Source: Candidatus Peribacter riflensis (lineage in GTDB: Bacteria; Patescibacteriota; Gracilibacteria; Peribacterales; Peribacteraceae). Taken from it: a DNA stretch of 32,000 bases. Below, in pieces: positions 1 through 32,000 of the stretch (positions within the stretch are counted from its first letter, which is position 1; every line of letters begins with the position of its first letter). The notes below the pieces were generated by a model, which saw nothing but the letters and a program-made list of their open reading frames with translations, ran no database searches and had not been told where the DNA came from. The stretch lies in contig CP013062.1 in the NCBI GenBank assembly GCA_001430755.1, positions 660,001 through 692,000 on the forward strand. The letters run 5' to 3'. Position numbers and translations under genes: made by a program.

Positions 1-1
1 G

Positions 2-607
2 CGTGATGGCGTGACCGTAGAAGCTTCAAAAGATCCGAACCGCGAGATCGAACACTTCATCGCACTGCACGAAGAGACCCGCCAGCGCCACGGATTCACC
101 CCCTACACACACGCGTTCTTTCGCTCGCAGGTACGCCGCTTTTCCGCACGCAACGAATGCACGCTCTACCTCGCGCGCTTTCAGGGCGAAGTGGCTGCGG
201 CCTCCATCCACATGCACGCCTTCGGCGAATGTAGCTACCACCACGGCGCCAGTACGCACCGCCTCTCCAAAGTGCCGACGAGCTACCTGCTGCAGTGGAC
301 GGCCATCCGCGATGCGCTCAAACGCGGTGATCACGTGTACAACTTCTGGGGGATTGCCCCCGTGATCGGGAATCGGGAATCGGGAATCGGACCCAGGACA
401 TCGGAACAAGAACAGGGATCTTCCCGAAGTCCGAATCCCGAATCCCGAATTCCTTCATCCCATCCCTTCGCCGGCGTCACGCTCTTCAAGACCGGGTTCG
501 GCGGCGGGCTGCTCCCCCTGACGCACTGCATGGATTTTCCCCTGTCTGCGCGGTACCATCTCACCCGTGCCTTCGAACTCCTCCGCAAATGGCGCAGAGG
601 ATTCTGA
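2..607 (+). CDS. FemAB-family peptidoglycan interpeptide-bridge aminoacyltransferase, C-terminal part (5' end cut by window edge)
   Basis: Frame of ORF 11..607 stays open back to base 2. Motifs YNFWGI and GVTLFKTGFGG are typical of the FemA/FemX/MurM family. Carries an in-frame insert of about 30 codons (see repeat 365..455). Confidence 0.7.
   Translation, partial: RDGVTVEASKDPNREIEHFIALHEETRQRHGFTPYTHAFFRSQVRRFSARNECTLYLARFQGEVAAASIHMHAFGECSYHHGASTHRLSKVPTSYLLQWTAIRDALKRGDHVYNFWGIAPVIGNRESGIGPRTSEQEQGSSRSPNPESRIPSSHPFAGVTLFKTGFGGGLLPLTHCMDFPLSARYHLTRAFELLRKWRRGF
365..455. repeat. In-frame imperfect inverted repeat built from tandem heptamers inside the FemAB-like CDS
   Basis: (CGGGAAT)x3 plus CGG at 367-390 faces (CCGAATC)-type repeats at 431-453. 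The arms pair with one A-A mismatch per heptamer. The segment encodes GNRESGIGPRTSEQEQGSSRSPNPESRIPS. Confidence 0.8.
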
Positions 608-637
608 GCACGATCACCTCTTCATTCCCTCGCCCCG

Positions 638-937
638 ATGCCCGTTCCCCTCAAATCCCCTCCACCGGACAACGTGACGCAGATCCTCGAGATCCTCAAG
701 CGCATGGACCGCCGTGACAGGCTTCGCACAATCGGGGGCTTCATTCGGGGCATCTTCAGCATCATTCCGATCGTGATCGTCATCTTCCTCACGTGGTACA
801 CCATCAAGTACGGGGATCAGCTCCTCGAGAAAATCACCACCATGGCTGCAGAGCAGGCGGGCCGGGTGGCGAAGCAGAACACCATCACCAACTTCATGGA
901 CGAGTTCAATGCCCTCAACCAGAAGCTGAAGAAGTAG
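638..937 (+). CDS. Small single-pass membrane protein, function unknown
   Basis: 99-aa ORF with one strongly hydrophobic segment (IFSIIPIVIVIFLTWYTI) and a charged C-terminus. The competing antisense ORFs look like GC artefacts. Confidence 0.5.
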   Translation: MPVPLKSPPPDNVTQILEILKRMDRRDRLRTIGGFIRGIFSIIPIVIVIFLTWYTIKYGDQLLEKITTMAAEQAGRVAKQNTITNFMDEFNALNQKLKK

Positions 938-948
938 AAAGCAATAGC

Positions 949-1015
949 ATGTGTCATGGTGAGCTCTGTCGAACCATGGCACATCACGTCATCCTTCGAC
1001 AGTGCTCAGGATGAC
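949..1015. terminator. Two hairpins between convergent genes (possible bidirectional terminator)
   Basis: ATGTGTCATGG (949-959) pairs with CCATGGCACAT (974-984) with one G-T wobble. GTCATCCT (988-995) pairs perfectly with AGGATGAC (1008-1015). No clear T-run follows. Confidence 0.4.
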
Positions 1016-1024
1016 AGTCAGCTT

Positions 1025-2470
1025 TCATGTTCCGCTTCCTTTCACCATAGTCAGCACTTCCTGATCCGTGGCAGTGGGCGAGACTAAGAAGCTCGGGAGT
1101 CTGAGCAGCTGTTCGCGCTGGAACGTGCGGTCCGGCGCCACACCCACCCCCAGCAGGTACCCGGCCTGCGCGGCATATTGGGCAACCCGATCGTTCACGC
1201 CGCCTTCCGGATAGCCGACCACGCGCACCTGTCCGTGCGTGTACTCCTCCAGAAGCTTGCGACTCTGCTTGAGCTCCAGCTCCACCTGGGCGTTGGTGAG
1301 TGAGCGCAGGTCATCGCCGGTGTGGCCGGCCGATTCCAGATCAAACCCGTTGGCCTGCAGGGTCAGGAGTGTCTTTTCGGTGATGCCGGATAAACCGAGC
1401 TCCTTGGTCGGGATGAAAAGGGTGGCCTTCACGCCTGCGGCAATGAGCGCATCCGAGGCCTCGCGCACGTTCTGCGCAGTGATATCCGATACCGCAATCA
1501 CCACGGCCTTGGGCGGCAGGCGCACATCCTTCTCCTGCTGCCGCAGGAGTAAATCGGCGAACTGTGCCATCGTCAGGAACGACACCCCCTCCGCTTTCAG
1601 CTTCGGCAGGTGCCGCTGCAGTGCGGCCAGCCCCCCCGCCTGTGCCAGACGGTAGTGCAGGATCGGGAGTGTGAACGCATTCTGGCGGACGAGGAAATTC
1701 GGGAGGAACGGCGACAGGTACTGCATCGCCACGTAGCCCTCTTTGCCTTGGAAGGAGATGCGGGCCCAGTTCTCGTCGTGGCTGAGAGGTTTCACGAAAG
1801 ACTGTCCGGGCAGCTCCCCCAGTTTCTCGCTCTCGGAATCCGCGGCCTTGCGGACGTTCACGAAGCCGAAGTTCACGAAATACTGGCCCTGAAACGCCTC
1901 CTTCTCCTTCTTCAGCTGATCCTCAGACACGAGCTTGGCGACGTACCGCTGCGAGACGAATCCCTCACGGTTGTCGGCCAGACGCACCTTGGCCCACGCT
2001 GCATCGACGAATTCGAGCACCGTCACCGCTTCGCCGCGCACGAGGCGGGCCACCTGTGCGGAGGTGACATTCGGAGCGGCACGCACATTCAAAAACTCGT
2101 TGGTCACCTGGTAAGACTCCTTGGTCGTCAGTCCGGGACCGGCACGCACCGCGTCGTACGTCTTGACGAGGGAAAGATCGAGCACCGGCGGCTCTGTGGG
2201 GAGATGCTGCCCCGCCGTGAGTTCAACCGTGGCACCCGAGGCAAGATCGAGAACGGTCGACCCCGATTCCCCCATATCCGCCTGGCGGGCGAGATCGCGG
2301 AACCGCGCCAGATCCTCGGCCGTGAAGGCAAACTCCTCCTCATCGGCAGGCGGCTTCCCTCCACACCCCGCGAAGAGGATGCCGAAGGAGGCAACGAGCA
2401 GAAAGGCCACAAGGGAACGGGTGGTGACGGCAGCCATCGAGCGTCGGGGAGGCTGATAATACCGGGACAT
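1025..2470 (-). CDS. Lipoprotein with two SH3b-like repeats and a C-terminal polysaccharide deacetylase (NodB-type) domain
   Basis: Lipobox LFAGC lies after a hydrophobic N-terminus. Two segments look like bacterial SH3 domains (NVRAAPNVTSAQVARLVRGEAV...; VNVRKAADSESEKLGELPGQSF...). The C-terminal region resembles polysaccharide deacetylases. An alternative start is at 2437. Confidence 0.75.
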   Translation of the reverse strand: MSRYYQPPRRSMAAVTTRSLVAFLLVASFGILFAGCGGKPPADEEEFAFTAEDLARFRDLARQADMGESGSTVLDLASGATVELTAGQHLPTEPPVLDLSLVKTYDAVRAGPGLTTKESYQVTNEFLNVRAAPNVTSAQVARLVRGEAVTVLEFVDAAWAKVRLADNREGFVSQRYVAKLVSEDQLKKEKEAFQGQYFVNFGFVNVRKAADSESEKLGELPGQSFVKPLSHDENWARISFQGKEGYVAMQYLSPFLPNFLVRQNAFTLPILHYRLAQAGGLAALQRHLPKLKAEGVSFLTMAQFADLLLRQQEKDVRLPPKAVVIAVSDITAQNVREASDALIAAGVKATLFIPTKELGLSGITEKTLLTLQANGFDLESAGHTGDDLRSLTNAQVELELKQSRKLLEEYTHGQVRVVGYPEGGVNDRVAQYAAQAGYLLGVGVAPDRTFQREQLLRLPSFLVSPTATDQEVLTMVKGSGT

Positions 2471-2515
2471 GGACCGAGGGGGTAGGGGGTAGGAAAATGG
2501 GGGAGAAAAGAGGGA

Positions 2516-4210
2516 TTACATGCGGTCGGGCACGCGCAGGGTGAGGAGCTCTGCGCCTGCTTTCAGGACCTGGGCTGACAGAGCTGTCAGCGCAAGCCGA
2601 AGCGCCTTCTGGCCGGCCTCGGCCTTGAGGATCGGCTCGCTGTTGTAGAAGGAGTTGAACTCCTGACAGAGGTGGTACAGGTAGTTTGCAAGCGTGTGCG
2701 GCATGCGCTGGGTACAGGCCTCCTGCAGCACATCCGGAAATTCGATCAATACGCCCGTGAGCGCGCGCTCACGGTCCGTCAGAGCAGCCACATCGCGCGG
2801 GAGTGCGGCCCTGTCGGCCTGCCGCAGCACCGACTGCGCACGTGCGTGCGTGTACTGCAGGTACGGCGCGCTGTTGCCCTCGAACGAGAGCGCTTTCTTC
2901 CAGTCGAAGACCAGATCCATCTTACGGTTCTGGCTCAGAATCCCGTACTTGAGCGCACCCGTGCCCATCATCTCGGCGAGTGACGCTTCGTCATCGGTCT
3001 GAATGGAATCGCGGTGCTCGGCGATAGCCTCTTTCGCGCACACGACCGCCTCATCCAGCACGTGTTCCAGTTTGAGCACGGTGCCTTTGCGCGTACTCAT
3101 GGCCTTTTCGGCGAACCGCATGCGGCCGAACAGCACATGCTCCAGCTGCGGCAGATCCCAGTCGAGGCGCGTGACCGTCGCGAAGAGCTGCTGAAAGTAG
3201 AGCTGCTGCGCCACGTCGACCACGTACAGGATCGCCTGGGGATGGTAGGTATCGATGCGGTAGCGGATCTGTGCCAGGTCGCGCGTGGCGTAGAGCGTGG
3301 CGCCATCACCTTTCTGCACGAGGAAGGGTGGCAACGTGGTCTCTTCAGGAAATTCCACGATCAGTGCGCCATCCTCGCCCGTGACGAAGACTTTTTTTTT
3401 CCTCCCCTCCTCCAAAATCGGCTGCATTTTGTCCTCGTAGAAACTCTCGCCGATATCGGTGTCGAAATGTACGTGGAGCCGGTCGTAGATCGCCGCGAGC
3501 GAGGCCTTGGTCACGCGCACCACGCCCGCCCAGAAGGCGCGCAATTCTTTATCCCCCTGCTCCAGCCTGAGGAACACCGCACGCGCTTCATTCTCCAACG
3601 CCTCATCCTTTTCCGCTTCTGCATGAAAGCGCACGTAGAGCTCCAGAAGCTCATCGAGAGAGTGCTCTTGCACGGGCTTGCCCTTGCCCCACTTCTGCCA
3701 GGCAACGGCCAGCTTTCCGAACTGCGTGCCCCAGTCGCCGATGTAATTCCAGCCAACGATGTTGTACCCCAAATGCCGGTGGAGGTTACAGAGGCACTGG
3801 CCGACCACCGTCGAGAGAATGTGATGCACTCCGAGAGGCTTGGCGATGTTCGGCTGTGAGTAGTCGATGATCACCGGCCCCTCCCCCGCCCGGGTCTTCT
3901 GTGGCGCACAAGACGCCTCGGTCTTCGTAAGCTCGCGGAGGAGCGCCATGGGTTTCAGATGCACATTGACGTATCCCGCCCCCGCCACTTCGGCTCTCTC
4001 GGTGTCCGGACTCGCCTTCAGGGCATCGCAGAGAACCTGCGCCACCTCCTGCGGCTTCTTCTGGAGCTTCTTCGCAAGCTGCAGCGCAATCGTCGTGGCA
4101 GCATCACCATGAGATCGCTCTTGCGGCCGCCTCCACTCAACGGTGAGATCCTTGAGGGAATACTTGTCGCAAAGCGCAATTCTGGCCTTTTCTGCTAACT
4201 CCTCGAACAT
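2516..4210 (-). CDS. argS: Arginyl-tRNA synthetase
   Basis: 564 aa with a class I aaRS core (NIAKPLGVHHILSTVVG), the DALR anticodon-binding region, and a typical ArgRS C-terminus ending in RM. Confidence 0.95.
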   Translation of the reverse strand: MFEELAEKARIALCDKYSLKDLTVEWRRPQERSHGDAATTIALQLAKKLQKKPQEVAQVLCDALKASPDTERAEVAGAGYVNVHLKPMALLRELTKTEASCAPQKTRAGEGPVIIDYSQPNIAKPLGVHHILSTVVGQCLCNLHRHLGYNIVGWNYIGDWGTQFGKLAVAWQKWGKGKPVQEHSLDELLELYVRFHAEAEKDEALENEARAVFLRLEQGDKELRAFWAGVVRVTKASLAAIYDRLHVHFDTDIGESFYEDKMQPILEEGRKKKVFVTGEDGALIVEFPEETTLPPFLVQKGDGATLYATRDLAQIRYRIDTYHPQAILYVVDVAQQLYFQQLFATVTRLDWDLPQLEHVLFGRMRFAEKAMSTRKGTVLKLEHVLDEAVVCAKEAIAEHRDSIQTDDEASLAEMMGTGALKYGILSQNRKMDLVFDWKKALSFEGNSAPYLQYTHARAQSVLRQADRAALPRDVAALTDRERALTGVLIEFPDVLQEACTQRMPHTLANYLYHLCQEFNSFYNSEPILKAEAGQKALRLALTALSAQVLKAGAELLTLRVPDRM

Positions 4211-4522
4211 GGATGGAAAACAACGTGATGAACAAAAGTTATGATCAGAGATTGACGCAAATGTACCACCTAAAACCCTGTTTACTAGTTGAAAACAAAA
4301 TTTGATCTTGCATACAAAAAATCTTCATGTTTTGAACACAAAATGTGTGCGTGCCAGGCAGAAACGCCATCTGGAAAATTTCTGTGTTCGCCAGACTGAA
4401 AAATACGCTCCATTCTGCACAAAACCCTGAACTGCAACCGGAGAATTTTGAGCCCTTTTCACCTCTTTTCCGTTTGGGTGCCCCCGTTTCCACTCCTCAC
4501 TCTCACCCAAGGCACGAAAAAA

Positions 4523-5356
4523 ATGTACTCGATCTTGAGAGGAGTGCGACTACAATCTGTTTCTGTGAAAGGAAGGATCACTCTTCTGGCTCTCGCCACC
4601 CTCGCTCTCTTCGGATGTACTGCGAAAGATCCTGAGCCAGTGGTTCCGGTGAGCGGCGGAAAGAGTGCCACTATCGTGCTGGATTCCCTCGCGGCAGTGC
4701 CAAAGGGTTCTGCGCGTCCGAGCGGCACTCTGGGCATCTTCATCGCCACCTATCTCGCCCAGGGATTCATCATGCAAGTGGACTCAGCCACACAGGGTTT
4801 GCAGCAGATCCTCATGATCGTCCGTGGTCAGGAACAGCCGCTCGGAGACGAGACCTTCGCGCTCCTCCAAACACTGGGAGATATCCTTTCGGTGGATGTC
4901 ATCGATCTGCTCAACCGGAGCAATAACCGCATAGAAACACTCGACCAGTACACACTGGGCCTCAAAAACGCCATCGACAACGGCACGCGCCGCGCAGGCG
5001 AACTCCAAACGGCACTCGAAACCCTCGCCACACAGAAGAAAGAACAGCGCCAGACGGTGCGCGACATCGAACGTGCGCAGAAAGAAGCCATTGCCGCCAA
5101 GGATTATTCCACCGCGAGCTCGAAAGACACAGAGCTCCTCAAGGCGCAGACCGCCCTCTCGCAGACGGAACTCACCGAAGACCAGACCAAAGACGCCGAG
5201 CGGCAACTCTCTGATCTGCTGGAACTGGCAGAGAAACGTCTCTCCGCCATCGAGAAGAACCGGGAAATCCTCCTTTCGGGGCTCAAAATCACCGATCCGC
5301 AGGGCCTGAAAGACCTGGGATTGGTGCAGGAATCCTCGCGCAGGAGCTTTCGGTAG
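4523..5356 (+). CDS. Coiled-coil lipoprotein, function unknown, directly upstream of the VirB4-like ATPase gene
   Basis: Internal ATG at 4523 gives MYSILRGVRLQSVSVKGRITLLALATLALFGC, a signal peptide plus lipobox. The C-terminal half is rich in E, K, Q and L and looks like a coiled coil. Confidence 0.6.
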   Translation: MYSILRGVRLQSVSVKGRITLLALATLALFGCTAKDPEPVVPVSGGKSATIVLDSLAAVPKGSARPSGTLGIFIATYLAQGFIMQVDSATQGLQQILMIVRGQEQPLGDETFALLQTLGDILSVDVIDLLNRSNNRIETLDQYTLGLKNAIDNGTRRAGELQTALETLATQKKEQRQTVRDIERAQKEAIAAKDYSTASSKDTELLKAQTALSQTELTEDQTKDAERQLSDLLELAEKRLSAIEKNREILLSGLKITDPQGLKDLGLVQESSRRSFR

Positions 5357-5371
5357 GCCAATCGGTCAGAA

Positions 5372-5400
5372 TTGCCACGGTTGGCCGTTTTTGCTATAAT
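5372..5400 (+). promoter_or_regulatory. Sigma-70-type promoter for the VirB4-like ATPase gene
   Basis: TTGCCA (5372-5377), a 17-nt spacer, then TATAAT (5395-5400) preceded by TG at 5392-5393 (an extended -10). The ATG lies 13 nt downstream. Confidence 0.5.
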
Positions 5401-5413
5401 AAAGAGATTTCTT

Positions 5414-7561
5414 ATGTCTGCGCCTCTGGCCGCCACGCAACCGGCAAACGTCAATCTGCTCCTCGTCGCCATCGATGAACTTCTGGGCATCCAGAAGATC
5501 GCCGAGGACGCGATGCTCTCGGCAAGTGAGAGTGAGCGGGAATTCACCGCAGATGAGCGTGCGGCGCTCCGGCGCTACGAGGAAGGTCTGCAGAAAACAC
5601 TCGATATCATCGCGCCGGCAGGGATGGAGATTAAGCGCGACGAACTGGTCCTGAATGACCTCCATTCCCGCACCCTCTTCGTCTACAACTGGCCGAACTA
5701 CGCTTTCCCCAACTGGCTCTCTGAGACCGTGAACTTCGACGCCCAGTTCGAGATCGCCCACTACATCTACCCGACGACGAACAAGGCCATCATGAAGATG
5801 CTGCGCAAGAAAGTGGCCGAGATGCGCTCTAGTATCCGCATGCTCGAGCAGCGCGGCATCGTGCGCGATCCGGCGCTGGAAGCGGCCCTGCAGGATGCCG
5901 AGGAACTGCGCGACCTTCTGGCACGCGGCAGAGAGAAACTGTTCCAGTTCGGCATGTACATCACCATCTACTCGGAGGACATCGTGAAGCTGAAGAAGCT
6001 GCAGACGGACCTCGAGTCGATTCTGGGAGGCAAGCTGATGCTCACGAAGCCGGCGATGTTCCAGATGGAACACGGATGGATTTCGACGCTCCCCCTCTGT
6101 CTGGATGAGCTCGACATCAACCGCAACATGAACACGTCGCCGATCGCGACGAGCTTTCCCTTCAGTAGCCCCGACCTCACGTCCGATCACGGCATCCTGT
6201 ACGGCATCAACCGCCACAACGACTCGCTGGTGATCTTCGACCGCTTCGACCTGCCCAATGCCAACGCGACGGTCTTCGCCACCTCCGGCGCCGGAAAATC
6301 CTTCACGGTGAAACTCGAGATCCTGCGCTCGCTCATGTTCGGAACAGATGTCTTCGTCATCGACCCGGAGAACGAGTACGTGGAGCTGAGCAAGACCGTG
6401 GGCGGGACGTTCATTCCCCTCTCCCTCCAGAGCTCTAACCGCATCAACCCCTTCGATCTGCCCAAAGCGGTGCGCGGCGAAGAGGCGCTGACCGGTGAGA
6501 CACTCCGCTCCGCAGCCATCACGCTCCACGGACTCTTCAAGCTCATGCTCGGCACGCTCACACCTGCCGAAGACGGTGTGCTGGACAAAGCGATTCTCGA
6601 CACCTACGCCCTCAAGGGCATCACGCTCACGACGCCCGACCCCGCGGCCATCACGCCGCCGACCCTCGGGGATCTCGTGGACGTGCTCAAGACCACGGAG
6701 GGCGGCGAGCACATGGCCCAGACGCTCAAAAAGTACACCGAAGGCAGCTTCGCCGGCCTCTTTGACCAGCCGACGAACGTGGAGCTCAACAACACCATGA
6801 TCGTCTTCCAGATCCGCGACCTGGAGGAACAGCTCCGGCCCATCGCGATGTACGTCGTCTTGAACTTCCTGTGGAACCGTATCCGCGCCGACTTCAAGAA
6901 GCGCTTCCTCGTCATCGACGAGGCCTGGAACCTGATGCAGCACGAAGATTCCGCGCGCTTCCTCTACGGGCTCATCAAGCGCGCCCGCAAGTACTGGCTG
7001 GGCGTCACCACGATCACGCAGGATATCGAGGACTTCGTGAACTCCCCGTACGGAAAACCCATCATCACCAATGCCTCGCTCCAGATTCTGCTCAAGCAGT
7101 CGGCCACGGCCGTGGATAACCTGCAGAAGCTCTTCTACCTGACGGACGGCGAGAAGTACCTGCTCCTCAATTCCGACGTGGGACAAGGGCTCTTCTTCGC
7201 CGGCAACAAGCACGTGGCGATTCAGGTCGTCGCGAGCCCGAAGGAGCAATCCATCATCACCACGAAACCGGAGGAAGTGGCTGCCATGCTCACCTACAGG
7301 CGCGAAGAGAAAGATCGCCAGAAGAAACCGCTCATCCCGGAGACGATTCAGCCCGTGATGCCAACAACGGAGGGCACCATTGATATTTCACAGTCGGCCC
7401 CGGCTGCCGAAACACCACAGACAGAAGCCAAGGCACCTGCAGAGGAACAGCCGGCCGGTACACCCACCGCTCCGACCTCCGAACCAGTTATGCCTCCGGC
7501 TGAGGAGAAGAAGCCGGAGCCTCCTCCTGCTCAACCACCTTCCAGCGCACCTCAGGCCTGA
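5414..7561 (+). CDS. virB4: VirB4/TraE-like T4SS ATPase lacking the extreme N-terminal module, with a Pro-rich C-terminal tail
   Basis: Walker A ATSGAGKS and Walker B FLVIDEAWNLM. The IIAPAGMEIK...RTLFVYNWPNYAFPNWL region is typical of Gram-positive VirB4 proteins. The last 70 aa or so are low-complexity (P, A, E). The ORF track start at 5372 lies inside the promoter, so 5414 is preferred. Confidence 0.85.
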   Translation: MSAPLAATQPANVNLLLVAIDELLGIQKIAEDAMLSASESEREFTADERAALRRYEEGLQKTLDIIAPAGMEIKRDELVLNDLHSRTLFVYNWPNYAFPNWLSETVNFDAQFEIAHYIYPTTNKAIMKMLRKKVAEMRSSIRMLEQRGIVRDPALEAALQDAEELRDLLARGREKLFQFGMYITIYSEDIVKLKKLQTDLESILGGKLMLTKPAMFQMEHGWISTLPLCLDELDINRNMNTSPIATSFPFSSPDLTSDHGILYGINRHNDSLVIFDRFDLPNANATVFATSGAGKSFTVKLEILRSLMFGTDVFVIDPENEYVELSKTVGGTFIPLSLQSSNRINPFDLPKAVRGEEALTGETLRSAAITLHGLFKLMLGTLTPAEDGVLDKAILDTYALKGITLTTPDPAAITPPTLGDLVDVLKTTEGGEHMAQTLKKYTEGSFAGLFDQPTNVELNNTMIVFQIRDLEEQLRPIAMYVVLNFLWNRIRADFKKRFLVIDEAWNLMQHEDSARFLYGLIKRARKYWLGVTTITQDIEDFVNSPYGKPIITNASLQILLKQSATAVDNLQKLFYLTDGEKYLLLNSDVGQGLFFAGNKHVAIQVVASPKEQSIITTKPEEVAAMLTYRREEKDRQKKPLIPETIQPVMPTTEGTIDISQSAPAAETPQTEAKAPAEEQPAGTPTAPTSEPVMPPAEEKKPEPPPAQPPSSAPQA

Positions 7562-8492
7562 GCGCGCCCGGAACTGAGAACCCCGCAGCCCGGCGATGCC
7601 CGCCGCCGCTGAAGGTTTCTGCCATGGCCGCGACATCCACATCGTCCCGGAGTGTTCTGAGCGACCCCTTCACTGCGCCCCCACGCTCCGAGAGCACCAT
7701 CGAGAAGCGCATGCCGGGCACCGCATTCACGTAATCGATCGCCCCTGTGAGCTCGGAGTAGTCGGCGCCGGTGGCGCGGAAATCGGATTCGCGTATTGCC
7801 GAGATCGCTCCGCCCTCTTCCGTGATCTCGATGTTTTCGAGCACGCGTCCCCACAGACGCAGCGTCGAAACCTGCGCCGTGCGGAACACCGCCTGCACGA
7901 CTTGCTGCCGCCGCGCCCCCGCACGCAGCAGCCGCGCGACCGTGCGGTACACCGCCGGCGTGGTGTTGCTGTGCAGAAGACCTCCCGTATCGGTGTAGAC
8001 GCCCGTGAGCAGGCAGGTGGCGATATCCCCCGTGAGCTCCCAGCCCAGGTGATCGGCGATATCCACCACCATCTCGCAGGAGGAAGCAGCCGAAGGATCC
8101 ACGATGTTCAGCGAGCCGAAGCGGGTATTGCCCGGGTGGTGATCGATGACGATGGAGGGCGTGGTTCCGTCGAAGAGGTGGGGATGCGTGAGATGCATGT
8201 CCGTAAGCTTGGGCTCGGCACAGTCGAAGAATACGAGGATATCCCCTGCACGCGTCTGCGGAGCCTCCTGTATGCGCGCGGCAGCCGGAAGGAACGAGAG
8301 CATGGCGGGCAAACCGTCGATGCAGTGGAACGAAACGCTCTTCTGCGACCAGAGAGATTCGAAGAGGAGCCCGCTCCCGAGCAGAGCCCCCGCCGCATCA
8401 CCGTCGGGATTGCGATGGCAGATGCAGAGGATCCTCTTAGCCCCGGCCAGGAGGGAACGCATCTGCTCGGCTTCCTTGAGAAGGATGGACAT
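7488..8492 (-). CDS. nrnA: DHH/DHHA1 family phosphoesterase (NrnA-like oligoribonuclease/pAp phosphatase)
   Basis: Motifs HRNPDGDAAG, VIDHHPGN and GGGHRRAAGF. Confidence 0.85.
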   Translation of the reverse strand: MSILLKEAEQMRSLLAGAKRILCICHRNPDGDAAGALLGSGLLFESLWSQKSVSFHCIDGLPAMLSFLPAAARIQEAPQTRAGDILVFFDCAEPKLTDMHLTHPHLFDGTTPSIVIDHHPGNTRFGSLNIVDPSAASSCEMVVDIADHLGWELTGDIATCLLTGVYTDTGGLLHSNTTPAVYRTVARLLRAGARRQQVVQAVFRTAQVSTLRLWGRVLENIEITEEGGAISAIRESDFRATGADYSELTGAIDYVNAVPGMRFSMVLSERGGAVKGSLRTLRDDVDVAAMAETFSGGGHRRAAGFSVPGALRPEVRWKVVEQEEAPASSPQPEA

Positions 8493-8566
8493 GCGAATGA
8501 GAGAAACAGAGGGGAAGAAGCAAAATCAGAACGAACTGCCCTCAATACACAGCGTTTCCGCTGCTC

Positions 8567-8603
8567 CTCGCCCCCTTGAAAAGGGGGAGAGCGGGTGAGG
8601 GGG
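8567..8603 (+). repeat. Hairpin plus GTGAGG short repeat, copy A (diverged)
   Basis: CTCGCCCCCTT-GAA-AAGGGGGAGAG hairpin followed by CGGGTGAGGGGG. Related to the copies at 9995 and 21989. Confidence 0.5.
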
Positions 8604-8753
8604 CCAACCGAGCGGAAAAACAATGCACAACATGATCAGGGGTAAAGGAGTGGAGTGTATCGCTCTCACGCAACCGGGCAACGCGCTTTGAGTTGCGCAG
8701 AGAAAATGACTGTCATCTGGCAACCAAATGTGAATCGTGAGAGACAGGCCGCA

Positions 8754-9065
8754 TCACCGCAGCAATTCATCCAATCGCTCCGCCCGCTGCCCGCGCGTAT
8801 CAATGCGGAAGCGGATCTTGGGAACCCGGTGAATCTGGAGTGTGCGGCCGAGAGCCGTCTGAAGCTCCTTCAGCCTCGATACGAGGAAGGCAAGCGCCTG
8901 ATCGTTCTCGAAGAGCGCACTGATCAGGCAGGTCGCATACGACAGATCGGCCGAGACCTCCACCTCGGTTAAAGAAACGATGCCGCACACCGGCGGACAC
9001 TCCCGGAGGAGCGGAGCGACCACCTCGCGGACCACGGAGCCGATCATGGCAGGACGTTTGGACAT
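8754..9065 (-). CDS. rbfA: Ribosome-binding factor A
   Basis: 103 aa from the internal ATG at 9065. The pattern ...VSLTEVEVSADLSYATCLIS...LQIHRVPKIRFRIDTRGQRAERLDELL fits RbfA. Confidence 0.85.
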   Translation of the reverse strand: MSKRPAMIGSVVREVVAPLLRECPPVCGIVSLTEVEVSADLSYATCLISALFENDQALAFLVSRLKELQTALGRTLQIHRVPKIRFRIDTRGQRAERLDELLR

Positions 9066-9073
9066 GAGAAAAC

Positions 9074-9091
9074 GCACGTGCAGTGTACACT
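9074..9091. promoter_or_regulatory. Palindromic -10 region shared by divergent rbfA and fmt
   Basis: AGTGTACACT (9082-9091) is a perfect palindrome that reads TACACT on both strands. An adjacent GCACGTGC palindrome lies at 9074-9081. Confidence 0.35.
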
Positions 9092-9097
9092 AGGGCC

Positions 9098-9982
9098 GTG
9101 ACGCAGCAGCCTCTCTCCATCGTTTTCTGCGGTACACCGGAATTCGCAGTACCTTCCCTCACGGCCCTGCTCGAACGGCCCAAGGACTTTCGCCTCAGCC
9201 TCGTCATCACGCAGCCGGACCAGCCTGTGGGCCGGAAACAGGCGCTCACGCCGCCGCCGGTAAAAGTGTACGCAGAGGCCCACCGCCTGCCGCTCCTTCA
9301 GCCGGACGATATCAACGATGCCGCTACGCACTCCCGCATCTCCGCTCTGGGGTGCGACGTGCTCGTCACCGTCGCCTACGGCCAGATTCTCTCCCCCGCC
9401 CTCCTCCTGCTCCCCCGCCTCGGCGGCGTGAACGTGCATCCATCGCTCCTGCCCAAGTGGCGTGGCGCGGCGCCGATTCAGAATGCCATTCTCGCCAGCG
9501 ACTCTGAAACCGGCGTGACCGTGCAACAGATGGTGCAGGCCCTGGATGCCGGGCCCATCCTCGCGCAGGAACGCATGGCACTGTCACCGGAGGAGACCCA
9601 GGAACACTTGAGTGTCCTCCTCTCCGCGATGGGAGCGAAACTCCTGGCCGATACGCTCACAAAACCCTTCTCCCCCGTGCCGCAGGATGAAACGCACGTA
9701 ACTTTCTGCCGCAAACTCTCGCGCAAAGACGGCGAGGTGAATCCAGCGGAAATGTCTGCAGAAGAGATTCACCGCCGCGTGCGCGCTCTCTCGCCCTGGC
9801 CGGGCATCACGGCCCCCTTCGGCGGCACGCGCGTGAAGATCCTCGCAACCTCCCTCGTAGCCGAGCCGGAAGCACTGGAGGTGCCGTGCAAGGATGGCCG
9901 CCCGCTCTTTGTCTTAAGCCTGCAGCCACAGGGACGCAAACCCATGAGTGGAAAAGCGTGGCTCAGAGGGCACAACAAATGA
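9098..9982 (+). CDS. fmt: Methionyl-tRNA formyltransferase
   Basis: Motifs IVFCGTPEFAVPSL and HPSLLPKWRGAAPIQ. The GTG at 9098 lies 6 nt after TACACT. The ORF track start at 9083 is an alternative. Confidence 0.9.
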   Translation: MTQQPLSIVFCGTPEFAVPSLTALLERPKDFRLSLVITQPDQPVGRKQALTPPPVKVYAEAHRLPLLQPDDINDAATHSRISALGCDVLVTVAYGQILSPALLLLPRLGGVNVHPSLLPKWRGAAPIQNAILASDSETGVTVQQMVQALDAGPILAQERMALSPEETQEHLSVLLSAMGAKLLADTLTKPFSPVPQDETHVTFCRKLSRKDGEVNPAEMSAEEIHRRVRALSPWPGITAPFGGTRVKILATSLVAEPEALEVPCKDGRPLFVLSLQPQGRKPMSGKAWLRGHNK

Positions 9983-9994
9983 ACGTGACCGCTA

Positions 9995-10028
9995 CTTCTC
10001 TCCCCTTGGGGAGAGACCGAGTGAGGGG
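9995..10028 (+). repeat. Hairpin plus GTGAGG short repeat, copy B
   Basis: CTTCTCTCCCCTTGGGGAGAGACCGAGTGAGG is near-identical (one extra C) to 21989-22021. The stem pairs TCTCTCCC with GGGAGAGA. Confidence 0.65.
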
Positions 10029-10092
10029 TCATGCGACAAAGTAAAAAAACAGCGCAGGATGTTTCCCACGCTGTTTGTGACATTGATCAACT

Positions 10093-10377
10093 CTATATTT
10101 TCGTCTTCATCTCCTGCAGCGCAGCAATGATCTGATCCAGATCTTCAGAGTCGAACATGATCGTGGTCTTGCGGCCGCCGCGGCTCTTCTCTGAGATCTT
10201 CAGAAACTTGCCGTTGCCCGACTGCTTCAGGTCGACGTAGAACGTGCGCTGGCGCGCGTGAATCGTGACGGAGTGGATCTCGTCGGCATACTGCCGTCCA
10301 CCGCCGCCGCCCGTACCGCCGAATGATCTGTCTGCCTGCGGGGCGCCGCCTGTGAGTTCCGCCATGGGATCGAACAT
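10093..10377 (-). CDS. PUR-alpha-like (DUF3276-type) nucleic-acid-binding protein
   Basis: 94 aa with a Gly-rich N-terminus, then RTFYVDLKQSGNGKFLKISEKSRGGRKTTIMF, which resembles a single PUR repeat. Confidence 0.65.
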   Translation of the reverse strand: MFDPMAELTGGAPQADRSFGGTGGGGGRQYADEIHSVTIHARQRTFYVDLKQSGNGKFLKISEKSRGGRKTTIMFDSEDLDQIIAALQEMKTKI

Positions 10378-10486
10378 AGAAAGAATGGGAAGAAAGTAAG
10401 AAGCACACTCCCTCTCCGTCCCGCATCCGTGGGATCTGGCCGGACCGATGGACGTTTCGAACTCCCTACTCCGTCACACCTTTCTT

Positions 10487-12004
10487 TTAGGAAAGTGGCG
10501 CGAAAAGGATACGCGGCTCCCCCACTTTTTTCCAGTCTTTTTGGCTTCCCCATTTCTTCATTTCCTCCGTAATTTGGAAGTCCTTTTCGAGCATCTTCCC
10601 GGCATAGGGCACATTGAGCTGACGACTGATCTCCTGCGCGGTCTGCGGGATGAAGGGCAGGAGCATCAGGGCAATGTGGCGCAGGCGTTCCGCGAGGTTC
10701 GCAAGCTCCGCATTCTTTTCCTCTGCGGGGAGCGCCCACACCTTGCGCGCATCGATGTACTCATTCGCACCGACGGCAATGTTCAATGCCTCCTGGATGG
10801 CATCCGAGAGACGGAACTCATCCATGGCTTCTCTGTAGGTTTTCCATGCGGATCCGATCGCATCCTTTCCGCTCGCGGCGATCACTCCCCCTTCCTTCTT
10901 GAGCAGAACGAGCACGCGATTGAGCAGGTTGCCGATTTTGTTTCTCAGTACCGCATCATAGAGCTCCTCAATCCTCTTCCAGCTGAAATCCCCGTCGTTG
11001 CCCACCGGCACCTCGTGGCTCAAATAGAACCGCAGCGGATCGGGGTTGCCGTTGAACTTCTGCAAAACCTCTTCCGGCATCACCACGTTGCCGATGCTCT
11101 TGCTCATCTTCTGCCCCTCGCTCGTCAGAAACCCGTGGATGAGCAGGCGGTCGGGCGTGCGCACGCCCGCATGTTTGAGCATGGCCGGCCAGATGAGCGC
11201 ATGAAACCGCGCGATGTCTTTGCCGATCACGTGGGTCACTTCAGCATCATCCCAAAATTTCCGGTCTTCCTTCGCTGTGAAAAATCCCAGACCCGAAATG
11301 TAGTTCGTGAGCGCGTCGCACCACACGTACATCACATGATCGGGATCATCGGGCACGGGGATCCCCCAGCTCAAACTGGATTTCGGGCGCGAGAAGGACA
11401 CATCTTCCAGCCCCTGCTCAATGAGTGAGAGTGTTTCCTGCGCGCGCACTTTTGGGACGATGTCGTATCCCCCTTTCTTCGTGAGAAGGTTCTTGAGCCA
11501 CTGCGTCTCTTTGTTGAGGAGAAAAAAATAGTTCTCTTCACTCACCTGCTCGGGCACGGCATTGTGGATGGCACACTTGCCGTCCGTAAGGTCGCGCGCC
11601 GTCATGAAGCGCTCGCAGCCCGCGCAATAGCGCCCCGTGTAGGTGCGCTTCTCGAGCACGCCTGCCTGCTGCAGCTTCTTCCACAGCGCCTGCACCGTCG
11701 GCCAGTGGCGCACGCGATCCGTCGTGCGCAGAAAATCATCGGACGAGATCTGCAGACGCTGATAGAGATCGACGTAGAGGGGAACATTCCGGTCCACCAA
11801 CGCCTGCGCGGTGACTCCCTCGTCCTTCGCCTTGCGTTCGATTTTGACTCCATGCTCATCGGTGCCGATCTGAAAGCGCACCTCATCTCCGCGCAACCGA
11901 AACCATCGCGCGACAACATCGGCGAGAACTTTCTCCATGACATGCCCCATGTGCGGGGGGGCGTTGGGATAATCGATCGCAGTCGTGATGTATTGGCGCG
12001 ACAT
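10487..12004 (-). CDS. metG: Methionyl-tRNA synthetase (short form)
   Basis: YPNAPPHMGHVMEKVLADV (HIGH-type motif) and the KMSKS motif. Confidence 0.95.
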   Translation of the reverse strand: MSRQYITTAIDYPNAPPHMGHVMEKVLADVVARWFRLRGDEVRFQIGTDEHGVKIERKAKDEGVTAQALVDRNVPLYVDLYQRLQISSDDFLRTTDRVRHWPTVQALWKKLQQAGVLEKRTYTGRYCAGCERFMTARDLTDGKCAIHNAVPEQVSEENYFFLLNKETQWLKNLLTKKGGYDIVPKVRAQETLSLIEQGLEDVSFSRPKSSLSWGIPVPDDPDHVMYVWCDALTNYISGLGFFTAKEDRKFWDDAEVTHVIGKDIARFHALIWPAMLKHAGVRTPDRLLIHGFLTSEGQKMSKSIGNVVMPEEVLQKFNGNPDPLRFYLSHEVPVGNDGDFSWKRIEELYDAVLRNKIGNLLNRVLVLLKKEGGVIAASGKDAIGSAWKTYREAMDEFRLSDAIQEALNIAVGANEYIDARKVWALPAEEKNAELANLAERLRHIALMLLPFIPQTAQEISRQLNVPYAGKMLEKDFQITEEMKKWGSQKDWKKVGEPRILFAPLS

Positions 12005-12060
12005 AAAGCACCACTAGCCTAGCGGAGAACGTCGGACCTTCAATGCTTTCCGTGCCTTCC

Positions 12061-12411
12061 TTATCCGCCCGTGATCCCCACGATCAGCCCACGCACGTAC
12101 ATGATGATCGACCACCCCATAATCGCAAGCACGAGCCCGCCGAGCGCGTACTGAATGATCTTCTTCGCCTCGTCCTTTGCCCCCTCACCGCCGATCACCA
12201 GCTTCACGGACGCATACAGCACCGCCAGCACGGCTCCGCCGCCCACGAGCTGAAAGATGAACGTCGCCGTGCGGCCGGCCAGATCCATGAGGAACCCCTG
12301 CCCCTCGCCGCACGCTCCGAAGGTGGAACAGTAGATCCCCCACACGCCGGGGTCGGCGGCCAGGGCGTGCTCCGAGAAGATGCCGAGAATGGCAGAGAGG
12401 ATGTCGGTCAC
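12061..12411 (-). CDS. T4SS pilin-like protein (VirB2/TrbC-like; two TM helices, Cys pair)
   Basis: The GTG start at 12411 overlaps the upstream stop (GTGA). N-terminus VTDILSAILGIFSEHALA, then CSTFGAC, then two hydrophobic helices separated by GGEGAKDEAKK. Confidence 0.6.
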   Translation of the reverse strand: MTDILSAILGIFSEHALAADPGVWGIYCSTFGACGEGQGFLMDLAGRTATFIFQLVGGGAVLAVLYASVKLVIGGEGAKDEAKKIIQYALGGLVLAIMGWSIIMYVRGLIVGITGG

Positions 12412-12995
12412 AGTCCCAGGTTGAGAACGGCGTGGACGATCGCATTTGCGGCATTGATGATGAGCGCGCCGACGATGGCCCACAGGATCATGCTGAGCGC
12501 CTTCTGGTACGCGTCGGATTTGCCCCACGCGATAACGAGGCGGATCGCGGCGTAGATGACGATGCCCACGAAGGCCACGTTCAGAAGTGAGAGAATGGCG
12601 CTGACGGCGGCAGCCATGAAATCGAGATGCGGCGTGGTCGCTGAGGCGAGAGGCGCGGCACGGGTCTGGACGAAGGTGACAATCGCCTGCGAGGCGAGCG
12701 CGAGCATGAAGCCGCCGACCGCGAACAGAATGGAGTTCTTTCCTTTTCCGGCCGCCCCGTCATCGCCCGCGCTCAGGAACATCTGCACGCCGCCGATGAT
12801 GACAAAGAGCACGGCTCCGCCCCCCGCGAGTCCCACGAGCAGTGAACCGATCGGCGGAATGAACTGAACCGCCATGTTCACGGGGGTGCAGCCCCCCGGT
12901 ACACCCACGCACGGATCCTGCGCCGGAGGGGCTGCGAGGGCGACTTCCACGAAGAGCGAGAGAAGCCGGTACGAGAATGTAGAGAGAAGGGTCAC
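12408..12995 (-). CDS. Tandem (fused double) T4SS pilin-like protein
   Basis: The GTG start at 12995 overlaps the upstream stop (GTGA). Signal-like VTLLSTFSYRLLSLFVEVALA, then CVGVPGGC, then two consecutive TM-loop-TM modules with loops SAGDDGAAGKGKN and AWGKSDAYQKA. Confidence 0.6.
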   Translation of the reverse strand: MTLLSTFSYRLLSLFVEVALAAPPAQDPCVGVPGGCTPVNMAVQFIPPIGSLLVGLAGGGAVLFVIIGGVQMFLSAGDDGAAGKGKNSILFAVGGFMLALASQAIVTFVQTRAAPLASATTPHLDFMAAAVSAILSLLNVAFVGIVIYAAIRLVIAWGKSDAYQKALSMILWAIVGALIINAANAIVHAVLNLGL

Positions 12996-13387
12996 TGGAA
13001 GAACATGGAATTGAGCGTGCGCAGGATGAACCCGGCGAAGAGCAGAATGACAATGCCCGTGATCGCCCACCGCATATGACCGATCCCCTTGGCGCGCTGG
13101 CCGCTATCCGCCCCCGAGAGCATGATCATGAATCCGCCGAGGAGCACCCACAAGACACAGAGACCCATAGCCACATAGATGAGCCACGTCGCGGCATCGT
13201 TGAAGTACGAGAGAAACGTTCCGAAGCCAGGTTGCACTGGAATGTTATTCTGATTCCCGAGCGGCGCGAGCAGGTCGATGCCCCCCTGATTACGCTGCGG
13301 CATTCCCCCCTGTGCAAAAACGGCAAGCGGCACCGCGAAGGTTGCAAGAACGAGCAGGCCGGAGAGCAGGGATTCACGCAGATGCAT
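12992..13387 (-). CDS. T4SS pilin-like protein (first gene of the pilin operon)
   Basis: The internal ATG at 13387 gives MHLRESLLSGLLVLATFAVPLAVFAQG (signal peptide). The C-terminal part has two TM helices separated by SGADSGQRAKG. Confidence 0.6.
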   Translation of the reverse strand: MHLRESLLSGLLVLATFAVPLAVFAQGGMPQRNQGGIDLLAPLGNQNNIPVQPGFGTFLSYFNDAATWLIYVAMGLCVLWVLLGGFMIMLSGADSGQRAKGIGHMRWAITGIVILLFAGFILRTLNSMFFQ

Positions 13388-13393
13388 CCAATG

Positions 13394-13402
13394 ATTATAG
13401 CA
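13394..13402 (-). promoter_or_regulatory. Extended -10 (TGcTATAAT) for the pilin operon, probably giving a leaderless transcript
   Basis: The minus strand reads TGCTATAAT-cattgg-ATG, so only 6 nt separate the -10 from the start codon at 13387. Confidence 0.45.
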
Positions 13403-13495
13403 CAATCCGTGTTCGCAGGCGATACCCCGAAGTGGCTGCAGAAAGAGGTTCCTTGCTTGCACTCCTCCCTCTCCGTCCGTAGGATTTCCCCACAT

Positions 13496-13603
13496 GCGGA
13501 TGTAGCTCCCGCCTTCGCCCCTCCGCTTCGCTCGGGGCTACGGGCGGGCAAGCAGTTGGCTTCACCCGCCTTGGCGCTCCTTACTACGACCGGACACTCT
13601 CAC
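13496..13603 (+). pseudogene. Degenerate tRNA-Gly(GCC)-like unit 1, disrupted by a GC-rich hairpin
   Basis: Starts with GCGGATGTAGCTC, identical to the tRNA 5' end. A hairpin follows at 13508-13548 (CCCGCC...GGCGGG), then CAGTTGGCT and a decayed anticodon-arm remnant (CGCCTTGGC). Confidence 0.5.
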
Positions 13604-13716
13604 GCGGATGTAGCTCAGTTGGCTACCCGCCCGACCGAACGGTGTTCGGCCGTTCGGGCGGGGAGCGTCGCCCCCTTGGCAAGGCGACGCGGGAAACCAC
13701 TCAGCAATCCCCCTAT
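13604..13716 (+). pseudogene. Degenerate tRNA-Gly(GCC)-like unit 2, with a 38-nt hairpin in the D-loop
   Basis: The first 22 nt (GCGGATGTAGCTCAGTTGGCTA) are identical to the tRNA. A hairpin lies at 13626-13663 (CCCGCCCGA...TCGGGCGGGG). The anticodon arm carries a CCC insertion and GCC changed to GGC. There is no T-arm and no 3' acceptor strand. Confidence 0.6.
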
Positions 13717-13793
13717 GCGGATGTAGCTCAGTTGGCTAGAGCGTCGCCTTGCCAAGGCGAAGGTCGCGGGTTCGAACCCCGTCATCCGCTCCA
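13717..13793 (+). tRNA. tRNA-Gly (anticodon GCC), CCA encoded
   Basis: Manual cloverleaf: acceptor GCGGATG/CATCCGC, D arm GCTC/GAGC, anticodon loop TTGCCAA, T arm GCGGG-TTCGAAC-CCCGT. Confidence 0.95.
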
Positions 13794-13837
13794 GATATCA
13801 AGGATCATTTCGGTTCATCCTGCCATACGATGAGCTT

Positions 13838-13860
13838 GCCCGCACGCCTGCGGGCGTTTA
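13838..13860 (+). terminator. Hairpin terminator after tRNA-Gly(GCC)
   Basis: GCCCGCA-cgcc-TGCGGGC followed by GTTTA. Confidence 0.5.
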
Positions 13861-13863
13861 TGA

Positions 13864-14268
13864 ATGGGTCATATGAAAGGCTTCATTGTGAACCTGCAGA
13901 AGGAAACGCTGGCGAACAGCGACTTTCGCCGCGTCCTCTACACGGCCAAGAACAGTCAGCTCGTTCTGATGAGTATTCCGCCCAAGGAGGACATCGGCGA
14001 AGAGGTACATACGCTGGATCAGTTCATCCGCATCGAGGAGGGTGAGGCGCTCGCGATCCTGGACGGCGTCGAGCACCGCATGGGCGACGATGACGGCGTG
14101 GTCATCCCCGCAGGAACGCGCCACAACATCATCAATACGTCTGCGAAAAAAGACCTCAAGCTCTACTCCATCTACTCCCCTCCCGAGCATCGCGACCAGG
14201 TGGTGCACCACACGAAAGCGGACGCGCTCGCCGGGGAAGAGCACTTCGACGGCAAGACGAGCGAGTGA
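13864..14268 (+). CDS. Cupin-domain protein
   Basis: 134 aa. GEEVHTLDQFIRIEEGEA...VVIPAGTRHNIINTS fits the two cupin motifs, and the conserved tail is YSPPEH...HFDG. Confidence 0.8.
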   Translation: MGHMKGFIVNLQKETLANSDFRRVLYTAKNSQLVLMSIPPKEDIGEEVHTLDQFIRIEEGEALAILDGVEHRMGDDDGVVIPAGTRHNIINTSAKKDLKLYSIYSPPEHRDQVVHHTKADALAGEEHFDGKTSE

Positions 14269-14272
14269 AAGA

Positions 14273-14285
14273 TGGAGCGGGATAC
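14273..14285 (-). repeat. 13-bp direct repeat copy of the tRNA-Gly(CCC) 3' end
   Basis: TGGAGCGGGATAC at 14273-14285 is identical to 14696-14708, the plus-strand complement of the tRNA 3' end including CCA. Weaker similarity continues (TCAAG, GGAAGC). Confidence 0.8.
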
Positions 14286-14299
14286 CCATTCGGCTCCGC

Positions 14300-14560
14300 T
14301 CAAGGGAAGCATCTCAACGTTTCTCGTAACATCAATTTCAACCCCCGCTTCCCTGCAGTGGTTTTGAGATACCGTTCCCGCCGCAGGGCATCGGCCTTGT
14401 TGGTGTAACACTCATGAAAGATGAGCTTCCATGGTCGATATGCTTTCGTGGAAATGACTTCGCCCCGGTTATGGGTTGCCAGCCGTCGACCCAGATCTTC
14501 GGTGAAGCCAACGTAGAGACTGCCGGTAGATATGCTGCGCAGTACGTAGACGATGAACAT
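14300..14560 (-). CDS. Small stand-alone GIY-YIG nuclease-domain protein
   Basis: 86 aa. VYVLRSISTGSLYVGFTEDLGRRLATHN...ALRRERYLK fits the GIY-YIG motifs of the stand-alone GIY-YIG domain (UPF0213-like) family. Confidence 0.85.
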   Translation of the reverse strand: MFIVYVLRSISTGSLYVGFTEDLGRRLATHNRGEVISTKAYRPWKLIFHECYTNKADALRRERYLKTTAGKRGLKLMLRETLRCFP

Positions 14561-14695
14561 GGGGAAACGGTATAGCCCCCGTAGCAGATACTCGCAAGCT
14601 CGTATCGCTACAGGGCACTTCGTACACGTCGCGGAATTCGAAGTTGAGGTTGTGGCTGTGCCACGTAGTCACGGAGCGGAGCGACGTGTACTACG

Positions 14696-14769
14696 TGGAG
14701 CGGGATACGAGAATCGAACTCGCGTCTCAAGCTTGGGAAGCTTGCATACTACCACTGTACTAATCCCGC
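14696..14769 (-). tRNA. tRNA-Gly (anticodon CCC), CCA encoded
   Basis: The minus strand reads GCGGGAT-TA-GTAC-AGTGGTA-GTAT-G-CAAGC-TTCCCAA-GCTTG-AGAC-GCGAG-TTCGATT-CTCGT-ATCCCGC-T-CCA. Confidence 0.95.
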
Positions 14770-14825
14770 TTTGAACACAACCAACAATACACAAATCAGG
14801 AACCGTGATCTATGGGGACCCGAGG

Positions 14826-15428
14826 CTATTTCCGGCTACCCTTTAACCATCCCGCCACACGATCGCGTGCGCTGCGAATCGTTCTCACAATCCTCGGCTT
14901 GAGCCCGAGAAGCTGCTCCACTCTCTCGCGCAGAGCCTCCTTGGTCAGGGCAAGTTTGTCTTCGACGGTGTCGCCCCCTCTGAGGAGTGATTGAAATTGC
15001 TGTATTTCTGCGTCTGTCAGGGGACGTGCCCGAATCGTTCCTCTCATGCCGTTCCCCTCAATCCAATATTGAGGTTCCGTCGGCTCAACGTATGCATACG
15101 TGTAGCGGCGGTCGTCCGTCACGCCTGTCTTTTTCTGGAGAGTGCGAAGGTTATGAACAAATCCCGGAAGCGAGAGGCCTCCGATCCTCTGTCCGATGAC
15201 ATCCGGTTCATAGTGAGTGTTGTAGAATTTCGCAGTCCCCACGAAGTCTGTGTGTGCAACCGGTTGCTCGAGTGGGGCTTCTTCACCGTAAATACCAAAG
15301 CCTTGGTCCGTTACGCGGTCGGGACGAATGATGCGGTGCGTGAGCGTTCTCTCCTGCGCGAAGACCTCGACGTAGCCGGGTTCACCGCGTTTACGTTCGT
15401 TTTCGGCAAATTCCTGTGGAGCTTTCAT
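14826..15428 (-). CDS. Hypothetical protein (200 aa), no family recognised
   Basis: Long ORF between two tRNA genes with a consensus promoter immediately upstream. It has visibly more A/T-ending codons than neighbouring genes. Confidence 0.6.
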   Translation of the reverse strand: MKAPQEFAENERKRGEPGYVEVFAQERTLTHRIIRPDRVTDQGFGIYGEEAPLEQPVAHTDFVGTAKFYNTHYEPDVIGQRIGGLSLPGFVHNLRTLQKKTGVTDDRRYTYAYVEPTEPQYWIEGNGMRGTIRARPLTDAEIQQFQSLLRGGDTVEDKLALTKEALRERVEQLLGLKPRIVRTIRSARDRVAGWLKGSRK

Positions 15429-15464
15429 ATTATAATTTTAGTACAAAGTTTCTCTATTTGTCAA
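15429..15464 (-). promoter_or_regulatory. Near-consensus sigma-70 promoter of the 200-aa orphan gene
   Basis: The minus strand reads TTGACA (15464-15459), an 18-nt spacer, TAAAAT (15440-15435), then tataat and the ATG at 15428. Confidence 0.6.
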
Positions 15465-15501
15465 TGTATCTGCTACTACGGCAATTATGGGAGAAATAGT
15501 A

Positions 15502-15578
15502 TGGTGCGCCCGGCGGGATTTGAACCCACAGCCTTCAGCTTCGGAGGCTGACGCTCTATCCAGTTGAGCTACGGGCGC
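15502..15578 (-). tRNA. tRNA-Arg (anticodon CCG), CCA encoded
   Basis: The minus strand reads GCGCCCG-TA-GCTC-AACTGGATA-GAGC-G-TCAGC-CTCCGAA-GCTGA-AGGCT-GTGGG-TTCAAAT-CCCGC-CGGGCGC-A-CCA. Confidence 0.95.
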
Positions 15579-15590
15579 ACGGCGGCCATC

Positions 15591-16355
15591 TTACGAAGGT
15601 AATTGGAAAAACTCCAACGCATTGTGCGTGGTAATGCGATCCGCCTCTTCCAATGAAAGCTGCTTGATCTTGGCAACGAGCCTGGCCACTTCTTGGACGA
15701 ACGCGGGTTCGTTCCTTTTGCCGCGATACGGCACGGGAGACAGATACGGCGCGTCGGTCTCCACCATCATCTGTTCCACGGGGCACTCCCCGATCACGCG
15801 ACGGATTCCCTCCGCATGCGGATACGTGGCGATGCCGGTGAAGGAGAGGAACATCCCTTGGGCAACCAATTCCTTTACATCCTCCCACTCCTCCGTGCAG
15901 CAGTGCAGCACGATCTTCGTGAGATCCATTCCTTTGAAAGCGGAGCGCACATCGGCAATCGCCTCGCGGCAGTGCACAACGGCCGGCAGCTTCAGCTCAC
16001 TCGCGAGTGAAAGTTGTGCGCGAAAGACAGGGCGCTGCGCCTCGCGCGGGGAAAAGTTGTAGTGATAGTCGAGCCCGATCTCACCGATGGCGCGCACCTT
16101 CGGGGAGGAAGCGGCCATTACACGGAGCGCATCGGTGTCAGCCGGTTTCCAGTCTTTCGCATGGTGCGGGTGCACACCCACAGTGCAGAAGATCTCTGTG
16201 TTCTTCCCCGCAATCTCCAGACACCGACGGCTCTCGGGGATGGAATCGGCAATCGTGATCATCTGTGACACGCCTGCCTCCCGCGCACGCGCAATGGTCT
16301 CGGGAAGGTCATGGGCAAACTGCTTATCGGCCAGGTGACAGTGCGTATCGATCAT
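15591..16355 (-). CDS. tatD: TatD-family metal-dependent hydrolase/DNase
   Basis: The internal ATG at 16355 gives MIDTHCHLADKQF..., with TatD-like motifs throughout (GVHPHHA, GEIGLDY, VVHCREA, ETDAPYL). Confidence 0.9.
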   Translation of the reverse strand: MIDTHCHLADKQFAHDLPETIARAREAGVSQMITIADSIPESRRCLEIAGKNTEIFCTVGVHPHHAKDWKPADTDALRVMAASSPKVRAIGEIGLDYHYNFSPREAQRPVFRAQLSLASELKLPAVVHCREAIADVRSAFKGMDLTKIVLHCCTEEWEDVKELVAQGMFLSFTGIATYPHAEGIRRVIGECPVEQMMVETDAPYLSPVPYRGKRNEPAFVQEVARLVAKIKQLSLEEADRITTHNALEFFQLPS

Positions 16356-16433
16356 GGGCGCTACTGTAGGCCGACTGGCGGCACGTAACAAAAGAGACCG
16401 GCAGAAGCCGGCCTCTCTGCTGTTTGGAGACAA

Positions 16434-16646
16434 TTACTTCCTGAGGGACTCGATCAGCACCCAAACGGCGCCCAAGCCCACGAGGATATACACGACTGCC
16501 TCGGCTGCCGGCACGGTGCCGACGACCATGCGAACCACGTTGAGGTCCCGGTTGAGGAACACACCGACGCCGATGAGTCCCCAGTTGAGAGCACCGACGA
16601 CCGTAAGGACACCGGCGACCATTCCGAGGAAGGATTTGCCGAACAT
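16434..16646 (-). CDS. DUF378-family small membrane protein
   Basis: 70 aa with two TM helices and the signature GALNWGLIG. Confidence 0.75.
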   Translation of the reverse strand: MFGKSFLGMVAGVLTVVGALNWGLIGVGVFLNRDLNVVRMVVGTVPAAEAVVYILVGLGAVWVLIESLRK

Positions 16647-17050
16647 AGGAGGGAGGAGGAAAGAAGTAAGATTGTCTATGAGTCTAGCAAACTCTCGCGA
16701 GCCAATATGATGGCAGAAACGAATTTCAAAGATTCGTCATCTTCATTCATTCCCATGGAGTTTGGTACGATTGGAGCATGATCATACGCATTGCAGACCT
16801 CACAGTTGACCGAAGTGAAGAATGGGACACGCATGAAGACGAAGCAGAAGCGGGCCAGGCACGCATACGCCGGCGCATCACTGCCCTGCGCGGTGAGACG
16901 AGGGAAAAGGCTGATCCTCCCGGCGCAGATGAGGAGCAGCCCTGGCAATCCGCTATCCGCGAGGAACTCGGCGTCGACTAAAGAAGACAGCGCCTCGACG
17001 TGAAATGCCCGGAGAAGTAGCCTACAATGCCGCCGCTCTTTGTGGATTAT

Positions 17051-17126
17051 GGGTCAGTAGCTCAGTTGGTAGAGCAGTGCCCTTTTAAGGCATTGGTCGT
17101 GGGTTCGAATCCCACCTGACCCACCA
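17051..17126 (+). tRNA. tRNA-Lys (anticodon TTT), CCA encoded
   Basis: GGGTCAG-TA-GCTC-AGTTGGTA-GAGC-A-GTGCC-CTTTTAA-GGCAT-TGGTC-GTGGG-TTCGAAT-CCCAC-CTGACCC-A-CCA. Confidence 0.95.
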
Positions 17127-17152
17127 TTCGACTCGGCCCGTTGGGCCTCGCT

Positions 17153-17197
17153 CATGGTCTGCGTCCCGCATATGCGGGACTACGACCATCTTTTTCG
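17153..17197 (+). terminator. Rho-independent terminator after tRNA-Lys
   Basis: ATGGTC-tgc-GTCCCGC-atat-GCGGGAC-tac-GACCAT forms a two-tier stem, followed by CTTTTTC. Confidence 0.65.
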
Positions 17198-17315
17198 TGC
17201 AAGCAGAATGTCCCGAGCAAATGAGCAAAGCGAGTCGAAGGGCCGCGAACACTTGCCGCACTTCGCTTAAAGAAAGCGCAACACTCATACAACAGCACAT
17301 GTACAATGCTGGCCA

Positions 17316-18491
17316 ATGAAAGTCGCTCTCGTCCATGAGTTGCTCACCATGAAAGGCGGTGCCGAGAAGGTACTGAGAATTCTTGCTGCGATGTTTCCCG
17401 ACGCGCCCATCTACACGCTGCTCTATGACGAAAAGAAGCTCGGAGAGTGGTTCCCGAAGGAGCGAGTCCAGACGAGCGCAGTGCAGAACTCCCTCCTGCA
17501 TGCTACGTACTCCGTGCTTGAAAAAGCCAACAACCACCACCTCTACCTCTCGCACTTCCCCGCTGCAGTCGAGGCGTGGGATTTCTCCGATTTCGATCTG
17601 GTGATCTCGAGCTCCTCGGCCTTCGCGCACGGCATCATCACGAACGGAAAACCCAGGCACCTCTGCTACGTCCACTCCCCTGCCCGCTACCTGTGGGATC
17701 GGACACACGACGTGCTGGAGCGTGCGGGCCACGGAATCCTCGGTCCCCTCCGCAGGAAATTTCTCGAACGCACTTTTCACAAGTTGCGCATCTGGGATAG
17801 CGAAGCAGCCGACCGTCCGGATCACCTCATCGCTGCTTCAAAGGAAGTGCAGCGCCGGATTGAGCTCTATTGGAGACGGGAATCCAATGTGATTTATCCG
17901 TCGGTCGATGACTTCTGGTTCGCAACAAACCCTCACTCCACTCCTCACCCTCACCCTACCCCTCACCCTACCCCTAACCCTCACCCTAACCCTACCCCCT
18001 ACGCCCTCGTCGTCTCGACACTCGTTCCCTACAAGCGCATCGACCTCGCGATCAGAGCCTGCGAGCAGGCCAGCATCTCTTTGAAAATCGTCGGGGAAGG
18101 ACCGGCCATGACGAGCCTCAAACGCATGGCAGGGAAGAACACGGAGTTCTACGGCTACCGCCAATCAGACGAGCTCAAAGATCTCTACCGTTCGGCGAAG
18201 CTCACCATCGTGCCTGGCGAGGAGGATTTTAACCTGGTGGCCTTGGAATCGATGGCCTGTGGCACGCCGGTGCTGGCCTACCGGGCAGGCGGCCCGCTCG
18301 AAACCGTCGTCGAGGGAAAAACAGGTGCGTTCTTCGATGAGCCCACAGCCGAATCACTCGCGCAGGCACTGCAAAAATTCAAGCGGAGTGATTTCGATTC
18401 AACGGCGTGTCGTGCGCAGGCAGAGGAATTCTCACGGAAAAAATTTGAAGCGCAGATCCAACACGCCATTCAAAGTGTGATGGAAAAGTAA
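17316..18491 (+). CDS. GT4-family (group 1) glycosyltransferase with a low-complexity interdomain insert
   Basis: N-terminus MKVALVHELLTMKGGAEKV and the C-terminal EX7E region EEDFNLVALESMACGTPVLAYRAGGPLETV. Confidence 0.85.
   Translation: MKVALVHELLTMKGGAEKVLRILAAMFPDAPIYTLLYDEKKLGEWFPKERVQTSAVQNSLLHATYSVLEKANNHHLYLSHFPAAVEAWDFSDFDLVISSSSAFAHGIITNGKPRHLCYVHSPARYLWDRTHDVLERAGHGILGPLRRKFLERTFHKLRIWDSEAADRPDHLIAASKEVQRRIELYWRRESNVIYPSVDDFWFATNPHSTPHPHPTPHPTPNPHPNPTPYALVVSTLVPYKRIDLAIRACEQASISLKIVGEGPAMTSLKRMAGKNTEFYGYRQSDELKDLYRSAKLTIVPGEEDFNLVALESMACGTPVLAYRAGGPLETVVEGKTGAFFDEPTAESLAQALQKFKRSDFDSTACRAQAEEFSRKKFEAQIQHAIQSVMEK
17930..18000. repeat. Hexanucleotide CCCTNN tandem repeat inside the glycosyltransferase CDS
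   Basis: An uninterrupted run of eight CCCTNN units (CCCTCA, CCCTAC, CCCTAA), flanked by degenerate ones, encodes PHPHPTPHPTPNPHPNPTP. The complementary strand is a run of GGG tracts with 3-nt spacers. Confidence 0.85.
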
Positions 18492-18563
18492 AAAACAGAA
18501 CAACATACAGAAACAAACAAAACAACATACGGGATGGGGCGCGACACGGGAGGTGAAGGGGAA

Positions 18564-18632
18564 GGCCCTGCCTACTCGTGCTGACGAGTCGGATCCGAAT
18601 CCTTGGAGGATCCGATGAGGAAGCCCAGGGCC
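18564..18632. other. Nested multi-hairpin element in the convergent intergenic region (candidate structured RNA or terminator stack)
   Basis: GGCCCTG (18564-18570) pairs with CAGGGCC (18626-18632). This stem encloses the hairpins CTCGT-gctg-ACGAG (18575-18588) and TCGGATCC...GGATCCGA (18589-18615). Confidence 0.35.
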
Positions 18633-18664
18633 GAGCGGAGTGGGCGTTGGCGCGCCAGCGTTTT

Positions 18665-18727
18665 GCCCGCCCGAACGTACCGTCGTTCGGTACGGGCGGG
18701 GCTCCACCTTTGTCGCCACAAAGGTGG
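18665..18727. terminator. Two strong hairpins next to the ruvB stop codon
   Basis: GCCCGCCCGAACGTACCG...CGGTACGGGCGGGGC (18665-18702) has the same termini as the hairpins inside the tRNA-like units. CCACCTTTGT-cgcc-ACAAAGGTGG lies at 18704-18727. Neither is followed by a T-run. Confidence 0.45.
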
Positions 18728-18732
18728 AATAA

Positions 18733-19782
18733 TCATCCAACAAATAAATTCTTCTGCGCACTCTCCGGCATGCTGATTCCGAGCAGGCTATACGCGTGGG
18801 GTGTTGCCACGCGCCCCTTGGGCGTGCGCTGCAAGTAGCCCTGCTGGAGCAGGTACGGTTCGTACACATCCTCCAGTGTCTCCTCTTCTTCGGCAGTCGC
18901 CGCCGCGAGAGTGGAGACACCCACCGGCCCGCCCTGAAACTTTTCGATGATGGCCTGCAGGATCGCGCGGTCGGTGCGGTCCAAGCCCCGGTCATCGATG
19001 CCCAATGCTTCCAGCGTCTCGCGCACGCGCTCCAATGACACGTCTTTCTCGCCCTTCACCTGCGCGAAATCGCGGATGGCGCGGACGAGGCGATTACTGA
19101 TGCGCGGTGTGGCACGGCTGGAGCTGCCGATGAGATCGGCTGCCCCGTCTTCCAGCGCGACATGAAGAATGCGCGCGGACCGGAGCACGATCTGCTCCAT
19201 CTCGGGCAGGGTGTAGAACGAGAGCTTGAAGTTGTGAATGAAGCGGTCACGGAGCGGTGCGGATACGGAACCGGCCTTCGTGGTCGCCCCGATGAGCGTG
19301 AAGGGCTTTAAAGTGAGGCGCATGGAGCGCGCAGAGGGCCCTTTGCCGATCACGAGATCTAGAGCGTAATCCTCCATGGCGCTGTAGAGCACCTCTTCGA
19401 TCACAGGTTTCAGACGGTGGATCTCGTCGATGAAGAGCACATCGCCCTGCTGCAGATTCGTGAGCATGGAGGCAAGATCCCCCGGCTTCTCGATGGCGGG
19501 ACCGCTCGTGATACGGATTTGTGCGCCCATCTCGTGGGCCAGAATGTGCGCGAGCGTGGTCTTGCCGAGCCCCGGTGATCCGTGGAGCAGAGTGTGACCG
19601 AGAGGTTCTGCACGGGTCTTGGCCGCAGCGATGTGGACGAGCAGATGTCCCTTGATGTCGCTCTGCCCCACGTACTCGGCAATCGTCTTCGGCCGCAAGG
19701 TCTGCTCAAAGGTATCGCCCTCGCGGGCGGTCTTCGTCGGCGTGGCAGCGGAGGTATGCCTCTTGTGATGCGCTAATGCCAT
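18733..19782 (-). CDS. ruvB: Holliday junction branch-migration helicase RuvB
   Basis: LRPKTIAEYVGQ...LLHGSPGLGKTTLA (Walker A) and VLFIDEIHRL (Walker B). The start at 19782 is preceded by TGCTATCCT plus 8 nt. The ORF track start at 19875 is less likely. Confidence 0.9.
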   Translation of the reverse strand: MALAHHKRHTSAATPTKTAREGDTFEQTLRPKTIAEYVGQSDIKGHLLVHIAAAKTRAEPLGHTLLHGSPGLGKTTLAHILAHEMGAQIRITSGPAIEKPGDLASMLTNLQQGDVLFIDEIHRLKPVIEEVLYSAMEDYALDLVIGKGPSARSMRLTLKPFTLIGATTKAGSVSAPLRDRFIHNFKLSFYTLPEMEQIVLRSARILHVALEDGAADLIGSSSRATPRISNRLVRAIRDFAQVKGEKDVSLERVRETLEALGIDDRGLDRTDRAILQAIIEKFQGGPVGVSTLAAATAEEEETLEDVYEPYLLQQGYLQRTPKGRVATPHAYSLLGISMPESAQKNLFVG

Positions 19783-19912
19783 TGGCTCAGAGGATAGCAC
19801 ACATTCCTGAGTGATTTTTGTCCTCTCCATGGGCCCCAATTCCGCTGACAAATCGCCAAGCGATAAATCGTACAATCGCCAATCAGTCTTGCGCTACACT
19901 ACCTCACAGTCG

Positions 19913-20632
19913 ATGCAACATTCTTCCCTCCTGCTCACCGGCGGATTCCTGCTCGCAACTCTCGCGTTCGGCGCGGCAGATGCGCTCCTCGTCGAGCCTT
20001 TTCCCGTCGTCCCCGCAGAACAGGAATCTTCTTCCTCCGTGAGCGAAGTTCCGGCGGAGCCGGTGCCCCCATCCCCGGAAGAAACCCCGCCCCCCTCCCC
20101 CGAGGAATCGTCGACCCCTCTGCCAGAGACACCGATGCCCGAACCTGTGGAAATCACTCCCCCTCCTGAGCCATCTGCTGAGCCTCCTCCCGAAGGGGCT
20201 GTCGCCAAGCGATCGGGTATCGACACACTGGGCATCGTGACGAATCAGGGATTCACCGCAGAAGAGACGACGCAGAAAAGCCTGCTTTCAGCCATCGTGC
20301 AAGATCCGTCACAGGTGACGACACGCGTCCTCCTGCTCGAAGGCGACCGGGCAGGCCTCCTCGCCTGGATCGAAACCTCGAACGTCAAACAGGTCTTCCT
20401 CGTGCTGAAAGAATCCCTGCACACGCTCTTCTCGCCCGAAGTGCGCGATCTGCTGGATGAAATCCAGGCACCCGCGGGCAAGCCGATCCGCAACTTCCTC
20501 ACCTTCTTCGACCCGCAACTGAGTGAGGAGCGGTTCGTCTTCATCCGCATCCGGGAGCGGCTCTACGAGTTCCACATCGCCCCCGGAAAAGACGAAGCCA
20601 TGTACAGATTGGTGGAGGAGCTGACGGAGTAG
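19913..20632 (+). CDS. Secreted or anchored protein with a Pro/Glu-rich spacer, function unknown
   Basis: The internal ATG at 19913 gives [24 protein letters not shown] (signal-like). A PE-rich low-complexity region follows, then a globular C-terminal domain of about 140 aa. Confidence 0.55.
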
Positions 20633-20694
20633 GGAACTCGGGAAATCGGGAACTAGGAAATTTGAAATAATTGATTTCTCCGAGTTCCCTACTC
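20627..20694 (+). terminator. Long hairpin overlapping the stop codon of the upstream gene
   Basis: GAGTAGGGAACTCGG (20627-20641) is perfectly complementary to CCGAGTTCCCTACTC (20680-20694). The stem extends through GAAATC/GATTTC. The 5' arm and loop contain GGGAAnTCGGGAA-type repeats like those at 367-390. Confidence 0.55.
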
Positions 20695-20730
20695 CCCTAC
20701 TTCCCGAACCCTTTTTGCTTCCCTTCTTTA

Positions 20731-20759
20731 TTGACGTCACAAACCTCAACACTTACAGT
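20731..20759 (+). promoter_or_regulatory. Sigma-70-type promoter of rplK
   Basis: TTGACG (20731-20736), a 17-nt spacer, TACAGT (20754-20759), then 9 nt to the ATG at 20769. Confidence 0.5.
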
Positions 20760-20768
20760 ACCGCGGCT

Positions 20769-21191
20769 ATGGCGAAACAGGTCGCAAAGGTCATCAAGGC
20801 TCAGGCACGCGGTGGACAGGCTAATCCTGCCCCCCCCCTTGGCCCCGTGCTCGGACAGGCCGGCATCAACATCCAGGAGTTCTGCACGAAGTTCAACGAT
20901 AAGACGAAGAGCCGGATGGGCCAGGTCGTGCCGGTGGTCATCAAGGTCTACACCGACCGCAGCTTCTCGTTCGAACTCAAGCAATCGCCCGCATCCGCCC
21001 TCATTCTGGAGCGCGCAAAGATCGAAAAAGGCAGCGGCGAACCCAACAAGAATAAAGTGGGCTCCCTCACGAAAGCACAGGTGAAAGAGATCGCCGAAGT
21101 GAAGATGCCAGATCTGAATACGAAAGATCTGGAAGCCGCAATGCGCGTGATCGCCGGGACGGCTCGCAGCATGGGAGTGACCGTCGAATAA
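20769..21191 (+). CDS. rplK: 50S ribosomal protein L11
   Basis: [43 protein letters not shown] is a canonical L11 N-terminus. Confidence 0.95.
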
Positions 21192-21220
21192 GCGAAGGAA
21201 AACACCGTCCGTGTCACGCC

Positions 21221-21964
21221 ATGATCATGGTTAGATCATTGCTTTCGCCATTCCGCAATGGATTTCTCGTGCGAATGGCACTTCGGGGCCGTAAGCTTCG
21301 TGGGATTCCTCCCCCTGCACCCATGAACGCCGCTTCCCCGCTCACGTTCTTCCTGAGTCCGATCGGAGTGTTCTACTCCGTAACGGTTCCTTTCCTGCTC
21401 CTGCTCATCTTCTCGCTCATCATCCTCGCGAGTGCCTCGGTGCCGGGTGCGAAGACAGGCAAGGTGGCCCTGGCTGCCTTCCACTACATCATGCAGGGCG
21501 TCGGCATCGTGCTCATGACCATAGGGGCAATCCCCACGCTCGTGAGCGTACTCGGTGGCCCTCCGTACCCCGGACGCATCTACATGAGTTTGCTCTGGGT
21601 CTTCCTCGCCGGAGGAGCGCTCTTCCTGTGGCATGAACAGTGCACGCAGAAAATCGAGCGCGCGTCGGTGGCCGTCGTGCATGCCCTCTTCGTCACCACC
21701 GTGAAGACGATTGGATACGCCGTCTCCCTCTTCTCGGCCCTCGCCCTCCTCATTACCATCGCCCTGGGTCAGTACCGCCCAAACTGGTGGGTGTCGCCGG
21801 TGATCCTCTTCCTCTTCGGCGTGCTGCTCTTCTGGAGCGCCAAAGAGAGTGATGCCGCAGAACCCTCCTTTCAGTCCGCTGCGCTCCACCCGGCCCACAA
21901 AGGCCACAAGAAGACCAAGAGTCGCGGCTGGTTCGGCTTTCGTCTCTTCGGCAGGCGCGCCTAG
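21221..21964 (+). CDS. Polytopic membrane protein of unknown function lying between rplK and rplA
   Basis: 247-aa ORF with 6-7 hydrophobic segments and a basic C-terminal tail. The start is uncertain (21221, 21275 or 21323). The antisense 331-aa ORF looks like a GC artefact. Confidence 0.55.
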   Translation: MIMVRSLLSPFRNGFLVRMALRGRKLRGIPPPAPMNAASPLTFFLSPIGVFYSVTVPFLLLLIFSLIILASASVPGAKTGKVALAAFHYIMQGVGIVLMTIGAIPTLVSVLGGPPYPGRIYMSLLWVFLAGGALFLWHEQCTQKIERASVAVVHALFVTTVKTIGYAVSLFSALALLITIALGQYRPNWWVSPVILFLFGVLLFWSAKESDAAEPSFQSAALHPAHKGHKKTKSRGWFGFRLFGRRA

Positions 21965-21988
21965 GATGAAACCGCATGCCTTCCACTC

Positions 21989-22023
21989 CTTCTCTCCCCC
22001 TTGGGGAGAGACCGAGTGAGGAG
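21989..22023 (+). repeat. Hairpin plus GTGAGG short repeat, copy C
   Basis: CTTCTCTCCCCCTTGGGGAGAGACCGAGTGAGG matches copy B (9995-10026) except for one extra C. Confidence 0.65.
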
Positions 22024-22157
22024 AGTGCCCGTAGAGGCAGGGAGAATAGGGACAAAATCGGTTGCAGACGGGTTCTGCCGTAGGCACACTGTGCTCACTT
22101 TTTAGAGGGAGTCCCTCGGCTACGCTCGGGACGCCTGCACCTCTTCCCCTCCCTATC

Positions 22158-22859
22158 ATGACCAGCAAACGCAGTCCTCTCGCCCGACGCCATGGTAAGA
22201 AGTATGCCGAGCGCGTTGCCCTGCTCACCAAATCCCGCTATCCGCTCGCGGAGGCGATGGAACTTTTGCCGAAACTCTCGACGGTCTCGTTCGATGCGAC
22301 GGCGGAAGTGCACATCCGCATCAATGCCGACACGACACAGGCCGACCAGCTCGTCCGCACGACCGTCGCCCTCCCCCACGGCACCGGCCGGAGCGTGCGC
22401 GTGGCCGCCTTCGTGCCCGATGATCGTATCGCCGAGGCAAAGAAAGCCGGTGCGGACCTGGCCGGAAAGGAAGACCTCATCGCGCAGATCGAGAAGGGAG
22501 TGATCGACTTCGACATCGCCGTCGCCGCACCCGAAGTGATGAAGGACCTGGGCAAGATCGCCAAGACCCTCGGTCAGAAAGGCCTGATGCCGAATCCCAA
22601 GTCCGGCACCGTCACGACGAACGTGGCCAAGACGATTGCAGAGCTCAAGAAGGGGCGTATCGAGTGCAAAATGGATAAGCAGGGCATCATCCACGCCACA
22701 TTCGGCAAGCTCTCGTTCGGGCCGGAGAAATTGAAAGAGAACCTCGAAGCCCTGCTCCACGCCGTGAAGGAGGCTCAGCCCTCCGGCATCAAGAGCGATT
22801 ACATCGCCTCCGTTTCCGTGGCTCCGACCATGGGCCCCGGCATGAAGCTGGAGCTGTGA
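22158..22859 (+). CDS. rplA: 50S ribosomal protein L1
   Basis: The internal ATG at 22158 gives MTSKRSPLARRHGKKYAERVAL..., followed by L1 motifs (FDATAEVHIRINAD, LPHGTG, GLMPNPKSGTVT). Confidence 0.95.
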   Translation: MTSKRSPLARRHGKKYAERVALLTKSRYPLAEAMELLPKLSTVSFDATAEVHIRINADTTQADQLVRTTVALPHGTGRSVRVAAFVPDDRIAEAKKAGADLAGKEDLIAQIEKGVIDFDIAVAAPEVMKDLGKIAKTLGQKGLMPNPKSGTVTTNVAKTIAELKKGRIECKMDKQGIIHATFGKLSFGPEKLKENLEALLHAVKEAQPSGIKSDYIASVSVAPTMGPGMKLEL

Positions 22860-23843
22860 TCAGACAGCGGCAAGAATAGTGCGCACAGCATCAATCGTCT
22901 CCACACGCACCAGCCGCGCGCGAAGTTCTTTCGCCCCGTCGATGCCCCGCACGTAATTCGCCAGATGCCGGCGCATCTCGAGCATGCCGCGGCGCTCCCC
23001 TTTCGTCTTCACTGCGAGCGCACAGTGTTCAAGGATAAAAGGGATTTTCTGCGTGAACGACAGCGTGTCGTTTGTGGAATGAATCCCCTTCCCCGCAAAT
23101 GCTTCGCAGATGTCACTGCAGAGCCAGGGATTCCCAATCGTCCCGCGCCCCACCATCACGCCATCCAGATTGCCGATCCGGTCGAGGGCATCCTGCGCAG
23201 AAGCGATGTCGCCGTTCCCGATGATCGTGACTGCGGGCAGCGCCGCTTTGAGTGCGTAGATGGGGGCCCAGTCCGCACTGCCGGTGAACTTGTCGAAGAA
23301 TCTGCGTCCATGAATCGCCAGTGCCTGGGCCCCCGCTTCGACCAGACGCGTACAGAAAGGAATGAGCGTTTCTGCCGTATCCCATCCGAGACGCGTCTTC
23401 ACGCTCACGGGAATGGAGACCGCCTTGGCCGTGGCATGCACCAGCTCCGCCGCCAGATCCGGGTTACGGATGAGCGCGGAGCCGTGGCAGGAGGAAACAA
23501 CTTTTGCCGCGGGGCAGCCCATGTTGATATCGATGCCATCCGCCCCCATTTGTTCCACGACCTTCGCCGCTTCGAGAAAATGTTCCGGCTTCTTGCCGAA
23601 GATCTGCACGATGAAGGGGCGTTCGAGCGCAGGATCGAAATGCATCATCGCCATGGTTTTCTTTCCTCCGTAGGCCAGCGCATCCGTCGAGAGAAACTCG
23701 GAGTAGACGATCACCTCGGGCGCGAGCTTCTTGATGAGTTGCCGGTACGAGGCATCCGTCACACCAGCCATCGGAGCCAGCGCCACAATGGGGCGCGGGG
23801 CATCCTGCCAGCGAAAGGGAAGCAGACCTGACGTCATGAGCAT
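22860..23843 (-). CDS. tRNA-dihydrouridine synthase
   Basis: LAPMAGVTDASYRQL, DINMGCPAAKV and an FMN-binding TIM-barrel pattern. The stop codon abuts the rplA stop. Confidence 0.9.
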   Translation of the reverse strand: MLMTSGLLPFRWQDAPRPIVALAPMAGVTDASYRQLIKKLAPEVIVYSEFLSTDALAYGGKKTMAMMHFDPALERPFIVQIFGKKPEHFLEAAKVVEQMGADGIDINMGCPAAKVVSSCHGSALIRNPDLAAELVHATAKAVSIPVSVKTRLGWDTAETLIPFCTRLVEAGAQALAIHGRRFFDKFTGSADWAPIYALKAALPAVTIIGNGDIASAQDALDRIGNLDGVMVGRGTIGNPWLCSDICEAFAGKGIHSTNDTLSFTQKIPFILEHCALAVKTKGERRGMLEMRRHLANYVRGIDGAKELRARLVRVETIDAVRTILAAV

Positions 23844-23933
23844 AAGAAGAACATAGATTGCAGAGCCTGACGAGGCGACTTGCCGTCACTCTATCGCACA
23901 GAGAGCCTCTTCTGCAGCAGAATACACTGAGAT

Positions 23934-24260
23934 ATGGGAATTCCTGCCGCCTTGGCTCAAACACCGAGCTTCATCCCGGACGGAGGCGTTCCGGGTTGTG
24001 ACTTCGCCTCGGGCGATCTGGTCGCCAGTTGCGTGCCGCTGTTCATCGCGCACGTCATCAAAACAGTCTTCGGGTTCGTGGGCGGCGTCTGTCTCATCCT
24101 CATTCTCATCGCTGGCTACCGCCTGCTGCTTGCCGTCGTCACGGGCGGCGATAAGTCCACCGGATTCGAGATGCTCCGCTGGGCGATCATCGGCTTCGTG
24201 ACCAGCGCCCTCACCTTCTTCATCATTGATTTCATTATTTCTACCCTCGCCGGCGTATGA
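23934..24260 (+). CDS. T4SS pilin-like protein (fourth pilin gene), without a classical signal peptide
   Basis: 108 aa with Cys residues in GCDFASGDLVASC, then two TM helices separated by TGGDKSTGFE. An in-frame TGA at 23928 excludes a longer N-terminus. Confidence 0.55.
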   Translation: MGIPAALAQTPSFIPDGGVPGCDFASGDLVASCVPLFIAHVIKTVFGFVGGVCLILILIAGYRLLLAVVTGGDKSTGFEMLRWAIIGFVTSALTFFIIDFIISTLAGV

Positions 24261-25525
24261 CCCCAGCCCCCTCTCCATCTTCCGACGCGTTCTCGTCGTT
24301 CCGCATTATCGGCAAGAAAGCGCAACGTCTCTTCGAACGGGCGCGCAAAGGCATACTGCCGGAACAGAAAGCAGCCAGACTGCATGGGGGCAAGCTCCCT
24401 CCGCCGCACAAGCATCAGGAAATCACGGCGCACATCTCGATCGCAAGTGTCGTGCGTTCGCTGCTCACGCTCCTCGCGATCGTGTTTGCAACCTGGCTGC
24501 TCTACCACCTCCGCGACAAGGTGCTGCTGCTGCTCATTGCCGCCTTCATCGCAGTGGTGATCGACCCGAGCGTGCAGGCCATGCGGCGGATGCACATCCC
24601 CCGCGGCGTTGCGGTGCTGCTGCACTACCTCGTCGCCATCTGCATGCTCATCTTCCTCATCGTCTCTTTCATTCCGATCATCGCCATCCAGCTCCAGCAA
24701 CTCTCTCTCTTCCTCTCCACAGAGGTGAATGTGTTCCTCGCCGATCCGCAGATCCATCTGCCGCTGGTCAATGAAGATGTGAATATACGGCTCACCGCAC
24801 TCGCGCAATCCTCGCTCGAACAGCTCTCCATCCATAACTTCACCGGTGCCATCGAGCGTGCCGGTTCCAATCTTTCGGAATTGGCGGGGGGTTCATGGGA
24901 AGTAGTGAAAACCATCACCGGGTCGGTCGCCTCCTTCGTCGCAAGCTTCATCGTCGTCCTCGTACTCGCGTTCTTCATGCAAATGGAAAAGGAGCGGATT
25001 CTGCGCTGGTTCCGCGGCTTCCTGCCTGCCCGCTCGAGGGGCTACATCGATCTCAAGCTCGAGGCGATCCACATGAAGATCAGCCAGTGGGCCCGCGGCG
25101 AGCTGCTGCTCATGTTCAGCATCTTCTCACTCACCCTGGTGGCCCTCGTGATCCTGCGTATGCCCTACGCACTCACGCTGGCCGTGCTCGCCGGGTTCTG
25201 CGAGTTCGTGCCGGCCGTCGGCCCCTTCATCGCCGCCATCCCCTCGGTGCTCATCGGCGTCACACAAGGAGGCTTCATGTGGGGCGTGGTGCTCGTAGCG
25301 GTCTACTACGTCATCCAGTGGTGCGAGAATAATCTGCTGGTCCCCCTGATCATGAAACGAGCCGTGGGTCTCTCGCCCATCGCCATCCTCTTCGCCCTCA
25401 TGGTCGGCATCAGCTTCCCCAATACCATCCACCCGGTACTCGGCGTCCTGCTGGCCATCCCCACAACGACTGTCCTTGCGATTTTCCTGGAGGATTGGCG
25501 ATCTGCGCAGGAACGGAAGGGATGA
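24257..25525 (+). CDS. AI-2E family transporter (PerM/UPF0118-type permease)
   Basis: Multi-TM protein with CEFVPAVGPFIAAIPSVLIG and WCENNLLVPLIMKRAVGLSPIAILFALMVG. Its ATG overlaps the pilin stop (ATGA at 24257-24260). Confidence 0.85.
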   Translation: MTPAPSPSSDAFSSFRIIGKKAQRLFERARKGILPEQKAARLHGGKLPPPHKHQEITAHISIASVVRSLLTLLAIVFATWLLYHLRDKVLLLLIAAFIAVVIDPSVQAMRRMHIPRGVAVLLHYLVAICMLIFLIVSFIPIIAIQLQQLSLFLSTEVNVFLADPQIHLPLVNEDVNIRLTALAQSSLEQLSIHNFTGAIERAGSNLSELAGGSWEVVKTITGSVASFVASFIVVLVLAFFMQMEKERILRWFRGFLPARSRGYIDLKLEAIHMKISQWARGELLLMFSIFSLTLVALVILRMPYALTLAVLAGFCEFVPAVGPFIAAIPSVLIGVTQGGFMWGVVLVAVYYVIQWCENNLLVPLIMKRAVGLSPIAILFALMVGISFPNTIHPVLGVLLAIPTTTVLAIFLEDWRSAQERKG

Positions 25526-25596
25526 TAAGTTGACCAGACATCTCATCACGAGACCACGCTCTTTGATCTTTCACTACTGATCGAAGCCCGAAATTT

Positions 25597-25605
25597 TGTT
25601 AGAAT
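25597..25605 (+). promoter_or_regulatory. Extended -10 (TGtTAGAAT) upstream of clpC
   Basis: TG at 25597-25598 and TAGAAT at 25600-25605. No good -35 was seen. Confidence 0.45.
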
Positions 25606-25625
25606 GTTGAGAACTATTCCCCGCA

Positions 25626-25652
25626 TTAGCACTCTCTATGGTAGAGTGCCAT
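25626..25652 (+). promoter_or_regulatory. CIRCE-like inverted repeat (HrcA operator) in the clpC leader
   Basis: TTAGCACTC-tctatggta-GAGTGCCAT compared with the consensus TTAGCACTC-N9-GAGTGCTAA: left arm 9/9, spacer 9 nt, right arm 7/9. It lies between the -10 and the start codon. Confidence 0.7.
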
Positions 25653-25667
25653 TTCTCCCCTCACCCC

Positions 25668-28277
25668 ATGCATCCCTTCGATCGCTTCACGCCCAACGCC
25701 AAGCTCGCTCTGCAGATCGCAGAACAGGAGGCGAAGAATATGAAGAGCGCGTACATCGGAACGGAACATCTGCTGTTGGGGCTCCTCTCGATTCCCAAGT
25801 CGCTGGGCTTTTCGATCTTCACCGGAGCCGGCGTGACGCTGGAGAACGTGCGCATTCTGCTCAAAGCCAGCAAGACCCCGAATATCGAGGGTGCACAGGT
25901 GCGCCACGGCCTCTCGGTCTTTCTGCACTCGGTCATCGAACAGAGCGTGATCACCGCGCACAAGTTCCGTCATGCGAACGTGGGCACGGAGCACCTGCTC
26001 CACTCCCTCGTCTCCACCGGCAAGAATGCTGCCACAGTCCTCCTCGCCGAGATGCAGGTGGATCCGGATGACCTGAAGGCGCGCGTGGAGGAAATGTTCG
26101 GCCAGATCAGCCAGTTCAAGCAGCAGACCCGCAACATGGAGCAATCCCTCGAGGCGTTCTTCCAGGGGCTCCAGGGGGCGATTGTGGGCATGCAGGGCCC
26201 GGGGGGCGCCATGATGGAACCGGAAGGGCTCAAGCGCCGGCGCGGCGAGAGCAAGAGCAAGACACCTGTCTTGGACTACTTCACCGACGACCTCGTCGAA
26301 AAAGCCAAACAGGGAAAGATGGACCCCATCATCGGGCGCGATCTCGAGATCGAACGGCTCATCCATATCCTCAACCGCAAGACCAAGAACAATCCCGTGA
26401 TCATCGGCGAGCCGGGCGTGGGCAAGACGGCCATCGTAGAAGGCTTCGCCCAGCGCATCGCCGCCGGCAAAGTGCCGGTGAGTCTGAGGAACAAGAAAGT
26501 GCTGCAACTCAATATGGGATCGATCATCGCCGGCACCAAGTACCGCGGTGAGTTCGAGCAGCGCTTCGATGACATCATCAAGGAGGCACTGGAGAGTGAG
26601 AAGGAAGTGATCCTCTTCATTGATGAGCTCCACACTGTTGTGGGAGCCGGCAGCGCCGAAGGGTCGCTGGACGCAGCGAACATCCTCAAACCAGCCTTAA
26701 GCCGCGGTGCCATTCAGGTGGTCGGCGCCACGACGACCGAGGAGTACCGCACCATCGAGAAGGATGGCGCCCTCGAACGCCGCTTTCAGTCCATTCTCGT
26801 GGAGGAAACCAGCGTGGAGGACACGATCAAAATCCTGCAGGGTATCCGCCCCACGTACGAGGAATTCCACCATCTCTCGATCACCGATGACGCGCTCGAG
26901 AAGGCCGTTGTGCTGAGCAAGCGCTACCTGCCCGACCGCTTCCTGCCCGACAAGGCCATCGACCTTCTGGATGAAACCGCCGCCGGCAGGAGCATCCAGC
27001 AGAACATCTCGCCCGACCTAAAGAAGCTCGAAGACAAGCTCGAGAAGCTCGTGGTCAAGCAGCAGCAGGCCGTGAAGGAGCAGAAGTACCACCAGGCTCT
27101 CAAGCTGAAGCAGGAACAGCAGCAGCTGCAGGAAAAGTTGAAAGAGATGCAGGGCCAGGCCGACGGCGACCGCCGCACCCCCATAGAGATTTCGGGCGAC
27201 GACATCGCACACACTCTCGCAAAGATCACCGGCGTGCCCGTGACCAAGATGCTCAAGTCCGAGAGCAAGCGGCTCGCGAACCTCGAACTGGTTTTAAAGA
27301 AGCACGTCATCGGGCAGGACGAAGCCATTCAGAAGGTCGCCCGCGCCATCCGCCGCAGCCGCGTCGGTATTTCGGATTCCCGGCGGCCGATCGGATCATT
27401 CCTGTTCCTCGGCCCCACAGGCGTGGGCAAGACGGAACTGGTGCGCACCATCGCGAGTGAAATCTTCAACCGCGAAGATGCCCTCATCAAGATCGACATG
27501 TCCGAATTCATGGAGCGCCACAACGTTTCGCGCCTCATCGGAACGACCGCGGGATACGTGGGGTACGAGGAAGGAGGCCAGCTCACCGAAGCGGTCCGCC
27601 GCAAGCCGTACTCCGTGGTGCTCTTCGATGAAGTGGAAAAGGCGCACCCCGAGTTCTTCAACCTGCTCCTGCAGATCATGGAGGACGGCACGCTCACGGA
27701 CGGCCAGGGCAAGCAGGTGGATTTTCGCAATACGATCATCGTGATGACGAGCAACATCGGTGCCGACAAGCTCACCAAGCAGGCCGCCAAGATCGGCTTC
27801 AAATTGGAAAACGAAGCTTCGGCCGAGGAGAGGGGGTACGCAGAGAAGCGCGAGGAGGTCATCACGGAACTCAAGGACCACCTGCGCCCGGAGTTCTTGA
27901 ACCGTCTCGATCACATCATCGTCTTCAACGCCCTGAATCAGGAACACATCCAGAAGATCGTGCGCATGCATTTGGATCTGCTCGCAGAGCGGCTGAAGTC
28001 GCAGGGCTTCACCCTGAAAGCCGACCAGAAAGCGGTCGCAGTGCTCGCAAAGCTCGGCTTTGACCCGGAGTATGGCGCCCGCCCGGTGCGACGCACGATT
28101 CAGGAGAAGGTGGAGGACGAAGTAGCCGAATCGATGCTCAAAGGCATCTTCCGGCAGGGCGATACCATCGTGATCGCGCGCAAGGATGACGACCATGTCA
28201 CCGTCCTCCCCGGGAATGCAGTGAAAGAGGCAGAGCCCGCTGTACAAGAGGAGAAAACGGAGGTCGCCTCTTCCTAA
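25668..28277 (+). CDS. clpC: ClpC-type AAA+ chaperone/ATPase (Clp protease ATP-binding subunit)
   Basis: Two Clp_N repeats and two AAA modules (GEPGVGKTAIVEG; FLGPTGVGKTEL). A short UVR-like middle domain and a KIGF loop of the ClpP-docking type are present. The ORF track start at 25638 lies inside CIRCE, so 25668 is preferred. Confidence 0.9.
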   Translation: MHPFDRFTPNAKLALQIAEQEAKNMKSAYIGTEHLLLGLLSIPKSLGFSIFTGAGVTLENVRILLKASKTPNIEGAQVRHGLSVFLHSVIEQSVITAHKFRHANVGTEHLLHSLVSTGKNAATVLLAEMQVDPDDLKARVEEMFGQISQFKQQTRNMEQSLEAFFQGLQGAIVGMQGPGGAMMEPEGLKRRRGESKSKTPVLDYFTDDLVEKAKQGKMDPIIGRDLEIERLIHILNRKTKNNPVIIGEPGVGKTAIVEGFAQRIAAGKVPVSLRNKKVLQLNMGSIIAGTKYRGEFEQRFDDIIKEALESEKEVILFIDELHTVVGAGSAEGSLDAANILKPALSRGAIQVVGATTTEEYRTIEKDGALERRFQSILVEETSVEDTIKILQGIRPTYEEFHHLSITDDALEKAVVLSKRYLPDRFLPDKAIDLLDETAAGRSIQQNISPDLKKLEDKLEKLVVKQQQAVKEQKYHQALKLKQEQQQLQEKLKEMQGQADGDRRTPIEISGDDIAHTLAKITGVPVTKMLKSESKRLANLELVLKKHVIGQDEAIQKVARAIRRSRVGISDSRRPIGSFLFLGPTGVGKTELVRTIASEIFNREDALIKIDMSEFMERHNVSRLIGTTAGYVGYEEGGQLTEAVRRKPYSVVLFDEVEKAHPEFFNLLLQIMEDGTLTDGQGKQVDFRNTIIVMTSNIGADKLTKQAAKIGFKLENEASAEERGYAEKREEVITELKDHLRPEFLNRLDHIIVFNALNQEHIQKIVRMHLDLLAERLKSQGFTLKADQKAVAVLAKLGFDPEYGARPVRRTIQEKVEDEVAESMLKGIFRQGDTIVIARKDDDHVTVLPGNAVKEAEPAVQEEKTEVASS

Positions 28278-28400
28278 AACCGTTCGCATCGCCGAATACT
28301 GCGCCCAGAGCGCAGCGCCTGCACGTTTGTACAATATATGATCATGTCATAAATTTAGGATGTAACAATGCTCCTCCCCGTTCAGAAAAGGCTCAAAACG

Positions 28401-28409
28401 TGGTAGAAT
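28401..28409 (+). promoter_or_regulatory. Extended -10 (TGgTAGAAT) upstream of the PrgI-like gene
   Basis: TAGAAT at 28404-28409 is preceded by TGg. ATG codons follow at 28411 (1 nt away) and 28420 (10 nt away). An alternative upstream promoter is TTGTAC-17-TAAATT at 28327-28355. Confidence 0.4.
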
Positions 28410-28419
28410 AATGAGATTT

Positions 28420-29076
28420 ATGCCGATCGAACCCGTCAAGATTCCGCAGAACGTGTACGTCGAAGACCGCATCGTCGGTCCCGTCACGTTGCGCCAACTC
28501 ATCATCCTGCTGGCCACGGGAGGATTCAGCTACGCCATTTGGACCGCAGCCAAGAACCAACTGGGCGCCTCGAGCCTCACCCTCACCGTCATCTGCTGGA
28601 TCCCCTTCCTGATCGGCGTGGTCTTCGCCTTCGTGCGGATTCAGGGAATCGGCCTCATGCGATTCATTCTGCTCATGATGGAAAAGATGGAAAAGCCGAC
28701 CATCCGTCAGTGGGCTCCCCGCCGCGGCATCTCGATCAACTTTCAGTATTTCTCCGCAGCCGAAGACGCAGCGGACAAGGCGAAGAAACTGGTCGTGCAG
28801 CCCCACCGCGAAAAGCTGGAAGAGCTGAGCGCCCTGCTCGATCGAGGGCCGCTCGTGGCTGCGGAGAAGAGCGAAGCACCCGCAACAGCCCTCCCCCTCT
28901 CTGACACGCAGAACCCGCAACGCCCGGTGGATCCCACTCGCATCCGCGCCAACGGAACAGAGCACGCTTCTCCGCTCGATGACATCTTCACGCGAACGGA
29001 AAAGAAAGAACAGGAGTCGGCCCAACCAGGCGCCAAGACACTTCAGGATATTCTTCCTCCCCCCGCCACCCGATGA
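28420..29076 (+). CDS. PrgI/VirB3-like T4SS membrane protein with a disordered C-terminal half
   Basis: N-terminus PIEPVKIPQNVYVEDRIVGPVTLRQLIILLATGG followed by two TM helices, as recalled for the PrgI family (VirB3 analogue). An alternative start is at 28411. Confidence 0.6.
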   Translation: MPIEPVKIPQNVYVEDRIVGPVTLRQLIILLATGGFSYAIWTAAKNQLGASSLTLTVICWIPFLIGVVFAFVRIQGIGLMRFILLMMEKMEKPTIRQWAPRRGISINFQYFSAAEDAADKAKKLVVQPHREKLEELSALLDRGPLVAAEKSEAPATALPLSDTQNPQRPVDPTRIRANGTEHASPLDDIFTRTEKKEQESAQPGAKTLQDILPPPATR

Positions 29077-29846
29077 CTCCGGATGTTTCCGATCAGATGG
29101 CCCACAGCGAAGATCACGCATCCGAAATGCGGCACGCCGGCAAGAGGCCGAAGGATACCGTGCGTAACCGCAAGGCGCTCTCCAAGGCCGCAACCCAGCG
29201 GTTCCTCCCCATTGCCGAAGTCCGCAATGACACCGTGATACTGAAGAATGGCGGACTGCGCGCCGTGCTCTCGGTCGAGGCGCTCAACTTCAACCTGAAG
29301 AGTGAGACGGAGCAGAAAGGTATCATCGCCGGCTATCAATCCTTCGTGAACACGCTCAACTTCCCCATTCAGATCGTCATCCGATCGACGAAGATCAACA
29401 TTGACCCGTACATCGAGCAACTGCGTGCACGTGCGAAGGATCAGCAGAACGAACTGCTCAGGGACCAGACGAACGAATATGCCACCTTCATCGAACGCAT
29501 CGTGGAGGCAGCAGACATCATGCAGAAGCGCTTCTTCGTTGTTGTCCCTCTCGATGACCACCCCAAGCGCAAATCACTCATCGCCACCTTCCTGGAATGG
29601 ATCGGCATCGATGACACGACGAGCAAGGCCCTGGCGCGCCACCAGATGTTCGAGAAGCGCATCGCCCCCCTGCGTGACCGCATCAACCTCGTGGAAGCGG
29701 GATTGAACAGCGTCGGTCTCATGACACGGCGCCTCTCGACCCGCGACCTTCTGGAGCTCTACTACCAGGTCTACAACCCTTCGACGAGCCAGGAACAGAA
29801 GCTGAATCAGATTTCTGATCTGAATACGGCGGAGTTAGTACTGTGA
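29073..29846 (+). CDS. Stand-alone VirB4 N-terminal module (no ATPase domain)
   Basis: FLPIAEVRNDTVILKNGGLRAVLSVEALNFNLKSETEQKGIIAGYQSF...IQIVI and RRLSTRDLLELYYQVYNP resemble the first 250 aa or so of Gram-positive VirB4/TraE/PrgJ proteins. Its ATG overlaps the PrgI-like stop (ATGA). Confidence 0.6.
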   Translation: MTPDVSDQMAHSEDHASEMRHAGKRPKDTVRNRKALSKAATQRFLPIAEVRNDTVILKNGGLRAVLSVEALNFNLKSETEQKGIIAGYQSFVNTLNFPIQIVIRSTKINIDPYIEQLRARAKDQQNELLRDQTNEYATFIERIVEAADIMQKRFFVVVPLDDHPKRKSLIATFLEWIGIDDTTSKALARHQMFEKRIAPLRDRINLVEAGLNSVGLMTRRLSTRDLLELYYQVYNPSTSQEQKLNQISDLNTAELVL

Positions 29847-29849
29847 GGG

Positions 29850-29970
29850 CAATAAGAAAGGCAGAAGAAAAGGAATAAGAAGAATCAAAGGAAATAAAAG
29901 AAATAAAGGAATGTCCTCTCATGCCTCTTGTGCATTGATCTTCTATTTCTTCTCTTTCCTTTATTTCCTC
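29850..29970. repeat. AT-rich polypurine block followed by a polypyrimidine block (long imperfect inverted repeat)
   Basis: 29850-29911 is almost all A/G and 29914-29970 almost all C/T. GAAATAAAGGAA (29900-29911) is perfectly complementary to TTCCTTTATTTC (29956-29967). GAATAAGAAGAATCAA pairs imperfectly with TTGATCTTCTATTTC. Confidence 0.6.
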
Positions 29971-30096
29971 AAACAGGCCTGTTTTCTTGACTCCTGCAGC
30001 CCGGAATGGGAAGCTGACTGAGACGTCATGGCTCGTGCGGGCATGACGATGGATCCCCCCTTTTCTCACTCCTTCCCCCCGCACCCCCTCTTTTCT

Positions 30097-31554
30097 ATGG
30101 CACGCCCTGCCCCCGTCGCAAATCCCATCATGGAGCAGCTGCTCAAGTCCGCTCCTCCCATCGTTCGTGTCCGCCCCGGCGAACTCGTCGAGGGATCCGT
30201 GGTCTTCAAAGCGAAGAACAAGCTCCTGCTCGATATCGGCGGCTCACAGACGGGCATCGTTTCGGGACGGGAATTGCGTGACTCGTTCAACACCTTCCGC
30301 AGCCTGCAGATCGGCGAAGAGGTCACTGCGTTGGTTTTGGAAGAGGAGAACGAAGAGGGCATGGTGGTCTTGAGTCTTCGGATGGCGAGTCAGCAGAAGG
30401 CATGGGAGCGTTTCCACAAGCTCGTGGAGCAGGATGGAACGATGGAATTCACCGCTCAGGAAGCGAACAAAGGAGGATTACTGGCGAATATCGACGGCAT
30501 TCGCACCTTCCTGCCGGTGAGCCAGCTCGCCCCCGTCAATTACCCGCGCGTGAACAATGCCGACGCCTCGGAAATCATTTCGAAGCTGAAGAAATTCGTG
30601 GGGCACACCTTCACGGTGAAGATCATCACCATGGATGAAGAAGCCGGAAAAATCGTGGTGAGCGAGCGCGAAGCGATGGCCGAGGAACGCGCAAAGGCAC
30701 TCGAAAGCCTGAAGGTGGGAGATGTGAAGGAAGGCATGGTGAGCGGCATCGTGAAGTACGGCGTGTTCGTCTCGTTCGACGGAGTGGAGGGGCTCGTGCA
30801 CATCTCCGAGATCGCCTGGGGCCATGTGCGCAATCCGGCGGAATACGCGGAGCTGGGTGACAAGGTCACGGTGAGGATCATCGGCCTGGACGGCGACAAG
30901 ATCTCGCTCTCGATCAAGCAACTCACGAAGGATCCCTGGGAGGAGGTCGCTGAGCGCTACCCGGTGGGCAAGCGCGTGCAGGGCACCATCGTGCGCTTCA
31001 CCGAGTACGGAGCTTTCCTCAAGCTTGAGAAGGATATCAACGGCCTCGTGCACCTGTCGGAAATCGCGCACCACAAAGTGACGGATCCCTCTGAAGTGCT
31101 GACCATCGGCCAGAAGGTGGATGCGCAGGTGATCAACATCGACATCGATGAGCGCCGCATCGGCCTCTCGATCAAAGCCCTGCTCCCCATCGACAAAGAG
31201 ACGCTCGATCGCATCAAACGTGAGCGCGAGGAAGAGGAACAGAAGGCCAAAGAAGCGAAAGAGGCTCCCCAGACACAGGCCGCAGAGCCCGAAGCTGCAG
31301 GTGCACAGCCAGAGAAGAAAGCCGTCAAGAAAGTGAATCAGGAAGCCCTCTTCCCCACTGAGGATGTTGCCGAAGTGAAGGGTTCGCCTGCCCGCCGTAG
31401 CTCCGAGCAAAGCGAGGAGCGAAGGTGGGTTGCTTCCAAGACCGGCAAGAAGTACTACGAGCTCGAGTCCGCCGCCGGGCAGAAGATCAAGGAAGAGAAT
31501 CGCGTGTACTTCAAGACGGAGAAAGAGGCAGAGAAGGCAGGCTTCAGCGCGTGA
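30097..31554 (+). CDS. rpsA: 30S ribosomal protein S1 (four S1 domains) with a charged C-terminal extension
   Basis: Four S1/OB motifs (GELVEGSVV..., TAQEANKGGLLANI..., VGDVKEGMVSGIVKYGVFVSF..., VGKRVQGTIVRFTEYGAFLKL...). The start is uncertain (30028, 30097 or 30130). Confidence 0.85.
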   Translation: MARPAPVANPIMEQLLKSAPPIVRVRPGELVEGSVVFKAKNKLLLDIGGSQTGIVSGRELRDSFNTFRSLQIGEEVTALVLEEENEEGMVVLSLRMASQQKAWERFHKLVEQDGTMEFTAQEANKGGLLANIDGIRTFLPVSQLAPVNYPRVNNADASEIISKLKKFVGHTFTVKIITMDEEAGKIVVSEREAMAEERAKALESLKVGDVKEGMVSGIVKYGVFVSFDGVEGLVHISEIAWGHVRNPAEYAELGDKVTVRIIGLDGDKISLSIKQLTKDPWEEVAERYPVGKRVQGTIVRFTEYGAFLKLEKDINGLVHLSEIAHHKVTDPSEVLTIGQKVDAQVINIDIDERRIGLSIKALLPIDKETLDRIKREREEEEQKAKEAKEAPQTQAAEPEAAGAQPEKKAVKKVNQEALFPTEDVAEVKGSPARRSSEQSEERRWVASKTGKKYYELESAAGQKIKEENRVYFKTEKEAEKAGFSA

Positions 31555-31560
31555 GACGCA

Positions 31561-31899
31561 TCAGTCGATCTTCTGTTCGCTTAAGAAGTGCAGGTGCAGG
31601 TAGAACACCTCCTGCCCTCCGTCCCTGCCCACGTGGAATTTGAGCTGGTACCCGGTGATGCCGTGTGACTTGGCAAAAGTTTGCGCCTTGCGGATGAGGA
31701 GCCCGGGAACGTGCGCCGTCTGCTCGGTGAGATCGTCGATGGAGGATACGAAGTCCTGGTCGCGTTTCGCAATGAAGAGCAGGTGCGTCGGAGCCTTGGG
31801 ATGGATATCTTTGAACACCAGCACCTCGTCATCCTCATAGACGATGGATGCGGGGATCTCGCGGTCGCGGATCTTGTGAAAAATCGTGCGTTCGTTCAT
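31561..31899 (-). CDS. HIT-family (histidine triad) nucleotide hydrolase
   Basis: 112 aa with CIFCKI-like TIFHKIRDREIPA and the histidine triad HLHLHF. Confidence 0.9.
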   Translation of the reverse strand: MNERTIFHKIRDREIPASIVYEDDEVLVFKDIHPKAPTHLLFIAKRDQDFVSSIDDLTEQTAHVPGLLIRKAQTFAKSHGITGYQLKFHVGRDGGQEVFYLHLHFLSEQKID

Positions 31900-32000
31900 G
31901 GAGAAAAATGGGACGTGTTCTCAGCATAACGGAAAGCCCTCTCCTCCTCCATAAACGCAAAATTTTTGACTTTTATGCCAAAATGAGAGAAAATAGTAGG

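Follow-up and report, generated by a model that had tools for sequence, protein, structure and literature searches.

Whether one VirB4 motor can be supplied by two genes standing far apart on a chromosome is the question raised by this locus. In the 32-kb window, by which the whole stretch of DNA that was analyzed is meant, the ORF designated B4C (positions 5414–7561, plus strand) and the ORF designated B4N (29073–29846, plus strand) are separated by 21,512 nt (~21.5 kb). The first-pass annotation had read them as two genes that tile a single VirB4, and both ORFs indeed map without overlap onto two natural one-piece VirB4 proteins. On the VirB4 of a Bacillus mycoides plasmid (831 aa), BLASTP aligns residues 26–216 with B4N and residues 218–820 with B4C. 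On P0269, a one-piece Patescibacteria relative of 898 aa, residues 11–223 match B4N (35% identity, E 1e-40) and residues 323–893 match B4C (49% identity), the two parts being separated by a Pro-rich linker. The family HMM search that had been proposed as a check gave coordinates for B4N and B4C that are complementary and in order, namely 242–295 versus 301–477 in NCBIfam SCO6880, 123–189 versus 292–785 in the TraC-F-type model, and 67–182 versus 276–375 in Pfam TraC_F_IV. Judged from these alignments, B4N corresponds to approximately the first 215 residues of a one-piece VirB4 and B4C to the rest.

B4N encodes a free-standing module of 257 aa, the translation of which contains no P-loop, in agreement with the earlier statement that this ORF stops without an ATPase domain. 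It matches positions 98–233 of the 894 positions of NCBIfam VirB4_plasma (E 4.9e-13) and belongs to the Pfam family PF26593 ("TraC-like"), which is annotated on the 100%-identical protein P0001 and on all 120 homologues listed; its match to the narrower NCBIfam TrsD/TraD subfamily NF041427 (E 2.1e-7, 31 bits) lies far under the curated cutoff of 200. B4N has 730 close homologues, the best 120 of which are all 228–302 aa long and carry no ATPase domain. Strong purifying selection acts on B4N, with a dN/dS of 0.06–0.17 over the whole ORF, and the alignment of 21 orthologues, down to 55% identity, contains 60 invariant columns and a conserved C-terminus. When PDB sequences were searched with B4N, both as a single sequence and as a profile HMM, chance matches alone came back, such as apolipoprotein A-IV (E 0.15–0.26). 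By sequence, B4N is too weakly linked to the solved VirB4 structures, and only fold comparison helped: for a B4N model with a pLDDT of 65, the 14 best Foldseek matches in the PDB were all R388 TrwK/VirB4 chains, with probabilities of 0.89–1.0, weak E values of 5e-3 to 8e-2 and a TM-score of ~0.35. Comparison of the B4N profile with the N-terminus of PrgJ (pCF10) by hhalign showed no significant similarity (E 0.58). The assignment of B4N as the VirB4 N-terminal module is borne out by the family HMMs and by the tiling, but the likeness to the PrgJ N-terminus that had been put forward in its support is not demonstrable at this level.

B4C carries the second half of the N-terminal domain (NTD; residues ~55–250), a P-loop ATPase domain (~258–616) and a Pro/Glu-rich disordered tail, and its start ATG at 5414 is backed by an alignment of 16 orthologues. 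The translation contains both a Walker A motif (SGAGKS) and a Walker B motif (VIDEAW), as in RecA-like P-loop ATPases, and matches Pfam P-loop_TraG (E 3.7e-26) and the VirB4 C-terminal domain in PDB 4AG5 (E 5.9e-48). It aligns with positions 170–734 of the 752 positions of NCBIfam CD1110 VirB4 (E 1.8e-104; 350.6 bits, cutoff 325), with positions 292–893 of the 894 of VirB4_plasma and, by hhalign, with residues 160–776 of PrgJ (probability 99.65). The VirB4 family models are matched only from position 170–292 onwards and PrgJ only from residue 160, as had been anticipated for a product lacking the extreme VirB4 N-terminus. B4C does not combine a complete NTD and an ATPase in one polypeptide, as one-piece VirB4 proteins do, and the absent segment is encoded by B4N. 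Among the best 120 homologues of B4C, all named sources are Peregrinibacteria/Peribacteria or unclassified bacteria.

Each half has its own set of neighbors. B4N follows a PrgI/VirB3-like membrane protein gene (28420–29076, plus strand), the product of which has hydrophobic segments and is a member of Pfam PrgI (PF12666; E 3.3e-10, 40.8 bits against a gathering cutoff of 27). This gene is coupled to B4N and not to the ATPase half: in ccgATGAct at 29070–29076, the ATG of B4N at 29073 overlaps the TGA stop (29074–29076) of the PrgI-like gene, so that the family and the ATGA junction first read here both hold. Its ORF opens at 28411; because homologues mostly align from residue 4 on and a TG-extended -10 ends at 28409, the start at 28420, also chosen at first reading, is likelier than the first ATG at 28411. 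That -10 belongs to a promoter-like site (TTCAGA-17-TAGAAT, 28381–28409, plus strand) just 5' of the PrgI-like gene, and another such site (TTGCCA-17-TATAAT, 5372–5400, plus strand) lies 13 nt 5' of the B4C start codon. Both carry the extended TG that had been ascribed to each half, and both are consensus matches only (9/12 and 11/12, respectively); near-leaderless starts are predicted at the two loci. Directly 5' of B4C is a gene for a putative lipoprotein with a coiled-coil (4523–5356, plus strand, ~277 aa), a candidate accessory T4SS component with a lipobox-like LALFGC in its translation; a gene of 275–283 aa occupies this position in three other Peribacteria contigs. Scans with Pfam, NCBIfam and PHROG assigned no family to the lipoprotein-like gene or to a 273-aa bitopic protein (19811–20632) and a 247-aa polytopic protein (21221–21964), and confirmed no VirB6/VirB8 candidate. 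A VirB2-like T4SS pilin array on the minus strand (12061–13495) comprises three genes (12061–12528, 12408–13070 and 12992–13495; Pfam T4SS_pilin E 4.3e-4, 6.6e-11 and 1.4e-9, respectively) rather than the four counted originally, the middle ORF bearing two T4SS_pilin stretches. As the first reading had it, the substantial ORFs scanned across the window yielded no domain of VirD4, a relaxase, VirB6 or VirB1, and no integrase domain was found among the window ORFs scanned. The pair of a relaxase and a type IV coupling protein (T4CP; VirD4/TcpA) that marks conjugative MPF-FATA systems was not found among the ORFs of the 32-kb window.

The synteny comparison suggested earlier showed that this arrangement recurs in relatives. 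All 80 of the Peribacteria/Peregrinibacteria species loci compared contain B4N, none of them has the ATPase half within 10 kb, and the locus order around B4N is ClpC-PrgI-B4N-S1, with ClpC flanking in 76 loci, S1 in 76 and PrgI upstream in 77. The order ArgRS-lipoprotein-B4C-DHH-RbfA-Fmt-MetRS-pilins is kept on three other Peribacteria contigs, and three other genomes have a three-pilin array in the matching position with respect to B4C. On three long contigs (248–475 kb), the halves are 27–34 kb apart with order and strand unchanged. Both loci sit among housekeeping genes, which also occupy the interval between the halves as originally described. The position immediately upstream of a VirB4 ATPase gene that TrsD family members occupy in pGO1 and most Patescibacteria is thus not seen here, at 21.5 kb, or in the 80 related loci, within 10 kb.

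Outside this lineage, the two parts occur together. Adjacent PrgI-B4N-B4C genes are found in Saccharibacteria, Pontibacillus and Miltoncostaea, and fused forms in Berkelbacteria, Saccharimonadales and Bacillus; adjacent two-gene and fused forms are both present in Saccharibacteria, Berkelbacteria, Bacillota and Actinomycetota, and a split-length protein among the Berkelbacteria/Saccharimonadales shares 83% identity with the fused P0269. It is only the dispersal, and not the split as such, that is specific to the Peribacteria lineage. The suggestion of a non-conjugative, lineage-specific apparatus consequently stands in its first part, in agreement with PMC12102498, and fails in its second as regards the split.

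Given the homology, the exact tiling, the purifying selection on B4N and the conservation of both loci across the order, we consider it probable that the window encodes a chromosomal Patescibacteria-type T4SS of Peribacteria, in which the VirB4 motor is reassembled from two polypeptides, B4N and B4C. In the proposed mechanism, B4N would be translated from the PrgI message via the overlapping stop and start codons, and B4C could be expressed separately from a promoter-like site of its own, 21.5 kb upstream, beside the conserved lipoprotein gene and near the VirB2-like pilins. PrgI at the membrane would most likely bind B4N; VirB3 touches the VirB4 NTD in T4SS structures that have been solved, and VirB4 N-terminal domains touch VirB3 and VirB8 (PMC12857230). 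Non-covalent docking of B4N on the N-terminal region of B4C could then rebuild a complete VirB4 protomer, and the rebuilt protomers may oligomerize to form the motor, presumably serving a non-conjugative, host-interaction role. The cut falls at a boundary tolerant of fission: in one-piece relatives this place is taken by a direct junction or by a long disordered linker, and fused forms exist in nature alongside adjacent-split and dispersed-split ones. For the natural fusion P0269, the quality of the AF2 model was too low to show how the domains pack (pLDDT 53.6, pTM 0.36). As B4N and B4C belong to separate transcription units, their stoichiometric co-expression cannot be taken for granted.

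Of the alternatives, the one that survives best, although we regard it as unlikely, is that B4N is an independent TrsD-like accessory sharing only ancestry with the VirB4 N-terminus, that the N-truncated B4C works alone, and that B4N acts with PrgI, for example in membrane scaffolding or regulation. It would accord with a gene distance of 21–34 kb and separate promoter-like sites, with scores of B4N against the NCBIfam TrsD and VirB4 models that lie well under the curated cutoffs, and with the fact that TrsD has been given no assigned function (PMC12102498). Furthermore, a stable hetero-oligomer of the archaeal CedB and CedD could not be purified, only homo-oligomers being obtained in vitro (PMC11868833), which by analogy would weigh against reassembly. 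However, B4C lacks exactly the segment that B4N provides, and the 216/218 junction on a one-piece protein makes the two complementary rather than redundant; fused and split forms interconvert between close relatives; and TrsD and VirB4 occur together in 2,209 Patescibacteria-clade genomes and in ~97% of the TrsD-bearing genomes (PMC12102498). Far less probable is that an integrated conjugative element left these genes behind and that they still serve DNA conjugation, with a coupling protein and relaxase elsewhere in the genome. The nearest relatives outside the CPR are conjugation ATPases of monoderms (CD1110, PrgJ and plasmid VirB4 types), and T4CP homologues are often far from virB4 in Patescibacteria (PMC12102498), yet both loci lie within housekeeping genes in an order-wide fixed synteny, the window lacks relaxase, T4CP and integrase domains among the ORFs scanned, and only 109 relaxases occur in 103 Patescibacteria genomes, the authors of that survey inferring a non-conjugative role (PMC12102498). 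Practically no weight is left for an artefact, whether a chimera of metagenome assembly or an N-terminal remnant of a VirB4 undergoing decay and pseudogenisation: although the window comes from a metagenome-assembled genome and misassembly had been left open at first, synteny and dN/dS rule out both readings, with the PrgI-B4N context repeated in 80 independently assembled species genomes, the B4C context, relative order and strand repeated on the three long contigs, and the low dN/dS extending over the entire B4N ORF to a C-terminus conserved in orthologues.

If VirB4 is reassembled from B4N and B4C, a further and rather speculative idea, to which we give little credence at present, is that the fission is exploited as a control point. 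PrgI and B4N are locked in ClpC-PrgI-B4N-S1, and the motor half, lipoprotein and pilins are in a second neighborhood; separately regulated supply of the halves might govern assembly of an essential, non-conjugative T4SS. The locus would then represent a trans-assembled secretion motor and not neutral gene fission. Patescibacteria T4SSs are the first T4SSs reported to be essential for the carrier bacterium (PMC12857230), and in Southlakia epibionticum, where the trsD and virB4 genes are neighbors, TrsD figures in the list of essential components (PMC12102498). If TrsD is read as a first half that has become detached from the VirB4 NTD, the commonest T4SS component of Patescibacteria (PMC12102498) would gain a concrete structural role and their short VirB4 proteins would be explained; this reading predicts a ternary PrgI-TrsD-VirB4 contact, which the Saccharibacteria, being genetically tractable, would allow to be tested. 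In genome annotation, a T4SS should not be counted as incomplete or degraded when a short VirB4 is accompanied by a "hypothetical" or "TraC family" gene at a distance.

The first-pass annotation overestimated the novelty of the layout, the essentials of which were published for this group of bacteria in 2025 (Quiñonero-Coronel et al., Microb Genom, PMC12102498). The finding is confirmatory, and what it adds to prior knowledge is limited to the exact tiling and the fixed dispersal. Searches of the literature under phrases such as "split VirB4" retrieved no explicit description, and TrsD is absent from the main text of Guglielmini et al. 2014. We take the GTDB class Gracilibacteria to contain the Peribacterales, and one Peribacteria-type locus (L023) is labelled Gracilibacteria. 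In PMC12102498, remote homology of TrsD to the N-terminal portion of VirB4 is stated, and TrsD is said to adjoin virB4 usually, "with the notable exception" of the class Gracilibacteria, in which TrsD and VirB3 are both encoded away from virB4. The system of that study resembles the present one in its Patescibacteria-clade VirB4, TrsD homologue, PrgI/VirB3, VirB2-like pilin array and absence of a relaxase nearby; the window contains TrsD, PrgI and three pilins with no relaxase in 32 kb, its VirB4 being placed in the clade from the best 120 B4C homologues. On the other hand, TrsD is treated there as a separate component, and neither the residue-for-residue tiling of a one-piece VirB4 by TrsD and a short VirB4 nor the fixed ClpC-PrgI-TrsD-S1 context with its constant same-strand spacing of 21–34 kb is described.

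Among other known systems, the TrsD-TrsE pair of the staphylococcal plasmids pGO1/pSK41 (an MPF-FATA subclass, NF041427; pGO1 by description) and the two-gene VirB4s of Pontibacillus, Miltoncostaea and Saccharibacteria share the series of a PrgI/VirB3-like gene, a small N-module and an ATPase without that module. In these pairs, the genes are adjacent, often overlapping, and in one operon, whereas 21.5 kb separates them here, and the match of B4N to the TrsD family model is weak, as its bit score indicates. One-piece monoderm VirB4s, such as PrgJ of pCF10, the CD1110 family, the B. mycoides plasmid DUF87 protein and the ~890-aa Berkelbacteria proteins, have the domains of B4N plus B4C in the same order, and B4C is 30–49% identical to their matching part; they differ in being single polypeptides, and residues 1–159 of PrgJ are not detectably like B4N. 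The rickettsial vir homologue (Rvh) T4SS likewise has chromosomal genes scattered in several islands and unlinked to conjugation, and to our knowledge its VirB4 is not split. Rvh, cited as a known exception to T4SS gene clustering (PMC12102498), is a diderm system of the MPF-T type in which components are duplicated, in contrast to the present system. In the archaeal Ced system, different portions of the VirB4 NTD are present in CedB and CedD, which have been proposed to form together a complete VirB4-like NTD (PMC11868833). Each of these paralogues, however, keeps an ATPase domain, whereas here the ATPase is in one half only, so that the pair B4N and B4C represents true fission, unlike CedB and CedD.

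As the first-pass annotation had proposed, the VirB4 of the window is encoded in two separate genes. The PrgI-like ORF (28411/28420–29076, +), which encodes a VirB3-like membrane protein, matches the Pfam PrgI model above the gathering score (E 3.3e-10), and its stop codon overlaps the start codon of the 257-aa ORF (29073–29846, +) in ccgATGAct at 29070–29078 (TGA overlapping ATG). The product of the latter, B4N, is homologous to the N-terminal part of VirB4 (positions 98–233 of 894 of the VirB4_plasma model, E 4.9e-13), lacks an ATPase motif and also matches the TrsD/TraD family (E 2.1e-7); the family of this N-module is Pfam PF26593, named "TraC-like". B4C, the product of the ORF at 5414–7561 (+), matches VirB4 models only from position 170–292 on: it covers 170–734 of 752 positions of the CD1110 model (E 1.8e-104, above cutoff) and 292–893 of VirB4_plasma, and matches 4AG5, the crystallized VirB4 C-terminal domain (E 5.9e-48), as well as TrwK. 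Its start ATG at 5414 is backed by 16 orthologs, and it comprises the second half of the N-terminal domain (~55–250), the ATPase domain (~258–616) and a variable disordered tail. This tail (~90 residues, window ~7290–7558, +) is a Pro/Glu/Ala-rich, low-complexity sequence, and among orthologs it is highly variable in sequence and length (0 to >200 residues).

In the models matched by both proteins, the coordinates of B4N and B4C are in order and without overlap: 242–295 versus 301–477 in SCO6880, 123–189 versus 292–785 in the TraC-F-type model, and 67–182 versus 276–375 in Pfam TraC_F_IV. When a profile of 21 B4N orthologs was searched exhaustively, it gave 3,346 representatives, 425 at E<1e-30; the best 150 were almost all proteins of 200–440 aa and included P0269, an 898-aa one-piece Patescibacteria VirB4. 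Residues 11–223 of P0269 align to B4N (35% identity, E 1e-40) and residues 323–893 to B4C (49% identity), with a Pro-rich linker at 224–322. In a one-piece 831-aa VirB4-like protein of a Bacillus mycoides plasmid, B4N lies at 26–216 and B4C at 218–820, with a seamless junction. The B4C profile covers residues 160–776 of PrgJ of pCF10 (probability 99.65); the likeness of B4N to the PrgJ N-terminus that had been suggested in the first reading was not significant by profile (E 0.58). The AF2 model of B4N has a pLDDT of 65, and its 14 best PDB matches were exclusively R388 TrwK/VirB4 chains (probability 0.89–1.0; E-values and TM scores modest). Tiling of one VirB4 by the two products is thus confirmed at the sequence level, with weak support from the fold comparison.

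Split forms with adjacent genes occur elsewhere: overlapping genes for PrgI (230 aa), a TraC-like protein (381 aa) and an ATPase (605 aa) in a Saccharibacteria genome; on a Pontibacillus plasmid, an N-module of 274 aa and, after it, a "CD1110 family VirB4" of 621 aa; and on a Miltoncostaea plasmid, PrgI, an N-module of 337 aa and a DUF87 protein of 661 aa, all aligning to B4N or B4C as expected. Berkelbacteria, Saccharimonadales and other Patescibacteria commonly have one-piece forms of ~860–910 aa; there, a 582-aa protein of split length shares 83% identity with the fused P0269. Because fused and adjacent-split forms, including this protein, are found among relatives, the B4N–B4C boundary is evolutionarily labile to fusion and fission, and only the long-range separation of the halves is peculiar to the Peribacteria lineage. 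The main rival explanation, in which B4N is an autonomous accessory factor, is disfavored because B4N and B4C are exactly complementary and the fused and split forms interconvert. For the interaction of the two halves and their cellular role, we infer that PrgI, as a VirB3-like membrane anchor, and B4N could be co-produced via translational coupling, and that B4N (the first half of the VirB4 N-terminal domain) and B4C (the second half, ATPase and tail) would most likely rebuild a VirB4 protomer non-covalently at the membrane. Such protomers may then oligomerize to form a motor serving the VirB2-like pilins. The cluster of P0269 (metagenome contig L086, 1–17612) encodes 1241-aa and 309-aa proteins, PrgI, VirB4 (898 aa), 465-aa and 1428-aa proteins and an SLT-domain protein; it resembles a compact, self-contained T4SS island that includes very large uncharacterized proteins.

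TG-extended -10 elements, as consensus matches only, precede both the PrgI–B4N and B4C units, as first noted. They end 10–13 nt 5' of the start codon (28400–28420; 5392–5414), and this short distance suggests that both mRNAs may be leaderless or near-leaderless.

Scanning species-representative genomes yielded 161 relatives. The 80 loci that were kept are all labeled as Peribacteria, as Peregrinibacteria or as an unresolved Patescibacteria-type taxon, except for one bin named Kiritimatiellales. B4N was present in 80/80 loci, and a B4C homolog within 10 kb of it in 0/80; the N-module domain occurred in none of the best 120 B4C homologs. The order around B4N is AI-2E transporter, ClpC (76/80), PrgI (77/80), B4N, S1 (76/80) and HIT. 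Around B4C the gene order is just as constant: FemAB, SH3/deacetylase, ArgRS, a ~280-aa protein, B4C, DHH, RbfA, Fmt, a PurA-like protein, MetRS and three T4SS pilins. Three contigs (248–475 kb) with both halves share the window's arrangement of B4C upstream of B4N and on its strand, there at a distance of 27–34 kb, and the misassembly raised in the first-pass annotation is thus excluded by the synteny of relatives. B4N orthologs keep identical start and stop positions and are under purifying selection (dN/dS 0.06–0.17), which, with the recurring synteny of both loci, rules out an artifact. Candidatus Peribacteria bacterium RIFOXYC1_FULL_58_8 has a protein with 100% identity to B4N.

The window (G+C 54–64%) is filled with housekeeping genes, namely those for ArgRS, RbfA, Fmt, MetRS, TatD, RuvB, ribosomal proteins L11, L1 and S1, Dus, the AI-2E transporter, ClpC and HIT, and contains four tRNAs (13717–13793, 14696–14769, 15502–15578 and 17051–17126). 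In this tRNA-rich stretch, a stand-alone 86-aa GIY-YIG nuclease-domain protein (14300–14560, −) adjoins tRNA-Gly genes; the stretch also contains an orphan ORF of 200 aa (14826–15428) and a cupin gene. In the group-1 glycosyltransferase (17316–18491, +), the two Rossmann-like halves are separated by a His/Pro/Thr/Asn low-complexity insert, TPHPHPTPHPTPNPHPNPTP. The VirB2-like pilin array has four pilin domains over three genes, the middle one (12408–13070, −) with two tandem T4SS_pilin domains. Directly upstream of B4C, a putative lipoprotein of ~277 aa (4523–5356, +), assigned to no family in the window, shows a lipobox-like motif, LALFGC, and after it coiled-coil-like sequence; a gene for 275–283 aa occupies this position in three other Peribacteria contigs, with a PspA_IM30 match in one.

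The Peribacterales are presumably part of class Gracilibacteria in GTDB. Between rplK (L11, 20715–21191) and rplA (L1, 22062–22859), which are usually adjacent, lies a 247-aa polytopic membrane ORF (21221–21964, +) with no Pfam or PHROG match. It is a candidate for VirB6, since VirB6 is reported as undetectable in this class (PMC12102498). A 273-aa ORF (19811–20632, +) that matches no family combines a single hydrophobic segment with a Pro-rich spacer and a C-terminal domain of ~140 residues, a putatively VirB8-like topology.

VirB4 N-terminal domains are membrane-embedded and touch VirB3 and VirB8 (2025 review, PMC12857230), and archaeal CedB and CedD each possess a different part of this domain (PMC11868833). 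With 2,272 homologs, TrsD outnumbers every other T4SS component in Patescibacteria (Quiñonero-Coronel et al. 2025, PMC12102498), and it appears among the listed essential components of S. epibionticum. According to that paper it is a remote homolog of the VirB4 N-terminus and is mostly encoded beside virB4, Gracilibacteria being a notable exception. An explicit description of TrsD and VirB4 as a split gene was not found in our literature search. In class Gracilibacteria, VirB3 homologs are likewise unlinked, 4.7% being near virB4, and the few relaxases in Patescibacteria point to a non-conjugative T4SS role (PMC12102498), in line with the non-conjugative apparatus suggested initially. The adjacent PrgI/TraC-like/ATPase trio of Saccharibacteria GCA_009783235.1 (locus L088, 3624–7240) is found close to the origin of replication, within a few kb of dnaA, dnaN and recF, in agreement with the published placement of Patescibacteria T4SS genes, often near dnaA. 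The split VirB4 of the window is an instance of the published pattern, to which are added here the residue-level tiling of B4N and B4C, evidence that the cut sits at a boundary tolerant of fusion and fission, and the strict order-wide conservation of both dispersed loci.
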